Positions 1 through 64,000 of a stretch of 64,000 nt of DNA are shown piece by piece. This DNA comes from Candidatus Poribacteria bacterium (GTDB taxonomy: Bacteria; Poribacteria; WGA-4E; PCPOR2b), in assembly GCA_965215015.1 (NCBI GenBank), contig OZ244042.1:672001-736000 (forward strand). The letters are read 5' to 3'. The stretch's first letter is position 1, and each line of letters opens with the position of its first letter. The translations under genes were made by a program, and so were the position numbers. Below the pieces are notes generated by a model. The model did no database searches. It worked only from the letters and a program-made list of their open reading frames with translations, and had not been told where the DNA came from.

Positions 1-318
1 GAGGAGGTATCTCTGGAGTTGAATCTCTAAGCCTGTTTCTTCATAGGCTTCGCGTCGCGCGCCTATTTCAAAATCCTCCCCCCGTTCAACGCCACCGCTG
101 GGTGGACGATAGACCTCGAGAGGATAGCTCGGTTTTCGGATAACGGCAATCTTATCACCCTTGGAAATGAATACAGTTACGTCGTGTGCACGTCCGTGTC
201 GCATACTCCACTTGAGTAGGTCAAACCCCTGTTGATTCATCATGTAGGCGGTGCGAAGAATCCGCGGCACGCCGTACTTCTCTTCAAGTCGATTCAGAAC
301 TTCTTGGGTGATATACAT
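1..318 (-). CDS. NUDIX hydrolase (3' end runs off the window)
   Basis: Manual translation MYITQEVLNRLEEKYG...GGVERGEDFEIGARREAYEETGL contains a Nudix box; absent from the ORF track because it is truncated. Confidence 0.85.
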   Translation of the reverse strand, partial: MYITQEVLNRLEEKYGVPRILRTAYMMNQQGFDLLKWSMRHGRAHDVTVFISKGDKIAVIRKPSYPLEVYRPPSGGVERGEDFEIGARREAYEETGLEIQLQRYLL

Positions 319-380
319 TGCGTGAAACGTGAAAACCATTCGTTCATTGGTGTAGTCGGGCTAGGAAGCCCAACCTACGG

Positions 381-472
381 GGTTCCTAGAAAAAGAAAGT
401 GCCAAAATGCGAAGAGAAACTGGTTTTTTGGCAAAAGCTCGGTTTCTATTGCACGATTTCTTAACATGAGCC
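381..472. mobile_element. ~92-bp MITE-like element, same family as 57274-57364
   Basis: Shares the internal AGAAAC..TTTT..AAAA..GGTTTCT hairpin and the right end TATTGCACGAT.TCTTAACATGA.CC; preceded by a GTAG...CTAC REP-like hairpin at 352-378. Confidence 0.6.
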
Positions 473-477
473 CGATA

Positions 478-1809
478 CTAAATTCCGCCAACGAAACGCC
501 CCACATTCAATAAACCGATTGGATCCAGCTTGGTTTTGATTGCTTCCATCAACTCAAAGCTACGACCGACTGGGCCCCAGACATCAATTTGACGTTTGAG
601 TGCAGTTGGTGCAGACTCAACAATCAGATTCCCGCTAACACTCGCGGCAGTGTCGCGCAAGTTTGCGATTGTGTCGGCGACATGCTGCACCGGAACATCA
701 CTATCGGGGAAATCTGAGAAGATCACATAGACAACGCCATTTCCCATTAATCCCATCGCCTGCACTTGCCAAGAGGTTAATTCATTCGCTTCAAAGGTAG
801 TATTAACGAAGCTTCCAATGTCGGTTATGCGAAGGTTGGCTCGACTGATGACGGTAGAAGCAGCTGATTTGTCCTCTGGGAAAGCACAAATCGATGTGCG
901 AAGCACCTGCTGCTGTTGTCCTTCATACACTTCCACACCAATAGCCCCGTTTTGTTGCGCTATTGTTTTGATAGAATCAATTTGCCATTCAACGGTTTCG
1001 GGCGGCCCGTCCAGTCCAATCATGAGGCAAGGTTCAGGGCTCCCGGTGAGTGATGCACTATTAACAAACAGATTGAGGAAGGTTGGCAGAAGCTGAGAAC
1101 CTGATATTTCTGATCCCATATTTACCGCCTCCCCAATTTCCATAAAGGTTAATAAGACAGTACGTTCAATTTCTGGTAACGGTTGCAGCTTGAGCGAGAC
1201 TTCCGTGATGACCCCCAATGTGCCGAACGATCCGAGGTACAGCTTGTTAAGATCATATCCGGCTACGTTTTTGACAACTTTGCCGCCGCTCTTAACAACG
1301 GCTCCGCTCGATTGGACAACGCGCATCCCAAGCACACGATCTCGGGCACCGCCGTATCGAAGTCGCGAAGGACCGCTGGCATTTGTTGCGGTTATTCCAC
1401 CGATTGTGCATCGGTCAGCGTAGGGCGGATCGAGTGGCAGGTATTGCCCATGTTGAGCCAACCTCGCTTGGAGCGCGGCGAACTGAATCCCTGCTTCTAC
1501 TGTCACCGTTAGGTCGGCGGGTTCATATCCTAATACTTGGTCCAACCTTGACGTTGACAGGACGAGATCAACCTGCTCTGGGGGATTGCCGATCCCTAGC
1601 TTTGTCCCGCTCCCCGCAGGGATAACCGATAGCCCGCTATCCGTGGCATAGCCCAACACCTCTTGAATTTCGTGAGTTGACGCAGGCAGAACGACGGCTT
1701 GGGGACCAATACCGTCAATTGCATAACGGCTCAGTTGATCGTCAGAAAGTACCCCCGTTTCGCCAACAATTTGAACCAAATCTTTGTGCAACTGATTTGA
1801 GCTAGACAT
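478..1809 (-). CDS. glcE: FAD-binding oxidoreductase, glycolate oxidase GlcE-like subunit
   Basis: GGKVVKNVAGYDLNKL motif, EPADLTVTVEAG, C-terminal KLDP.GLLN.GRF. Confidence 0.8.
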   Translation of the reverse strand: MSSSNQLHKDLVQIVGETGVLSDDQLSRYAIDGIGPQAVVLPASTHEIQEVLGYATDSGLSVIPAGSGTKLGIGNPPEQVDLVLSTSRLDQVLGYEPADLTVTVEAGIQFAALQARLAQHGQYLPLDPPYADRCTIGGITATNASGPSRLRYGGARDRVLGMRVVQSSGAVVKSGGKVVKNVAGYDLNKLYLGSFGTLGVITEVSLKLQPLPEIERTVLLTFMEIGEAVNMGSEISGSQLLPTFLNLFVNSASLTGSPEPCLMIGLDGPPETVEWQIDSIKTIAQQNGAIGVEVYEGQQQQVLRTSICAFPEDKSAASTVISRANLRITDIGSFVNTTFEANELTSWQVQAMGLMGNGVVYVIFSDFPDSDVPVQHVADTIANLRDTAASVSGNLIVESAPTALKRQIDVWGPVGRSFELMEAIKTKLDPIGLLNVGRFVGGI

Positions 1810-1818
1810 ATCAATAAG

Positions 1819-2517
1819 TTACTCAACCCCGAAGCTATCGAATTTGATAATTGCGGGCCTGCTGTCTCCGTGTTGAGATTTTCCGTACACGCCCACCACC
1901 CCCGGTCTTAGGGATCGTTCGTGAAAGCGTCCGATATTCTCGCCGTTGATCGAAAGTGTCACATTTTGACCCACTTGGCGGACGGAAAGCTTGATCGGGG
2001 CATCCTTTTGAAAGGAGATTTCGCGTGTACGAATATCCGGCGCACGCATGCTCCTTCCACCGACATGCCCTTCGACTCCAACATTACATCGTTTACCGAA
2101 GGGGTCTGCCCCCGCCGGACGGTACACATAAAATAGAATCTGTGAGCTTTTACCTCGGACAGCGAAAGCGATACCAACGGATTCACCGACATTAGGCGGA
2201 ATCACTTCGGCGGTTACGGTGTACTCCTTCATTGTTGAACTTTCGGCGGAGGATAACAGGATTGTATCCTCCTGTCCGGCTTGTAAATGTAGCATTCCTC
2301 CTTCGATTTTATGGGGTGCTTCGACCATAAATAGGGATCCATCTGATTGATCGAAGGTGTCCATCTTTGGGGTCTCGGCGGGTGTAGCTTCCGCTTCGGT
2401 TGACTCAGCCATCGCGGGTTGGGCTGCTTCCGGGGTACTGGCTGGAGGAGCACACCCAATTTCGATTGCTACAATTGTAACCAGGACCAGTTGTAAGGCT
2501 TGGTTCCAGTGTTTCAT
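1819..2517 (-). CDS. Hypothetical exported protein, probable lipoprotein (Pro/Ala/Glu linker, beta-rich domain)
   Basis: N-terminal hydrophobic stretch ending in IGC; GAGGAG RBS. Confidence 0.6.
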   Translation of the reverse strand: MKHWNQALQLVLVTIVAIEIGCAPPASTPEAAQPAMAESTEAEATPAETPKMDTFDQSDGSLFMVEAPHKIEGGMLHLQAGQEDTILLSSAESSTMKEYTVTAEVIPPNVGESVGIAFAVRGKSSQILFYVYRPAGADPFGKRCNVGVEGHVGGRSMRAPDIRTREISFQKDAPIKLSVRQVGQNVTLSINGENIGRFHERSLRPGVVGVYGKSQHGDSRPAIIKFDSFGVE

Positions 2518-2543
2518 GAGACACTCCTCTCTGATGTAGATGG

Positions 2544-3953
2544 TTATAACCCAAGTTTCGCGTATGATTCGGCGGTTGGGAATATTTTACCGGGGTTACA
2601 CAATCCTGACGGGTTGAAGATCTCTTTAACGGTTACCATCACCGCCAAGTCTTCAGGACTGAAAATCAACGGCATATAATCCATCTTTTCAACCCCGATG
2701 CCGTGTTCGCCTGTGATTGTCCCACCGGCTTCGGCACACGCGCTGAGAATCTCCATATTCACCGCTTCAACTCGCTCACACTGGTCCGCGTCGCGTTCAT
2801 CAAACAGGACGATCGGGTGAATATTTCCGTCGCCTGCGTGAAACACATTAGCGATTGGAATGTCGTACTTTTCAGAAATTTCTGCGACTCTTCTGAGGAC
2901 TTTGGGTAGCTGCGTGCGAGGCACCACCCCATCCTGTGTGATATAGTTGGGTGCAAGGCGCCCAAACGACCCGAAGGCACTTTTACGCGATTTCCAAATC
3001 TGCTGTCGGTCCTCCTCATCTTTGGCATAGCGAGTCTCGCGGCAGTTGTTCTCATTGAAGATTTCAGTTATCTGCTCTGCTTGCTGCTGCATTCCAGCCT
3101 TTATGCCGTCCAATTCGACGATGAGGACAGCACCGGCATCAAGCGGGAATCCCCAGTGGAATGCCTCTTCAACCGCTTTGATAACAAAGTGGTCCATCAT
3201 CTCCAGCGCAGCGGGAATGATACCTTTCGCGATAATACTAGAAACAACGTTAGACGCATCGTCAATCGTCTCAAATACACCGAGCAGGGTTTGGTACCCT
3301 TCCGGCTTGCGTAAGAGCCGGACGACCGCCTTTGTCACGATGCCGAAGGTCCCTTCTGAACCGATTATAACACCCCGAATGTCGTAGCCGGGTGTTTCTT
3401 CAACGGCACCGCCGAACTCGACAATCTCGCCATCAGTCAACACCACTTCTAAGCCAAGAACGTGGTTTGAGGTAACGCCATATTTGAGTGTGTGGGGACC
3501 GCCGGAGTTTTCAGCGATGTTTCCGCCGATGCTACAAGCCTGCTGACTAGAGGGGTCCGGTGCGTAGTAGTACCCATCATCTTGAACGGCTTGTGTCAAC
3601 CAAAGGTTTACAACACCCGGTTCTACTACCGCTTGTTGGTTCGCTGTATCGATCTCAAGGATACGATTCATTCGGTTCAGCGCAATAATGATGCCGCCGT
3701 TGACAGGCAACATGCCGCCACTCAAGCCGGTTCCTGCTCCCCGCGCAATGAAGGGCACGTTATGCTTGTTTGCCACCTTGACTATCGCTGAAACCTCCTG
3801 TGCGGTTGTCGGAAAAACGACAACATCGGGGAGTGCTTTGAACACGGTTGCCCCGTCGCATTCATAAACGGAAAGCGAGGTGGGATCGGTGATTACATGC
3901 TCCGATCCAACAATATTTGACAGTTCGGAAATGAGTGGGTCATTTTCTTTCAT
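2544..3953 (-). CDS. glcD: Glycolate oxidase FAD-linked subunit GlcD
   Basis: RGAGTGLSGG, APDPSSQ.ACSIGGN, HAGDGNIHP and GEHGIG motifs. Confidence 0.88.
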   Translation of the reverse strand: MKENDPLISELSNIVGSEHVITDPTSLSVYECDGATVFKALPDVVVFPTTAQEVSAIVKVANKHNVPFIARGAGTGLSGGMLPVNGGIIIALNRMNRILEIDTANQQAVVEPGVVNLWLTQAVQDDGYYYAPDPSSQQACSIGGNIAENSGGPHTLKYGVTSNHVLGLEVVLTDGEIVEFGGAVEETPGYDIRGVIIGSEGTFGIVTKAVVRLLRKPEGYQTLLGVFETIDDASNVVSSIIAKGIIPAALEMMDHFVIKAVEEAFHWGFPLDAGAVLIVELDGIKAGMQQQAEQITEIFNENNCRETRYAKDEEDRQQIWKSRKSAFGSFGRLAPNYITQDGVVPRTQLPKVLRRVAEISEKYDIPIANVFHAGDGNIHPIVLFDERDADQCERVEAVNMEILSACAEAGGTITGEHGIGVEKMDYMPLIFSPEDLAVMVTVKEIFNPSGLCNPGKIFPTAESYAKLGL

Positions 3954-4088
3954 TGGAGAGATCTCCTAGAGTGAAAGGTGCAGCGTAAATAGTCAGGATT
4001 CATTATGGGTTCATTAGTTCATCGATATATTGGATCACTAATGAGCTAATGACCCCATGAACTCAATAGCCTCAACTCACACCAAGGA

Positions 4089-5045
4089 TTAAATAATCTT
4101 CAACTCGTCATCTGAATCTTGGTCATCGAGCTCTTCCACAAGTTGATTAGCTATATGATGGAACGCTTGGGATTGCGGTAAATCGGGATGAGATGCGACA
4201 ATGGGCACGCCAAGGTCGCCGGCGGTACAAACTTCGGCGTCAAGGGGAATCTCTCCTAAGAACCGGGTTCCTAGTTTTTCACTAATTTTGACTCCGCCAT
4301 CCCTTCGGAAGATGTCTGTTCTTTCCCCACAGTGAGGACACGCAAAATAGCTCATGTTTTCGACGACGCCCAGAATTGGCACACCCAACTTATCAAACAT
4401 GGCGGCACCGCGTCGGACATCAGCGAGCGCAACATCCTGCGGCGTCGTCACAATTATACCGCCTGTCAAGGGAATCGACTGCGTTAAAGAGAGGGCGACA
4501 TCCCCTGTACCGGGTGGCAGATCGATGATGAGATAATCGAGCTCGCCCCAAATTACATCGCCCAGAAATTGACGAACTGCACTGTGTAACATGGGCCCCC
4601 GCCAAATCAATGCCTGCTCATCAGGGACGAGGAAGCCGATGGACATCAGCTTGATGCCGTGCCGGACAATTGGGATGAGTTTCTTCTCTGGACTGGTCTG
4701 TGGCTGCTCTTTCGCCCCCATCATGGTGGGGATGCTGGGCCCGTAGGCGTCCGCGTCCATCAGCCCGACTTGCGCCCCGTTTCGCGCTAAAGCGATTGCG
4801 AGATTGGTCGCAACTGTTGATTTACCGACACCGCCTTTTCCACTCGCCACAGCAATTTTAGACTTAACGTTTGGGATGAGGATATTTTGCGGTTGTCCTT
4901 GGTGGGGCATTCCTGTTTGTGGGGTGGTGGGTCTGCCAGCCGGCACAGCATCTGCCATTTTGAGTTCTGGATGGCTCGTCATGCGCGGTCTGGCTGCCTC
5001 TGGATTTTTTGGTTCTATTTTCTTGTCTTTTTTGAACAAGTTCAT
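4089..5045 (-). CDS. mrp: Mrp/NBP35 (ApbC) Fe-S cluster carrier ATPase
   Basis: SGKGGVGKST, DLPPGTGD and ENMS..CPHC; ATGA overlap with iscS. Confidence 0.92.
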   Translation of the reverse strand: MNLFKKDKKIEPKNPEAARPRMTSHPELKMADAVPAGRPTTPQTGMPHQGQPQNILIPNVKSKIAVASGKGGVGKSTVATNLAIALARNGAQVGLMDADAYGPSIPTMMGAKEQPQTSPEKKLIPIVRHGIKLMSIGFLVPDEQALIWRGPMLHSAVRQFLGDVIWGELDYLIIDLPPGTGDVALSLTQSIPLTGGIIVTTPQDVALADVRRGAAMFDKLGVPILGVVENMSYFACPHCGERTDIFRRDGGVKISEKLGTRFLGEIPLDAEVCTAGDLGVPIVASHPDLPQSQAFHHIANQLVEELDDQDSDDELKII

Positions 5046-6262
5046 GATGGCTCTCCATTTTTTGATATTGCTGCGCTGTAGTTTCCACCCGGCACCATTT
5101 CGTAGAGAGGAGACAACTCACGCAACCGGGCGACCTGTGATGCGACACACTCAACAACCGTGGTAACCTCCTCTGTTGTATTGTAGCGTCCCAATCCAAA
5201 TCGGACAGCACCGAGGGCAAGTTCGTCTCTAACACCCATCGCACGTAAGACATAGGAGGGTTCAACAGAGTCGGAGTTGCAGGCGGATCCCGATGAAAGT
5301 GCTATCCCTTTTAAGCCCGACAGTATTGCCTGACTCTCGACAAACTCAAAGCTAAGGTTGAGATTGCCGGGAAGACGTTGTATCGGATGCCCGTTAAGGT
5401 GGACTCGATCGATTCGTTTGTCTAATCCGTAATAGAGCTGCGACCATAGGGCAAAGATTCGTGTCGTTTCTTCCTCCATCTCGTGCTTGCACAGCTCACA
5501 GGCTGCCCCGAAACCGGCGATGCCGGGGACATTGAGCGTCCCTGATCTGATGTTATTCTCCTGACCGCCGCCATGTAGCAGTGGATACAGTTGGATCGGT
5601 GGATTTTTCTTACGGACGTAGAGGGCACCGATTCCTTTGGGGCCGTACATCTTGTGGGCGGTGAATGACATCAGATCCACTTTCAGTTCGTTGACATCCG
5701 ATTCAATTTTGCCAATCCCTTGCGTCGCATCGGAATGGAAAAGTATACCATATTGCTCTGCGATTTCACCCACCGTTGTGATGGGGTTGATTGTTCCGAC
5801 TTCGCCATTGACATAAATGAGGCTAATCAGTACGGTCTGGTCTGTGATAGCATCTTCGACATGCTGCGGATAAACCAATCCATACTTGTCCACGGGGAGG
5901 TAGGTCACATCAAACCCCGATTCCTCTAATGCCTTGCATGAATCCAAAACCGCGTGGTGTTCGACAGCACTGGTGATGATGTGATTCCCCCGATCTCTAT
6001 ACTGATAGGCAACCCCCTTGACCGCGAGATTATCCGATTCCGTCGCGCCACTGGTGAATATAATCTCCTCTGCTGAACAACCGATCAGATCTGCGACCTG
6101 ACCACGCGCAGTGTCCACCGCATCCTTCGCACGTTCCCCGAATAGATGTGTGCTACTGGCAGCGTTCCCAAAATGGGTAGTCAGGTGCGGCATCATCGCT
6201 TTCAGTACCCGTGGATCGATGGGTGTGGTGGCGTGGCTATCCATGTAGATTAGTTCTTGCAT
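5042..6262 (-). CDS. iscS: Cysteine desulfurase, IscS type
   Basis: SGATESDN, TAHKMYGPKG, SSGSAC. Confidence 0.9.
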   Translation of the reverse strand: MQELIYMDSHATTPIDPRVLKAMMPHLTTHFGNAASSTHLFGERAKDAVDTARGQVADLIGCSAEEIIFTSGATESDNLAVKGVAYQYRDRGNHIITSAVEHHAVLDSCKALEESGFDVTYLPVDKYGLVYPQHVEDAITDQTVLISLIYVNGEVGTINPITTVGEIAEQYGILFHSDATQGIGKIESDVNELKVDLMSFTAHKMYGPKGIGALYVRKKNPPIQLYPLLHGGGQENNIRSGTLNVPGIAGFGAACELCKHEMEEETTRIFALWSQLYYGLDKRIDRVHLNGHPIQRLPGNLNLSFEFVESQAILSGLKGIALSSGSACNSDSVEPSYVLRAMGVRDELALGAVRFGLGRYNTTEEVTTVVECVASQVARLRELSPLYEMVPGGNYSAAISKNGEPS

Positions 6263-6283
6263 TGCTGCTTACCTCCATTTCAC

Positions 6284-6370
6284 TTATTCCGTACAACCTT
6301 CAAAATATAGTGGATTGTCATTCTCAAGTGTCAAAAAAATGTCCGTATCCAAAACCGTTTTAGGCGGCAT
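6284..6370 (-). pseudogene. Truncated PIN/VapC toxin remnant (28 aa)
   Basis: MPPKTVLDTDIF resembles the PIN N-terminal LDT.I motif; AAGGAG RBS; lies immediately downstream of the antitoxin. Confidence 0.55.
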
Positions 6371-6397
6371 CAATCCGTACTCCTTGTGCCAAAAAAA

Positions 6398-6595
6398 TTA
6401 CTCCAACTTAAGTGCAATCCGTTCAACTTCGTCAAAAATACCGTCGTAGACACAGACCGCGAGTTTCAGGGATTCCGGTTCTGTTTCATTATCAACGGTG
6501 ATACGGACGTGCGTTCCTTTGGCAATTTTGATTATATTGGATTGCACTGGTCGGAATGTGCCATTTTTATAGATAGCATCAATTAGGTGTTTCAT
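6398..6595 (-). CDS. Antitoxin family protein (DUF104/AF2212-like)
   Basis: IDAIYKNGTFRP...GTHVRITV pattern. Confidence 0.7.
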   Translation of the reverse strand: MKHLIDAIYKNGTFRPVQSNIIKIAKGTHVRITVDNETEPESLKLAVCVYDGIFDEVERIALKLE

Positions 6596-7049
6596 CTAAG
6601 TCACCTTCACTGCCTTATCAATCTGCCTCCATTTGACGCGCCGGTATCATGCGACAATGACGATAGGAGTTGTTCGCTTGCATATCCTAGTAAGTCCTCT
6701 ATCTCATACCATATAGAAGTGTTACTTGGTTCTGCACTCCCTCCGCATGATGATTGCTTTATATCTATGATTTTGATTCTAGGATTAGCTTTAAGCCAAG
6801 TATTAATCTCCCTTTCAAGATCTAATGCTGTTTTTGATATTCTACGAAAGTAACCACCTGATATTGCAAATATTTTAGTTTTCCTGACGCCTCCTTTTCT
6901 TCTTCATTGTTTACAGGCCTAACGAAAAAGTTCAGTTGTGGCAGGGATTTATCCAAACACCTTCGACAAACCAAAACCCACCGCAATCCAAAAACATTGA
7001 TAAAATCACAAATCTCTGCCATCAACTGCAACGGTGGATTAGAATCTAA

Positions 7050-7994
7050 TCAGTTCCGCTTCTCAACTTGTTGTTTTGTATCAAAATCAAATTCTTCTTG
7101 TATTTCCCCTTGTTCCTCATCATATAATTTCCGAACTGATTCCTCAAATTTGTCAATTAAGGGGTCATGATGAATGAGAAACCACTTCTTATGGTTCTCA
7201 AGATATTCTTGTCTGACTTTTTTTATATTTAAATCTAAGGGAATGCGCTCCATTCGAGGGTCTATGCTATCAAACCCTGTGAATTCACCATTCAGGCGCT
7301 CTTTGATCATTTTAACGTATTCTGGATTTAATTCGATACCGATGCAACTTCTGTTTAATTGCTGGCACACCCTTAAAGTGGTGCCACTACCCGAGAACAG
7401 ATCTAAAACCATATCTCCTTCATCGGAGGAGGCGAGTACCATCCTTTCTATTAAACCTTCTGGTTTTTGAGTGGGATGATCTTGTCGATTTTCGTTGCAA
7501 TAATGGACATGAGAAAATTGCCACACATCTCCTGGGTTCGCCCCTCTCATGTTGTTGCGCTCGCGGTAGTATTTCTGAGGTACTCTTATATTGTCTAGGT
7601 TGAACTTAAACGTTTTGCCTTTGGTAAACATTAGAACGTCGTCATGCCTCGGAGAGAATCCCTTTGTTCTTCCTATTCCTTGTGTGTAGTGCCAGCAAAT
7701 CCAACTGTTGAAACACATTTGGAGCCCGCGGTCGAGTATATCGTACAAATAAGAGATGAATCGAAAACCCATAAACACATAAACAGTTCCCGTTGGCTTA
7801 AGAATTCTACGCGCTTCCGTTAGCCAGAGTGTTGAAAACTTGAGATACTCGTTGAAGTCCTTCAGGTCGTAGTTATTGCCGTATTCTTTGCCTAAGTTAT
7901 AGGGGGGGGCAGCAATAATAAGGTCTACCGATTCGCTAGAGATATGCGGGAGTTGTTCCAGAACGTCTCCCTCAATAATTTGCAGGTCACTCAT
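7050..7994 (-). CDS. Beta-class N4/N6 DNA methyltransferase with an altered catalytic motif (APPY)
   Basis: DLIIAAPPYN, HPTQKPEGL, DLFSGSGTT; probable start MSDLQIIEGD. Confidence 0.85.
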   Translation of the reverse strand: MSDLQIIEGDVLEQLPHISSESVDLIIAAPPYNLGKEYGNNYDLKDFNEYLKFSTLWLTEARRILKPTGTVYVFMGFRFISYLYDILDRGLQMCFNSWICWHYTQGIGRTKGFSPRHDDVLMFTKGKTFKFNLDNIRVPQKYYRERNNMRGANPGDVWQFSHVHYCNENRQDHPTQKPEGLIERMVLASSDEGDMVLDLFSGSGTTLRVCQQLNRSCIGIELNPEYVKMIKERLNGEFTGFDSIDPRMERIPLDLNIKKVRQEYLENHKKWFLIHHDPLIDKFEESVRKLYDEEQGEIQEEFDFDTKQQVEKRN

Positions 7995-8026
7995 TCCTGT
8001 ATTCCCCATTGATAGAGATATCAAAT

Positions 8027-8806
8027 TTACCCGTCGTACTTTATCCAACCATACCTTACCGCAAGATCCAGCCAATCTTGGAGCGTTTTTCTGGTAGAAC
8101 TGAGATATTTACGGTCTAACAGTTGACAAAACTCCCAAGTTGCTCTCTTCTCCAATCAGACATAATGAATGTCTTTCACCTGAATCTGTCCCGTACCAAG
8201 GGCTGGATTGTAATTGAAATCTTTTGAAGAAATATATTTGAGATCATAAGCATTATACGCGACAACCTCCATGATTCCATCCATTAAACCCGAGGTTGGA
8301 TTCTTCACCGAGTAAACCCGGTGTTTGAAAGAAAGTATTACAAAAATGTAGTCTGCATCCTCAACGTATGCAGAGCGAATGCGGCTGAAGGAGGTAATGT
8401 TGGGAGATTTGCCGCTTGACTCGATATCCTCGGTTGTTGCCTTAACATCTACTTCTGCAGTAATACCCGATTCGGTCCTCCTCTCTTTCCTGAACTGGAG
8501 AATAACGTCTGCCCTATGAAGCCGTTCTTGCGCTTCGACATTGATCAGCTGGTATTTGTTGTCTTGGTACTTTACCACCTCATGAAATATCTCAAGAGCC
8601 CAGGCCTCTATAAAAGGACCGGCAATTTTGTTGATATTTTCCATCGGCAGTCCCAGCTTGAGATTGGTATTGATGATGATTTTGTTTCTGTCTCCTCCAA
8701 TCGCTTCTTGGATCATTGATTCTACCGAAGATGTCACGAATTCCGAGCACTCTGGATAGTCTTCACTTTCCTGTGGAATTTTAAACTCAAGCTCGTCGTA
8801 CTCCAT
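8027..8806 (-). pseudogene. Type II restriction endonuclease interrupted by an in-frame TGA at 8156-8158
   Basis: PD-(D/E)xK-like AD...EVDVK; the same frame stays open 42 codons past the TGA (LEKRATWEFCQLLDRKY...GWIKYDG*), ending just before the methylase. Confidence 0.7.
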
Positions 8807-8896
8807 GAAAACTCCTATTAGCAGTGGAGGGTCGGCCTGTCAAATTAGCTGAATGAGATTAACGGGAAAGGCCGCCTAAAATAACGTTGGGGCGCC

Positions 8897-9850
8897 CTAA
8901 TGTCTAAGCACCTCCTCACGGTGCCAAGCCAAGGCATCTTGCGCCGGGTAAAGTTGATTGTGTTCCGGCAACAGTATGGACTTATCTTGGAGTTCTGTCA
9001 ACCTCCACTCTGTTGGCCGCTGATCGGACATGAGCGGCGAAACAAGCACTTGATAGGTTTTGCTCAAGGAAATTAATCCTTTATCAAAACTCCAATGGTG
9101 CAGTTTACAAAGGGAGATCCCATTCCGTACGTCGTCATTTTTTGAAATGCGATACGGGATGATATGTGCAGCGTCAGTCGCGCTTTCTCCATCCATTGTA
9201 ACGATACGCAGCCCACAAACAGCGCAGGTGTAATCGTACAATCCCATGATCGCTTGCCGGAAACCTGCACTACGAATTGGCGATTCTGCTGGAATTGGTG
9301 CTGTCAGCTTCTGAGGTAAAAAGGGTTGTTCAACTTCGCTGATTAGTGCCTGTTCATACTCTGTAATCTGTTGTCCTTCTGCAATAAGACCTTCGATTCC
9401 ACCTTTGAACTCTAGAAGATAGACGCAGATAAGGGTCTGACGGATTATCTTTCGATCACCGGCATCAGTGATTAAAACAAAGAGGTCGTCATCCAAACTC
9501 GCATACGCGATAACTTCACGGAGACGAGAAATTGCTGTAATTCGATCGGCAACGTCCAATGCCTTTTCGTATCCAATGTTTGGGTGGAAATGCCAGAATC
9601 CATCGCTTTTTAAGTGGAAAAATGGCAAGGCGATATTAGGTTTCCGATTCGTTACCTTTGACCAATATCTCATGAAAGCCTCTGTCAAATCTGGGGAGAG
9701 GGGAATTTTATTTTCCCGAATTTGTCCTCGCTCAATTAGTTCGATAACGGCCAACAACAGAAGCGGCTTGTGAGGAGCGACTCCGTGTGCCCTGTCTACC
9801 CGCAAGCGTTTCATCTTTTGGACATATTTTTGTAAGGTATCGGTGGACAT
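8897..9850 (-). CDS. SBD-HNH endonuclease (phosphorothioate-dependent type IV restriction family)
   Basis: N-terminal APHKPLLLL...PFFHL.SDGFW and C-terminal CAVC...DAAHI...NGISLCKLHHWSFD. Confidence 0.82.
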   Translation of the reverse strand: MSTDTLQKYVQKMKRLRVDRAHGVAPHKPLLLLAVIELIERGQIRENKIPLSPDLTEAFMRYWSKVTNRKPNIALPFFHLKSDGFWHFHPNIGYEKALDVADRITAISRLREVIAYASLDDDLFVLITDAGDRKIIRQTLICVYLLEFKGGIEGLIAEGQQITEYEQALISEVEQPFLPQKLTAPIPAESPIRSAGFRQAIMGLYDYTCAVCGLRIVTMDGESATDAAHIIPYRISKNDDVRNGISLCKLHHWSFDKGLISLSKTYQVLVSPLMSDQRPTEWRLTELQDKSILLPEHNQLYPAQDALAWHREEVLRH

Positions 9851-9916
9851 CTTTTTTTGTATCCTACTACAATCACTCAGGGTTAATCAACAGTAAAATC
9901 GCCAGACGTTCAATTC

Positions 9917-10918
9917 TCAATGAAAACGGGTCGGCAGGTCACACACCGCTGTGATGATTTGATCTTCCAGATTATCAGCATCGCTGTCTGGCACACGGTT
10001 ATGTCTATCCATCCAAGCGATGTTTTCTGCAAGACTCTCCACAAGCGGCGTCTCCGGTTGAAATTCGGGTATGTCTCGCACAAGTTTTGCGCCGCTATAG
10101 ATCTGCGTATGACCGAAGTTTCCACTTAACCCGCGGAACCGTTCCGGTGAAATGGCGATGAGTGTCTCTTGTGGGACGTGCACAATTTCCGCTTCAACGC
10201 CCAACGCTTGCGCGACGGTGCGATGCCATTCGTCCCATGTCCGTGCCTCCGGGTGGACAATGTTATAGACCTGACCGAAGCACTCCGACTTTCCGAGTGC
10301 CGCTGCAAATCCCACCCCTGCATCACGCGATGCGAGAAATTGGAAATAGTTCAAACCGTCCCCCGCTGAGAGAATCGGTTTGCCTTTACGCAGGCGGTCG
10401 ATCCAACTCCCATCACCCCCGACCTGTCGATGCACCGGCATTCCGGGCCCATGCGTGTAGGAAGGCTTGAAGATTGTCACAGGAAAACCGTCTTCGGCAT
10501 GTGCATCCAAGAGTAATTGATCCGCAGCAATTTTGCCACGCCCGTATTCAGATGTTCCATTCAGGGACGCAGTTTCGGGAATATTGACACCTCTAAACGG
10601 GAACGGCGGTCCATAGGTCATCACCGTTGAACAGTGAATGAATCCGTCCACCCGTCCGCGGAAGGCTCGCAGGGCAGAGGCGGCATCGTCGGTGTTATAA
10701 GAGATCATGTCGATGACGGCGTCAAATTTTTCGGGGCGCATCTTGTTCTCGAAATCATCACGGTCACGCCGATCTCCGTGAATGACCTGTATATCCGGTG
10801 GTGGCGCGTCCGGATGCTGTCCACGATTGAAAATCACCACTTCGTGGTTCCGCTTGAGCAGTGCTGCGACAATCCCACGGCTGATATTTCCGGTGCCACC
10901 GATAATCAATACTTTCAT
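9917..10918 (-). CDS. NAD-dependent epimerase/dehydratase family protein
   Basis: GGTGNIS, YGRGK. Confidence 0.85.
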   Translation of the reverse strand: MKVLIIGGTGNISRGIVAALLKRNHEVVIFNRGQHPDAPPPDIQVIHGDRRDRDDFENKMRPEKFDAVIDMISYNTDDAASALRAFRGRVDGFIHCSTVMTYGPPFPFRGVNIPETASLNGTSEYGRGKIAADQLLLDAHAEDGFPVTIFKPSYTHGPGMPVHRQVGGDGSWIDRLRKGKPILSAGDGLNYFQFLASRDAGVGFAAALGKSECFGQVYNIVHPEARTWDEWHRTVAQALGVEAEIVHVPQETLIAISPERFRGLSGNFGHTQIYSGAKLVRDIPEFQPETPLVESLAENIAWMDRHNRVPDSDADNLEDQIITAVCDLPTRFH

Positions 10919-10935
10919 GTTTTGAACGCCCCTCC

Positions 10936-11700
10936 TTAGCCTCTATTCTCTGGAATTTCGCCCCAATTGTGTTCCGGGCAATAACCGAGTTCTTGAGCAG
11001 TTTGCTTCCAATCAAATTGAGAATCCTCGCGACCCGCAACCACGTTGTACGAACCGTACATTACGTCTTGGGTTTCAATTGCCAACTCTACCACCTGTGC
11101 TACATCACGTGGGTCAACATACACAAACCACGGTCCCGCTGGGTTTTCAGGTGCTTTCGGACCGGGATTGAGTCCATCACCGGCGATGACACCGGGACGC
11201 AGGTGGATGACGCTCAACCCGTGCGCTTGATAGTAAGCCTTCCCAACCTGTTCGCCCAAATGTTTCGCAAGCGCGTAGTGCAGTCCACCCGGATTGAACC
11301 GAAACGGTGCACCCACACGATAGGGCAGCTCACCCCCCGGAGACGGGCTACAGGCGGAGATACTCGAAATGTTGACGAGCCTTTGTACCCCGCTCGTCGC
11401 GCAGGCTTCAGCGATATTCCACGTTCCCTTGACCATCACATCGGCAAACAGCCATGCCGGCTTATCAAACCGCTCGCGCACCAATGCTACGAGGTGGACG
11501 ACGGCGTCGTGTCCTTCACAAACCTTTTCGATCTCGATGTAATTCGTTATGTCAGCCTGCATGAAGGGTAAATCTTTGAAATACGGCTTGGGTTCAACCC
11601 GATCGGTAAGTGTGAGTTCATATTTGGATCGCAGGCGCTTGATGATGAAACTAGCGAGATACCCCGCTGCACCGGTGATGAGGATTTTCCTGATTGTCAT
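10936..11700 (-). CDS. NAD(P)-dependent oxidoreductase (extended SDR, uronate dehydrogenase-like)
   Basis: TGAAGYLA, YALAK. Confidence 0.8.
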   Translation of the reverse strand: MTIRKILITGAAGYLASFIIKRLRSKYELTLTDRVEPKPYFKDLPFMQADITNYIEIEKVCEGHDAVVHLVALVRERFDKPAWLFADVMVKGTWNIAEACATSGVQRLVNISSISACSPSPGGELPYRVGAPFRFNPGGLHYALAKHLGEQVGKAYYQAHGLSVIHLRPGVIAGDGLNPGPKAPENPAGPWFVYVDPRDVAQVVELAIETQDVMYGSYNVVAGREDSQFDWKQTAQELGYCPEHNWGEIPENRG

Positions 11701-11714
11701 ACGTTAATTTTCTC

Positions 11715-12734
11715 CTACCCGACAGGATCGGGGTTTGAATCAGCTTTTACCAAGCTGCCGAGGTCTTGACTTTTGATAGCCGCCTCTACTAATGCGAGTG
11801 TGCACATCGCGTCCCCAAAGTCCGATCTGATCAATGAGCAATCTCCCGTTTCGATGGCGCGGAGCCACGCCGAAATCTTATCGAAACCGAGGTTATTTTC
11901 AGCGGGCACGGATTCATTAAAGTCGTTTCCATGCAAATAGCCGATGATTCGGGCGCTGCTGGTGCCTCCCTGGGCCCCGGCCTGAAGGCGTAAGTGAGGA
12001 CCAATAACCTCTAGCTCGAAACCGTTTCTTTCTGTGCCGCAATGGTTCATGTGCGTACCGAAGACGCCGTTATCGAGTTCATACATCATCTGGAGGGCGT
12101 TTTCAGCGTCAAACTCGGTTCGATCCAATGCCATATTCTTGGCACCGAGTGCGTGTGCTTGAACCGGCTCAGCGTTTCCCATGATGAAGCGGACACAATC
12201 GAGGATATGAATCGCTTGCTCGGCGATGGGACCTCCGCTGATTTGACGTTGCAAGAACCACGGTGACATCCGAAAGTTGAGGTAATAATCAACTGTACAA
12301 GCAGTATGAGCGAGATGCACCGTTTCACCTTCCAGCAATTCTTTGAGTCGTTCATAGATTGGGGTATATCGCAGTTGAAAGCCGACCGCGGTAATCACCG
12401 CAGCATTCTTGATATGTGCGAAGCAGGCACGTCCCTCAGTCATGCTTAAGGCAGGCGGCTTTTCAATCATCAGATGGATATCGCGTTCACAAGCCCTTCG
12501 TACCGGCTCAAGCCGCACAGGGGGCGGTGCGGTGATGACCAACCCATCCATTTTAGGCTCGAAGAACCGTTCAAAATCATCCGTAGCGATTTTTGCACCT
12601 GCTATCGTCGCAAGCTCCTGCGCCGCCGACAGATGAAGGTCGTGAACTGCGACGACTTGTGCGCCGTAGGCAGCGATAGTGCTTTGATGGCGGTGTCCCA
12701 TCTGTCCGGCACCGACAATTCCAATTTTCAGCAT
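11715..12734 (-). CDS. Gfo/Idh/MocA oxidoreductase
   Basis: GAGQMG, EKP, GGPIAEQAIH. Confidence 0.85.
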   Translation of the reverse strand: MLKIGIVGAGQMGHRHQSTIAAYGAQVVAVHDLHLSAAQELATIAGAKIATDDFERFFEPKMDGLVITAPPPVRLEPVRRACERDIHLMIEKPPALSMTEGRACFAHIKNAAVITAVGFQLRYTPIYERLKELLEGETVHLAHTACTVDYYLNFRMSPWFLQRQISGGPIAEQAIHILDCVRFIMGNAEPVQAHALGAKNMALDRTEFDAENALQMMYELDNGVFGTHMNHCGTERNGFELEVIGPHLRLQAGAQGGTSSARIIGYLHGNDFNESVPAENNLGFDKISAWLRAIETGDCSLIRSDFGDAMCTLALVEAAIKSQDLGSLVKADSNPDPVG

Positions 12735-12793
12735 GTCTCCTCCTTACGCCCCGCGCCAAGGGAAGCTCCTCTTATTTGGAAAGGTATTGATTC

Positions 12794-13984
12794 TTACAGC
12801 CATCCTGCAACCGCCCAAATCACACTCGATCGACTGAAGGGGGCATCCTTGAGGGCCTCGACTCCCGAAATCGGATGCCCTCCATATTTGCGCTCATACG
12901 TTTCGTGAATCTGGCGTTCGAGACCCGTCATTTCTTGAATCGGCAAGGTTATCCACGCGCCTCCGCGTCGGGCACTCTCCCGAATTGCAATCCACAGTTC
13001 CAGATCTCGTCGGGCGTTGATAGGTCCATACACAGGCTCAATATCCTCCGTCACGGCGCGGTACATACTGAGGAGGATGCTCGCTTTGGCGATGTCATCT
13101 GATGCAGAGATCTTGTACTTCGCAAACGGGTTCGACCACACAATCGGCGGAGAGGTCTCTACCCGAACATGGTCTAACACCTGTTCACCGTCAACCTCCG
13201 TATAGACCTCCTCAATCTGATAATCTCCACCGTCGTTGTAAAGGGTCAACTGATTCCCGGAGAGATGTCCCTCCGTGCCTTCAATCTCCCAGTAGCTGCC
13301 ACGCGCACCCGGGGGCGGCATCTCGTAGAGGCAAGTGATTCCTCCAGGAAACTCAATGATACCCGACTCCCACCACCTTGTCCTCATCGCTTCGTTGCCG
13401 TAGCCGGTGTAGGGTTGCGTTGGGACCTCGCTAGCGTATCCCAAGGCACGGATTGGCTCGCAGCCGAGGATCATGCGAATCGCGTTGATGCCGTGATAGC
13501 TGCCCGATGCGTACCAGAGCCGTGCATGTCGAGCCTTTCCAAGTAATCCCGCCCGGACGATTTTCTGTTTCAACTGCTCATGAGGCCAATGCCAGACGTT
13601 CTCAGCGATTTCGTATTTAACGCCGTTCTGTCGGCACGTCTCCGTGATGGCGTCTGCTATAGGCAACGAGATGGCGATGGGGATTTCGGTCATGACGTTG
13701 ATACGATGCTTGGCAACCGTCATCGCCATGACGTTGAGCGAATCGGTTGGCGTCAGGCAGAAGACTACATCCGGCTCTTCGGATTGAAGCATCTCTTCAA
13801 CATCTGTGTATTGCGCTGGGATGTCGTAGGTTTCGGCTGCGGCACGGCAGGCCTCGGCGTTTCTGTCACAGATGGCGCAAAATGTGTAGAGATGTGTCAG
13901 TTGCTTGATGACCGCCTGATAGGCGCGTGAGCGGGAGGTTTCGTAAGCCCCGGCACCGATTACGGCGATTCGTAAAGGATTCAT
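12794..13984 (-). CDS. Gfo/Idh/MocA oxidoreductase
   Basis: N-terminal Rossmann fold (IAVIGAG), TEIP variant of EKP. Confidence 0.75.
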   Translation of the reverse strand: MNPLRIAVIGAGAYETSRSRAYQAVIKQLTHLYTFCAICDRNAEACRAAAETYDIPAQYTDVEEMLQSEEPDVVFCLTPTDSLNVMAMTVAKHRINVMTEIPIAISLPIADAITETCRQNGVKYEIAENVWHWPHEQLKQKIVRAGLLGKARHARLWYASGSYHGINAIRMILGCEPIRALGYASEVPTQPYTGYGNEAMRTRWWESGIIEFPGGITCLYEMPPPGARGSYWEIEGTEGHLSGNQLTLYNDGGDYQIEEVYTEVDGEQVLDHVRVETSPPIVWSNPFAKYKISASDDIAKASILLSMYRAVTEDIEPVYGPINARRDLELWIAIRESARRGGAWITLPIQEMTGLERQIHETYERKYGGHPISGVEALKDAPFSRSSVIWAVAGWL

Positions 13985-14017
13985 TGGTATCTCCTCCGAA
14001 TGCGCGAAATTATGAGT

Positions 14018-14163
14018 TAACGCAGGTTGTCACCTGTCGCCCGTCCCGATGCTGGATCGGGGCTCAAAGCAACTTGAGGTGATTAAAGTAGTAGGCTGCA
14101 CAAGGGTTAGGGTATAAAGAGGTTACAGCATACGGAGTATGCCTACTAATAGCAATTTGGTTT
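14018..14163. repeat. Composite intergenic repeat: degenerate CAAGTTGCTAG-family ends, CCCGAT..ATCGGG mini-palindrome and an inverted GTAGTAGGC REP pair
   Basis: GTAGTAGGC at 14088 pairs with GCCTACTA ending 14148; similar modules at 17506, 48312 and 48669. Confidence 0.5.
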
Positions 14164-14188
14164 ATAATTAACCTAATGGATCGGTGTT

Positions 14189-15178
14189 CTATTTCCGAGA
14201 CAGCGTTTGAACCAACCACGGCAATGATTGTTCCCCTGAAAAGAGGTGTCCGGCATCAAATTCTTGTAGGATAATCCGGTCACCGGCATTCGCAGCGCGA
14301 TAGATCTGCTGCGCCATCTCAAAGGCAGGGTGTACCGGGCGGCTCACGTCCGCTGTCCCCCACTCTACAAAGATTGGGCGCGGCGCAATGAGTCCTGCGA
14401 TGTCAGGCATCTCACAGAGTTCGCCGATTCCTTTCGGATGGTGGCAGATACAGTGCCCAAACCATGAGGTCTGCGCGAAGGTTGTAAAATAACCGCTTAA
14501 CACCGCTGCTTGAACCCGCTCATCCAGCGCAGCATGAACGATGCCAAGCCAGCAACCGCCGGATAATCCCGCAATCCCGATTCGCCTTTCATCGACCTCC
14601 GGCAGACTTTGGAGGTACTCCACGCTCCGCATCAGGTCATAGACCCGATAGCCTGTCAGGTCGTATCCGAGATAATTCAGGCGTCGCCAGAGAAAATCAC
14701 AACTGCCGGACGGGTGAGCGCGTTCGCCCATCCCAGCGTTATCGGGGCACAACGTGATGACGCCCTGCTCCGCGAGATCACGACCGTAGGGGGCACCAAA
14801 CTGTTCATCACCGAAGATGACGCTCTCCTTACCACCCGGAACATGGCCGTGGATGCAGAGTACGGCTGGCGTCTTTGCCGTAACGCCTTTCGGAATTGAT
14901 AGATAAGCGGGAATCGGAGCATCCTTCCGTGAGTGGTAGATTACTTTGTGAATCGTGCACTTGTCATGCGATTTGATGGAAACGATTTGCGGATTTAGAG
15001 GAAACGCTTCGTCCGGGAAAGGTCCAAGCTGCTCTCGCAGTTCGGGAAGCAGTTGGGTTCGCCAATTACGCCACGCATCAACGGTATCCCCGTCGAATGA
15101 TAAACGAGGTCTGTGATCTGCGAAATCACAGTCGAGGAGCTCTGCCGATGAGAATTGTATTTCAGATGATGGAGGCAT
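14189..15178 (-). CDS. Alpha/beta hydrolase (dienelactone hydrolase / acetyl xylan esterase-like)
   Basis: GLSGG nucleophile elbow, C-terminal GH. Confidence 0.8.
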   Translation of the reverse strand: MPPSSEIQFSSAELLDCDFADHRPRLSFDGDTVDAWRNWRTQLLPELREQLGPFPDEAFPLNPQIVSIKSHDKCTIHKVIYHSRKDAPIPAYLSIPKGVTAKTPAVLCIHGHVPGGKESVIFGDEQFGAPYGRDLAEQGVITLCPDNAGMGERAHPSGSCDFLWRRLNYLGYDLTGYRVYDLMRSVEYLQSLPEVDERRIGIAGLSGGCWLGIVHAALDERVQAAVLSGYFTTFAQTSWFGHCICHHPKGIGELCEMPDIAGLIAPRPIFVEWGTADVSRPVHPAFEMAQQIYRAANAGDRIILQEFDAGHLFSGEQSLPWLVQTLSRK

Positions 15179-15199
15179 GCCTTAGCTCTCCTGTTATTA

Positions 15200-17455
15200 T
15201 TAGAGGTTCCAGAGATAAGAAACCTTGAACACGACGACCCTATCGCCCAGCTGTAGTTCCCCTTCATCAGTCTGCCAATCCTCATTATACGCAACGAAGA
15301 TATGGCTTTTGGGGCTATATTCCCAACCGAAAAGGGTGCTGACCAGATAGTTCTCACGAACCTCGATCTGATCAAAAGCAGTGCGCTCACGCCCCGCTTG
15401 CGTGAACACCCTAAAAAATAAATCTCGTGTAAACAGATAGGTAACGCGCAGAGAGCTCGTGAAAAAGCGTCCATCAATGACATCCCCCTGTGTCAAACTC
15501 AGAGCATAACTGCTTTCAAGGTCAATGGTGAAATTGCTCTGCGGGCGGATAGTAGTTGAGAGGGAAAGCTGCCGTTGCTTCCCCACCGCCTGCCGCGAGA
15601 AATTGAAATAATTTCCTATTCCTCCATCCAGGCCGACCGAAACGGGCTTCGCAGCATTTGTTAGGAGGGAAACTTCATATCTGTCTGTCGTAAATACCTC
15701 CGTCAGCTCAACCTCCCGCCTGCGTCCATAAGATAAGCCAATCCCCTCCCAGAAGGATTCGGTGGGTCGCCAATCCGTCCAGGTGTTGAAGTACCAAGCG
15801 ATTAAATCCTCTTCAAATTCCGGTGAAAGGGTCAGATCTGGATCGTTCTGTTCCCAATCGTCAAAATATGTATCGGTGAACAGATCCTGAGAAACTGTGC
15901 CACGAACGCCGAAAGCAGCACGATGCGGTCCAAACCGAGGAATATAGGTTGTCATGAAATTCATTTGCTGCCAACCTCGGTATCTCTCTTTGCGGAGAAA
16001 TCCTGTCTCATTTGCTTCAAATAGCGGATCGATTCGTTCTAGCCTCACTCTGGCGTTCCAGAGGTAATTGCTTTGAGCAAGTTCAACGAGGTACGCTTTA
16101 TTCCTTGCGCTTTCGTCTGGATTTTCTGGATCTTCGCTGGGATTAAAACTCATCGCATATTGTCCCGACAACCGATAGGTTTTAAGAAAGAACAGGTCCG
16201 TGTCGAATCCTCCTACCCGCCCGTAGCCCTCTTCCTCATCAAGGTGCTCTTTGTTGGCGAAGATTAGTCCAACGCTGGAGCGTTCTAGGATATCTCTCTT
16301 CAACCGGACCGTCGAATATAACGCCTCTTCCTTGGCTGCGGACTCTTGACCAATTTCTAGCGCACCGACATTGCCTGTTTGACTACCAAGGATACCGAGA
16401 GAATAACCGCCGATCTTGCCGGTCATTTTGCCCCCCCAGAGGATGTCCCCTTGCCTGCCGATCCGCCGACTATAAAAGAGCTCCAACGGTGTTTCAAAAA
16501 AGCTGTTTCCTTCGACGAAGAAAGGACGCCGCTCCGGGAAACGGGTCGGAAAGCGAGTCAGGTTAATCTCTAACTGATCCGCCTCTACTTGTGCGAAATC
16601 CGGGTTGACAGTGACGTTTGTCTTGAGTGTGCCAGTCAGATTATATTGAACATCGAGTCCTGCCCCCAGTTGGCCATCGAGTGATTCGGTGTCGGACACC
16701 CCACCCAGAAGATAGGGCGAGATTTCAAACGGTTTGCCCCCACCGATGTCCTTTAGCCCAACCATAAGCCCGAGATCGGACATCCGCGTGGTCGCCCCGG
16801 CTTGGGTCATCTGCTTCCAAACAGTGACCTCATTTTTTCTCCGATGTACCCGTTCAACGTCGAATCCCCACACCTGTTCTGACTTATCGGGGAAGCGGAA
16901 ATTTGCGAACGGGATCTTGAACTCCGCGACCCACCCCTGCTCATCAATACTTGTTTCTAACCACCAGATGCCTCTCCAGCTAGAGTCAGACCGGATGTCG
17001 TCGAAACGGTACGAATCGCTCTGGACGCCGCCGGGGGTGGTTGCAAATTTATAGCCGGTGCGATGGTCATGATGCGGGTCCATGAAAAAGGATATCACGT
17101 CTGAGTCGTAGATGCCCCCATCCCGCCGCACAATGCGATTGACAGCTTTATCAGGTGAGGCATCATAGCACCGAAAAGCGACGTAGAGGTGGTGCGGGTC
17201 ATACACGATGTAAAACGCTGTATCATCGGTGGCGGGTTTGCCCCGATCGGGCACCAGTTGAATGAAGCCGTCCACGGACTTTGCCTTTTGCCACGCGGGG
17301 TCGTCAAGTTTTCCATCGATCTTCGGAGGGGGAATGCCAGGTTCGAGCTGGTAGGCTTCTACAACGTACTTTGCTGATTCAGGCTCGTGTGCAGACAAAG
17401 TCTCGGCAAAAAAAGTGAGAAGTACCACAATATTAACAAAGATCCATTTGGGCAT
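15200..17455 (-). CDS. CBM9-like + DUF5916 domain protein (probable outer-membrane)
   Basis: Signal peptide, IDGKLDD.AW, NPDFAQVEAD...FPERRPFF. Confidence 0.8.
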   Translation of the reverse strand: MPKWIFVNIVVLLTFFAETLSAHEPESAKYVVEAYQLEPGIPPPKIDGKLDDPAWQKAKSVDGFIQLVPDRGKPATDDTAFYIVYDPHHLYVAFRCYDASPDKAVNRIVRRDGGIYDSDVISFFMDPHHDHRTGYKFATTPGGVQSDSYRFDDIRSDSSWRGIWWLETSIDEQGWVAEFKIPFANFRFPDKSEQVWGFDVERVHRRKNEVTVWKQMTQAGATTRMSDLGLMVGLKDIGGGKPFEISPYLLGGVSDTESLDGQLGAGLDVQYNLTGTLKTNVTVNPDFAQVEADQLEINLTRFPTRFPERRPFFVEGNSFFETPLELFYSRRIGRQGDILWGGKMTGKIGGYSLGILGSQTGNVGALEIGQESAAKEEALYSTVRLKRDILERSSVGLIFANKEHLDEEEGYGRVGGFDTDLFFLKTYRLSGQYAMSFNPSEDPENPDESARNKAYLVELAQSNYLWNARVRLERIDPLFEANETGFLRKERYRGWQQMNFMTTYIPRFGPHRAAFGVRGTVSQDLFTDTYFDDWEQNDPDLTLSPEFEEDLIAWYFNTWTDWRPTESFWEGIGLSYGRRREVELTEVFTTDRYEVSLLTNAAKPVSVGLDGGIGNYFNFSRQAVGKQRQLSLSTTIRPQSNFTIDLESSYALSLTQGDVIDGRFFTSSLRVTYLFTRDLFFRVFTQAGRERTAFDQIEVRENYLVSTLFGWEYSPKSHIFVAYNEDWQTDEGELQLGDRVVVFKVSYLWNL

Positions 17456-17505
17456 TAATCACGCTCCTTATATCGTATTTTGGTTTGAAACTTTCTATTT
17501 TAACG

Positions 17506-17681
17506 CAAGTTGCTAGACAACCTGTAGGTCAAGTTTCCAGACTCGACACCGAACTGGAAACAACTTACTTATAGATGGCACATCAACCTATTGAGCGAGC
17601 GAACCAGGCCCCTACGATTAGGTGTTTATCAGCAAATGACGGACACGCCTCACATAAATGTCAACAGCATCTAGCAACTTG
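17506..17681. mobile_element. MITE-like element with 12-bp terminal inverted repeats
   Basis: CAAGTTGCTAGA ... TCTAGCAACTTG. Confidence 0.65.
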
Positions 17682-17740
17682 GGTATTTCAACTAAGTCTC
17701 CAATATCAGAATTTTCTATTTAGATTATACGGACACACGC

Positions 17741-18820
17741 TTAGAGCCGATAAAATTCCCTCGCATTTTCAGACAGAATCTTGCGTGCCAGCGATGTGGG
17801 TAGCTTTGCGGGGAAAGCCTCTTGGGGGGAATCAAAGTGCCAGTGGGGATAGTCCGTTGAAAACATCAGAAAGTCGTCCGAATCGAGTTGACCGATAATC
17901 TGAAGTAGTTGCTCCGCGGTTGGGGGACCATCAATTGGTTGGAGCGTCATTCGCATGTGTTCACGGATATACGCTGATGGCAACCGTTTGACCCACGGCG
18001 TAAGATGTCGCAGCCCACGCCACTCCTTGTCAAACCGCCACATGAGCGACGGCATCCACGTGAACCCCGCTTCGATAAGTGCCACTCGCAGGGAGGGGAA
18101 CTGGTCAAAAACGCCTTCCGACACCAGACTGAGCACCTGTGCCTGAAACACCTGCGACATACCGACGTATTCCTCCAGATAGGTTGAGGGCCAACCGACC
18201 GATGTCGGCGGAAGTCCCGGTGCCCCGCCATAATGGAGGCCAACGACCAAATCGTGGCGCGCCACAGTGGCATAGATTGGGTGATAGCGTCGATTTCCAT
18301 AAGGTGCCTGCGAGCGGACCGGCAGCATCACTTGTACAAAGCCCGGATGGCCCCCCAAACGCTCAATCTCTTTCGTTGCGAGTCCAGGGTTTTGGCTCGG
18401 TACTATCAAAGAGCCCCGCAGGCGCGGTTCAGGGTCAAGCCAATGCTCGATCTGCCAATCATTGACCGCCGAGGCAAGTGCCGCCGCTAAGTCTTCGTTA
18501 TGTACGCTCTGTACGCGATAGGCACAGGTCAGTATGCCGTACTGGACACCCCAAGCATCAAGCGCGTGTTCGCGCAGCAGTGCCAGATCCGATTGGGGTC
18601 GATCCTCCGACGGTTGCACAATCTCAGGTCGTGTCGAAGTTGGGGCGCCGTCTGGATAGTCGTTCACATCGGGCCCGAAAAAGCCCGATTCCTCGCAATG
18701 ATCACACCAGTAGTCCGGCAGATACGGGTAGAGCATTTCGAGTGACGGGGTTCGGTTGTGGAGGTCGCAGTCAATTACTGGCAAGCCGGCGGTCACGAAA
18801 TTTGGTTTTTCATTCTCCAT
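17741..18820 (-). CDS. Amidohydrolase_2 family protein
   Basis: IDCDLH, FSTDYPHW; probable start MENEKPNF (the ORF-track extension runs into a REP). Confidence 0.85.
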   Translation of the reverse strand: MENEKPNFVTAGLPVIDCDLHNRTPSLEMLYPYLPDYWCDHCEESGFFGPDVNDYPDGAPTSTRPEIVQPSEDRPQSDLALLREHALDAWGVQYGILTCAYRVQSVHNEDLAAALASAVNDWQIEHWLDPEPRLRGSLIVPSQNPGLATKEIERLGGHPGFVQVMLPVRSQAPYGNRRYHPIYATVARHDLVVGLHYGGAPGLPPTSVGWPSTYLEEYVGMSQVFQAQVLSLVSEGVFDQFPSLRVALIEAGFTWMPSLMWRFDKEWRGLRHLTPWVKRLPSAYIREHMRMTLQPIDGPPTAEQLLQIIGQLDSDDFLMFSTDYPHWHFDSPQEAFPAKLPTSLARKILSENAREFYRL

Positions 18821-18982
18821 TCTTATGTCTTCACCTTTTTCACTATCAGTAGCTAAATCATTCCACAGATGCTCAAACAGTTTTAGGATACCAGTTTGCC
18901 ACCTGTTTGTCAACATGAAACCGAGCGAGACCCACGGCCGCAATGGCAGATCTGAAGTAAGGGAACCAATAATTAATTGAAA

Positions 18983-19035
18983 GTAGTAGGCACACTCCGC
19001 GTGCCGTAACCCGCACAACCGTTACGGCATATGAC
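18983..19035. repeat. GTAG-type REP-like palindrome
   Basis: GTAGTAGGCACACTCCGCGTGCCGTAAC; inverted homologue at 27588-27619. Confidence 0.65.
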
Positions 19036-19358
19036 TTGGCTAACACGCAACTGCCATTAAACTCGCACCCATAACTAAAAAAACAAAGCATCTCTAACCC
19101 CGTCGGTGGGGCAAGATGCTCCACCGCCTAATTGATCTCCATACCCGTCGGGCGGGTGTCCACGCGTAATCTGACTTATGAGCACTCCTCAGTTAATTTA
19201 CGCTATTATTGAACTTTATTTGCAGCGGAAAAGCGTTGACGGTTCTTTGGGATTTTGCTATCCTATACCTTGCCACAAGGAGGTACTGAAACGGATAACG
19301 GCTCTATATGTCACATAATCTATTAGCAAACGAGTGCAGAGATGAATAATGGTACCTA

Positions 19359-20504
19359 TTGAAACAGAAATTGAATATTTGCGCCAGAGGGCGCAAATCC
19401 CGGCGCGTGTCCAGCGGCAACTCGATCGGCGCAGGTAGGAGAGCACCACATTCTGCGGCGTGCGGCTTCGCTCGCATCGGGGATAGAATGCTTCGGGCAG
19501 CGGGCAGACTTGGTGAGGGCACTGATGGGGTGTTTAACCACTGGTTCGACCAGCTCTTGGCAAGACACCTCACTGAAGCACAGGCGTGGGCGATCCCGGG
19601 TCAGTTGGTGGCTGCCAGAGATCGGATGATATTAGCACTCGCAGAGATAGAGCGGGGGCCAGAAATTGATAAGGACAATGTTTACGACCTGCTTGCCTTC
19701 GGCTTCAAATCGAGCGATATTGCGGAGGTTGCGCGCCCCGTTATTCGAGTGTATCAGCTTGGACTCAGGGTCAACACAGATCAGATTCAGACATTCCTGC
19801 CCCCTTCCTCTATCATAACTCAACCGACGGATCATACGCCGTTTGGATAGACTCGGACAGTAGATGACACAGTTTGAAGGTCGGAACTACGAGGGCGTGA
19901 TGTTCACCCCGGTGGTAACACGTTACTTGGCAGAATTTGACCGGCTCCGGGCGGAAACATTGAGGGGGCGGTTCCCGCTTGACAACGCACTCCAGAGGGA
20001 TCTGGAATTTCACCGGTTCGCTCACTTGAACGCGAACCTCAATGGAGGGTGAAGGGGGACGCTGAGCAATACGCTATCTTTAAGGCACTATCAGTGCTGC
20101 CGCCACTTTGCAAAAAGATAGTTAAACTGAGTAAGTAGCATATTGCCCAAGCGAAACGTTACGGATACTACGCTGCGTGTTTCCTGCAATTTCTCAAGCA
20201 CTTCAAGGCGAGGACACCAAGACCAATTGTGGTGGTTGGGAATGATCTTATGGCAAGCAGTGGGTTGTTGAGCCGCTCTAAGACTATTTGAAGGACGATT
20301 TTACACTCTGATATGACCGCGTTAGATCCCACATGGCGTTCCGGCTCAGGGTTCCCCATGAAGTGGAGAATAAGGCCCGGGCAGGATTTCGTCAGGGAGC
20401 TGAGCGAGAAGATGCCGCACGTAGTCTTCGTTGACGCTTGTAATCCAGCTAGGGGTACCGGTATGATGAAGATGTCCCCCTGTAATGATTTGCTTATTTT
20501 ATAG
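19359..20504 (+). pseudogene. Probable fragmented gene of unknown function
   Basis: Successive short same-strand ORFs (19359-19850, 19864-20052, 20313-20504) with protein-like composition and no clear starts. Confidence 0.4.
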
Positions 20505-20518
20505 CGGTTCGGTATAAT
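20490..20518 (+). promoter_or_regulatory. Sigma70-type promoter of the dehydrogenase operon
   Basis: TTGCTT-17 nt-TATAAT. Confidence 0.55.
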
Positions 20519-20624
20519 AAAAGATTAGATAATACTAAACCGCACAATTTGTAACGCAGAACATTTACATATAGTAGGATCTTGTAATATACATTACAAC
20601 TTATTAACCCTAGGAGAATAGCTT

Positions 20625-21605
20625 ATGTCCCTGTCACCTGAATTGTGCAAAACAATGTATAAAAATATGTGGCGCATCCGGCTCTTCGAGGAAGAGGCGA
20701 ATCGCCAGACAAGTCTCGGCTCCGTGGTTGGTGCCCTTCACATGTACTGTGGGGAGGAGGCAGTCGCTATTGGCGTCTGTTCCAACCTACGGGATGACGA
20801 TTATGTTCTCGGTACGCACCGCAGTCATGGTCACTGCTTAGCCAAGGGTGCTGAATCACACCGTATGATGGCAGAGCTTTTCGGCAAAGCCACAGGGACG
20901 TGCGCGGGGAAAGGTGGCTCGATGCACATCGCCGATTTCTCACTCAACATGCTCGGTGCTAACGGTATTGTCGGTGCCGGCATCGCGCCAGCCACGGGTG
21001 CCGCACTTGCCAGCAAGTTACGCGGAACGGATCAGGTATCGGTGTGCTTCTTTGGTGATGGTGCGGCTGCACGTGGCACCTTTCACGAAGGCATCGGGCT
21101 TGGGGCTTTGTGGAAGCTTCCCGTTGTCTACGTCTGCGAGAATAACCAGTATCAGCAGTGGGTGCCGCGCATGAATGTAGCGGTGCTCGATTCAGTCGCC
21201 GATATGGCAGGATCTTATGCAATCCCCGGTGTGTCGGTTGATGGTCAGAACCTCGTCGAGGTCTACGAGGTCGCGGGTGAAGCAGTTGAGCGGGCCCGCA
21301 AAGGTGGTGGACCTACATTGATTGAGGCACGAACCTATCGCTTCTACGGACATAGTTTGGGGGACGAAGAGCAGTACCGCACCTCCGATGAGGTTGAAGA
21401 GTGGAGGACCAATCGTGATCCGATCACCACCTTCCGATCGATGCTGATGGAGCAGGGGTGGTTGACCCAAGAGGAGGACGCCCAGATTCAGAACGAGGTC
21501 AAAGATGAGATTACCGAGGCAGTGAGATTTGCCGAGGAGAGTCCGTTCCCGACGCCTGATAATGTTACCACGGATGTCCTCGCCCCTGAGCAGGAGGTGG
21601 CATAA
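20625..21605 (+). CDS. TPP-dependent dehydrogenase E1 alpha (AcoA/PdhA-like)
   Basis: THRSHGH, GKGGSMH, GDGA...ENN. Confidence 0.9.
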   Translation: MSLSPELCKTMYKNMWRIRLFEEEANRQTSLGSVVGALHMYCGEEAVAIGVCSNLRDDDYVLGTHRSHGHCLAKGAESHRMMAELFGKATGTCAGKGGSMHIADFSLNMLGANGIVGAGIAPATGAALASKLRGTDQVSVCFFGDGAAARGTFHEGIGLGALWKLPVVYVCENNQYQQWVPRMNVAVLDSVADMAGSYAIPGVSVDGQNLVEVYEVAGEAVERARKGGGPTLIEARTYRFYGHSLGDEEQYRTSDEVEEWRTNRDPITTFRSMLMEQGWLTQEEDAQIQNEVKDEITEAVRFAEESPFPTPDNVTTDVLAPEQEVA

Positions 21606-22576
21606 TGAGAACACTAACTTTTAGTGAGGCATTACGAGAGGCATTGCACGAGGAGATGGAACGTGACGAGACGATATTCGTCATCGGTGAAGATGTTATT
21701 ACGCACGGTGGCCCTTACAAAGTGACGGAGGGCATTGCGGAGCGTTTCCCGGATCGGATTTTCGAGACACCGATTGCAGAGGCAGGGATTATGGGCGTGG
21801 GGGTCGGTGCTGCTATGGCAGGGATGACCCCCGTGGTCGAAATTATGTACATGGATTTCGTGACTTGTGCCATGGACGAAGTGGTCAACCAAGCGGCAAA
21901 GATGCGTTACATGACCGGCGGTCAAGCAAGTGTGCCGATGGTCATTCGCCTACCATGCGGCGTTGGTCGGTTGCTGGCGGCGCAGCACTCGCAGATTATG
22001 GAGTCGTGGTTCATGCACGTTCCGGGCTTACAGGTGGTCGTACCCTCGACACCCGGTGATGCAAAGGGATTGCTCAAATCTGCAATACGCAATCCTGACC
22101 CGGTGCTGTTTTTCGAGTACAAGCGGATCTATACCTCTAGGGGGGAGGTTCCGGATGGGGAACACATCATACCCCTTGGTCAAGCCAAGATCTGCCGCGA
22201 GGGAGAGGATGTAACTGTTGTTGCTATTGGTCCAATGGTACAGAAGGCACTGGAAGCAGCAGTGCTGTTAGAGGACGACGGTTATGACGTTGAGGTTGTC
22301 GACGCAAGAAGCCTGTCGCCGTTGGATACCGAGACGATTTGTGAGTCGGTAAGCCGGACGGGTCATGCTGTAGTCTGTGGAGAGGACTCCAGTTTTGCCG
22401 GGGCAGCTTCCGAGATAGCGGCGATGATCGGTGAAAACTGTTTCAGAGACCTTAATGGGCCGGTCGTTCGGGTTGGCAGTCCGCATGTGCCGATGCCGTT
22501 CAGTTCCGAGCTCGTCAAGCACGTTGTGCCTGAAGTTACTAATATCACTGAGGCGGTTAGTCACGCAATGATGTAA
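21605..22576 (+). CDS. Dehydrogenase E1 beta (AcoB/PdhB-like)
   Basis: TPIAEAG, NQAAKMRYM, AAQHSQ. Confidence 0.9.
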   Translation: MRTLTFSEALREALHEEMERDETIFVIGEDVITHGGPYKVTEGIAERFPDRIFETPIAEAGIMGVGVGAAMAGMTPVVEIMYMDFVTCAMDEVVNQAAKMRYMTGGQASVPMVIRLPCGVGRLLAAQHSQIMESWFMHVPGLQVVVPSTPGDAKGLLKSAIRNPDPVLFFEYKRIYTSRGEVPDGEHIIPLGQAKICREGEDVTVVAIGPMVQKALEAAVLLEDDGYDVEVVDARSLSPLDTETICESVSRTGHAVVCGEDSSFAGAASEIAAMIGENCFRDLNGPVVRVGSPHVPMPFSSELVKHVVPEVTNITEAVSHAMM

Positions 22577-22598
22577 TAAGAGGAGAAAGGGAGGATTC

Positions 22599-23999
22599 AT
22601 GGCAATACAGTTCCGTTTACCGGCTCTCGGCCACACCATGGAAACGGGTCGCGTTGTTGAGTGGCATATAGCCGAAGGCAGCAAAATTGAGGAGGGGCAG
22701 CTTCTGGTCTCGATTGAAACAGACAAGGCTGTCGCTGACATTGAGTCCCCGGTCAGCGGTGTGCTGTTGCGCATCGTGGGTCAGGTTGATGGTGTGTACG
22801 ACGTTGGCGCGCCCCTCGCTTGGATTGGAGAAAAAGGTGAAGAGGTACCGGACGAATCTGCAGAACAGTCTCAAGCCCCCGCTGCGAAGCAAGCCGCAGA
22901 ATCACGAGCGACTCCTGTTGCCCTACGGTTCGCTCAACGGCACGGCGTAGATGCTGAAGCGTTGCAGGGAACGGGTCCGGGTGGACGGGTCACTAAGGAA
23001 GATGTGCAGCGCGCCATTGAGGACGGCACTGCCACTCCGCTAAAAGCACCTAGCGAGGCTCCAGCTCCTAGGCCTGCAGCGCAGCCCAAGAAGCCTGCTG
23101 CGGATCGTCCTGCGGGGGCCCGGGTAACTCCTGTTGCCCTACGGCTCGCTCAACGGCACGGCGTAGATGCTGAAGCGTTGCAGGGGACGGGTCCGGGCGG
23201 GCGGGTCACTAAGGAAGATGTGCAGCGCGCCATAGAGGACGGCACTGCCACTCCGCTAAAAACGACCGACGATACGCCACAAAAAGCAGCCGCCGATAGT
23301 CAGGCTGCGGGCGTTGAGGTTATTCCACTTGCCGGCATCCGTCGTACTACTGCCGAGCGTCTTGGAACAATCTGGTCCCAAGCACCACATGTTACGGAAG
23401 GGATTGAGGTCGATTTCACCGCGCTCCAAGCCGCTCGTGCGGCAAATGCGGAGGCATGGCGCGATGCTTATGGAGTTGCACCGACGCTAAACGATTTTGT
23501 GCTGAAAGCGACCGCCGAAGCGTTGAAATCACAACCTCAACTCAACGCGGCACTGATTGACGACGCGATACACCAGTATAGCGACATCAATTTAGGGGTT
23601 GCCATTGACATTGAGTCGGGGTTGGTCGTACCGGTGGTTCGCAAAGTTGATACGCTCGGCGTGATAGCACTTGCAGGCAAAGTGAGGGAACTCGCAGACC
23701 GTGCCCGAAACGGAAAGCTGGGGCTCGACGACTTTGCGGGTGGCACGTTTACGGTGACGAATCTCGGCGGTCTTGGTGTAGATTGGTTCACGCCGGTTCT
23801 GAACCCCCCGCAGTGTGCGATACTGGGAGTGGGTCGGGTCCGTCAAGCTGCTGTGGTGGCAGATCGATCAATCCAGTTCCGAGACGTAGCAACATTGGTT
23901 CTTACCTTTGACCACCGAGCGGTTGACGGGGCCCCCTGTGCTCGTTTCCTCGGAGATTTACGCGCACGTATTGAGGCTCCAGATCAGCTGCTGCCTTAG
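22599..23999 (+). CDS. Dihydrolipoamide acyltransferase E2 with two E3-binding domains
   Basis: Lipoyl ETDKA, duplicated GTGPGGRVTKEDV, FDHRAVDG. Confidence 0.9.
   Translation: MAIQFRLPALGHTMETGRVVEWHIAEGSKIEEGQLLVSIETDKAVADIESPVSGVLLRIVGQVDGVYDVGAPLAWIGEKGEEVPDESAEQSQAPAAKQAAESRATPVALRFAQRHGVDAEALQGTGPGGRVTKEDVQRAIEDGTATPLKAPSEAPAPRPAAQPKKPAADRPAGARVTPVALRLAQRHGVDAEALQGTGPGGRVTKEDVQRAIEDGTATPLKTTDDTPQKAAADSQAAGVEVIPLAGIRRTTAERLGTIWSQAPHVTEGIEVDFTALQAARAANAEAWRDAYGVAPTLNDFVLKATAEALKSQPQLNAALIDDAIHQYSDINLGVAIDIESGLVVPVVRKVDTLGVIALAGKVRELADRARNGKLGLDDFAGGTFTVTNLGGLGVDWFTPVLNPPQCAILGVGRVRQAAVVADRSIQFRDVATLVLTFDHRAVDGAPCARFLGDLRARIEAPDQLLP
22911..23261 (+). repeat. Near-identical ~135-bp direct repeat within E2 (22911-23045 and 23127-23261)
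   Basis: Direct sequence comparison; only a few substitutions. Confidence 0.85.
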
Positions 24000-24059
24000 C
24001 CCCCGCCGCAAGATATGAACTCGCCGTAATTCCGACATTACCGCGTTGGGGACATGCGT

Positions 24060-24850
24060 TCACGGCGTACAGGATTCTATTTCAAGTGGGGATTGTGAAA
24101 ATTGACACGCCCATGGCACCCCTAGACGAATCGGTATCAATAAGAAATCGTCAAGATTTATCAAGTTCCGTTGGTCCGGAACGTCGGGAGAAAAATCAAG
24201 TATCTCTGCTAGAACGTTGAGGGGCTTGATGTCAATCTCTTGAATGAGGTTGCTGCAGAATAGGGTCATCTGCAGCATGAGATTACTCTTCAGAGCTTCG
24301 TACATGAAATTAGGATCTGTCATATTGTAGAGGGATTCCGGGGGTTGCAGCAGAGCCTCCTTTTCGACGAGACCCCCTTTTTCCATGTCCATTTCTAGGG
24401 GGGCCAGAAATTACCTTCAAACATCGCACGAACCGCAGAGTTCTGGAGGGTAGCTGACGCGGCGGCAACGAAAAAAGCTTCTGTGTAAGCCTGATATACC
24501 CCGAAGCCGCCCACACCCTAATTGCCGCTGGATTCGCCTATGTGTGCGGCCAAGTATTCCTGCCAAGTCTCTTCGGCGTTCACTTGGGCACCTTGAGTGA
24601 AGCTGTTGCCATAGGTGTTGATACGACGGAGGCGATTGGCGTACAGGGATGCGCCGCGGGCTCCATTTTTTTGCACGGTGTTAATGGTAGAGCTATTGTC
24701 GATGCCGTCTTGGGGCAAATAGTTGCCGAGGATATACCCGACTTCCGGATCAAATTGGGCCCATGAGAGTTTTTCCGGATCGAGGCAATGATCGATTTCT
24801 TCTCTGCTACAAGTTCTTGCCCAAACATGTTATTCAGAAGTCATCATGTT
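24060..24850 (-). pseudogene. Fragmented SGNH/GDSL-like protein
   Basis: RRINTYGNSFTQGAQVNAEETWQEYLAAH in one frame, with flanking parts in other frames. Confidence 0.55.
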
Positions 24851-24907
24851 TGAAATTCTCCTCTATTTTAGTTTTCCTCAAGCAGAATAAAAACATGGTC
24901 ATCACTG

Positions 24908-26584
24908 TCACTGCGTCAGAATAACCGGAAGCAGAATATGTGATGGATATTGACTCGTATGATAAACCGTCTGCTGTGCCGAGCGTATCTCTGCATCAAC
25001 CCCTAAAGTGTTTCCTGTGTTCGGGTTGCGATCAAAGCGTGGGAAGTTAGAGGACGAGATTTCCAAGCGGACGCAATGCCCTTTTTGGAAGACATTCCCG
25101 GTGACTGCAACGTCGATTTCGTACTCATACACTGTGTTTGGTTCAAGGAGCGTTGGATTGGTGAAACTCTCGCGATATCGGGCGCGAATAATCCCGTCGC
25201 ACAGGTTCATTGCATAACCCGTTGGTGAAACATCCACCAGTTTCGCTGTCCAGTCGGTGTCCAGCCCGTCAGTAGCAGCGTAGAGGATAACCTTAATTGG
25301 TCCCGTCACCTCCATGTCCTCCGCCATCGGTTCACTAGTATAACAAAGAACGTCGCTACGCATCTCAGCTGGGCGTTGATCGTATGGGCCCCACGGAACG
25401 ATATGGGGTGAACAGCAGTTGTTGCCCCCTATCGTTTGGACCGGATAGCGCGGGTCGTAAACGAAGTGATCCGTTGGTTCATGTGCTGGAGCATCGGTGG
25501 ATAGTTCTCCATCGCCGAGTACAGAGTTCGCTTTGCCCTTTGAGTGGAGATACCATTTCTGCCACTGTGTTCGTGCAAGGGGCCACTCATGCTCATCACG
25601 CCACTCATTGACTCCCATGATAAACAATCGTAATGGAGGTTCATCAACAATCCCGTTATCAATTCCCTTGAGCCAGTAGTCGAACCAGCGGAGTTCTTCC
25701 CCATCTAGGTCAACCATTGAAGGTGCACCGAAGTCGATATCACCTGTGTGGGTGGAGGCACTCAGGGAGTGTGGCCACGGTCCAACGATGATTTTGCTCT
25801 GTCGGGATTCAGGGGTCCGCCCGCCCTGACGCAAGCCGTTAAAATTGATAAAGGTATGTTGTGCATAAAGGTCATACCAACCACCCATGTTAAACGCCGG
25901 GGCAGCAATCTCGCCCCATTTCGTCTCAACATTGATTGCATCCCAATAGTCATCATAGGCTGCGTGTTCGATCCAGTCCTTCCAGAACTGGAGTTTACGC
26001 CCGGCGAGTTCGTCCATCTCGATAAGCGGTAGTTTTCGGAACGCTTCCGTCCAGTGGTGGTATTCAATGCTCTGGGCAGTCCGCCCGTTGGTGCGCATCC
26101 CCCAAGTCATCAACACATTGAGCTGGAACACTCCACCGGGATAGACCAATCCGGTGTAAAAGTCATTGCAAATGACGCGAGGCACCATACAGGTCAGAAA
26201 TTCGCTGCGGTGGGGTGCACTCTGCCATTGCACCAACCCCACATACGACCCGCCCGCCATACCGATTTTTCCGTTACACCACTCCTGCTGACCAATCCAC
26301 TCCTGAGTATCGTAGCCATCTGGTCCGTGATTTTTAAAAGGATAATGCTCGCCATCTGAATCCCAGCGCCCTCGTACATCCTGAATCACGCAGGCGTAGC
26401 CGTTATTTGCTAGTTGACGTGCTTTTTCGATCATAGTGTCCATGTTGTTACTATAAGGTGTGCGCATCAACACCGTCGGAAACTTTCCCGGTACTTTTGG
26501 GAGATAGATATCTGATGACAGATTCACCCCATCGCGCATCGGTGTCTTTATGTTCAAACGCATTTCCACATCGTAATTCGCCAT
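24908..26584 (-). CDS. CocE/NonD family hydrolase
   Basis: RTPY, QDVRGR, GGSYVG, GPWPH, SSNFPRFDRN. Confidence 0.92.
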   Translation of the reverse strand: MANYDVEMRLNIKTPMRDGVNLSSDIYLPKVPGKFPTVLMRTPYSNNMDTMIEKARQLANNGYACVIQDVRGRWDSDGEHYPFKNHGPDGYDTQEWIGQQEWCNGKIGMAGGSYVGLVQWQSAPHRSEFLTCMVPRVICNDFYTGLVYPGGVFQLNVLMTWGMRTNGRTAQSIEYHHWTEAFRKLPLIEMDELAGRKLQFWKDWIEHAAYDDYWDAINVETKWGEIAAPAFNMGGWYDLYAQHTFINFNGLRQGGRTPESRQSKIIVGPWPHSLSASTHTGDIDFGAPSMVDLDGEELRWFDYWLKGIDNGIVDEPPLRLFIMGVNEWRDEHEWPLARTQWQKWYLHSKGKANSVLGDGELSTDAPAHEPTDHFVYDPRYPVQTIGGNNCCSPHIVPWGPYDQRPAEMRSDVLCYTSEPMAEDMEVTGPIKVILYAATDGLDTDWTAKLVDVSPTGYAMNLCDGIIRARYRESFTNPTLLEPNTVYEYEIDVAVTGNVFQKGHCVRLEISSSNFPRFDRNPNTGNTLGVDAEIRSAQQTVYHTSQYPSHILLPVILTQ

Positions 26585-26644
26585 GATTTCCTCCTATTTT
26601 TTTGTTCACTAGTTCAGTAATAAACCAATGGACTAATCCTTCCT

Positions 26645-27367
26645 CTACCCGCCGCTTTCAGTTTGTATTTTAATGAATCGCAAAGTACCAAAATGTTGTG
26701 GTCGGTGATAATCAATCTTTCGGGTAGGCGACCATGCGGTGTATTCGTCCTCGGCTTCCGTTTTACCGCGATCAATCCGATATAGGTTCATACGCCAGAC
26801 ATCTCCCACTTTCGGTGGAATATTTGGAGCAGTCAGTAAATCCTTGAATGGGACAGCGATTTCGCAAGACCAAGATATATCCGGTGGACTGGTGGATACC
26901 CCTCTGTTAGCAGGGGAGTTTGTTTTTATTATGCCATCAACGGAAACATCGTGTTGTAACGTTGCGCTATTCCAATCGCGCAGCACTTGAATTCCCTGCC
27001 CGTGCGATTTACCATTGACGACAAAAGCATCAAACAATGTATTGAGGGGACTCACCTCAAGCTCGATGTATGTCCGGAGATTGCTGTCCGGATTAAGAAA
27101 AACTTCGACCACCTCTTCGTTATAGATGTCCCCGTCCCGCTCATGGATTGTTCCCCAAATATCTTGATCATAGCACAGAAAGCCGACGTAGAGGTACTCG
27201 CTATTCCAGAGCAGCCGAACCTCTGTTAGTTGACGTGGCTTTTCGCCGGTATCTGTCGTCAGCAATTCAATGACATCGGCTGACGCCCATGCAGCATCTA
27301 TAAGCGTACCATCAATCTTTATCTCACCATCGATCCGAACACAATCATATTGCGGCAATTCTATCAT
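26645..27367 (-). CDS. Carbohydrate-binding family 9-like protein
   Basis: IDG...W, EVVEVF, WRMNLYRID, YH.P..FG; probable start MIELPQY after AAGGAGG. Confidence 0.75.
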   Translation of the reverse strand: MIELPQYDCVRIDGEIKIDGTLIDAAWASADVIELLTTDTGEKPRQLTEVRLLWNSEYLYVGFLCYDQDIWGTIHERDGDIYNEEVVEVFLNPDSNLRTYIELEVSPLNTLFDAFVVNGKSHGQGIQVLRDWNSATLQHDVSVDGIIKTNSPANRGVSTSPPDISWSCEIAVPFKDLLTAPNIPPKVGDVWRMNLYRIDRGKTEAEDEYTAWSPTRKIDYHRPQHFGTLRFIKIQTESGG

Positions 27368-27587
27368 CGGTTCCTCCTTCGTTAAATGAGGGGTGCTGAT
27401 AATTATTGTCTGAATCGCGGATTCAGCAGATGCAGCAGATAACACGAATACAGATAGGGGGCTCAGGCGGGAGATGAGGCAAGAGGCCCTACCTACGGGG
27501 TTGGGGATATTTTATTTTTTTCCATTATGGTTGGGAGCTTAGTGGAAGTTGGGTATTAGCCAAGCCATTTGCTCTAACGATTGTGGG

Positions 27588-27619
27588 GTTTACGGCACGC
27601 TGAGCGTGCCTACTACTTT
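27588..27619. repeat. GTAG-type REP-like palindrome
   Basis: TTACGGCACGCTGAGCGTGCCTACTAC, inverted homologue of 18983. Confidence 0.6.
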
Positions 27620-27647
27620 ATGAGCTCCCCCTCCGTTAAATAATGTC

Positions 27648-28730
27648 CTATGTTTCGCGTATGACGAGATCAACCCCCAGACCGGGGCGATCGGAAAGTT
27701 CGATACACCCAGAAACTATCTGCTCCGGCGGGTTAAGGAGTTCAGCCCGCCATCCCACCTCACCCCATGCGTACTCTAGGATCGCAAAGTTCGGCACAGT
27801 TGCCATACACTGCACACTTGCTGCAGTCGCAACCGGCCCACTTGGGTTATGCGGTGTGACCATCACGTCTGCTGCTTCTGCCATTGCCGCAATCTTTTTC
27901 AATTCTAAGATTCCACCGACATGCTTCACATCTGGTAGAATATAGTCAGCAGCACGCTTCTCAAAAAGTCGTTGAAATCCGGATTTGGTTCGTAACTGCT
28001 CTCCGGTCGCGATTGGCATTGAGGTAGATTGACTGACGTGCGAGAGGGCATCTATATTTGTCATAGGAATGGGATCTTCGAGCCAGAAGAGATGAAGGTC
28101 ATCAAGGGCTTTTGCTGTCTGGACAATCAAGCCCGGATTAAAACGGCTATGACAATCAACCATCAAATCAATGTCGGGTCCGATGGTTTCGCGGATGCGG
28201 CGGATACGTTCAATTCCGGTCCGAATCGCAGGTGCCAAAGTGCCGTGGGATATGTCGCGTGTAGAAACATCGTCAAAGGGGGCGCACTTAACCGCCGTAA
28301 ACCCTTCTTCGACCGCCTTCCTAGCATTTTGCGCGAAGCCTTCAGGGGTTCGGTTCACTGTCGCACGGTTGATGTTGGCATAGAGACGAATCTTCTCTCG
28401 ACATCTGCCACCCAAGAGTTGATGGGTGGGGGTGTTTAACGCCTTGCCGACAAGATCCCAGAGCGCGTGTTCGATTCCGCTGATTGCCGTGTGATAGGGG
28501 CGTCCTTCGTGCTCATGATACAACCGGCGGTGGAATTCCTCAATTTGGAACACCTCCCGACCAATGAGGGCAGAGTTGAATCCCTCAATAATTTGAACCA
28601 CACGTCCGTCGTGTCCGTGAGATGCTTCGCCGATGCCGACTAAACCATCTTCAGCATGGATTTTGACAAAAACCCAATCTCCACGATGGTTGACATCCAC
28701 AGTATAAGTTTCGATTGCTTTAATTTTCAT
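27648..28730 (-). CDS. Mandelate racemase/MLE family enzyme (galactonate dehydratase-like)
   Basis: ALWDLVGK, VDCH, WLEDP, TGE, PHNP.GP. Confidence 0.85.
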   Translation of the reverse strand: MKIKAIETYTVDVNHRGDWVFVKIHAEDGLVGIGEASHGHDGRVVQIIEGFNSALIGREVFQIEEFHRRLYHEHEGRPYHTAISGIEHALWDLVGKALNTPTHQLLGGRCREKIRLYANINRATVNRTPEGFAQNARKAVEEGFTAVKCAPFDDVSTRDISHGTLAPAIRTGIERIRRIRETIGPDIDLMVDCHSRFNPGLIVQTAKALDDLHLFWLEDPIPMTNIDALSHVSQSTSMPIATGEQLRTKSGFQRLFEKRAADYILPDVKHVGGILELKKIAAMAEAADVMVTPHNPSGPVATAASVQCMATVPNFAILEYAWGEVGWRAELLNPPEQIVSGCIELSDRPGLGVDLVIRET

Positions 28731-28737
28731 TTGATCC

Positions 28738-29142
28738 TCATTCGATAGAGCAAGTTTCAGATTCACAGTCCAATTTGCGCAAACGTGACCGATTCTTTGC
28801 AATGATTAGGTACGCCCCCTTCAGCAGCGTCCGAATGACAGGTACAAGGTAGATCCATGTGATATAGCGATACCTGCCCAACCGTCTATAAATCTGGTAG
28901 ATGGTATCCGCTCCGCAATAGACCTTCCCGTTTGAGTCGATGAACCGCATTCCTTCTTTTGATTCGATGGCTTCAAGCTGTGGATAATATGCGTAGAGAT
29001 CGGGAGCTTGTTTGGGGGTATAGGTAAATTGATCCGCTTGATCTTTGTTCTGAATCTGGCGGATACCGTTCAAGCAGAAATTGCACTCTCCATCGTAAAT
29101 GATAACAGGTTTGGTTAGTTTAGTTGTATTGTCCATTTTCAT
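28738..29142 (-). CDS. DCC1-like thiol-disulfide oxidoreductase (DUF393)
   Basis: YDGECNFC; AAGGAG RBS. Confidence 0.8.
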   Translation of the reverse strand: MKMDNTTKLTKPVIIYDGECNFCLNGIRQIQNKDQADQFTYTPKQAPDLYAYYPQLEAIESKEGMRFIDSNGKVYCGADTIYQIYRRLGRYRYITWIYLVPVIRTLLKGAYLIIAKNRSRLRKLDCESETCSIE

Positions 29143-29170
29143 GAAGTAGATTCTCCTTTTGAGGCGATCT

Positions 29171-29590
29171 TTATGCGGGAAACCACCCTTGCAGAATTTC
29201 ACGGAAGCGACGAAAAGAATCGTCTTGGCACTTTCTCAAGCTCACCTGTTCCGTCAATTGTTGAAACAGTGCGGCGGAATGCTTTGTTTTAGTAAGACGA
29301 AGTAGTTCCCCTAAAAGCTCTTTCGGTCGAGAAGGTTTAGTTTCTCCCGCTTGGTGAGTCTAACAATTGCAAAACCTGACCATAGAGATGGCACTCTTCT
29401 GGACGTTCAATGACATCAATCATTTCCAGGTCCTGCAATACAGTACGACGGTGCTCCAACCAGTCTTTGAAATCACCCTCATGGTACTTACAGAACTCTC
29501 TAACAACAGGTGGAAGATTTGAACCGTCCATGCGAAATGTGCGCGGAACAGAAGGGCTCGAAGGGCGGCGCATATTAGATTAACAGATCA
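29171..29590 (-). pseudogene. Deletion remnant of MADS defence genes (internal mad3 fragment joined to the mad4 3' end)
   Basis: RRPSSP..PRTFRMDGSNLP...DWLEH..TVL.DL..I..IERPE (MAD3-like), then in another frame KPSRPKE...SAALFQQL.EQVSLRKCQDDSF....ILQGWFP* (MAD4-like); recognised from memory. Confidence 0.6.
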
Positions 29591-29604
29591 GCTGACCTCT
29601 TACA

Positions 29605-31371
29605 TTACATCTTCTCAAGTGTTTCAATGCCCAATAAAGCTAAAGCTTTTTTGATAACAGCTGCTGAAGCGTTTATCAGTGCTAATCGTGCTTTTATCAA
29701 TGAAGGGCTTCCGGCGGCAAGCACAGGGTGCTTGTGGTAGAATTGATTAACAGTTTGTGCGACGATGAACAGATGATTACAGATACGAGCGGGAGAGAGA
29801 TCCCGAGCGGCTTCTTCCACAACTTCAGGGAACTGGATTAGTGCACGAACTAACTGCAATTCCTCTTCATTGCCGAGCAGCGAAAAATCTGCATCAACCG
29901 AGGTAAGGTCTTGGGTTCGCGCTCTTCGCAGAATACTGGCACAGCGCGCGTAAGCATACTGGCAGTAGGGTCCGGTAAAGCCATCGAAGGAAATAGATTC
30001 TTTCGGATCAAAGTTGATGGTCAATTCGGGACGGACGCGGAGCAGATAGAATTTAATTGCTGCCATCCCGATGGCGAAGGCACGCTTCTGAACCTCCGCG
30101 TCTGACAGTCTGTCCTCTGAGTCCCGTTGCCGAATTTCATCTGCGGCAAGCTGGAACATCTCCTCAATGAGGTCATCGGCATCAATCACTGTTCCCTCAC
30201 GCGATTTCATTTTACCTTCTGGCAGATTCACCATACCGTACGACAGGTGGTAACACTCAGGTGCCCATTCAAAACCGAGCATATCGAGTAATTTAAATAA
30301 GCACTGGAAATGGTAGTTCTGTTCTGAACCGACGACATAAATGGAACGGTTGAGTTGATGTTCATCAAACTTCATCTTTGCTGTCCCCAAGTCCTGTGTG
30401 ATGTAAACACTTGTGCCATCCCTACGGAGGAGCGTCTCTACCTTCTGACTCCCATCCTTTTGTGTGCCGAATTCGTCAACAGGCAATTTGGCAATCACAG
30501 CACCGTCTTTAGCTTCGACGAAGGCACCTTTCTCCAAACCGGTTTGGATGAGATCCTTGCCGAGATTATAGGTATGGGACTCATAGTAGAAAGCATCAAA
30601 TTCCAGACCGAGTTTTTGATAGGTTTCGGCAAATCCGTTGTAAACCCACCCGTTCATCATCTCCCAGAGCTTGAGCGTTTCGGGATCGCCGGATTCCCAC
30701 TTCCGAAGCATTGCCTGCGTCTCTTGTTCCAGATTTGGGTGTTTCTCTTCCTCTTGTGCATAACGGACATACCAACCTCCAACAAAATGGTCGCCTTTCG
30801 TGCTAGTTGTCTCCGGCGCTCCACCATTTCCCCATTTCAACCAAGCGAGCATAGATTTGCAAATGTGAACACCGCGATCATTTACAAGGTTCGCCTTAAT
30901 CACTGTATGCCCTGTCGCTTCCAGCAGCTTTGACACCCCCATTCCAAGGACACCGTTGCGAATATGTCCTAAGTGCAAGGGTTTATTGGTGTTGGGGGAA
31001 AGATATTCAACCATCACCCGTTGTCCCGGCCCCACATTCGTGTTTCCAAGACGCTCCCCTTGTCGCACAATTTCATCACATACACCGCCGAACAGGGCTT
31101 GATTGTAGATTTTAACGTTTAAGTAGGGACCAACTGCTGCTACTGACTGGATCGACTCGCTCGGCTCTATTTCGGCTGCGATTCCTTGGGCAATTTTAGC
31201 TGGGTTTTGCCGAAACTGTTTTGCCAACGGGAAGCACTGCACCGTAAAGTCACCCAATCCGACCTGCGGTGGATAGCCCAATTTGAGGGCTTCCGGTTTT
31301 TGTCCAAACCCGTTTTGGCAGGCAACCTCTACGGCGGTTAGAATTTCGTTTTTAATGCTGCCAATCAACAT
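29605..31371 (-). CDS. argS: Arginine--tRNA ligase
   Basis: SPNTNKPLHLGH, KMKSREG, GPYCQYAYAR. Confidence 0.96.
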   Translation of the reverse strand: MLIGSIKNEILTAVEVACQNGFGQKPEALKLGYPPQVGLGDFTVQCFPLAKQFRQNPAKIAQGIAAEIEPSESIQSVAAVGPYLNVKIYNQALFGGVCDEIVRQGERLGNTNVGPGQRVMVEYLSPNTNKPLHLGHIRNGVLGMGVSKLLEATGHTVIKANLVNDRGVHICKSMLAWLKWGNGGAPETTSTKGDHFVGGWYVRYAQEEEKHPNLEQETQAMLRKWESGDPETLKLWEMMNGWVYNGFAETYQKLGLEFDAFYYESHTYNLGKDLIQTGLEKGAFVEAKDGAVIAKLPVDEFGTQKDGSQKVETLLRRDGTSVYITQDLGTAKMKFDEHQLNRSIYVVGSEQNYHFQCLFKLLDMLGFEWAPECYHLSYGMVNLPEGKMKSREGTVIDADDLIEEMFQLAADEIRQRDSEDRLSDAEVQKRAFAIGMAAIKFYLLRVRPELTINFDPKESISFDGFTGPYCQYAYARCASILRRARTQDLTSVDADFSLLGNEEELQLVRALIQFPEVVEEAARDLSPARICNHLFIVAQTVNQFYHKHPVLAAGSPSLIKARLALINASAAVIKKALALLGIETLEKM

Positions 31372-31380
31372 CCGTCCCTC

Positions 31381-31842
31381 CTATTTTTCTTCGCTAGGTT
31401 GAGGAAGGACAAGACTTTCGTCATCGAATTCGTAGTCTTCCAACTCGTCATATACTTCTTCATCTTCCTCATATTCAGTGATTGCTTCCATATCCGGAAT
31501 TTCAATCTGTGGAGCGTCAGCCCAAAGGCGTTCAAGATTATAGTATTCTCGCTTCTCTTCGAGAAAAATATGTACCACAAAGTCAACGTAGTCTAGCAAG
31601 ACCCAGTCCGCATTGCGGCCTCCTTCTCGGTGCCAAGGACGTTCATTCCAGTTTTCTTTTAGTTCATCGAGCACGGCGTCAGATATACCTTCGACCTGCG
31701 TATCAGAGACACCACTACAGATAATGAAAAAATTTGTAAACGAAGGTAACTGTCTTAAATCGAGGATAACCGCATTGCTAGCCCGTCGGCTCAAGGCAGT
31801 AGCAGCGGCAGCGTGTACCATTTCTAGCGTGTTTTCTTGCAT
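31381..31842 (-). CDS. rsfS: Ribosome silencing factor with an acidic C-terminal tail
   Basis: WVLLDY.DFVVHIF...REYYNLERLW. Confidence 0.92.
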   Translation of the reverse strand: MQENTLEMVHAAAATALSRRASNAVILDLRQLPSFTNFFIICSGVSDTQVEGISDAVLDELKENWNERPWHREGGRNADWVLLDYVDFVVHIFLEEKREYYNLERLWADAPQIEIPDMEAITEYEEDEEVYDELEDYEFDDESLVLPQPSEEK

Positions 31843-31923
31843 GTTGTTCCTCCTAAAAAAAGAAGTGCCTAGAGCTGGAACCGTGAATTGCACAAATGGC
31901 TGGATACCATGAATAACGCTAGT

Positions 31924-32556
31924 TCACTGTTTACGCGTTGGTTTACTGATTTCCAGGAGGGCACTGTTATAGGCATCAATTGTCCTCGGGTGAATGAGGA
32001 CACCTTTGGCGAGGAGGTGTTCAATTTTATAGCGGCTGACTTCAAAAACAGCTCTGTTCAGATCCTGATAGGCAAGCACACGTACGGAATGTGCCTTCAC
32101 GTGATTGCGCTTAGGTTCAGCAAAATCAGCAACATACAGGATTTTATCAGTAAGTGTCATCTTGCCGGAGCCGGTTGTGTGGATTCGGATGGCGTTGAGG
32201 ATCTCAGCGTTGTCAACATCAAAGCGTGAAACAGCGAACTCCACCCCAATGAGCGCGTGCAAAAGCGACGGGTTGTGGCGTTCGACTTCATCAAGTTGAA
32301 TCTCGTGGCTTGCCGCCGCTTTATACTGCTCTGAAGTCTTCATCCACTTGACACAATCGTGTAGAAGGGCAGCAAGGTTCACTTTTCGCAAATCCGCTCC
32401 ATATTTCTTTGCCAAGTCGAGTGCCAACTCTCGAACAGATAGGACGTGAGTATACCGCTTCGGCGTTAATTTGGCTTTGAGATATGTCTCAATCTCAATA
32501 GCTTTTGGTTCTGCAAATAGGGCTGCTTTTTCGATGTCGTCGTTATTCTTCTTCAT
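31924..32556 (-). CDS. yqeK: HD-domain Ap4A hydrolase YqeK
   Basis: RYTH, LLHD, HTTG, ADFAEP.R; context with nadD and rsfS. Confidence 0.88.
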   Translation of the reverse strand: MKKNNDDIEKAALFAEPKAIEIETYLKAKLTPKRYTHVLSVRELALDLAKKYGADLRKVNLAALLHDCVKWMKTSEQYKAAASHEIQLDEVERHNPSLLHALIGVEFAVSRFDVDNAEILNAIRIHTTGSGKMTLTDKILYVADFAEPKRNHVKAHSVRVLAYQDLNRAVFEVSRYKIEHLLAKGVLIHPRTIDAYNSALLEISKPTRKQ

Positions 32557-32797
32557 TTGTAATTTCGTCCACTTCTCCCGCATTAAGTAGAAACCGTGCA
32601 AGTGCTTCTTTTTCTTTATCCGCCATCAGATCGGCATTCGGCAGCGGCGCACTGATCCGATAATCCTCGCTGAACCATTTACCGAGATCTACTGCCTTAC
32701 AGCGCGCACTACAGAAGGGAAAGTTTGGCGGTAGCTTCCCACCGGGTTTGTAATCAAATTCGCAAACTGTTCCGCAGATACTACATTTGTGTTTCAC
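32543..32797 (-). CDS. yacG: DNA gyrase inhibitor YacG
   Basis: CSIC...FPFCSARCKAVDLGKW..EDYRI; probable GTG start. Confidence 0.85.
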   Translation of the reverse strand: MKHKCSICGTVCEFDYKPGGKLPPNFPFCSARCKAVDLGKWFSEDYRISAPLPNADLMADKEKEALARFLLNAGEVDEITNEEE

Positions 32798-32882
32798 CCT
32801 GAAATCACCTACCTTGTGCGTGAATGAGCGACTCATTCGTTCGCCCCTCGGAAAACCCGATTTTTTCACGATAGTTTTTATT

Positions 32883-33264
32883 ATGGGATTTACGCGGTTG
32901 AACGCTCAAATCAGCAGGAACACGTGAGATTTACTCTCTTGAGCTAAGGATGAAATATAGATTTCAGACTGTCATACGCGGCGTTCAATGCGCTCAATGT
33001 CTTAGATACTAGTTGTCAGCGATGTCTCTCCAGTTCCCGGAAGTAATTCGCTTAGATTAGCCGAGAATTGCTTATCCCACTTTGGCATGTTGCAACGGTT
33101 GTCGTTAGGGGGGGCCGGTAGAGATTGCCTGTTTTACCCATTGATGGTCGGTTGTAGTATGTGGAAGCCGCAATTAGAAAGTTGATAGAGTCATATTCAG
33201 TGCATTTGGGTGGATTCATAGCCGGTATTATAACCTATTTTCTAACCAAGTGCGTAACTCGTAT
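32883..33264. mobile_element. MITE-like/IS remnant with (G)GA.TTACGC(A) terminal inverted repeats
   Basis: GGGATTTACGC ... TGCGTAACTC; right end shared with 35431-35567. Confidence 0.5.
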
Positions 33265-33291
33265 ATTGGAACAAAGATTTAGCTCTTCGGT

Positions 33292-33873
33292 TTACCTATA
33301 TAGCTGATGACGTTCAATATACTTCCAGACAGGTTCCGGGACAAGGTATCTAATGGAACAGCCAGATCGGATACGTTCACGAATCTGAGTCGCGGAGATG
33401 TCAACTCCTGTAATAGAAAAATATTGGACACGGTCCCGAAGGTCCAGAGGAACTTTGTCCAAGCAATAGTTGGGACGAGTAGTTGCGATAAAGCGACAAA
33501 TGTTGAGAATTTCATCATAATCTTTCCAGATTTTGAAGTCAATCAGTGAATCAGCACCGATAATAAATGCGAGATCACATTCCTTGCCGTAGAAAGCTTG
33601 TAACTCTTTGATAGTCTGAATAGCAAAGGAAGGCCCGATGCGATCTAACTCGATTCGCGATACCTCGAAATCAGAGTTATTCGATGTTGCGCGGAGGGTC
33701 ATCTGATAACGGTGTTCCGGATCAATGATGTCCCGTGAATCTTTATGGGGTGGACGGGCGGACGGGATAAAAAGAATCTTATCATAGCCCAAGCCATCAC
33801 GCACTTCCTCCGCACTCAGCAGATGGGCATAGTGGATGGGATTGAAGGTGCCGCCCATAATGGCAATTTTCAT
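33292..33873 (-). CDS. nadD: Nicotinate-nucleotide adenylyltransferase
   Basis: GGTFNPIHYAH, IIGADS, ISATQIR. Confidence 0.93.
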   Translation of the reverse strand: MKIAIMGGTFNPIHYAHLLSAEEVRDGLGYDKILFIPSARPPHKDSRDIIDPEHRYQMTLRATSNNSDFEVSRIELDRIGPSFAIQTIKELQAFYGKECDLAFIIGADSLIDFKIWKDYDEILNICRFIATTRPNYCLDKVPLDLRDRVQYFSITGVDISATQIRERIRSGCSIRYLVPEPVWKYIERHQLYR

Positions 33874-33959
33874 TTTTGTCCTCCACCTTTATCAACACCG
33901 GTGATTCAGATATAGTTCCCTGTCACGTTCTAATGTGCCTTTGAAAATAAAATACATTA

Positions 33960-35429
33960 TCAATAGGCTTTTTTGAATCCGTTTATTGGCTTTAGTAGAT
34001 ATGCCTTTTCGCTTTGTAAAAAAAAGCCTGTACTCCAGAGAATTAGAGGATACCCTAAAAAGAACAAGAGCTTCAGAATCACATTAATTTTTGCAGCCAT
34101 GTTACTAGCAACCAATAAAGATAGCCCGTAGAGTCCGAATCCGATTCCTGTAATATGTAAGAGTCTCCTAACTTCAAAATGGAGATTGTAGAATTTTGCC
34201 GAATAGTATGCTTTCAGGAAATTCCACACAATGTAGGATAGCATAGTGGCAAACGCAGCTCCTAATATACCCCAATAGGGCACAAAGAGAAAGTTCAACC
34301 CAATATTCACTAATGCCGCTATCAAAACGATTCCCGAAACATGGAACGATTTTTTCATCAATCCCATACCCCAACCAATGAAATTACCAATCCCATGCTG
34401 AACGTAGGAGTAGGTGATGATTGGGATGATGACCCAAGCTGCCCAGAACGCTTCCTGCCGCGCAAAAAGCATCAGAATTTCTCGACTGAAAAGCGAAATC
34501 AGTAGGCACGCAGCACATCCTATTAGATAGAAATAGGTAGCACCCAATCTTAGAAAATCCCGTATAGCTTCGGGATTATCTTCCTGCTTGAGAACAATCG
34601 GCTGAAGGGCTTGTTTCAGCGGCGTCACCAGAGCGGTTTGAAGGATTCCAGCAATTTGATATCCAAAAGAGTAGAGCCCCACTATGCTAACGGAGTTGAA
34701 GATTCTTAAAACATACCGATCTCCAGATTGGATGAGCAGATTTGAATATTCCGATAACAACAGCGGATAAGCGTATTTCAGCGGTGGCATAAGCACCGAG
34801 CGAGACAGCCTAAATGTCGATCCCTTGATAAAGACAGGAAGTATCGTGATTACCGTGACTATCAGACCGAACAAGTTTCCAACGATAGGTGCAAGCACCC
34901 CCTTTTTCAAAACAATAAGCAGATACAGTGTCAACCCCGCAGAGAGTAACAGGCTTAATATCGATGTGCAAACGAAGTATTTCGCCTTCTCCAACATGCG
35001 AAGCAAACAGAGAAACAGGGATGAAAACGGTTGTAAAAACAGTATCAACGCATATATCTTGAGGATATGAGCGAGGTTCCTATCTTGTAGAATGATCTCA
35101 GCGAGGTATTCACTGATTTTCCAAAATATAACCGCACAGCAACTAATTATTAGTAATGCCCATAAAAACAGGTTGAACAGCAAGATACCACTTTTCCCCC
35201 CATATTCTGGAGCATAGCAGAACCGAGTAAAGGCACTATTTATAGGCGATGACACAAACCGAGTCAACAAGTTAATGGTAATAGACATCAGCCCAATAAT
35301 ACCAAAATCCTGGGGTGCCAAGAACAAGGTATAGATTGGAAAAAGTAAAACGAATAACGCACCTTGAGATATGCTTCCTAAAAAATAAAGGCTACCGAGG
35401 GAAATTATCTTTTTGAAGCTGTTATTCAT
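33960..35429 (-). CDS. wzx: Wzx-type polysaccharide flippase
   Basis: About 12-14 hydrophobic segments, LFPIYT...DFG, GDRY, GILGAAFAT; probable start MNNSFKK. Confidence 0.8.
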   Translation of the reverse strand: MNNSFKKIISLGSLYFLGSISQGALFVLLFPIYTLFLAPQDFGIIGLMSITINLLTRFVSSPINSAFTRFCYAPEYGGKSGILLFNLFLWALLIISCCAVIFWKISEYLAEIILQDRNLAHILKIYALILFLQPFSSLFLCLLRMLEKAKYFVCTSILSLLLSAGLTLYLLIVLKKGVLAPIVGNLFGLIVTVITILPVFIKGSTFRLSRSVLMPPLKYAYPLLLSEYSNLLIQSGDRYVLRIFNSVSIVGLYSFGYQIAGILQTALVTPLKQALQPIVLKQEDNPEAIRDFLRLGATYFYLIGCAACLLISLFSREILMLFARQEAFWAAWVIIPIITYSYVQHGIGNFIGWGMGLMKKSFHVSGIVLIAALVNIGLNFLFVPYWGILGAAFATMLSYIVWNFLKAYYSAKFYNLHFEVRRLLHITGIGFGLYGLSLLVASNMAAKINVILKLLFFLGYPLILWSTGFFLQSEKAYLLKPINGFKKAY

Positions 35430-35430
35430 A

Positions 35431-35567
35431 GTTGGGGTTACGCAGTTGGTGTTAAAGTTTGACACGATTGAGCTAGATCGGCACGAACCGCTTTACCGAT
35501 AATTGAGTTTTTGCCTTCAACCAACTTATATTATACCTTATTTTCGGTCCGCGTGCGTAACTCTTAT
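35431..35567. mobile_element. MITE-like element of the TTACGCA family
   Basis: GGGGTTACGCA ... TGCGTAACTC. Confidence 0.55.
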
Positions 35568-35573
35568 ACACAA

Positions 35574-37133
35574 TCAAGAAATCGTATAAACCACATATTC
35601 ATCATTCTCAAATACCTTGTTTAAGGCTTCAAAGTTGTAGTCAATTCCCTGCCTATGAACAACTATTAAATCTGATTTTTGTACGACTAAGGTATTGATA
35701 GCGTATTTCTGGCTGAAGTAGTTGAAATCAGGGCGGACAAATCGGTAAGCGACCATATCATCTTTCATATATTGGAAACCATCAATATCCTTGGTTACAA
35801 AATTGTAATAGAACAATGTATCGGAATGGTCCAGTGCTGTTGCAATCTTAAAACTTATTTTCGTAGGTATACACAGTACCCTTAGGTCCTCTTGCTGCTG
35901 TAAAAAGTTTATCAACGCCCTAAATGAGAGTTCTACTCCAATCCCTAAGGCCTTCAGCAATTCACTTTTCATAACAAAGAAGTAATTCGCACAAATGATA
36001 CAAAGTTGTATTACTACCAACCAAAAGACAATGTTAGATTCGATTCCTTGTTCCAACAGGAGATAGACAAACAATAGATTAATATAGAATGCACTGTATT
36101 CAAGATACCTTTCAGCTTCTCCCAAGAATAGGAATGGCTTGAGCGACGTAATAGCAAAAACAAGACAACTGGCAGAAGAAAGGGACAACAAATAGAAGAT
36201 TATCTTTTCGTCCGCTAAAGTTATCAACTTCTGCGGCGATTTTGCGAACCAAAATATCAATACAACCAATACAGGCATTGAATACGCCGCGATGATCGGC
36301 GTGATTTTCGTGAAAATCAGGTGTATGAATTTTCTAGGCTCCTTTACCAAATAGACCGGAAGGTATACGATGTCTTTCAGGTTATTCCGATCTTCAATAC
36401 CAACCCTCTCAGTCAGTTGAAAATACCAAAGGTAATGATTGTACTTGTGTCGAAGAATCTGTTTTATTCCTAAACCTGGGGTGATAGCCCCTATGATCAC
36501 AGTCGCTATTGCCAAGATAAACGGAATCGGGTGTAAATAGAAAATTGAGAGAACTATCGATGTAAATAACCAGTTCTGCAGCCCAAACTGAGATGACAAA
36601 ATGATAAGCGATCCCAGAACAAAACAGGGCAGGTAAAATAGCGGTTGACCAAACAGAAAGGCATATCCAAAAAAAACAAAATACAATAGATTTAAGAAAT
36701 TACCAACAACCCTCCCGCCCATCGCTCTTAATCTTGCCGTAACGGGGAAGAGTATAGGTGAAGTTGCCGACAAGAGTGTCGTAGCAACTTCTGGGGAGAT
36801 TGCATCATCAGTCTCAAATTCCCATATTTGCTGAAAGAGGATATATGATAGAAAATAAACTAAAACAAGACTTAAACAATCATAGACAATATTAAGCAGT
36901 TTCCCTGCTAAGATCCAATGCTTTTTAGGGAAACGGCTTATAAGATAATGGGGAAGTGTAGGATAACCTTTTGACCCTTCAATAAGGGTATTATTAACGC
37001 GGTGTGAGCCAAACTTCATTTTCGTGTATCTATTGACGTACCATAGATGCGTATCATCATCAGTGGATTTTGATAATATAAAAAGAAGTCTTAGAAAAAA
37101 GCCGAGTATAATTATTAGTAGGAGATATATCAT
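35574..37133 (-). CDS. Polytopic membrane protein (GT-C/Wzy-like), AT-rich
   Basis: Many TM segments, DD and YP motifs after TM1, GEAERYLEY. Confidence 0.6.
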   Translation of the reverse strand: MIYLLLIIILGFFLRLLFILSKSTDDDTHLWYVNRYTKMKFGSHRVNNTLIEGSKGYPTLPHYLISRFPKKHWILAGKLLNIVYDCLSLVLVYFLSYILFQQIWEFETDDAISPEVATTLLSATSPILFPVTARLRAMGGRVVGNFLNLLYFVFFGYAFLFGQPLFYLPCFVLGSLIILSSQFGLQNWLFTSIVLSIFYLHPIPFILAIATVIIGAITPGLGIKQILRHKYNHYLWYFQLTERVGIEDRNNLKDIVYLPVYLVKEPRKFIHLIFTKITPIIAAYSMPVLVVLIFWFAKSPQKLITLADEKIIFYLLSLSSASCLVFAITSLKPFLFLGEAERYLEYSAFYINLLFVYLLLEQGIESNIVFWLVVIQLCIICANYFFVMKSELLKALGIGVELSFRALINFLQQQEDLRVLCIPTKISFKIATALDHSDTLFYYNFVTKDIDGFQYMKDDMVAYRFVRPDFNYFSQKYAINTLVVQKSDLIVVHRQGIDYNFEALNKVFENDEYVVYTIS

Positions 37134-37166
37134 TCTTTATTTTTTGCTTGGGTTATTCCACATGAT

Positions 37167-38156
37167 TCAGTCTATATTATTAGCTCCAAAATAGCGTTCA
37201 GCAACCTTGCGAAGCTTCTGAAACTCCTCGTCGCTTATGCGCTTGACATCTGTTGATTCAAATCGCTCTGGAATAAGGTCTGGCTTCCAATCAACTTCAA
37301 CCCCTATTTGTCTTACGGCTTCAACTACCCTGTTTACCTCCACTCTTGGCTGAGAATAAAGGTCATCATATAAGATGTGCAGAAAGCGTTCGGAGGAAAG
37401 AGAGGAGAAACTGGTCTCAATATCTTTCAAAGTATAATATATCTGCCCTGCTATCTGCTCATGCGGCGAGGTAGACAGGAGTTCGGTGTACTCTTTGGGG
37501 CGAAGTGACCACCAATTACCCGCGTCTCCCAATATTTCGCTGCGGGCTAACAATAAGGACTGCATGTTATAGACCGACTGCCGGCGACAGAGCACAAAAA
37601 TAGAATTCTCAAAGTGTTTTGCAAGAAAGGGGATGTGTAGCCCACAGGGTAGGTACTTAAAGCATAGGGGTTTATTATAAACGCTTTCTAAAGCAGCGAG
37701 CTCCTTCCGGAGGGCATCTAAATCTATTTCTTCCAATTCCTTGGCGTCCAGTTGATGCGTTTCTCCAAAGTGGAACCACCGAGACCAAAAGTAACCGTAT
37801 TCGTGAGGTCCTACCCACCCCTCTGTCACTCCGAATCTTGATACAAAAGCCTGATTATACTCCAATTTTCGGATACCAAGAGCATCTTCGATTAGCATCC
37901 CCACATAAGGTGCCCTCCAAAAACGCGCAACAAAATTACTGACGTACGAAAATGCCCCTGTTTGTGCCAAAGCCTGGGAGAGCAATGTTGAACCCGATCT
38001 CGGAGCACCGACAATAAACACAGTGGGCAGTCGGGGTCGATCAAAAACAGATATGAGTTGCCTTTCTAAGGGAGCCAAACGCGCATTCAGGTGCTTCAAT
38101 CGCTCCTCTTGTTCTGGGTCTTTGCGGTATTCTGGAGTTCTTTCAGGTTCATACAT
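37167..38156 (-). CDS. Sulfotransferase
   Basis: PAPS-binding GAPRSGSTLL. Confidence 0.85.
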   Translation of the reverse strand: MYEPERTPEYRKDPEQEERLKHLNARLAPLERQLISVFDRPRLPTVFIVGAPRSGSTLLSQALAQTGAFSYVSNFVARFWRAPYVGMLIEDALGIRKLEYNQAFVSRFGVTEGWVGPHEYGYFWSRWFHFGETHQLDAKELEEIDLDALRKELAALESVYNKPLCFKYLPCGLHIPFLAKHFENSIFVLCRRQSVYNMQSLLLARSEILGDAGNWWSLRPKEYTELLSTSPHEQIAGQIYYTLKDIETSFSSLSSERFLHILYDDLYSQPRVEVNRVVEAVRQIGVEVDWKPDLIPERFESTDVKRISDEEFQKLRKVAERYFGANNID

Positions 38157-38220
38157 AGTTTACAGCATCCCATACAACGCTCAGTTATAGGAATATAGAT
38201 TGCCTTGATATTGTTCCAAC

Positions 38221-39201
38221 CTATCCGGTCTGATGCCACGCATACGTTTCGCGAAAAATACCAATAGCACCAAAGCTTTCCTTAAACCGAAAGATATTGG
38301 GTCTCCCCTGCATCTGCGCCGATGATGTCCCAAAATCAAACCAGCGAAATCCTTCTTCCTGTGCGCGTTCTAAGGCTTCATATATCAGCAAACTTAGCCC
38401 TTGGGCTTGTTGCTTTTGCGGATCTTGGCAGAGGTAGAAGGAGCTATTGACATTCTGGTTGATGACAAAATATCCTACCCCAGCGATGGGGATTCCATCA
38501 AGAGAGGCTATATCCACATAGACACGTTCAGAATTACGTTCATGAAGCCATCGAAACTCGGCTAAGGTATGGGTCGGGTTGCTGCCGTGTTTCGCAAAAG
38601 TCATCTCTAGGATTTGCCAAAAATCCGTTATCGGTGCCTGCCGGACCACATTTATGCCCATCTTTCTCGCCTTTCGTGCCTTTCGTGCCGTATTGCGTGC
38701 CCGTGATGTCATCTCTTTCGATGTGGGATTGTTCTTATCCAAACACACCACGCTGGAGATATCTCGATTAATACATTGAAATCCCCATTCTAACAGTACG
38801 AATCGAAGTATCTCACTGTAACGCTGGTAACAGACTGAAATCGGTAGGGTCAGAGTGAGTTCACTTATCCCCTGAGATTTGAGGTATTCTAAAATTGCTT
38901 CAACGACCCCATGGCTGTCTTGGTAGTTTTGAGGTTTGCTAAATACAGGGCCTCCGTAGCTACCGCCATAGGGAGATTTTGCAACCCGTCGTCCATCCTC
39001 ATCGAAAATAGCAAGGGGCATTACGGCATGAACTGCCGGTCCCTTGTGGATAATTAGGTGATGCTCATTTTTACAGAATTTCTCACCATGATAAGCCAGA
39101 AAATCAAGGCGATGGAATAAGGTTCCTTCGTTTGAACTGTCAACGAAGTTGTCCCATCTATGGCTTTGACTGGATTGAAATTGCTCAACTGTAAACTTCA
39201 T
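38221..39201 (-). CDS. GNAT/FemAB-like acyltransferase
   Basis: GTLFH..DFL.YH, SYGG, FDFGTS, FKESFGA. Confidence 0.78.
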   Translation of the reverse strand: MKFTVEQFQSSQSHRWDNFVDSSNEGTLFHRLDFLAYHGEKFCKNEHHLIIHKGPAVHAVMPLAIFDEDGRRVAKSPYGGSYGGPVFSKPQNYQDSHGVVEAILEYLKSQGISELTLTLPISVCYQRYSEILRFVLLEWGFQCINRDISSVVCLDKNNPTSKEMTSRARNTARKARKARKMGINVVRQAPITDFWQILEMTFAKHGSNPTHTLAEFRWLHERNSERVYVDIASLDGIPIAGVGYFVINQNVNSSFYLCQDPQKQQAQGLSLLIYEALERAQEEGFRWFDFGTSSAQMQGRPNIFRFKESFGAIGIFRETYAWHQTG

Positions 39202-39249
39202 AGCTCTAACCACAATCTACCACTGTGTTCAAACGAGGTAAGCATCAGT

Positions 39250-40302
39250 TTATTTGCCAAATCCCATGGCGAGTGGGAGATTGTGCAAAACTTTTTTTTC
39301 TGCCTCAACTGGGTCAAGGCCTTCGAGGCGCGTCCGCGCCATTGCCTCACCAACTTTTAGTCCGGCGGTATGCAAAGCGATAACCGGCTTAGGACCCAGA
39401 TAGTCAGTTGCAACGCTCATGTAACCCGGTGCCGCCGATTGTTGCGGGACACACGGAATGGTGGCACTATCAATTTCTTCTCGATTTATATTTCCAGCGA
39501 TGTGGACAATCGACACATGCGGACTCAACATTAACAGTTCATCAACAGTCATCTGCCCTTTACTACCGATTAAGCAAACTGGGCTGTGATGTTCTACCGA
39601 AACAACGAGATCGGCATCGCGAAGTATAGATTTAGCAGATTCGGTGTCTAGGGAGTCGCCCGCAGACAGGTCAATGTATCCGATATCAGCATCCAACTTA
39701 TCAAATGCCTTGACGCTGTTTTCACCAAAGGCGCCACTCCCGACAACCACAATTTTCGATCTGTAAATTTCAATCTCCAGTTCAAATGCCAGTTTGACTG
39801 CCAAATAGCCAGCGTAGGTGAAAAGGTCCAGCGTTACCTCACGCTCATTTGTACCTAAAACCATAATTCCCTTGCCCCGACATTCTGAGAGATTCAGATC
39901 CGCTTCGCGAAATTCCCACGTCTCCCACATCAGCGGGAGGACAGCGGTTGGTTTTAGGTGGGCAATCATCTTTTTATCGATTGGGCGCACAAATCCAAGA
40001 TTTGTTACAATATCAACTTGTGACAGTATCGCTGGGGTTTTATCAGAGACGACCTCAATTCGATCCTCAACTCCCCACTTTTGTGCCAATGCAAGTGTGA
40101 AATTCCTCACATCAGCTGCTTTACCATGCCTTGAGTCCCGTGTGATTGCAAAAACTTGGTCTGAACCAGCTAACGCTGCAATTAAGGGGGTCACGACATA
40201 GTTGCCACTTGCCGCCTCCGTGAAAATAGTGAGTTCCGATAGGTCTAGATCGTATGTGTCTATTGCGGCACCAATGAGTTTCTCAATGCGTTTGATGTTC
40301 AT
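39250..40302 (-). CDS. Conserved hypothetical protein with a D-2-hydroxyacid dehydrogenase-like Rossmann region
   Basis: TEAASGNY, LMWETWEFR..D, VVGSGAFG; ATGA overlap with asnB. Confidence 0.6.
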   Translation of the reverse strand: MNIKRIEKLIGAAIDTYDLDLSELTIFTEAASGNYVVTPLIAALAGSDQVFAITRDSRHGKAADVRNFTLALAQKWGVEDRIEVVSDKTPAILSQVDIVTNLGFVRPIDKKMIAHLKPTAVLPLMWETWEFREADLNLSECRGKGIMVLGTNEREVTLDLFTYAGYLAVKLAFELEIEIYRSKIVVVGSGAFGENSVKAFDKLDADIGYIDLSAGDSLDTESAKSILRDADLVVSVEHHSPVCLIGSKGQMTVDELLMLSPHVSIVHIAGNINREEIDSATIPCVPQQSAAPGYMSVATDYLGPKPVIALHTAGLKVGEAMARTRLEGLDPVEAEKKVLHNLPLAMGFGK

Positions 40303-42411
40303 TTGATAAAATGTTTCAACCACCACTCAAAACTCAACAGCGACCAGATTAGGAGTCGCTTGTTCTCTATACCAGCACTGTGAGTTTCAATGACCTGTTG
40401 CACATATTCGGGATTGAGATATTCGTTAATTCGCGCTCTATCTGCCAGTAACAGATCTCGTATATACTTTTTACTGCCACCACGGAACCACGATTCATCG
40501 GGTGCGCTGAAACCCTGTTTCTTGGCTTGCGTAATCGATTGGGGGATAATCCGTCCCATCGTTTTTCGCAGAATGTTTTTGCCGCCATCCGTCCGGTCCC
40601 AATCAATCTGCCCCTTGCGTGAATTATTCCCATCGGACGCTTTCCAGTTGTGCAAATTGGCAATTTTGTAACAGATGGGTGTCTGGCAAGCCAGATCGAC
40701 CAAGTCATTATCTAGGAGCGGCACTCTCGTCTCCAAAGAATGTGCCATCGACATTTTGTCTTCAACCACAAGCAACCCGTGTAGAAAAGTTTTGCATTCA
40801 AAGTAGAGCGAGTGGTTGATCTGCTCCTCTCGGCTATTGCACCGAATTTCTTCCGGATAGACATTCTGGAATGTCATCAAAGTATGATCTTTGAAGGGCA
40901 TAGCACCATCAATATCCATCTTACGCAATTGGTCTTCAACTTCTCGGTTGAAAAGTAAGGGTTTCTCTTCATTAGATACCAATCTCTGCCAATAGCGGTA
41001 ATAATTGTCCGTATAACTCTTGACGCTGTCTCCAATCGCTGTGGCATATCGCCAAGGATAACCCCCAAATAATTCATCGCCTCCTGTTCCAGACATGACC
41101 ACTTTAACAGACTTACTTGCCAACCGGGCCGCGTAGTAGTTCGGATAGCACTGACCAACACGCAAATCTTCCAAGTGCCAGATGATATCTCCTATGATAG
41201 CTTCCATATCGCCAGAATGCAACACGCGCTCGTGATGCGCTGTCCGAAATAGGTTTGCCAGATATTGGGCTAATTTTCGCTCGTCAAAGCTCAGTTCATG
41301 GGCAGCGGCTTCCGAGAGGTCAAAACCTATTGTAAATGTGGAGATTTGTCCGAAAATAGAGCTGGTGATAGCCGTTACGGTTCCTGAGTCCATGCCACCG
41401 CTCAAGTAGCTGCCAACCGGAACATCACTAACACACTGCCGCTTAACCGCCTGTGTCAATAGGTCGTAAAGTTGGTCCTCAAGTTCATTCGCGGGGACAT
41501 TCATCTCCTGCCCGAAGTCAAAGTCCCAGTATTTGGTCCTGGAAATTTTTTCCCCAATCGCAGCATCGGGATTCAAAGCAACATGCGACAAATCGAGTTC
41601 CAAGCAGTGTCCGGGCGGGAGTAACTTAATCCCCGAAAAGAGGGTGCGGTCACTAAAAATGTTTTGGAATGAGAAGTATTCGTTTAACGCTGCGAGATCT
41701 ACGTCCGGCGTTTCGGGTAGGTATTCCAGAATGGATTTAATTTCGGAACCAAACAGAAATGTGCCTTTATCGGTGAGGGTATAGTAAAGTGGCTTGATAC
41801 CGTAGCGATCACGAGCGAGCCAGATTTTTTGATTGCGACAATCATACAGCGCGAGGGCAAACATCCCGTTGAATCGGTGAATACAGCCTGTTCCCCATTC
41901 GCGGTAGGCGTGAATGATAACCTCGGTATCGGAGGCACTAGAAAAGTGGTAACCAAGTCCTTTCAACTCGTGACGTATTTCCCTAAAATTGTAGATTTCC
42001 CCGTTGTAGATGAGCCAGATCCCACGTGATTTATCACACATCGGTTGATGTCCACGTGGGGAAAGATCGATAATCGACAATCTACGGTGTCCAAAAAACA
42101 GATTCCATTTTTCTGAACGCAATCTGTTTTGTCCAGCAGCTGAATCGATTGCAGGCAGCAGCGGGTAAATGTTTTGGAATTGGCTATCTGTAAAATCCTG
42201 AAAATACCCATCCGTGCCGCGCGACTGTCCTGGCTCAATGAGCCCGAACGGTTGGAGGGGGGGGGGATGGTATCTGATGGGTGCCTGTCTGATAGACAAG
42301 ATAACCCGCATCGTCCGGGCCTCTGTGGGCAATGGCATCCACCATCGATTTCAAGCGTCCTACTTGGAGAGGTTCATGATTGAGAGATATTGCTCCGGCT
42401 ATACCGCACAT
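40299..42411 (-). pseudogene. asnB: Asparagine synthase-like amidotransferase (AsnB/WbpS), frameshifted at a G10 tract
   Basis: MCGIAG...HRGPDD starts at 42411 in a different frame from GHRRLSIIDL...SGGMDS; removing one base from 42257-42266 joins them. Confidence 0.8.
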
Positions 42412-42414
42412 AGG

Positions 42415-43611
42415 TTAACCCATGACCTGCTGAAGACTTTGACATACCAATGCCTGTTCAACTTCTGTCATCTGTGCATAGAGGGGTAGCGTCAATCCCA
42501 ATCGATCTGCTAAATAGGCATTGGGAAACTGTTCAGGCTGTAGCGCGTATTTTTCCGTATAATAATCTTGAATCACCGGGGCGTGTGTGCCTTGGCGGGT
42601 CGCAATTCCTTTCGTCTCCAGTTGCATCATCAGTTCGTTACGCCCTTGGTGGAGTCGATTAACGTTGTTCAGGGTGGGCTCTTCAGGGCGAAACAAACAG
42701 ACATAAGCTTGATATCCGTGGACGAAACAATCGGGGACTTTCGGCGTTTCCAGCCATTCTACCTCAGTCAGCAGCTGATCGTAGTCCTGGGCGCGTTGCG
42801 AACGCGTTTCCAAGATCCACGCTGCCCGATCCATTTGTGTACAACCAAGCGCGCCTTGGATGTCTGTCATGCGATAGTTATAACCAAGATGATTATATTC
42901 CGATAATAGAAACCCAGCTTTGCCTATGTGGCGTGAGAGATCGGAACGTGAAGCCCCGTGATCTCGTAAGCTGCGTGCTAGCTGATCGGAATCCTCGTGT
43001 TGCGTCGCGATCATGCCCCCCTCGCCGGTAGTGATAGACTTGCGCGGGTGAAAGCTGAAGCAGCCCATCTCGCCAAACGTCCCTGCATATTTTTCGTGAT
43101 ACTGTGCACCGAATGCACACGCAGCATCTTCTACAACCCATAGATTATGCTTTTGGGCAATTTTCTGAATCGGCTGCATCTCCGCGCACAGTCCAAACAG
43201 GTGCACCGGGATGATACCCACCGTTTTTGGTGTAATCAGTCCTTCAATCTGCCCCACATCTATATTGAATGTGGACAGGTCAATATCGCAGAAAATCGGC
43301 TTCGCTCCCATGTATTCCACCACGTTAGCGGTGGAAATCCATGTGAAGGCAGGCACAATCACTTCGTCACCTGGCTTCAACCCTAATGCAGCAACAGCAA
43401 TGTGCAGTGCCGCTGTACAGGAACTGGTCGCAATCGAAAAACGTGATTCTGTGAAGGCTGAAAACTTCTCCTCAAATTGTCTGACAAAGGGCCCCTGAAC
43501 GACCCAACCACTATGTAAAGGAGCGAGGATTGCAGCCTCCTCCTCTGCCCCGAAAAACGGTTTGGTGATTGGTATCTTTTGAGGTGTTGTCTCATCCTTC
43601 AAGTGTAACAT
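42415..43611 (-). CDS. DegT/DnrJ/EryC1/StrS aminotransferase
   Basis: EDAAC, SFHPRKSITTGEGG, GYNYRM. Confidence 0.9.
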   Translation of the reverse strand: MLHLKDETTPQKIPITKPFFGAEEEAAILAPLHSGWVVQGPFVRQFEEKFSAFTESRFSIATSSCTAALHIAVAALGLKPGDEVIVPAFTWISTANVVEYMGAKPIFCDIDLSTFNIDVGQIEGLITPKTVGIIPVHLFGLCAEMQPIQKIAQKHNLWVVEDAACAFGAQYHEKYAGTFGEMGCFSFHPRKSITTGEGGMIATQHEDSDQLARSLRDHGASRSDLSRHIGKAGFLLSEYNHLGYNYRMTDIQGALGCTQMDRAAWILETRSQRAQDYDQLLTEVEWLETPKVPDCFVHGYQAYVCLFRPEEPTLNNVNRLHQGRNELMMQLETKGIATRQGTHAPVIQDYYTEKYALQPEQFPNAYLADRLGLTLPLYAQMTEVEQALVCQSLQQVMG

Positions 43612-44590
43612 CGCCTTTTTTATGCACATTCCGCCAATCTATTAATCGGCGCATCCCATCTTCCAGATCGACTTTCCACCGGAAGTCTAAATCCCGTTCA
43701 GCGGCTTGGGTAGAACCGATACGGTTTGTCACAAAAGTTTGACCGGCGGGGTGATATTGGATCTTAAGATTGCTGCCCGTCAACCGCAGCAACAACTCCG
43801 TCAATGCTCTGATCGACGTGCCGAGCCCCCGTCCAACATTGTAGTTTTTGTCAGTCACGTCAGCTTGCATAGCACAAATATTGGCTTGGGCAATATCGCT
43901 CACGTAGATAAAGTCGTATTGTTGGCTGCCATCCCCGTAAACAATTGGAGGTAATCCCTGATCAATGCGGTCCAGAATCTTCATCATGACAGCGGTATAA
44001 GCCCCCTTATAATCTTGGCGGGGACCGTAGGCATTCATGTAACGCAGCCCCACCCAACCCAGATTGCAGCGGTGGCCCAACGCCTTAAACATCTGTTCAC
44101 CAGCAATCTTGGTTGCCCCATAAAAAGTATAGTTATTATAGGGATGCTCCTCCGTCATAGGCAATTCGACAGCGTCCCCGTATACTGAAGCGGAAGAGGA
44201 ATAGACCACGCGCTCTACCCCCTGTTTAATCGCTGCTTCCAGCACGTTGAAAGTGCCGCCGACGTTGACTTCAAAGGCGGAGCGAGGGTATTCATGGCAA
44301 TGCAACAGCCAAAGTGCTGCCAAATGAAAAACACCGTGGACTCCCTCCATAGCCGCCTCCAATATATCACAGTGCAGTATATCTCCACCGTGGGGATATA
44401 CCGAAACTTTAGCGTCTTTCAACGCCTCCCGCAAATTTTCTTGGAGTCCTCGCGTGAAATTATCGTACACAATAATCTCAGCAACGTCTGTCTTGATCAA
44501 CCGATCAACGACATGGCTGCCAATAAAGCCGGCTCCACCAATAACCAAGATACGTTTATCTTTTAACTCCATTTCGTCCTTAATCGGCAA
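43592..44590 (-). CDS. NAD-dependent nucleotide-sugar epimerase/dehydratase
   Basis: [19 protein letters not shown]. Confidence 0.88.
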
Positions 44591-45158
44591 ATGTAAGTTG
44601 ATTATTGTGACACTGATATTCTCGATGACAGCAATTACAATGTACGAAATTGCCTATCAATTCCAAACGGGTTCCACATTGACACATCCAACCGTGTTGC
44701 CTCGCAGGGTTGCCATAAACCAAGGCGTAGTCAGGCACTTCCCGCGTTACCACAGCCCCTGCCCCGATGAAGGCATGTTCACCAATGGTAATGCCGCAGA
44801 CAATCGTCGCATTGGCACCAATTGTTGCGCCACGTTTTACCAACGTGGGATCATATTCATCAATTGCTCTGGGAATAGCACTTCTCGGATTAATCACATT
44901 CGTGAACACCGCTGAAGGACCACAGAAGACATCATCTTCCATGGTGACCCTCTTGTAAACAGAGACATTGTTTTGGATCTTGACGTTGTTGCCAACGCGC
45001 ACGCCGCTATCAATATTAACATTCTGCCCAAGTGTGCAATTTCGTCCGATTTGGCTGTCCTTCATAATATGGCAGAAATGCCAAATCTTGGTGCCATCGC
45101 CAATCGAAACGGGCTCATCGATATAAGAGGATTCATGAACAAAATAGGATTTTTCCAT
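44580..45158 (-). CDS. Hexapeptide N-acetyltransferase, WbpD/WlbB-like
   Basis: [34 protein letters not shown]. Confidence 0.88.
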
Positions 45159-45200
45159 ATAGTCCCCCTCTCCCGACGACGTAGACGCTACGATTATACA

Positions 45201-46223
45201 TCACATTTTGATGTCCACCGGTTCGCCGTTCCGGTTGCGCGATTGTTGTGCCGCTTGTAGGACGCGCACGACGCGAAGCCCATCTTTCCCATCGCTTCTA
45301 GGCCTGTGATGATTCATAACACAATCGAGAAAGTGTTGACATTCCAACTTTAATGGCTCGGTCATTTTGATATATGGCATTGTGACATCGCCAAATCGCG
45401 GGCTTAAGGCTTCGCCATAGGAGGTATAGCCTGCCTTGTGATTGACCCCTTTGTTATAAATTTTAATCATTTCTGTGGTCTCTATATCGTCAAAAACGAC
45501 CATTTTTTTACTGCCAACAATTGTTGTTAGACGCAGTTTATGGGGGTCTAACCAACTCAATTGAATATGCGCCATTATCCCCCCGGGAAACTGAAGGTTG
45601 ACGAAGACCACATCGTCAATTCCCTCTCGCAGATAGGCTGCCCCGCGAGCGGATACGTTCTCCGGCTCAGCATCAAGCAGGTACATAGCGATAGATAAAT
45701 CATGGGGAGCAAGGCTCCACATCGCGTTTTCATCGCAGCGGATTCTCCCCAAGTTGACTCGTTGTGCATAGAGATAGTGAATCTGTCCAAGTTCCCCCGA
45801 CTGGATGAGAACCTTCAGTTTTTCAATCGCCGGATGATATTCCATCAGGTGTCCGACCATCAGGATTCGATCCGTATCCTCAGAGAGTTCTACCAATTCA
45901 ACAGCGTGTTGCACCTCCAGCGTTAGCGGTTTTTCGATGAAGAGGTGTTTACCGTGCTGAAAGGCTTTAAGGGCAAAGGTGTAATGCGTGCGCGCTGGTG
46001 TTGCGATAATAATCGCGTCGAGATCGGGGTCATCCAACAGAGCGTTATAGTTATCAGTGACCATGAGATACGGATATTGCTGTTTGACCCTAGCCAAACG
46101 ACTCGCATCTAGGTCGCAGCAAATTTTGACCCAACAATCAGGCAGTTGATCAAAGTTCCGAAGCAGATTTGGGCCCCAATATCCTAAGCCAACCATGCCA
46201 AGGATTATCTTGGATTTTTTCAT
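45201..46223 (-). CDS. Gfo/Idh/MocA nucleotide-sugar oxidoreductase (WbpB/WlbA-like role)
   Basis: GLGYWGPNL.RN, EKP, SLAPHD. Confidence 0.82.
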   Translation of the reverse strand: MKKSKIILGMVGLGYWGPNLLRNFDQLPDCWVKICCDLDASRLARVKQQYPYLMVTDNYNALLDDPDLDAIIIATPARTHYTFALKAFQHGKHLFIEKPLTLEVQHAVELVELSEDTDRILMVGHLMEYHPAIEKLKVLIQSGELGQIHYLYAQRVNLGRIRCDENAMWSLAPHDLSIAMYLLDAEPENVSARGAAYLREGIDDVVFVNLQFPGGIMAHIQLSWLDPHKLRLTTIVGSKKMVVFDDIETTEMIKIYNKGVNHKAGYTSYGEALSPRFGDVTMPYIKMTEPLKLECQHFLDCVMNHHRPRSDGKDGLRVVRVLQAAQQSRNRNGEPVDIKM

Positions 46224-46281
46224 ACTGTTATCTCAACCTACGCTTTGCAGTCGGTCCTTCTAACGAATAGTAGGTTGGCTA

Positions 46282-46513
46282 GGCTCTGTTGACATTTGGG
46301 TGTCGATATATGAATCTCAACCTACAGGCTACCTGCCGATATTGAACCGGGCGGGAGGGTCGGGCAAGATGTCCGACCTACGGGTGTGATTTTGGGTTTC
46401 ACTTAATCCATCTATAGGCGGCTGTTGTTGAAAAGCATAGGTTCTATTGTCGTTGATAGAGATTCGCTTTTACCGTTCAACCTAACCTACGTACTGTCAA
46501 ATGTCCACACGCC
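46282..46513. mobile_element. MITE-like element containing REP-like CCTAC motifs
   Basis: Imperfect TIRs GGCTCTGTTGACATTTG ... CAAATGTCCACACGCC, flanked by TAG-like bases. Confidence 0.55.
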
Positions 46514-46520
46514 TTAGTTC

Positions 46521-47468
46521 TTAGTATCCCTTTTGTTTGTCTACAACGTTTTCTAGTGGTTCGTCCTTGACATAACGATGTAAGTTGTCAACGAAGAGGC
46601 GCATAGCACGGGCACGAATGTGCTGCGAGGCACCTGCGCTGTGGGAGGTCAAGATTACGTTAGGTTCGGTCCATAATGGGCTATCCGGCGGGCACGGCTC
46701 GACGTAAGTCACATCCAACCCCGCTGCCGCCAATTTACCACTACGAAGGGCAGCAATTAAGGCCTCTTCATCAATGATTCTTCCTCGACTGACGTTGACG
46801 AGATAGCTGCCATCGGGCAATAGATTAAACTGCCTATGCGATAAGAGTTTATGCGTCTCGGGGGTACTTGGACAGCAAACCATCACCACGTTGGATTGCG
46901 TCATCAATTCTGGTAGCCAATCCAGCTTCCCAAGTTGAGTCACCGTATCTGGCTTTTCAATAGATTCTGGATCGACAGCAATCACATTAAATTCAAACGC
47001 TTTTGCCCGCGCGGCGACTGCGCGGCCGATGCCGCCAAGCCCCAGAATCCCCATTGTCATCCCTGCCAGTTCGATACATGGTACACGTTCCCAGTGCCTG
47101 CGTTTCATAAACTCTAGCTGCGTCGGGATGCTGCGCGTGAGCGAAAGCAAGAGGGCAAAGGCGTGTTCAGAAATCTGTTGCCCGTACAATCTTCGACAAT
47201 TTGTCAACACCACATCGCTTGCTTTGAAAGCAGGGTACATGAAGCCTTCAACACCTGCATGGGGTTGATGTACCCATCGCAGCGATTCGGCTTTGGGGAG
47301 ATCCGCTTCACCGATTGCCCCGTAGATAACCTCGATTTCGGAGAGGTGGTCACTAAGTTGTTCTCCCGGGGGTAGGAAGTGTACTTCAACCTCCGGTGGA
47401 GCATCGTTGAGCATCGCTTCAACTTCTGGTGTTTGACGGCTTGCAATGAGAGCCTTGGGTCTAGGCAT
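46521..47468 (-). CDS. D-2-hydroxyacid dehydrogenase
   Basis: GLGGIG, NVSRG, LDV...EP, TSHSAG; probable start MPRPKAL. Confidence 0.88.
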   Translation of the reverse strand: MPRPKALIASRQTPEVEAMLNDAPPEVEVHFLPPGEQLSDHLSEIEVIYGAIGEADLPKAESLRWVHQPHAGVEGFMYPAFKASDVVLTNCRRLYGQQISEHAFALLLSLTRSIPTQLEFMKRRHWERVPCIELAGMTMGILGLGGIGRAVAARAKAFEFNVIAVDPESIEKPDTVTQLGKLDWLPELMTQSNVVMVCCPSTPETHKLLSHRQFNLLPDGSYLVNVSRGRIIDEEALIAALRSGKLAAAGLDVTYVEPCPPDSPLWTEPNVILTSHSAGASQHIRARAMRLFVDNLHRYVKDEPLENVVDKQKGY

Positions 47469-47591
47469 GATAACTCCTTTCACAGATTGTATCGACATGC
47501 TGGAAAGCACTTTGAAGACGTTTAGGGGGTGGTAAGAAGATTCGTAGGCAATTGGGTAAAGTACCATCCCCAACACTTTTGCTAAAGTAAT

Positions 47592-48281
47592 TCAAGTTCT
47601 GTAGACTGTTGGATCCGCGACACCTGCTTCCTTAAATCCCTTTATTCGTAATAAACAGCTATCACACGCACCGCACGCCCTGCCTTGTGGATCGGGATCG
47701 TAACAGCTGAGGGTGAGTCCGTAGTCAACACCGAGTTCTGCCCCTTTCCGTATGATCTGCGCCTTAGTCATTAAGATGAGAGGGGTTTCAATTTTTAGCT
47801 TCGTTGTGCCTTCAACCCCAGCTTTCGTTGCCAGATTTGCCATTTGCTGATACGCTTCCATATATTCTGGTCTACAGTCGGGATAGCCGCTATAATCAAG
47901 CGCGTTGACGCCCATGAAAATTGTGTCGATTTCTAACGTCTCCGCCCAAGCGAGCGCAAAAGACAGAAATATCGTATTTCGTGCGGGAACGTAGGTAATC
48001 GGGATACCTGTTCCAATTTCCTGATCCGACCGTTGTTTGGGAACATCAATGTCATCCGTCAACGCAGAGCCGCCGAATGCACGCAAATCGATATCAAGAA
48101 TGACGTGCTTTTTTGCCGCCATCTTCCTTGAAATCTGTTCTGCACAGTCGAGTTCCAAAACGTGTCGCTGACCGTACCGGAAACTCATGGTGTATACATC
48201 ATACCCTTGGGATTTTGCAATTGCGAGTATTGTTGTGGAATCGACACCCCCGCTTAAAAGCACTACCGCTTTTTTTGCCAA
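47592..48281 (-). CDS. queC: 7-cyano-7-deazaguanine synthase
   Basis: SGGVDS, TYVPARN, GYPDCR, C..C.SC. Confidence 0.95.
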
Positions 48282-48311
48282 TCTGAATGCCCCCTTTGCT
48301 TATTTGTAACT

Positions 48312-48783
48312 CAAGTTGCTGGTCGAGTTTCGAGACTCAACAACTACTAAGATAACCTATCAGGTTTACTGTGCTAGGAACAGTGCTTTTCTTGATATAT
48401 CGCGCATCACCCCAATGCAACACACATGTCGCTCTGCCCCGATAAGATCGGGATTTCAAGCAATATGCCTACTACTAGCAACTTAGGGTATTTGTAAATT
48501 TGAAGTGTGGAATTTGATCCACCGATAGTTGAAGCTATCAACGTTGATTCAGGTACTTGATTATAGCCAAACATCAGAAAATTCTCAAGCGAAAAAGACT
48601 CGACTTTATTCGCCTAGAGATTTGTGAACGGAAAATAGAGTTGACATCGTAATAGGGTTATAATAACCTAAGCTGCTAGTAGTAAGCATACTCTGTCCCG
48701 ATGGATCAGGGCACGTCAGTTCAAAGCTTCTCGGAACGAAGATTGGTTCAATTCATCAAATGTCAACAGAATCTAGCAACTTG
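48312..48783. repeat. Two CAAGTTGCTAG-family MITE-like elements (48312-48484 and 48669-48783)
   Basis: Ends CAAGTTGCTG/CTAGCAACTT and TAAGCTGCTAG/CTAGCAACTTG; each has a CCCGAT..ATC.GG mini-palindrome and a partial GTAGTAGGC REP. Confidence 0.55.
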
Positions 48784-48987
48784 GTCTAAACAAAGTAACG
48801 TCTTCCACGCGAAAATGTGCAAATTAAGCGTTTGGTCGCATTTAATTGTGTTATAAGTAATTACAAAAAATTGCATTTTGCTTTTATCTCAAAATTGAGA
48901 TTCTTGTTGTTAATTGCGGATTCAGATTGGATTTCCAGATACGCTCTTTCTGTGGAGTGGCTAACGGGATTTATCTCCATCGTTTGA

Positions 48988-49974
48988 TCAATTAGGTTTC
49001 ATGTGCTTCGATTTTTCAGCAGCATTGAGCACCTGATCAACTGTTACCGCTTCTATGACCGCACAACTAACCTTTCCACATCCGCCGGGACGCTTACCGG
49101 GATGGCACGGATTGCAACCGAGTTCAACTCCGCTGTGGACGACGATGTGTTCCTTGCCGTAGGGACCACTGCGATGGTGGTTTGTTGATCCGAAAATGGC
49201 GATGACAGGAGTCCCGACAGCAGCTGCGATGTGCATTGGTCCCGTATCATTGCCGATATAGAAATCACAGGCTGCGATAAGTCCGGCGACCTGACACAAA
49301 TCATCTTCTTTTACGCAGATCGGCTCCCAGCGCATCAGATTGGTAACTTTTGCTTGCAGCTGCCTCTCGTTGGGTCCAGCAAATAACAAAATCTGCGCGT
49401 TCCATTTTTCACACAACCCGTCCGCAATTTGTGCAAAGTTCTCTGGTCCCCACAGCTTGTAAATCCAATTCCCACCGGGGTGAATCCCGAGCAGCACCCG
49501 ATGCCGATCGACCCCATTTTCCGTTAAAAACGCATCGCGCTTTGCGACCCTTTGGGCGGTCAATCGAAGTTGCGGTCGTGCACCATCAACACTGAAACCG
49601 TGTCTCTGAAGCACATCAAGGTATCGGGTGACGGCATGGGTATCCTTTCGCCTTGGCCGCATACCCCAATGTTTTCCACCAACAAACCGTGACCAGAAGC
49701 TATCCCGGAGATCGACGACCAGATCGAACCGCTCACGGCGCAAAAATTTAATTAGGCGGATTTTCCCACGCCAGCCAGCGTGTTCACCAAGATTGTCGTA
49801 CACAAGGACCTGATCAATCTGGGGGTCGGCAATCAACAGATCGAAGGCACGGTCACCAACAAGGAAGGTAATCTTCGCATCGGGAAAGCGTTGGCGTAGG
49901 GGGCTAATAACCACAGTCGAGAGGACAGCATCGCCGATGAAGCTGAAGCTAAAGACCAGAATCTTTTTGATCAT
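48988..49974 (-). CDS. Glycosyltransferase family 9 (LPS heptosyltransferase-like)
   Basis: IGDAVL, HPG...KLW, GNDTGPMHIAAA, FGST. Confidence 0.88.
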   Translation of the reverse strand: MIKKILVFSFSFIGDAVLSTVVISPLRQRFPDAKITFLVGDRAFDLLIADPQIDQVLVYDNLGEHAGWRGKIRLIKFLRRERFDLVVDLRDSFWSRFVGGKHWGMRPRRKDTHAVTRYLDVLQRHGFSVDGARPQLRLTAQRVAKRDAFLTENGVDRHRVLLGIHPGGNWIYKLWGPENFAQIADGLCEKWNAQILLFAGPNERQLQAKVTNLMRWEPICVKEDDLCQVAGLIAACDFYIGNDTGPMHIAAAVGTPVIAIFGSTNHHRSGPYGKEHIVVHSGVELGCNPCHPGKRPGGCGKVSCAVIEAVTVDQVLNAAEKSKHMKPN

Positions 49975-50695
49975 GATGTGTAATGGTAGTTCAGGCAAAC
50001 TTCTGTAGCAAACGCTTCAATTAACTTGACATCGGTCGTTAAACCATCTTCCACCAATGCTCTTGCTCTCTCCGTCATTAATTGAAAAGAGATAACTTGG
50101 TTGATACGCTTTGCCAAAGAGAAAATTGTGAGGTACATATCCGACAAAGCAAATATTTTCAGGTAGGTCATCCATTCTAAGGTTTCCCCTACCTGTTTGA
50201 ATGATTGCGCGTTGACCGGCACGTTGCACCGCTTCGACGAGGAGGTTTGTGGTTTCGACATTTCTGCTTCCGCCCACCGAATCGAAGGTGATGATAATTG
50301 GCGATAATCCTTGATCTAAAAATTAAGGTCATACCCTTCCATTCCCCTGAAGCAGTCTTCGTACCATTTGTCCGCTTTGTAAAGCAGGCCTTCCTTCACA
50401 ATCGAGATTGCTGATTTTAGTGGACCTTAATCGGAACGATTGCATCCATCGCTTGATTCAAACGATCTGCGCTAAAAGAAACACTGACAGGGTAGAAATC
50501 AATTCCACGTTTGGCAAATCGATCTCGATAGATTTCAGATGTGCAAACACGGCCCTCGTGCCCTACTTTTAATAATCGCTCGGAGAGCGCGAGCAAAGGT
50601 TGGACATCACCGGTTGTTGCCTCATGTGCTGAGTACGATTCGGAGTTTCTTCTCTGGATTGTCGATTGTACATCGGCTTGATTGTATATTTCCAT
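49975..50695 (-). pseudogene. Decayed GT1 (sterol/UDP-glycosyltransferase-like) gene
   Basis: GDVQPLLALSERL...GH and RAIIQTG...YVPHNFLF fragments in separate short ORFs. Confidence 0.65.
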
Positions 50696-52170
50696 TACTC
50701 GGTTACCGCATACAACTGAATTTGACTCCCCTTTTGACTGCGTAGGCAAACGATTAGTTCGGGCTGATCATCATTATCGGCATCGGCAATTTTCATGTCT
50801 ACAATTTGTCCATCAAGTAACGGGCTTCTCCAACCTTCCACATACAAGTCCCCTTTTCTTTCAAGGATAATAAACTGATCTGACAACTCGAGGGGACTGG
50901 GGAGGTTTTTCACTGTTGCAACAATCTCCGGCGTACCATCCCCATTCAGGTCGCCAACCCCAACCCCTTCACCGAAGATCGGTGGTGTCTGCCATAAGAG
51001 CCGAGTCGTGTTGTTGTCAATGTGATAAATTTGCAGATGTCCCTCCAAATCGATAGCGGCAACTTCGCTTGTGAATCGATCTATCGCTATCACGCGCGTG
51101 GCAATTGAATGGTAATTGACAGGCAACGGGCAGGGGTGTTTCAGATGGATTTTTCCCATCCGCCACACCCAACAGCTTGTCGATTGTCCACGATACATCA
51201 GTTGATTGGCATCGGTTCCCCCAAAGATCATCCGCTCCCCACCTTGGGCGAGACATATCGACTCCTCTGCAAAAATTGTTACCTCGCCGTCCGTCCCCCA
51301 TTCGACCCGCTGCGTTAGATTCGGTGGGATGCCGATATAAATTTCATCTCTGCCATCTTCATTCCGATCGGCGGCAAGCATTATCCGTCGGTGCCGTGCC
51401 AAAACCGGCGTCTCATCGGTGCCATATTGAGTCTCCGAGAGGTCAAGGTGTTTCCAAAAATCAACTCCGCTCCATTTCAATACTTTGACGCGTTTTTCGT
51501 CTGCCACCAGCACTTCGTTAAAGCCATCTCCGTCCGGATCTGACACCTCGATTGCCAGGGCGAAATAGTCGCTATCCGGCGCGCTTTGCCATTTAAGGAA
51601 GTAGGGGTGGAGGTTCGCGGCAGGGGCTGTCGTATAAAGCCCCGCCAACGTAGCTGTAGGTGATAACTGACGATTGGCAACATATCGGAGATACCCTGTT
51701 TTCACTTCCCACAAAAACAGATTAAGGTTGACTACCAGATCAAGCCCTGTGATTTGCCCCGTGATTAGCCACTGACATGCCAAGGATTTGCCATACCGCT
51801 TCACCTGCTCAGGAGTCAACAGACTGCCATCCGTGGGGTATTGACGCCAGTCCAAATGCTCTGGACCAATAAAAGTATCGCCGCTCTCCCCTTTCAACTG
51901 AGACGCAAGCAGGCTAGTTAAAACGCGGCTAACTGTTTTTAGATTTGGTTCTGTAACGTTTAGAGGAATCAACGCGACTCCAGCATCGCTGAAATCCTTC
52001 GGCAATTTCGCAAAAATCTCACCCGTAATACCTTCTACTACACGGTTCAAATCCCTCTCCGGCGCAGCAAAAGCGATCGTCATATAACAGTACAAAAGGA
52101 TAAAAACGGTGAGGGGAAAGCAAACTTTAATCTTAAAGGAATCCTGAGTCTCTATAGTATTTCGCGGCAT
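50695..52170 (-). CDS. Exported FG-GAP/VCBS-repeat protein with an N-terminal CsgG/FlgO-like domain
   Basis: DPDGDGFNE, DRNEDGRDE, GDLNGDGTPE, DADNDDQPE. Confidence 0.7.
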   Translation of the reverse strand: MPRNTIETQDSFKIKVCFPLTVFILLYCYMTIAFAAPERDLNRVVEGITGEIFAKLPKDFSDAGVALIPLNVTEPNLKTVSRVLTSLLASQLKGESGDTFIGPEHLDWRQYPTDGSLLTPEQVKRYGKSLACQWLITGQITGLDLVVNLNLFLWEVKTGYLRYVANRQLSPTATLAGLYTTAPAANLHPYFLKWQSAPDSDYFALAIEVSDPDGDGFNEVLVADEKRVKVLKWSGVDFWKHLDLSETQYGTDETPVLARHRRIMLAADRNEDGRDEIYIGIPPNLTQRVEWGTDGEVTIFAEESICLAQGGERMIFGGTDANQLMYRGQSTSCWVWRMGKIHLKHPCPLPVNYHSIATRVIAIDRFTSEVAAIDLEGHLQIYHIDNNTTRLLWQTPPIFGEGVGVGDLNGDGTPEIVATVKNLPSPLELSDQFIILERKGDLYVEGWRSPLLDGQIVDMKIADADNDDQPELIVCLRSQKGSQIQLYAVTE

Positions 52171-52291
52171 TCATCGCTCCTTACATATCGCGCATCGCGT
52201 TTCACTTAAACTTTAGCTTGACAAAACCAAGCTGCGTGTGGAATTATAGAGTGTCTTTACATTCGCTGTCAATTGTACACGGCCAAACCAG

Positions 52292-53125
52292 ATGCAAATT
52301 CCAGACTACTACCGCACATTAGAAATAGATCGCCGCGCAACGGCGGAGGATATTAAACAGGCATATCGCAAGCAGGTGAAGCAGCACCACCCGGATAAAA
52401 ATCCGGGGAAGGAGAGGTATGCTGAACGCATGTTTCGCCGAATCTGTATCGCCTATGAAATTCTTAGCGATCCCCAACGGAAGCTGAAGTATGATCTCAT
52501 GCTCAAATCAGTAGATTTAGAGCACGCGTGGCAGCCCCGCCCTTTCAAAAATCTCCGGAAATCAAACCAAACCCGACACAAGTATCAGCTTATGTTTCAG
52601 GAGTTACTGAACGAAAATATTGAAGCGGGCATCCAACTTTATGAACAGCTGCAACGCGAAAAGAGAAAGGGCTGTATTGACGATTTTTTAGGCTATGCAG
52701 ACAGTCGGGACTGCGAATTTTTGATCGCAGAAGCCTACCAAACGCGTGGGGATTATCGGACGGCTATGACAATTTATGAATCGTTAATTGAGTCCGAAAA
52801 GCGGCATCCGTGTTTTCACCACTTCATTGATGAAATCAAGGAGCGGCTGAAACGGGTCTATTTCCATGTCCTAACGAACCCTCAGAACCTTGAAGATATT
52901 CCAACCGATTTAGAAAAGATTCGCGCTTTAAACCTGTCGAAACGTGAAACGGCATGGATTTATAAAAGGTTATCAGAATGCTACATTGATATCAACCAGA
53001 TTAGCCAAGCGAAAGAGATGTTGAGTATGGCATTTGAGCTCTACCCAGGCATGGCGGGCGCAAAAAAGATTTGCCAACAGCTAGGCATGGAACACTTGCT
53101 GTTGCAAAACGGTACACAGTGGTAA
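52292..53125 (+). CDS. DnaJ-domain protein with a TPR-like C-terminus
   Basis: DYY..L, HPD, AYEILSDP. Confidence 0.85.
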   Translation: MQIPDYYRTLEIDRRATAEDIKQAYRKQVKQHHPDKNPGKERYAERMFRRICIAYEILSDPQRKLKYDLMLKSVDLEHAWQPRPFKNLRKSNQTRHKYQLMFQELLNENIEAGIQLYEQLQREKRKGCIDDFLGYADSRDCEFLIAEAYQTRGDYRTAMTIYESLIESEKRHPCFHHFIDEIKERLKRVYFHVLTNPQNLEDIPTDLEKIRALNLSKRETAWIYKRLSECYIDINQISQAKEMLSMAFELYPGMAGAKKICQQLGMEHLLLQNGTQW

Positions 53126-53359
53126 CCTGATCTTAACAGTCCCTCGGGTGAACCATCTCGTTTTGAACTGCAACTAGTATAATATCACAAAACCCCGTAT
53201 TTTTCTATTTATAATGCACTCGGTCAACGGCATATTGCAGCACACAGATGGAAAGGAAATCGGCTTAAATTGCTATACCGTTCAGTTTTAATCCAAAGCA
53301 TCTAAACGCCTCGGTTTCTACTCCACAACCAGCGATTTGCTTGATTGCATGTTTTTGCC

Positions 53360-54598
53360 ATGCTCCAACAAATAAACCCAACCTTAACAGTCAGAGGAAA
53401 TCTAGCTGTCGGACAATCCGGAGATCTATCGGCAGTATTCAACGCCTGCCTCTACGGCATAATCCAAGAGGCAAAGCAATACCCCGAAATCCAAAACATT
53501 TATGGTATGGTGGACGGCGTAGGAGGGTTGTTGAAAGGCAATCTAATCGATCTGGGCCGGCAGAAGCCTGCGATTCTTGAAAAACTAAAAAACGTTCCAT
53601 CTGCTGCGCTCCCTTCTAGCTACGATGCCCTTGTATATGAGGATTATGGTCGCGCTTTAGAAATCTGTAAAAAATATAAGATCCGTTTTGTTATCTACAT
53701 GGGTAATAAGGGGGCAATGTCTACTGCCAATCAACTTGCGGAATTTGCTGAAGGCGCAGACTACCCCCTCTGTTGCATAGGGATTCCGCACTCCGTGGAG
53801 AATACCCTCGGCTTCACAGATCACTGTTTTGGCTATGGCAGTGCCGCGCGAGCAAACGCTATCATGACACGAAATTTGGGACGTGATGCCGAAGCAATGG
53901 GTGCCACGGCAGGTGTGAAACTGATTGAAACAATGGGGCATAATTCCGGTTGGCTCGCCGCAGCAACCGCCTTAGCAAAAGATTCTGATGATAGCTCACC
54001 ACATCTAATCTATCTGCCGGAAAGTGGACTGGATCCAGTGCAATTCCTCACCGATGTGGCAGCGGTGTACCGGCGGTTGGGTTACTGTCTGGTCGTCATC
54101 AGTGAGGGGGTGAAAGGCAAGGATGGGCGTCCGTTTTACCCTAGTACTGGATTAGACGGAAGTGTAGGGGAATATCTGTGTACGCTTCTCGCCGAGCGAC
54201 TCCAACTCAAGGCCAGTTGTGACAAACTTGAGGATTTGTCTCGATTCGCAATACAGTCCGCCTCTGTGGTTGATTCGGGGGAGGCGTTGATGGCGGGGCA
54301 AGCAGCTGTCCGCCGTGCCGTTGATGGAATGAACGGTTTCATGATTACCATTTCTCGACACTTGGACCCCAACAAGCCGTATAGCTCTTTAATCGGTATG
54401 GTACGGCTCGGATTAGGAGCGCAGTCTGAGAAAGTGGTGCCAGAAACCTTTATTAACGAAGCGGCTAATTTTGTCACCGAGGCATTTGAGAAGTACGCAA
54501 CTCCGTTGATCGGGGGGAAGCTGCCTGATACTTTGCAGCCCGATCCTACCGGGGAGGAGGTACGGTTGGAGACTATTCCTGTTAACCGTCCTGACTGA
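53360..54598 (+). CDS. Phosphofructokinase (Pfp/PfkA-family) homologue with degenerate catalytic motifs
   Basis: Family motifs TDHCFGYGSAA, ETMG..SGWLAAA, PHLIYLPE, VISEG, but PHSVENT replaces PKTIDND. Confidence 0.78.
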   Translation: MLQQINPTLTVRGNLAVGQSGDLSAVFNACLYGIIQEAKQYPEIQNIYGMVDGVGGLLKGNLIDLGRQKPAILEKLKNVPSAALPSSYDALVYEDYGRALEICKKYKIRFVIYMGNKGAMSTANQLAEFAEGADYPLCCIGIPHSVENTLGFTDHCFGYGSAARANAIMTRNLGRDAEAMGATAGVKLIETMGHNSGWLAAATALAKDSDDSSPHLIYLPESGLDPVQFLTDVAAVYRRLGYCLVVISEGVKGKDGRPFYPSTGLDGSVGEYLCTLLAERLQLKASCDKLEDLSRFAIQSASVVDSGEALMAGQAAVRRAVDGMNGFMITISRHLDPNKPYSSLIGMVRLGLGAQSEKVVPETFINEAANFVTEAFEKYATPLIGGKLPDTLQPDPTGEEVRLETIPVNRPD

Positions 54599-54652
54599 CG
54601 CATCAGAACCCCTTGCATTCCCCCGCAAGCGGGGGGATAATGGAGGGTCATC

Positions 54653-55231
54653 ATGAGCATGTTTCGTGAACATTGGATCGGTGGATTGGTCACGTACACT
54701 TGGTTTTTCGCAATTTCGTTTGGAATAGCCCTGACCGGTGTTTTCGCTTTTCGACAGCCAACGGACTGGAATCCAACGGTTTCCCTTGAGCCCTTGAAAA
54801 TCATTGCGTGTTTTGCTATTGCCGTTCTCTCAGGGTTGTGGCCCGACGTGGACACCAAAAGCAAAAGTCAACAGATTTTTTATCGGCTCTTCCTCATCTC
54901 CAACGTCCTGCTGATTTATGAGGGATATTACTCTATATCAGCATTTCTCGGCTTATTTGCTATGCTCCCGCTCATCGGTAATCATCGGGGGTGGACGCAT
55001 TCTAAACTGACGATGCTACTGTTACCTGCGATTTTCCTGATTCTGCCAATCTATTTCCAGCGCGATCAGTTGGACCACAATGAGTTGTTGGCAGCACAGA
55101 ATCTGGTTTTGCTCAAAGGTGGTCTGCCTTTCTATACAGCTAGCTTAATCGGGTACGCGACGCATTTGCATTTGGACGGTATTTTGTTACGGTCTCGCAA
55201 GGCACAAAGACGCCAGGCGAGAGCAAGCTAG
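54653..55231 (+). CDS. Membrane metal-dependent hydrolase (YdjM-like)
   Basis: PDVD, HRGWTHS, HLHLD. Confidence 0.8.
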   Translation: MSMFREHWIGGLVTYTWFFAISFGIALTGVFAFRQPTDWNPTVSLEPLKIIACFAIAVLSGLWPDVDTKSKSQQIFYRLFLISNVLLIYEGYYSISAFLGLFAMLPLIGNHRGWTHSKLTMLLLPAIFLILPIYFQRDQLDHNELLAAQNLVLLKGGLPFYTASLIGYATHLHLDGILLRSRKAQRRQARAS

Positions 55232-55381
55232 AGCGATCCATTTCTCCTCGTTTCGTTATGGTTATCACTAGGGGTGCTTGTATTGGAATCTTGTGATAGA
55301 AATGTCATGCGGATGCTACGATTCTGTAACATTTATCCGGTATACTTTTTGCCCGTCAAGGAGAGTTGATTTTTAATACAA

Positions 55382-57154
55382 TTGATTACTGAAAGAGAAA
55401 AGTTGATGGATTACAAACAGACGCATGTTTTGAGGGTTTTTAGTGTGCTGGTCTTAAGCATTGCAATTATTGGTAGTACCGCAGCACAAGCTCCGGATTT
55501 TCCGGCCCGGATGCCAATTGTCGAGCGGGCGTTCTCGGAAGATCCGGATAAATTCAGTTTCGCAATTATTGGTGATAAAACGGGGGGAGGGCTGGATAAG
55601 TGGCCCATATTTGACCGCGCAATCAGCGAAATTAATTCGCTGCAACCTGACTTTGCCATCATGGTTGGTGACCTGATACAAGGGGATACGATTGACCTAG
55701 AACGGCTTAAGGCGGAATGGGAGGAGTTTTGGCAGCATGAATCCCCTTTAGTCGTACCGTTTCTTCTGTTACCGGGGAACCACGATATTACCAATCGGGT
55801 GATGTATGACTATTGGGTTGAGCATATCGGACGGACCTATTCGGCTTTTACCTATAAAGATTGCTTGTTTATCATACTCAATACGGAGGAGAGACACGGG
55901 TTGCCTCAAGGCGTGGAGGACTGGTTTGGCAAGGTGCAGATTCACTATGTGGCAGCAGAATTAGAACGACACCCGGACGTGCGGCATACTTTTGTGCTGT
56001 TGCACAAACCTGCATGGCTACATGAAGGGTCCGGTTGGGATCAAATTGAGGAGGTGCTCGGTGACCGGGCATACACCGTTTTTGCTGGGCACTATCACAA
56101 CCTGACGCTGCACACACGCGATGACCATCGATACTTTGTTCTCAGCGCGACCGGCGGTGGGCTAACCCCCCGCGAAGTAAAAGAGTTCGGTGCATTTGAC
56201 CATTACAGCATTGTGACGGTGGATGGTGATGATGTCACCGTTGCGATTGTTGAACCGGGCAGTATTCATCCGGCAGACATCTCGACAGTTGCATTTAAAG
56301 AGAAGTTCAGAGATTTGCTCACCTACCAGCCTGACTTTGAGGTTGACAGAGCACAACCAGTTACCAGCGGGAAACTCGAAATCGAGTTACAAAACACGTT
56401 TGAAAAACTGGTAAAGGTTGAAATTGCGTTTGACCCAAGTGATAATTGGCAGATAACCCCAAACCAGCTTACTTTTGAGGTGAAGCCGGGGCAGGAGACA
56501 AAGAGTGTCGTGACTTTTTTAGGCGCGTCTGATGCGCTGCTTCCCTTACCGACGTTCCACTATTCCATCCTGTACGGTGGGGAACAGTTGTATAGCCGGA
56601 GCGAGAAGGTTAAGTTTGTCAATGAAGTAGATCTGCAGGCACTCAAAGATTGGCAGATTCTCGGTCCGTTTAACCTGGGTATGACAGAACGACCAACTAA
56701 CTCACAAACTGCGCCGCTACAGTTTATCGCTGAACAACTCCTGGGGGAGGGTGTAAGTGACAAAGCCTATTCGGGCAAAAATGGGCAAATCCACTGGCAA
56801 GAGTACCGCGCTGAGAGCGAAGTTATCAACTTAAACAAGGCGTTGGGAGAACCGGATTGGGCATTCGCTTACGCGGTAACCTATATCAAGAGTCCTGACG
56901 ACCGGACGGTTTTCGCTCAAATTCGATGGGGGAGTGAGTTGGGACGCCTCTCTGTCAACGATGTCGAAATCCAAGAGGCATCGTTGCCGGAAGCGGTACT
57001 GTTCTTCAATTGGGCTTATATTGAGTTGCCGCTGAAGGCTGGCTGGAATACCGTGATAGTCAAATCCGCAGATTATACAGGTGGTTGGGACTATCGGATG
57101 TGGGTTGAAAACCAGATGGATACCCTTGTCTTTTCTCATCAGATGTCACACTAA
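55382..57154 (+). CDS. Exported calcineurin-like metallophosphoesterase with C-terminal beta domains
   Basis: GD, VGDLI, PGNHD, HKP, AGHYH; signal peptide. Confidence 0.85.
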   Translation: MITEREKLMDYKQTHVLRVFSVLVLSIAIIGSTAAQAPDFPARMPIVERAFSEDPDKFSFAIIGDKTGGGLDKWPIFDRAISEINSLQPDFAIMVGDLIQGDTIDLERLKAEWEEFWQHESPLVVPFLLLPGNHDITNRVMYDYWVEHIGRTYSAFTYKDCLFIILNTEERHGLPQGVEDWFGKVQIHYVAAELERHPDVRHTFVLLHKPAWLHEGSGWDQIEEVLGDRAYTVFAGHYHNLTLHTRDDHRYFVLSATGGGLTPREVKEFGAFDHYSIVTVDGDDVTVAIVEPGSIHPADISTVAFKEKFRDLLTYQPDFEVDRAQPVTSGKLEIELQNTFEKLVKVEIAFDPSDNWQITPNQLTFEVKPGQETKSVVTFLGASDALLPLPTFHYSILYGGEQLYSRSEKVKFVNEVDLQALKDWQILGPFNLGMTERPTNSQTAPLQFIAEQLLGEGVSDKAYSGKNGQIHWQEYRAESEVINLNKALGEPDWAFAYAVTYIKSPDDRTVFAQIRWGSELGRLSVNDVEIQEASLPEAVLFFNWAYIELPLKAGWNTVIVKSADYTGGWDYRMWVENQMDTLVFSHQMSH

Positions 57155-57273
57155 TGTGTTATTCCCGGAATTTGCGTAAGGACGAGGGTGTCAATCGAAC
57201 CTTTCCACAGTATTTGGGTGAGGCACTCTCGCTCCTACCTCCACCGCAAGATCAGATCCTTCATAAATAGGTT

Positions 57274-57364
57274 GGCTCACAAAAAAAGAGAGCGCAAAAC
57301 GCTAAGAGACCCCGAGTTTTTCTTGAAAACTCGGGGTCTATTGCACGATGTCTTAACATGAACC
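57274..57364. mobile_element. 91-bp MITE with a perfect 8-bp target-site duplication
   Basis: AATAGGTT at 57266-57273 and 57365-57372; ends GGCTCA/TGAACC; internal hairpin AGACCCCGAGTTTT..AAAACTCGGGGTCT. Confidence 0.75.
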
Positions 57365-57383
57365 AATAGGTTAAATAGCGAGG

Positions 57384-58190
57384 ATGTCAGTCATGTCAAA
57401 TTACCTAGAACCGATACATCATACAGACTGGAAAAACAATAACTACCTAAGAATTTCCGGCTTCTTCTCGGATGAAGAGGTGACGGCATTGCAAGGGTGG
57501 GTCAACGACATTGAGCACTGGAAACCGACCCATGACAAGTGGCTGCACCATTTTGAAGCCACCCCAGACGGGACACGGCTTTCCCGATCGGAAAATTTCG
57601 TGTCGTACCACGCAGGTCTGAACAAGATTTTGACGGGCGGAAAGGTGCTGGAAGTTGTTTCGGAATTGATGGGCGAACCGGCAGTCCTCTACAAAGAGAA
57701 AATTAATTATAAATACCCCGGTGGTGGCGGCTACGCCGCACATCAGGACGCGCCTGCCTACGAGTTCGTTACATTCCATATTACCTGCTTAATTTCCGTC
57801 GACGCAGCGAGTCCGGAGAGCGGTTGTCTCTCTTTCTCGCCGGGGCAATACGAGAAAGGTTTCATTGCGCTTGATGAAAAGGGTTGTATTGCAGAGGAGG
57901 TCGCTTCGGAGATGGAATGGGTTGAGGTGCCAACGGAGCCGGGGGACATCCTGCTTTTCGGGTCTTATATCCCGCACAAAAGCGGAATAAACAGCTCCAA
58001 TCAGCCTCGACGCATCATTTATGTGACCTACAACGCCCTCTCCGAAGGCGATTGGCGTGAGCGGTACTATGAGGACAAACGACAGACCTTTTTGGAGTAT
58101 ACCAAAAATAGCTCAACACAAGCAAGTCAAATCAGTAAAATTGGACATTTTCAGGGAAGGACAGTGCTAAACCATGAACAATCGGATTGA
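57384..58190 (+). CDS. Fe(II)/2OG dioxygenase of the PhyH family, PhnY-like
   Basis: KEKINYKYPGGGGYAAHQD, distal H and R; overlaps the phnZ-like gene. Confidence 0.78.
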   Translation: MSVMSNYLEPIHHTDWKNNNYLRISGFFSDEEVTALQGWVNDIEHWKPTHDKWLHHFEATPDGTRLSRSENFVSYHAGLNKILTGGKVLEVVSELMGEPAVLYKEKINYKYPGGGGYAAHQDAPAYEFVTFHITCLISVDAASPESGCLSFSPGQYEKGFIALDEKGCIAEEVASEMEWVEVPTEPGDILLFGSYIPHKSGINSSNQPRRIIYVTYNALSEGDWRERYYEDKRQTFLEYTKNSSTQASQISKIGHFQGRTVLNHEQSD

Positions 58191-58770
58191 CCAAACGCTC
58201 GCGGAACAGCTGACAGGCATAACAGTAGCGGAGAAGGTTACCACGCTATTTGATTATATGGAACGCAGGGGACAGTCGTTTTACGATGAATCGGTAACGC
58301 AATTGCAACATGCGTGTCAATGTGCGAACCAGGCACAGCTGCACGGCGGAAGCACAACGCAGATTGTGAGTGCCCTGCTACATGACATCGGGCACTTTCT
58401 GTTAGATGAACATAACGCCGAGAGCGACTTTTTGGAGGAAGATCAGAATCACGAGGAGGTCGGCGCAGATTATCTGGAGCCGTTTTTCCCGGAGGCGGTT
58501 ACAACCCCGATTCGATTGCATGTGCCAGCGAAACGGTATTTGTGTACAACCGACGCATCATACTACGATGGCTTATCCGAGGCGTCGAAAAGGAGTTTCC
58601 ACCTTCAGGGTGGGGGTATGTCGGCAGAGGAACGGGCAGCGTTTGAACGCATCCTATATTATCAGGACGCGCTCCAGCTGCGACGGTGGGATGATCTCGC
58701 CAAAGTGAAGGGGTTAGAGACACCTGCAATTGGTACTTACCGCGAGATTGTGCAGGCGTGCCTGAAATAG
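58174..58770 (+). CDS. HD-domain di-iron oxygenase, PhnZ-like
   Basis: E.VTQLQHA.Q.A, LLHDIGH, HEEVGA, LHVPAKRYL, LRRWDD.AK. Confidence 0.82.
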   Translation: MNNRIDQTLAEQLTGITVAEKVTTLFDYMERRGQSFYDESVTQLQHACQCANQAQLHGGSTTQIVSALLHDIGHFLLDEHNAESDFLEEDQNHEEVGADYLEPFFPEAVTTPIRLHVPAKRYLCTTDASYYDGLSEASKRSFHLQGGGMSAEERAAFERILYYQDALQLRRWDDLAKVKGLETPAIGTYREIVQACLK

Positions 58771-58849
58771 CAGACGTTGCCATTTAGTAGAAAACGTTGC
58801 GAACCGAGAAGATGGGAATCAAGCACCGCTTGCAGTAGATTGCGGAACA

Positions 58850-61422
58850 TGTCTGAATCAGGATTTTCAGGATGGAAGGATAAACAGGATAGCAACGGCA
58901 GCATCAAAAATTCCTGGGAATCCTAGAATCAGGTGAATCGAGCTTCTGACAATTTATACGGTCTCCTCCCTGAAGAAATGGCGATTGTGGAGTGTGCGGA
59001 ACATGTCTGAATCAGGATTTTCAGGATGGAAGGATAAACAGGATAGCAAGGGCAGCATCAAAGATTCCTGGGAATCCTAGAATCAGGTGAATCGAGCTTC
59101 TGACAATTTATACGGTCTCCTCCCTGAAGAAATGGCGATTGTGGAGTGTGCGGAACATGTCTGAATCAGGATTTTCAGGATGGAAGGATAAACAGGATAG
59201 AAGGGGCAGCATCAAAAATTCCTGGGAATCATAGAATCTTGTGAATCGAGATTCTGAGAGTGGCGGAACATGTCTGAATCAGGATTTTCAGGTTGGAAGG
59301 ATAAACAGGATAGAAGGGGCAGCATCAAAATTTCTTGCGAATCCTAGAATCAGGTGAATCGAGATTCTGGCAGTTGCGGGAGATGCGTGAATGAGATAAT
59401 GAGATAAGGTGTCTATTTGAATCGGTGTGCTGAATCAGGGTTTCGAGGCTGGAAGGATAAACAGGATAGCAAGGGCAGCATCAAAGATTCCTGGGAATCC
59501 TAGAATCAGGTAAATCGAGCTTCTGACAATTTATACGGTCTCCTCCCTGAAGAAATGGCGATTGTGGAGTGTGCGGAACATGTCTGAATCAGGATTTTCA
59601 GGATGGAAGGATAAACAGGATGGCAACGGCAGCATCAAAAATTCCTGCGAATCCTAGAATCTGGTAAATCCGGATTCTGACAGTGTCGGGAGATGCGTGA
59701 ATGAGATAATGAGATAAGGTGTCTATTTGAATCGGTGTGCTGAATCAGGGTTTCGAGGCTGGCGGGATAAACAGGATAGGGCAGCATCAAAATTTCCTGC
59801 GAATCCTAGAATCAGGTGAATCCAGATTCTGACAATTTATACGGTCTCCTCCCTGAAGAAATGGCGATTGTGGAGTGTGCGGAACATGTCTGAATCAGGA
59901 TTTTCAGGATGGAAGGATAAACAGGATGGCAACGGCAGCATCAAAAATTCCTGGGAATCATAGAATCAGGTGAATCCAGATTCTGAGAGTGGGGGGAGAT
60001 GCGTGAATGAGATAAGGTGTCTATTTGAATCGGTGTGCTGAATCAGGGTTTTGAGGCTGGCGGGATAAACAGGATAGCAAGGGCAGCATCAAAGATTCCT
60101 GGGAATCATAGAATCTTGTGAATCGAGATTCTGACAGTGGCGGAACATGTCTGAATCAGGATTTTCAGGATGGAAGGATAAACAGGATAGCAACGGCAGC
60201 ATCAAAATTTCCTGGGAATCATAGAATCAGGTAAATCGAGATTCAGACAATTTATACGGTCTCCTCCCTGAAGAAATGGCGATTGTGGAGTGTGCGGAAC
60301 ATGTCTGAATCAGGATTTTCAGGATGGAAGGATAAACAGGATAGCAACGGCAGCATCAAAAATTTCTTGCGAATCCTAGAATCAGGTGAATCCAGATTCT
60401 GAGAGTGGGGGGAGATGCGTGAATGAGATAAGGTGTCTATTTGAATCGGTGTGCTGAATCAGGGTTTCGAGGCTGGAAGGATAAACAGGATAGCAAGGGC
60501 AGCATCAAAAATTTCTTGCGAATCCTAGAATCAGGTGAATCCAGATTCTGAGAGTGGGGGGAGATGCCTGAATGAGATAAGGTGTCTATTTGAATCGGTG
60601 TGCTGAATCAGGGTTTTGAGGCTGGCGGGATAAACAGGATAGGGCAGCATCAAAAATTCCTGGGAATCCTAGAATCTGGTAAATCCGGATTCTGACAGTT
60701 GCGGGAGATGCGTGAATGAGATAATGAGATAAGGTGTCTATGTGAATCGGTGTGCTGAATCAGGGTTTCGAGGCTGGCGGGATAAACAGGATAGAAGGGG
60801 CAGCATCAAAATTTCCTGGGAATCATAGAATCTTGTGAATCGAGATTCAGACAATTTATACGGTCTCCTCCCTGAAGAAATGGCGATTGTGGAGTGTGCG
60901 GAACATGTCTGAATCAGGATTTTCAGGATGGAAGGATAAACAGGATAGCAACGGCAGCATCAAAATTTCCTGGGAATCATAGAATCTTGTGAATCGAGAT
61001 TCTGACAGTGGCGGAACATGTCTGAATCAGGATTTTCAGGCTGGCGGGATAAACAGGATAGCAAGGGCAGCATCAAAAATTCCTGGGAATCCTAGAATCA
61101 GGTGAATCGAGATTCTGAGAGTGGGGGGAGATGCCTGAATGAGATAAGGTGTCTATTTGAATCGGTGTGCTGAATCAGGATTTTCAGGATGGAAGGATAA
61201 ACAGGATAGCAACGGCAGCATCAAAGATTCCTGGGAATCCTAGAATCAGGTGAATCGAGCTTCTGACAATTTATACGGTCTCCCCCCTGAAGAAATGGCG
61301 ATTGTGGAGTGTGCGGAACATGTCTGAATCAGGATTTTCAGGCTGGCGGGATAAACAGGATAGCAAGGGCAGCATCAAAGATTCCTGGGAATCGTAGAAT
61401 CTGGTAAATCCAGATTCTGACA
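58850..61422. repeat. Array of 18 imperfectly palindromic ~98-103-bp units separated by three recurring spacer classes
   Basis: Unit TGTCTGAATCAGGATTTTCAGGATGGAAGGATAAACAGGAT...AATCC/AATC...GATTCTGACA; starts at about 58850, 59004, 59158, 59271, 59427, 59581, 59737, 59887, 60035, 60148, 60302, 60451, 60600, 60752, 60906, 61019, 61167, 61321; no ORF of 60 aa or more in the track. Confidence 0.95.
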
Positions 61423-61463
61423 ATTGTATACTATTGATGCATCTGTAAGCCGATAGCCCTCGC

Positions 61464-61675
61464 TTAACTCATTTACCCCCATTTTTTTTGGTTATAGATT
61501 TGATTTATTTTTATGATTTAGGATAGTGAGAATACTTGTGATTAAGGGTGTTGGCATGTATCTCCCCTGCACATTGGCAGTGTGAACCATATCTGACAAC
61601 CCTTTCTCACATCTAGACCTCTCTAAAACAACCAACATGACACCTCTAAAAAAAATGGGGGTAAGTGAATGTTAA
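61464..61675. mobile_element. ~210-bp MITE-like element bounded by TTAA
   Basis: TTAACTCATTTACCCCCATTTTTTTT ... AAAAAAAATGGGGGTAAGTGAATGTTAA. Confidence 0.65.
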
Positions 61676-61683
61676 TTATCCTC

Positions 61684-61712
61684 TTGACAAACTGAGGATA
61701 ATCGTCTAAAAT
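61684..61712 (+). promoter_or_regulatory. Sigma70 promoter of the tRNA operon
   Basis: TTGACA-17 nt-TAAAAT, 12 nt upstream of tRNA-Asp. Confidence 0.8.
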
Positions 61713-61724
61713 ATAAGTCTTGTC

Positions 61725-61803
61725 GGACCCGTAGTGTAGCCTGGTTAAACACATCTGCCTGTCACGCAGAAGATCGCGGGTTCAAATCCCGTCGGGTCCG
61801 CCA
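61725..61803 (+). tRNA. tRNA-Asp(GTC)
   Basis: Cloverleaf, anticodon arm TCTGC-CTGTCAC-GCAGA, GTTCAAATC, CCA end. Confidence 0.96.
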
Positions 61804-61916
61804 GCTATTTATCTTTTCGTATTAATTTAATATCTTTGCGGAATGTGCGTAAAAAGAGGCTTATGCCGCAATGAAAAGCAACCAAGATTAACCCCTGCGA
61901 ATCAAGGTTGGATTTT

Positions 61917-61993
61917 GGGCGGGTAGCTCAGTTGGCTAGAGCGACGGCCTTACAAGCCGTAGGTCACAGGTTCAAGTCCTGTTCCGCCTACCA
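61917..61993 (+). tRNA. tRNA-Val(TAC)
   Basis: ACGGC-CTTACAA-GCCGT, GTTCAAGTC, CCA end. Confidence 0.96.
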
Positions 61994-62014
61994 GAAATAA
62001 AAGCGACCCTTGTC

Positions 62015-62093
62015 GGACCCGTAGTGTAGCCTGGTTAAACACATCTGCCTGTCACGCAGAAGATCGCGGGTTCAAATCCCGTCGGGTCCGCCA
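62015..62093 (+). tRNA. tRNA-Asp(GTC), identical second copy
   Basis: Identical to 61725-61803. Confidence 0.96.
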
Positions 62094-62098
62094 GTTGT

Positions 62099-62136
62099 TA
62101 AAGCCACAGGCTGTGCTTAACAGTCTGTGGCTTTTT
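62099..62136 (+). terminator. Intrinsic terminator after the tRNA operon
   Basis: AAAGCCACAGGCTGT-loop-ACAGTCTGTGGCTTTTT. Confidence 0.7.
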
Positions 62137-62176
62137 CATATCTACAGATCGAAAATATAAGAAGGAGGGCGTTCTT

Positions 62177-63475
62177 GTGTTAGATCTCAAATTCATCCGC
62201 CAAAACCCCGATGCGGTTCGAGCGATGCTAGCCGCTCGTCGGATGACAGCACCGTTGGAGGAACTTATTGAGGTAGACAGCAAATGGCGTGAATCATTGG
62301 GGGAGACAGAATCACTCAGAAGTCATCAGAACAGGGTCTCAAAAGAAATTGCACAACTCAAGAGAAACAAGCAGGATGCCTCCGAGCAGATTGCCAAGAT
62401 GAAAACGGTGTCTCAGAAGATTAAGACGTTGAACGATCAATCACAGTGTTATAAAAGTGAGGTCGATAAGATTTTAATGCTCATCCCAAACATGCCGGAT
62501 GCCAGCACACCGATTGGAAATAGCGAGGCAGATAATATCGAGATTAAGCACTGGGGAGAAATCCGAAACTTCGATTTTGAGCCGAAGCCGCACTGGGAAC
62601 TTGCGGAGGCGTTGGACATCGTTGATTTTCAGCGGGGAGCGAAGGTCGCCGGCAGCAACTTTGTGTTATACAAAGGGTTAGGGGCGAAATTGGAACGTGC
62701 GCTGATCAATTTTATGCTGGATTTGCATGTCTCTCAACACGGGTACACAGAGGTCTCCCCGCCTTTTGTCGCTAACCGTCTAACGATGACGGGCACAGGC
62801 CAGTTGCCCAAATTTGAGTCAGATATGTATCGGTGCGATCGTGACCGAGAGAATGAGGAGACGGATCTCTTTCTCATCCCAACCGCAGAGGTGCCGGTCA
62901 CTAATATTTTCGCTGGGGAGATTTTGAACGGCGAGGAGCTGCCGATCTACTATACCGCATACACTCCCTGTTTCCGACGAGAGGCGGGTTCTTACGGTCG
63001 GGAAACCCGCGGATTGCAACGTCTCCACCAGTTTGATAAGGTCGAAATGGTGAAATTAACCCTTCCGGAGACCTCTTACGACGAACACGAATCGTTGCTG
63101 CGTGATGCCGAGGAGGTTTTGCAAGCCTTCAAACTTCCCTACCGAGTCATTCAACATTGCACAGTTGATCTCTCATTCTCAGCAGCGAAGTGTTATGACA
63201 TCGAGCTTTGGGCACCAGTTGACGCAAAGTTTAACCTGGAAATTTCTTCGTGCAGTAATTTTGAGGATTTTCAGGCGCGTCGTGCGAATATCCGTTTCCG
63301 TCGTGAACCGGGCGCGAAACCTGAATTGGTGCATACCCTCAACGCCTCCGGGACAGCACTGCCACGATTGGTCATTGCAATCCTCGAAACGTATCAGCAG
63401 GAGGATGGGAGCATTCGGATTCCAGAGGCTCTCATACCTTACATGGGTGGGGTTGAGACGCTTGAATTGACGTGA
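62177..63475 (+). CDS. serS: Serine--tRNA ligase
   Basis: [36 protein letters not shown]. Confidence 0.97.
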
Positions 63476-63838
63476 TACGTGAAACGTTGACCTCGTGGAA
63501 GAAAGGCAGAAGAAATTCAAGGTGTAAGTGGAGATCAAGCAGGACAACCCCACATTTCAATATGGGTGCTACTGGAAATCAAAAAACGTATATGAGAGAC
63601 AATATATGCTCAAGCCAGACGAGATTACGGGCGCGATTGAATCAATAAGCGGATCTGTCGCTTGGTAATCTCCTGTAACCGGTGCTCCCATTCCTTCCGT
63701 TCTGCCTCCAGTTCTGGGAGGTGTGAAGGTCTGTTCCTTTCTGTTGTTACCGTTCACTGTAGCGGTGCACCGTTGTTAGGCGGTTCAACCCTGTGAGTTA
63801 TAGGAGTGCGTTACATCCGAAAAAAGAAGGAGAATACA

Positions 63839-64000
63839 ATGAATGACAAAGGCTATGCTCATCCACAATTGCTGATTTCCGTTGAAGAGTTGATGAGCAG
63901 ACTCGACGACGGTTCAATCTGCCTTGTGGATGTTCGACCGACGCATGAATATGTCGAGGGACATATCCCCGGTGCTATCCATCTCGATCTATTCGCAATC
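63839..64000 (+). CDS. Rhodanese-type sulfurtransferase (partial)
   Basis: MNDKGYAHPQLLISVEEL...VDVR...YVEGHIPGA; AAGGAG RBS. Confidence 0.85.
   Translation, partial: MNDKGYAHPQLLISVEELMSRLDDGSICLVDVRPTHEYVEGHIPGAIHLDLFAI

Follow-up and report, generated by a model that had tools for sequence, protein, structure and literature searches.

A tandem palindrome array beside a tRNA cluster in a Candidatus Poribacteria genome resembles a BIME-type repeat cluster whose spacers appear to be restriction-gene remnants

The question raised by this locus is what 18 long palindromes, separated by spacers of only a few recurring kinds, represent in front of a tRNA cluster within the window (the whole 64,000-nt stretch of DNA that was analysed). 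Parsing on the anchor CTGAATCAGG gave 18 units of 98-103 nt on the forward strand, exactly reproducing the number and extent of an earlier note on this DNA, and re-parsing of all 17 spacers returned the classes and order which that note had given, A A C B A B A B' C A B' B' B A C B' A. The array and an example of its repeating element are as follows.

58850..61422, + strand: array of 18 units and 17 spacers (parsing; Tandem Repeats Finder)
58850..58891, + strand: example of a head, the left arm of unit 1, TGTCTGAATC then four RGAT at 9-8-9 spacing (213-copy consensus)

Fourteen of the units were 102 nt long, with pairwise identities of 79-98% (mean 90%), two were 98 nt and two 103 nt. Each consisted of two inverted copies of a sequence of about 40 nt, referred to here as the head, giving arms of 40 nt that were 70-73% complementary with 22 nt between them, and the 7-9-8-9 spacing of GAT/ATC submotifs was confirmed. 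The array had a G+C content of 45%, compared with 49% for the genome, and Tandem Repeats Finder reported overlapping periods of 113, 148-154 and 306 nt. The longest ORF overlapping it (56 aa, 58737-58907, - strand) had its start in the upstream flank, in keeping with the description of the array as non-coding. The view that it is neither a CRISPR nor a plain VNTR was likewise supported: a CRISPR has repeats of some 24-48 nt and unique spacers roughly as long, whereas here there were units of 98-103 nt and 17 spacers of 11-54 nt in three to four recurring classes.

The genome-wide consensus of 213 copies defined the head as a terminal TGTCTGAATC followed by four RGAT sub-repeats at intervals of 8-9 nt, with GGAT at positions 12-15, 21-24, 29-32 and 38-41; positions 1-4 were TGTC in most copies, and 15 had C at position 1. 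When the head was searched for throughout the genome and its relatives, nhmmer returned 327 head matches in 84 clusters, and the head was present in all 19 congeneric genomes and in 27 of 41 relatives. At least 38 other arrays with three or more heads were seen in the genome, and head-plus-tail arrays in it had periods of 100, 144, 245 and 371 nt. Outside this group, the exact 23-nt head pattern was found in at least 120 stretches from at least eight phyla, against a chance expectation of about 2.2. The 80 titled loci among the matches listed were from Bacteroidota (30), Chloroflexota (18), Poribacteria (9), Beggiatoa-like Gammaproteobacteria (6), Nostocales (6), Latescibacterota (3) and others. 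Of 132 heads, 102 had RGAT in the third slot and 99 had it in the fourth (about 5% expected at random), so that conservation reached past the 23-nt pattern used in the search. Co-oriented serial heads were observed in loci titled Dolichospermum, Dehalococcoidia and Marinigracilibium. Twenty-nine cross-phylum copies had the ends TGTCTGAATC...GATTCAGACA and sizes of 64-200 nt, with one to six sub-terminal repeats per arm; by eye, their flanks mostly extended the palindrome by (A)T...A(T), and no direct repeat was seen. In the plasmid collection the head was found in three records, where the match was unannotated, and seven head stretches were seen in viral contigs. The palindrome family is common in the host genus, and its core recurs in many phyla. 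No published description of the head sequence or of the repeat was found in a search confined to the main text of papers.

Given the arrangement of its arms, each unit had previously been drawn as a regularly bulged hairpin, and the array might on this basis encode a structured multi-hairpin RNA or work as single-stranded DNA hairpins. Every unit can be drawn in this form, the minimum-free-energy folds of units 1 and 10 were the bulged hairpin of the earlier note, a copy in a Thioploca-titled locus formed a near-perfect hairpin (z -12.8), and head-like sequences occurred in RNA-library contigs. However, the z-scores of the three window units folded were -1.7, -5.3 and -0.3, two of them weak, and the arms did not covary, the match within elements being 0.707 and that between unrelated elements 0.712 (permutation p ~0.7, n=29). 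Left-arm variants in units 5, 7, 9 and 12-14 were unmatched by changes in the right arm. Rfam 15 at gathering score identified only tRNAs in 57000-64000, the five cross-phylum loci gave only sub-threshold miRNA hairpin models, and neither promoter-like nor terminator-like sites were seen inside the array. The conserved feature is a sequence motif and not base pairing; the hairpin is a by-product, and a role for the array as folded RNA or DNA is very improbable. The RNA contigs of run X20 covered head-like pieces from other places and the empty site of a relative, not this array.

The spacers were the second element of the locus to be examined, the earlier note having described them as a three-letter alphabet. 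Their classes and positions are given below.

58952..59003, 59106-59157, 59529-59580, 59835-59886, 60250-60301, 60854-60905 and 61269-61320, + strand: spacer A, 52 nt, seven copies
59260..59270, 60137-60147 and 61008-61018, + strand: spacer C, 11 nt, three copies, the last 11 nt of A
59373..59426, 59683-59736 and 60698-60751, + strand: spacer B, 54 nt, three copies
59989-60034, 60405-60450, 60554-60599 and 61121-61166, + strand: spacer B', 46 nt, four copies

Spacer A matched the first 8 nt of the leader of an Eco57I-type gene joined, at TTATAC, to the last 44 nt of its ORF, and together with the TGTCTGA of the next head it translates as LYGLLPEEMAIVECAEHV followed by a stop. Six Eco57I-type ORFs had 3' ends that agreed with this region at 44-49 of 59 nt, and the same spacer was present in six different arrays. 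Spacer C with the following TGTCTGA gave the codons VAEHV and a stop, while B and B' consisted of the pre-head (the tail of A), a truncated and degenerate head start and a linker; after all seven of them the next unit began with GTGC and not TGTC. Less decayed versions of B and B' were found in the array at G000:3336836. As read from these alignments, spacer A would be the deletion footprint of an Eco57I-type (type IIG) restriction-modification gene, with C and B deriving from its tail, so that the alphabet loses its standing as a code. A tidy "spacer alphabet" can be gene debris, which is a caution for annotation.

An association with restriction genes was also seen across the genome. A head lay within 300 nt downstream of 12 of the 24 Eco57I-domain ORFs in the genome, compared with 24 of 805 ORFs of at least 500 codons, although the Eco57I paralogues share ancestry and the 12 do not represent 12 independent events. 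In six of the 12, the stop codon was the TGA inside TGTCTGA. PADLOC called the neighbours of heads type IIG restriction-modification, HmaB/HmaC and HKD+Snf2.

Comparison with related genomes bears on how the array came to lie at this position; the flanking features are as follows.

58174..58770, + strand: HD-domain protein gene (ORF; matches the Pfam HD domain at E 8.9e-5; 17 of the 19 congeneric genomes have an orthologue)
58843..58849, + strand: pre-head CGGAACA, left edge of the inserted block (a run X6 contig departs from the window at 58842)
61423..61467, + strand: terminal module, equal to the initial 45 nt of the leader found elsewhere before Eco57I-type genes
61469..61669, no strand assigned: MITE-like internal-deletion derivative of a 1.34-kb IS4-like insertion sequence (genome BLAST matches both IS ends)
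61684..61712, + strand: promoter-like site for the tRNA cluster, TTGACA and TAAAAT separated by 17 nt, also conserved in relatives
61725..62093, + strand: tRNA-Asp, tRNA-Val, tRNA-Asp

The tRNA neighbourhood described earlier was thereby located downstream of the array, and genes within 5 kb matched PFK, YdjM, metallophosphoesterase, PhyH, an HD-domain protein and seryl-tRNA synthetase. The stop codon of the HD gene marked the ancestral edge of the intergenic spacer, which in 15 congeneric genomes measured 72-403 nt from that stop codon to tRNA-Asp; heads were present at none of the 19 loci examined. In a 98.5%-identical strain, the run X6 contig passed directly from 58842 to 61670, with eight differences in 543 nt. 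At the left edge of the block the relatives read AAATAG TGCGGAAATTTC, and CGGAACA, which corresponds to the last codons of Eco57I-type genes, resembled the TGCGGAA of their empty site. The right edge, at 61670, was formed by the right end of the MITE-like remnant, and the 45-nt leader module also followed the last unit of at least six other arrays. The array, the leader and the IS-derived MITE are present in this lineage only. A flank of the block was 98.4% identical over 248 nt to G000:5660041-5659794, the downstream flank of an array beside an Hma-type defence operon. A second orthologous locus, G000:5211754, lay in a region too variable among relatives to define an insertion. The earlier statement that cas, integrase and transposase genes were missing from the vicinity held in so far as none of the 11 PF00589 matches of the genome fell in the window; with the MITE-like remnant adjoining the array, however, mobile DNA is present in the neighbourhood. 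Full IS4-like copies, such as G000:2232625-2233961, contained a DDE-type ORF of 386 codons (by eye); the element was rejected as a source of heads, its ends being unrelated to them.

Since long tandem repeats are prone to assembly errors, the array could in principle be an artefact. Contigs from a second study (run X5) were identical to the window over 58554-58870 and 61635-61742, without differences at either block edge, and another X5 contig spanned 61364-61498; the first of these matches enters unit 1 by 21 nt (bridging threshold 31), and the contigs inform on the block edges rather than on the internal order of units. Contig joints from 60699 to 61156 and from 60699 back to 59416 were each seen in single contigs within repeats and were left out. 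The genome is a single 5.94-Mb contig and, as noted, holds at least 38 further arrays of this kind, which makes an artefact extremely unlikely.

Taken at a probability of about 60%, the best reading of these observations is that the array is a cluster of a non-coding palindromic repeat which resembles those of the BIME type, with spacers that are remnants of a restriction gene, and that at this locus it is most likely selfish or neutral DNA with no dedicated cellular role. A type IIG restriction-modification gene would once have stood between two palindromes and been deleted between two TTATAC repeats, after which slippage or unequal recombination between near-identical palindromes may have multiplied and shuffled the resulting palindrome-footprint module. 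The HD-tRNA spacer would then have acquired a copy of the entire block through illegitimate recombination at the TGCGGAA microhomology. Both the tandem growth and this joining step are deductions from sequence. The heads themselves are most likely recognition sequences for a DNA-binding or mobilising protein. Consistent with a BIME, the repeat was extragenic, in high copy (327 heads in 84 clusters) and in alternating orientation, with linkers of classes A, B and C, and the inverted half-elements of its intergenic palindromes were like those of REP, BIME and REPIN families. Of the three options in the earlier note, the BIME/REPIN-like mosaic fitted best, the array being a high-copy intergenic palindrome repeated along with stretches of adjoining DNA. 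Tandem reiteration of this kind is described for large REP clusters (PMC3733652; PMC2817692), and the CGTC REPs form a family with no known transposase (PMC3733652). The present family nevertheless differed from REPs, which are G+C-rich and 20-40 nt long, in its 102-nt unit with 40-nt arms of 8-9-nt sub-repeats, in its TGTC (rarely CGTC) rather than GTAG end and in its lack of a cognate RAYT flanked by the repeat. Conservation of a core in at least eight phyla is, in the parts of the REP literature covered, not reported for REP families.

Attention was given to enzymes that could mobilise the palindrome, RAYT/HUH enzymes and tyrosine recombinases having been suggested in the earlier note. Only two fragments of a RAYT-type Y1 transposase (PF01797) were detected in the genome, neither near a head cluster, and RAYT was rejected as a partner, Y1 also occurring in four of five genomes of a head-less family. 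When 4735 ORFs from 213 head regions were compared all against all by BLAST, no recurrent transposase emerged. The ORFs between distant inverted heads, which encoded a LexA-like protein, TPR, TIR-TPR and flotillin and, by eye, ATPase-like, HsdM, FRG-like, short-chain dehydrogenase and PIN-like proteins, included no autonomous element with the same ends. Four of the 11 PF00589 tyrosine-recombinase matches lay within about 1 kb of a head, and in one Cre-like subfamily a head was found about 100 nt upstream of the start in all five copies. This subfamily is a multi-copy element of the host genome alone, and its association with heads thus counts as one event; as a partner it was rejected, a head being present at only two of 28 homologous loci in relatives and the recombinase family in four of five genomes of a head-less family. 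In summary, no RAYT, integron integrase, transposase or recombinase tracks the palindrome.

With terminal inverted repeats and small size, the 29 cross-phylum copies were also MITE-like. Correia/NEMIS MITEs of Neisseria are similar, being about 100-150 nt long and intergenic, with long TIRs, TG...CA ends and no known transposase. Unlike MITEs, for which tandem arrays are unusual, the present palindromes are typically found in such arrays; no target-site duplication was evident by eye at the 29 palindromes, the number of sub-terminal repeats varied and no autonomous copy was found.

A further possibility was that the palindromes are attC-like recombination sites of an undescribed defence-cassette system, the array being a run of cassettes that have been emptied or have degenerated. 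CALINs, which are integron attC arrays without an integrase, likewise place imperfect palindromes of about 100 nt in direct arrays, with short or gene-sized segments, defence genes included, between them. In the host genome, palindromes stood on both sides of Eco57I-type, HmaB/HmaC and Snf2 genes, and in other phyla they flanked GxxExxY, HsdM, an ATPase-like ORF and a PIN-like ORF (the last three by eye). Tandem head arrays in several phyla, the sharing of spacer A by six arrays, and an HmaB-like methylase whose C-terminus was replaced by the pre-head tail IVEGAENV and a stop could be understood in the same way. However, the best score for the integron integrase model TIGR02249 was 49.9 bits against a cut-off of 265, no attC-type Rfam match was obtained, and the Cre-like recombinase did not follow the head. 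The junction in spacer A was a TTATAC microhomology outside the palindrome, the spacers were gene remnants and not cassettes, and the genes beside heads in other phyla were mostly ordinary housekeeping genes. Whereas attC sites are conserved in structure and variable in sequence, the sequence was conserved here and the arms showed no covariation; attC core sequences were not seen in the palindromes by eye. Empty recombination sites, one of the options raised previously, are accordingly a doubtful explanation.

The suggestion, also in the earlier note, that comparable palindromes occur beside GxxExxY genes was borne out elsewhere but not in the host. A GxxExxY gene (TIGR04256/PF13366) was flanked by palindromes in six of 120 cross-phylum loci and in a seventh, a relative's locus; among relatives, a head lay within 1.5 kb of seven of 30 GxxExxY loci. 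Those inside or between palindromes were found in Bacteroidota and in relatives of the host. The host genome contained no GxxExxY gene despite its 327 heads, three genomes of a head-less family carry GxxExxY, and other GxxExxY genes were flanked by different 8-10-nt periodic repeats (by eye). The listed papers that use the term do not, judging by title and abstract, deal with these repeats. Small ORFs embedded in palindromes also include those of the four-helix-bundle '23S rRNA intervening sequence' proteins. Downstream of single heads in relatives, TIR-like, ATPase-like and AlbA_2-like ORFs were seen by eye. It is conceivable, if rather unlikely, that the palindromes are the non-autonomous form of a cross-phylum selfish element whose ORF-bearing form carries a GxxExxY PD-(D/E)XK nuclease that would recognise or cut heads, as RAYTs do for REPINs, driving the gain, loss and shuffling of defence genes and leaving arrays as debris.

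The final alternative was that heads bind a host protein in gene regulation, nucleoid organisation or restriction-modification control, making the array a high-capacity binding platform. The motif was kept without covariation of pairs, and both arms, in different phyla, retained its RGAT periodicity. The right arm at G000:1077936 lay about 35 nt upstream of a start codon and its tract was kept in 18 of 18 aligned relative loci (17 genomes), while the terminal GATTCAGACA was absent or decayed in seven loci (six genomes); judged from these alignments, this locus looks older and more stable than junk. Heads also abutted stop codons, a same-strand long ORF ending -15 to +80 nt from 48 of 254 cross-phylum heads compared with 10 of 254 in the opposite orientation. 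Against this, the array is dispensable at its present position, as it is missing from the 98.5%-identical strain and from the congeneric genomes. The head clusters of the genome lay in 50 tandem, 24 divergent and 10 convergent gene contexts, and 23 co-oriented against 22 other tandem cases indicated no orientation bias. No candidate protein was identified. A binding platform is improbable. Conservation of 40 nt across phyla, which is atypical of REPs, nevertheless hints at a specific, perhaps functional, partner.

A 40-nt non-coding sequence that is nearly unchanged in Poribacteria, Bacteroidota, Chloroflexota, Nostocales, Beggiatoa-like bacteria and others calls for a shared partner protein or vehicle. 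Such a partner, if found, could reveal what the proteins of the large but unstudied GxxExxY family do and could also explain the RAYT-free spread of small palindromic repeats. For the host phylum, whose members are sponge symbionts, half of this genome's type IIG restriction genes are marked by the repeats, which also keep the scar of a deleted one and provide a handle on the gain and loss of defence genes.

The palindrome array comprised 18 head-to-tail units, each consisting of two inverted copies of a conserved core of about 40 nt (the head), and 17 spacers. The spacer order given in the earlier note, A A C B A B A B' C A B' B' B A C B' A, was matched exactly.

58850-61422: palindrome array; unit lengths 102 nt (14 units), 98 nt (2 units) and 103 nt (2 units)
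Spacers (n = 17): A, 52 nt, 7 copies; C, 11 nt, 3 copies; B, 54 nt, 3 copies; B', 46 nt, 4 copies

The 40-nt arms of a unit were 70-73% complementary and separated by 22 nt, and Tandem Repeats Finder returned overlapping periods of 113, 148-154 and 306. Upstream of the array lies an HD-domain gene (58174-58770, plus strand), and downstream lie tRNA-Asp, tRNA-Val and tRNA-Asp genes followed by seryl-tRNA synthetase. The G+C content of the array was 45.0% (genome, 49.3%), and the longest ORF touching it (56 aa; 58737-58907, minus strand) starts in the upstream flank. No sigma-70-like promoter or intrinsic-terminator-like site was found within the array, the sole promoter-like match being the tRNA promoter at 61684-61712. 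Units 16-18 were hybrids between both left-arm types, indicating that units exchanged sequence.

In the window's own genome (G000; 5.94 Mb, one contig), the complete unit matched 153 places. When its modules were searched separately by BLAST, the left arm gave 186 matches and every other module far fewer (right arm, 26; loop, 22; spacer A, 22; spacer B, 15). A regular expression recovered 213 heads, with the consensus TGTCTGAATC-AGGATTTYC-AGGATKDA-AGGATWMAC-AGGAT and GGAT at positions 12-15, 21-24, 29-32 and 38-41; a profile built from these gave 327 hits, which group into 84 clusters spanning about 50 kb; at least 38 of these contain three or more heads. In many clusters, a head and a tail particular to the locus were repeated in tandem (for example, 11 x 100 nt and 5 x 144 nt), and arrays of 5-11 copies included the following.

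G000:3401969-3403009: tandem head array, period 100 nt
G000:4098088-4098704: tandem head array, period 144 nt
G000:3712713-3713355: tandem head array, period 100 nt
G000:4109253-4110183: tandem head array, period about 112 nt

In the first two of these, the 40-nt head was identical at each unit start and the tails differed; the 100-nt tandem unit was also found singly at about eight loci. As the left arm is far commoner and many arrays consist of head plus tail, the palindrome of the window is a special case, with an inverted and diverged second head in place of the tail.

The earlier note had described each unit as able to form a regularly bulged hairpin, and such a structure can indeed be drawn, but the arms showed no compensatory evolution. 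For 29 complete palindromes of other phyla, the variable left-arm part was compared with reverse-complemented right arms. Identity was 70.7% to the arm of the same element and 71.2% to those of unrelated elements (permutation p about 0.7), so that own-arm identity was no higher. Similarly, the left-arm variant in units 5, 7, 9 and 12-14 had no answering change in the right arms. Each arm was an independent run of one to six GGATT-type 8-9-mers with a terminal decamer at its end, and the bulged hairpin can be drawn because the motif was kept in both arms while the positions in between drifted. What is conserved is the motif itself and not the pairing. RNA fold z-scores were -1.7, -5.3 and -0.3 for units 1, 10 and 7, respectively, and -12.8 for a palindrome from a locus titled Thioploca. 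Apart from sub-threshold miRNA hairpin models, Rfam gave no match in the window or in five cross-phylum loci.

Many arrays in the genome start at a gene's stop codon; the genes concerned have about 1000-1200 codons and encode Eco57I-type type IIG restriction-modification enzymes, HmaB-like methylases with HmaC-like ATPases and one HKD+Snf2 helicase. A head lay within 300 nt downstream of 12/24 Eco57I-domain ORFs versus 24/805 ORFs of at least 500 codons, although the Eco57I paralogues share ancestry and the 12/24 are thus not independent events. In six of the 12 head-flanked Eco57I-domain ORFs the stop codon was the TGA inside TGTCTGA. The 24 Eco57I-domain ORFs, mostly of 1000-1340 codons, form an unusually large type IIG paralogue set for a 5.9-Mb genome. 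Spacer A with the next 7 nt translates to LYGLLPEEMAIVECAEHV* and matched the 3' ends of six Eco57I-type genes at 44-49/59 nt. Furthermore, it opens with ATTTATAC, the same 8 nt that open the leader between a palindrome and the Eco57I gene at G000:3333297; that gene reads ...TGTTATAC|GGTCTG... where spacer A continues. As spacer A thus joins a leader start to a gene 3' end, it would be the remainder left once a leader and Eco57I-type ORF of about 3.6 kb had been deleted between two TTATAC repeats. Spacer C equals the final 11 nt of spacer A, and spacers B and B' have the same tail as C followed by a degenerate 12-nt head start and a 23-31-nt linker. Units began with GTGC after 7/7 B or B' spacers and with TGTC after 10/10 A or C spacers. 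At G000:3336836, an array that follows an Eco57I gene contained less decayed A and B spacers.

In 15 congeneric genomes, with flanking genes 83-90% identical, the HD gene stop and tRNA-Asp were 72-403 nt apart, and no head was found in any of 19 corresponding loci of relatives. A contig from sequencing run X6, with 8 differences over 543 nt of flanking sequence, follows the window up to 58842 and resumes at 61670, which defines the inserted block as 58843-61669.

Part 1: the array
Part 2, 61423-61467: 45 nt identical to an Eco57I-gene leader
Part 3, 61469-61669: 200-nt MITE-like internal-deletion derivative of a 1.34-kb IS4-like element

At least eight full copies of the IS4-like element occur in the genome (for example, G000:2232625-2233961), with a 386-codon DDE-type ORF, read by eye, and terminal repeats beginning CAYTTACCCCCATTTTTTTT. 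Contigs from run X5, a second study, were identical to the window at 58554-58870 and at 61635-61742, the latter bridging the right block edge, and had one difference at 61364-61498. Run X1 may represent the source sample. Just past the HD stop codon, relatives read TGCGGAAATTTC and the window reads TTGCGGAACA-TGTCTG, and we infer that the block may have been joined at this TGCGGAAATTTC/TTGCGGAACA microhomology. The 248 nt past the last unit share 98.4% identity with the flank of another array, which lies behind an HmaB-like gene (G000:5660041). This DUF1156 methylase (G000:5660581-5663469; locus L163:1082-3970, minus strand) ends ...QQQLTIK-IVEGAENV*, and a paralogue ends ...QQQLTIKEVLPPKQAPVP*; judging from these sequences, its own 3' end has been replaced by the array's pre-head sequence, giving the tail IVEGAENV*. 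Other, unrelated insertions of 200-330 nt occupied the HD-stop site (window 58770) at the congeneric loci L187, L195-L198, L202 and L203, and about 15 nt before the insertions, ending AAATAG, appear duplicated. The HD-stop site appears to be an insertion hotspot.

Several candidate partner proteins were considered. No GxxExxY gene (TIGR04256/PF13366) or integron integrase was found in the genome, and no recurrent transposase was found near heads. GxxExxY was present in 22/41 relatives, including 3/5 genomes of a family lacking heads, and heads lay within 1.5 kb of 7/30 GxxExxY loci in relatives. Among the matches listed, 6/120 cross-phylum loci had GxxExxY inside or between palindromes, with a seventh case in a relative's locus. 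At L204, L205, L212, L214, L216 and L220, GxxExxY occurred without this head, flanked by different 8-10-nt periodic repeats (by eye), some ending in a similar terminal motif (...GATTCAGACG, ...GTTCAGACA); these repeats hint at a wider superfamily of periodic palindromes. With 120 of 184 eligible flanking ORFs scanned, PDDEXK_3 was the commonest Pfam family (4), restriction-modification families numbered 2 each and the remainder were housekeeping. A Y1 transposase was rejected, as two fragments were present here and it also occurs in families without heads. A Cre-like recombinase was suggestive in the window's genome, but a head was present at only 2/28 relatives' loci. Cre-like tyrosine recombinase genes form a paralogous set of about ten in the genome, with several of the genes truncated; members include:

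G000:6756-7751
G000:2380272-2381294
G000:50251-51192
G000:4229810-4230838
G000:3623708-3624784

One subfamily, of near-identical copies and restricted to this genome, has a head palindrome about 100 nt upstream, and a second has a conserved inverted repeat (ATCACAC...GTGTGAT) directly past the stop codon.

Heads were present in 19/19 congeneric genomes, 3/5 other genera of the family and 4/6 genomes of a second family, and were not found in 10 genomes from two further families of the order. A cross-phylum scan for exact matches to a 23-nt degenerate head pattern, with one genome per species, returned at least 120 stretches against an estimated 2.2 chance matches. Outside the 23 nt searched, RGAT filled the third slot in 102/132 heads and the fourth in 99/132 (random, about 5%). 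Titled loci among the matches listed (n = 80) belonged to Bacteroidota (30), Chloroflexota (18), Candidatus Poribacteria (9), Beggiatoa/Thiomargarita/Thioploca-like bacteria (6), Nostocales (6), Latescibacterota (3), other Pseudomonadota (3), Ignavibacteriales and Kapaibacterium (2) and Desulfamplus (1). Series of 4-6 co-oriented heads were seen at L068 (titled Dolichospermum), L141, L070 (Dehalococcoidia) and L105 (Marinigracilibium), with periods of about 87, 83, 100-106 and 330-356 nt, respectively. Array formation looks like a trait of the head family and not of the window's genome alone.

No description of the head family was found in searches of the main text of published papers, and this cross-phylum palindromic repeat family is apparently undescribed so far. 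REP clusters in which units are reiterated together with flanking DNA are already on record (PMC3733652), and the window's array is alike in this respect. The array resembles a BIME-type cluster of a cross-phylum palindromic repeat, built up around the remains of a lost restriction gene. At G000:1077936, about 35 nt upstream of a conserved gene's start codon, an ATCCTG sub-repeat tract was kept in 18/18 aligned relative loci (17 genomes), with the terminal GATTCAGACA absent or decayed in 7/18 loci (6 genomes). Among relatives, roughly 1 to 5 sub-repeats of 8-9 nt were counted by eye, and one form resembles the product of a slippage deletion between two ATCCTGATT repeats. The retention of this tract across relatives indicates that the head family is old and vertically inherited at some sites, and that it is expanding and moving at others.
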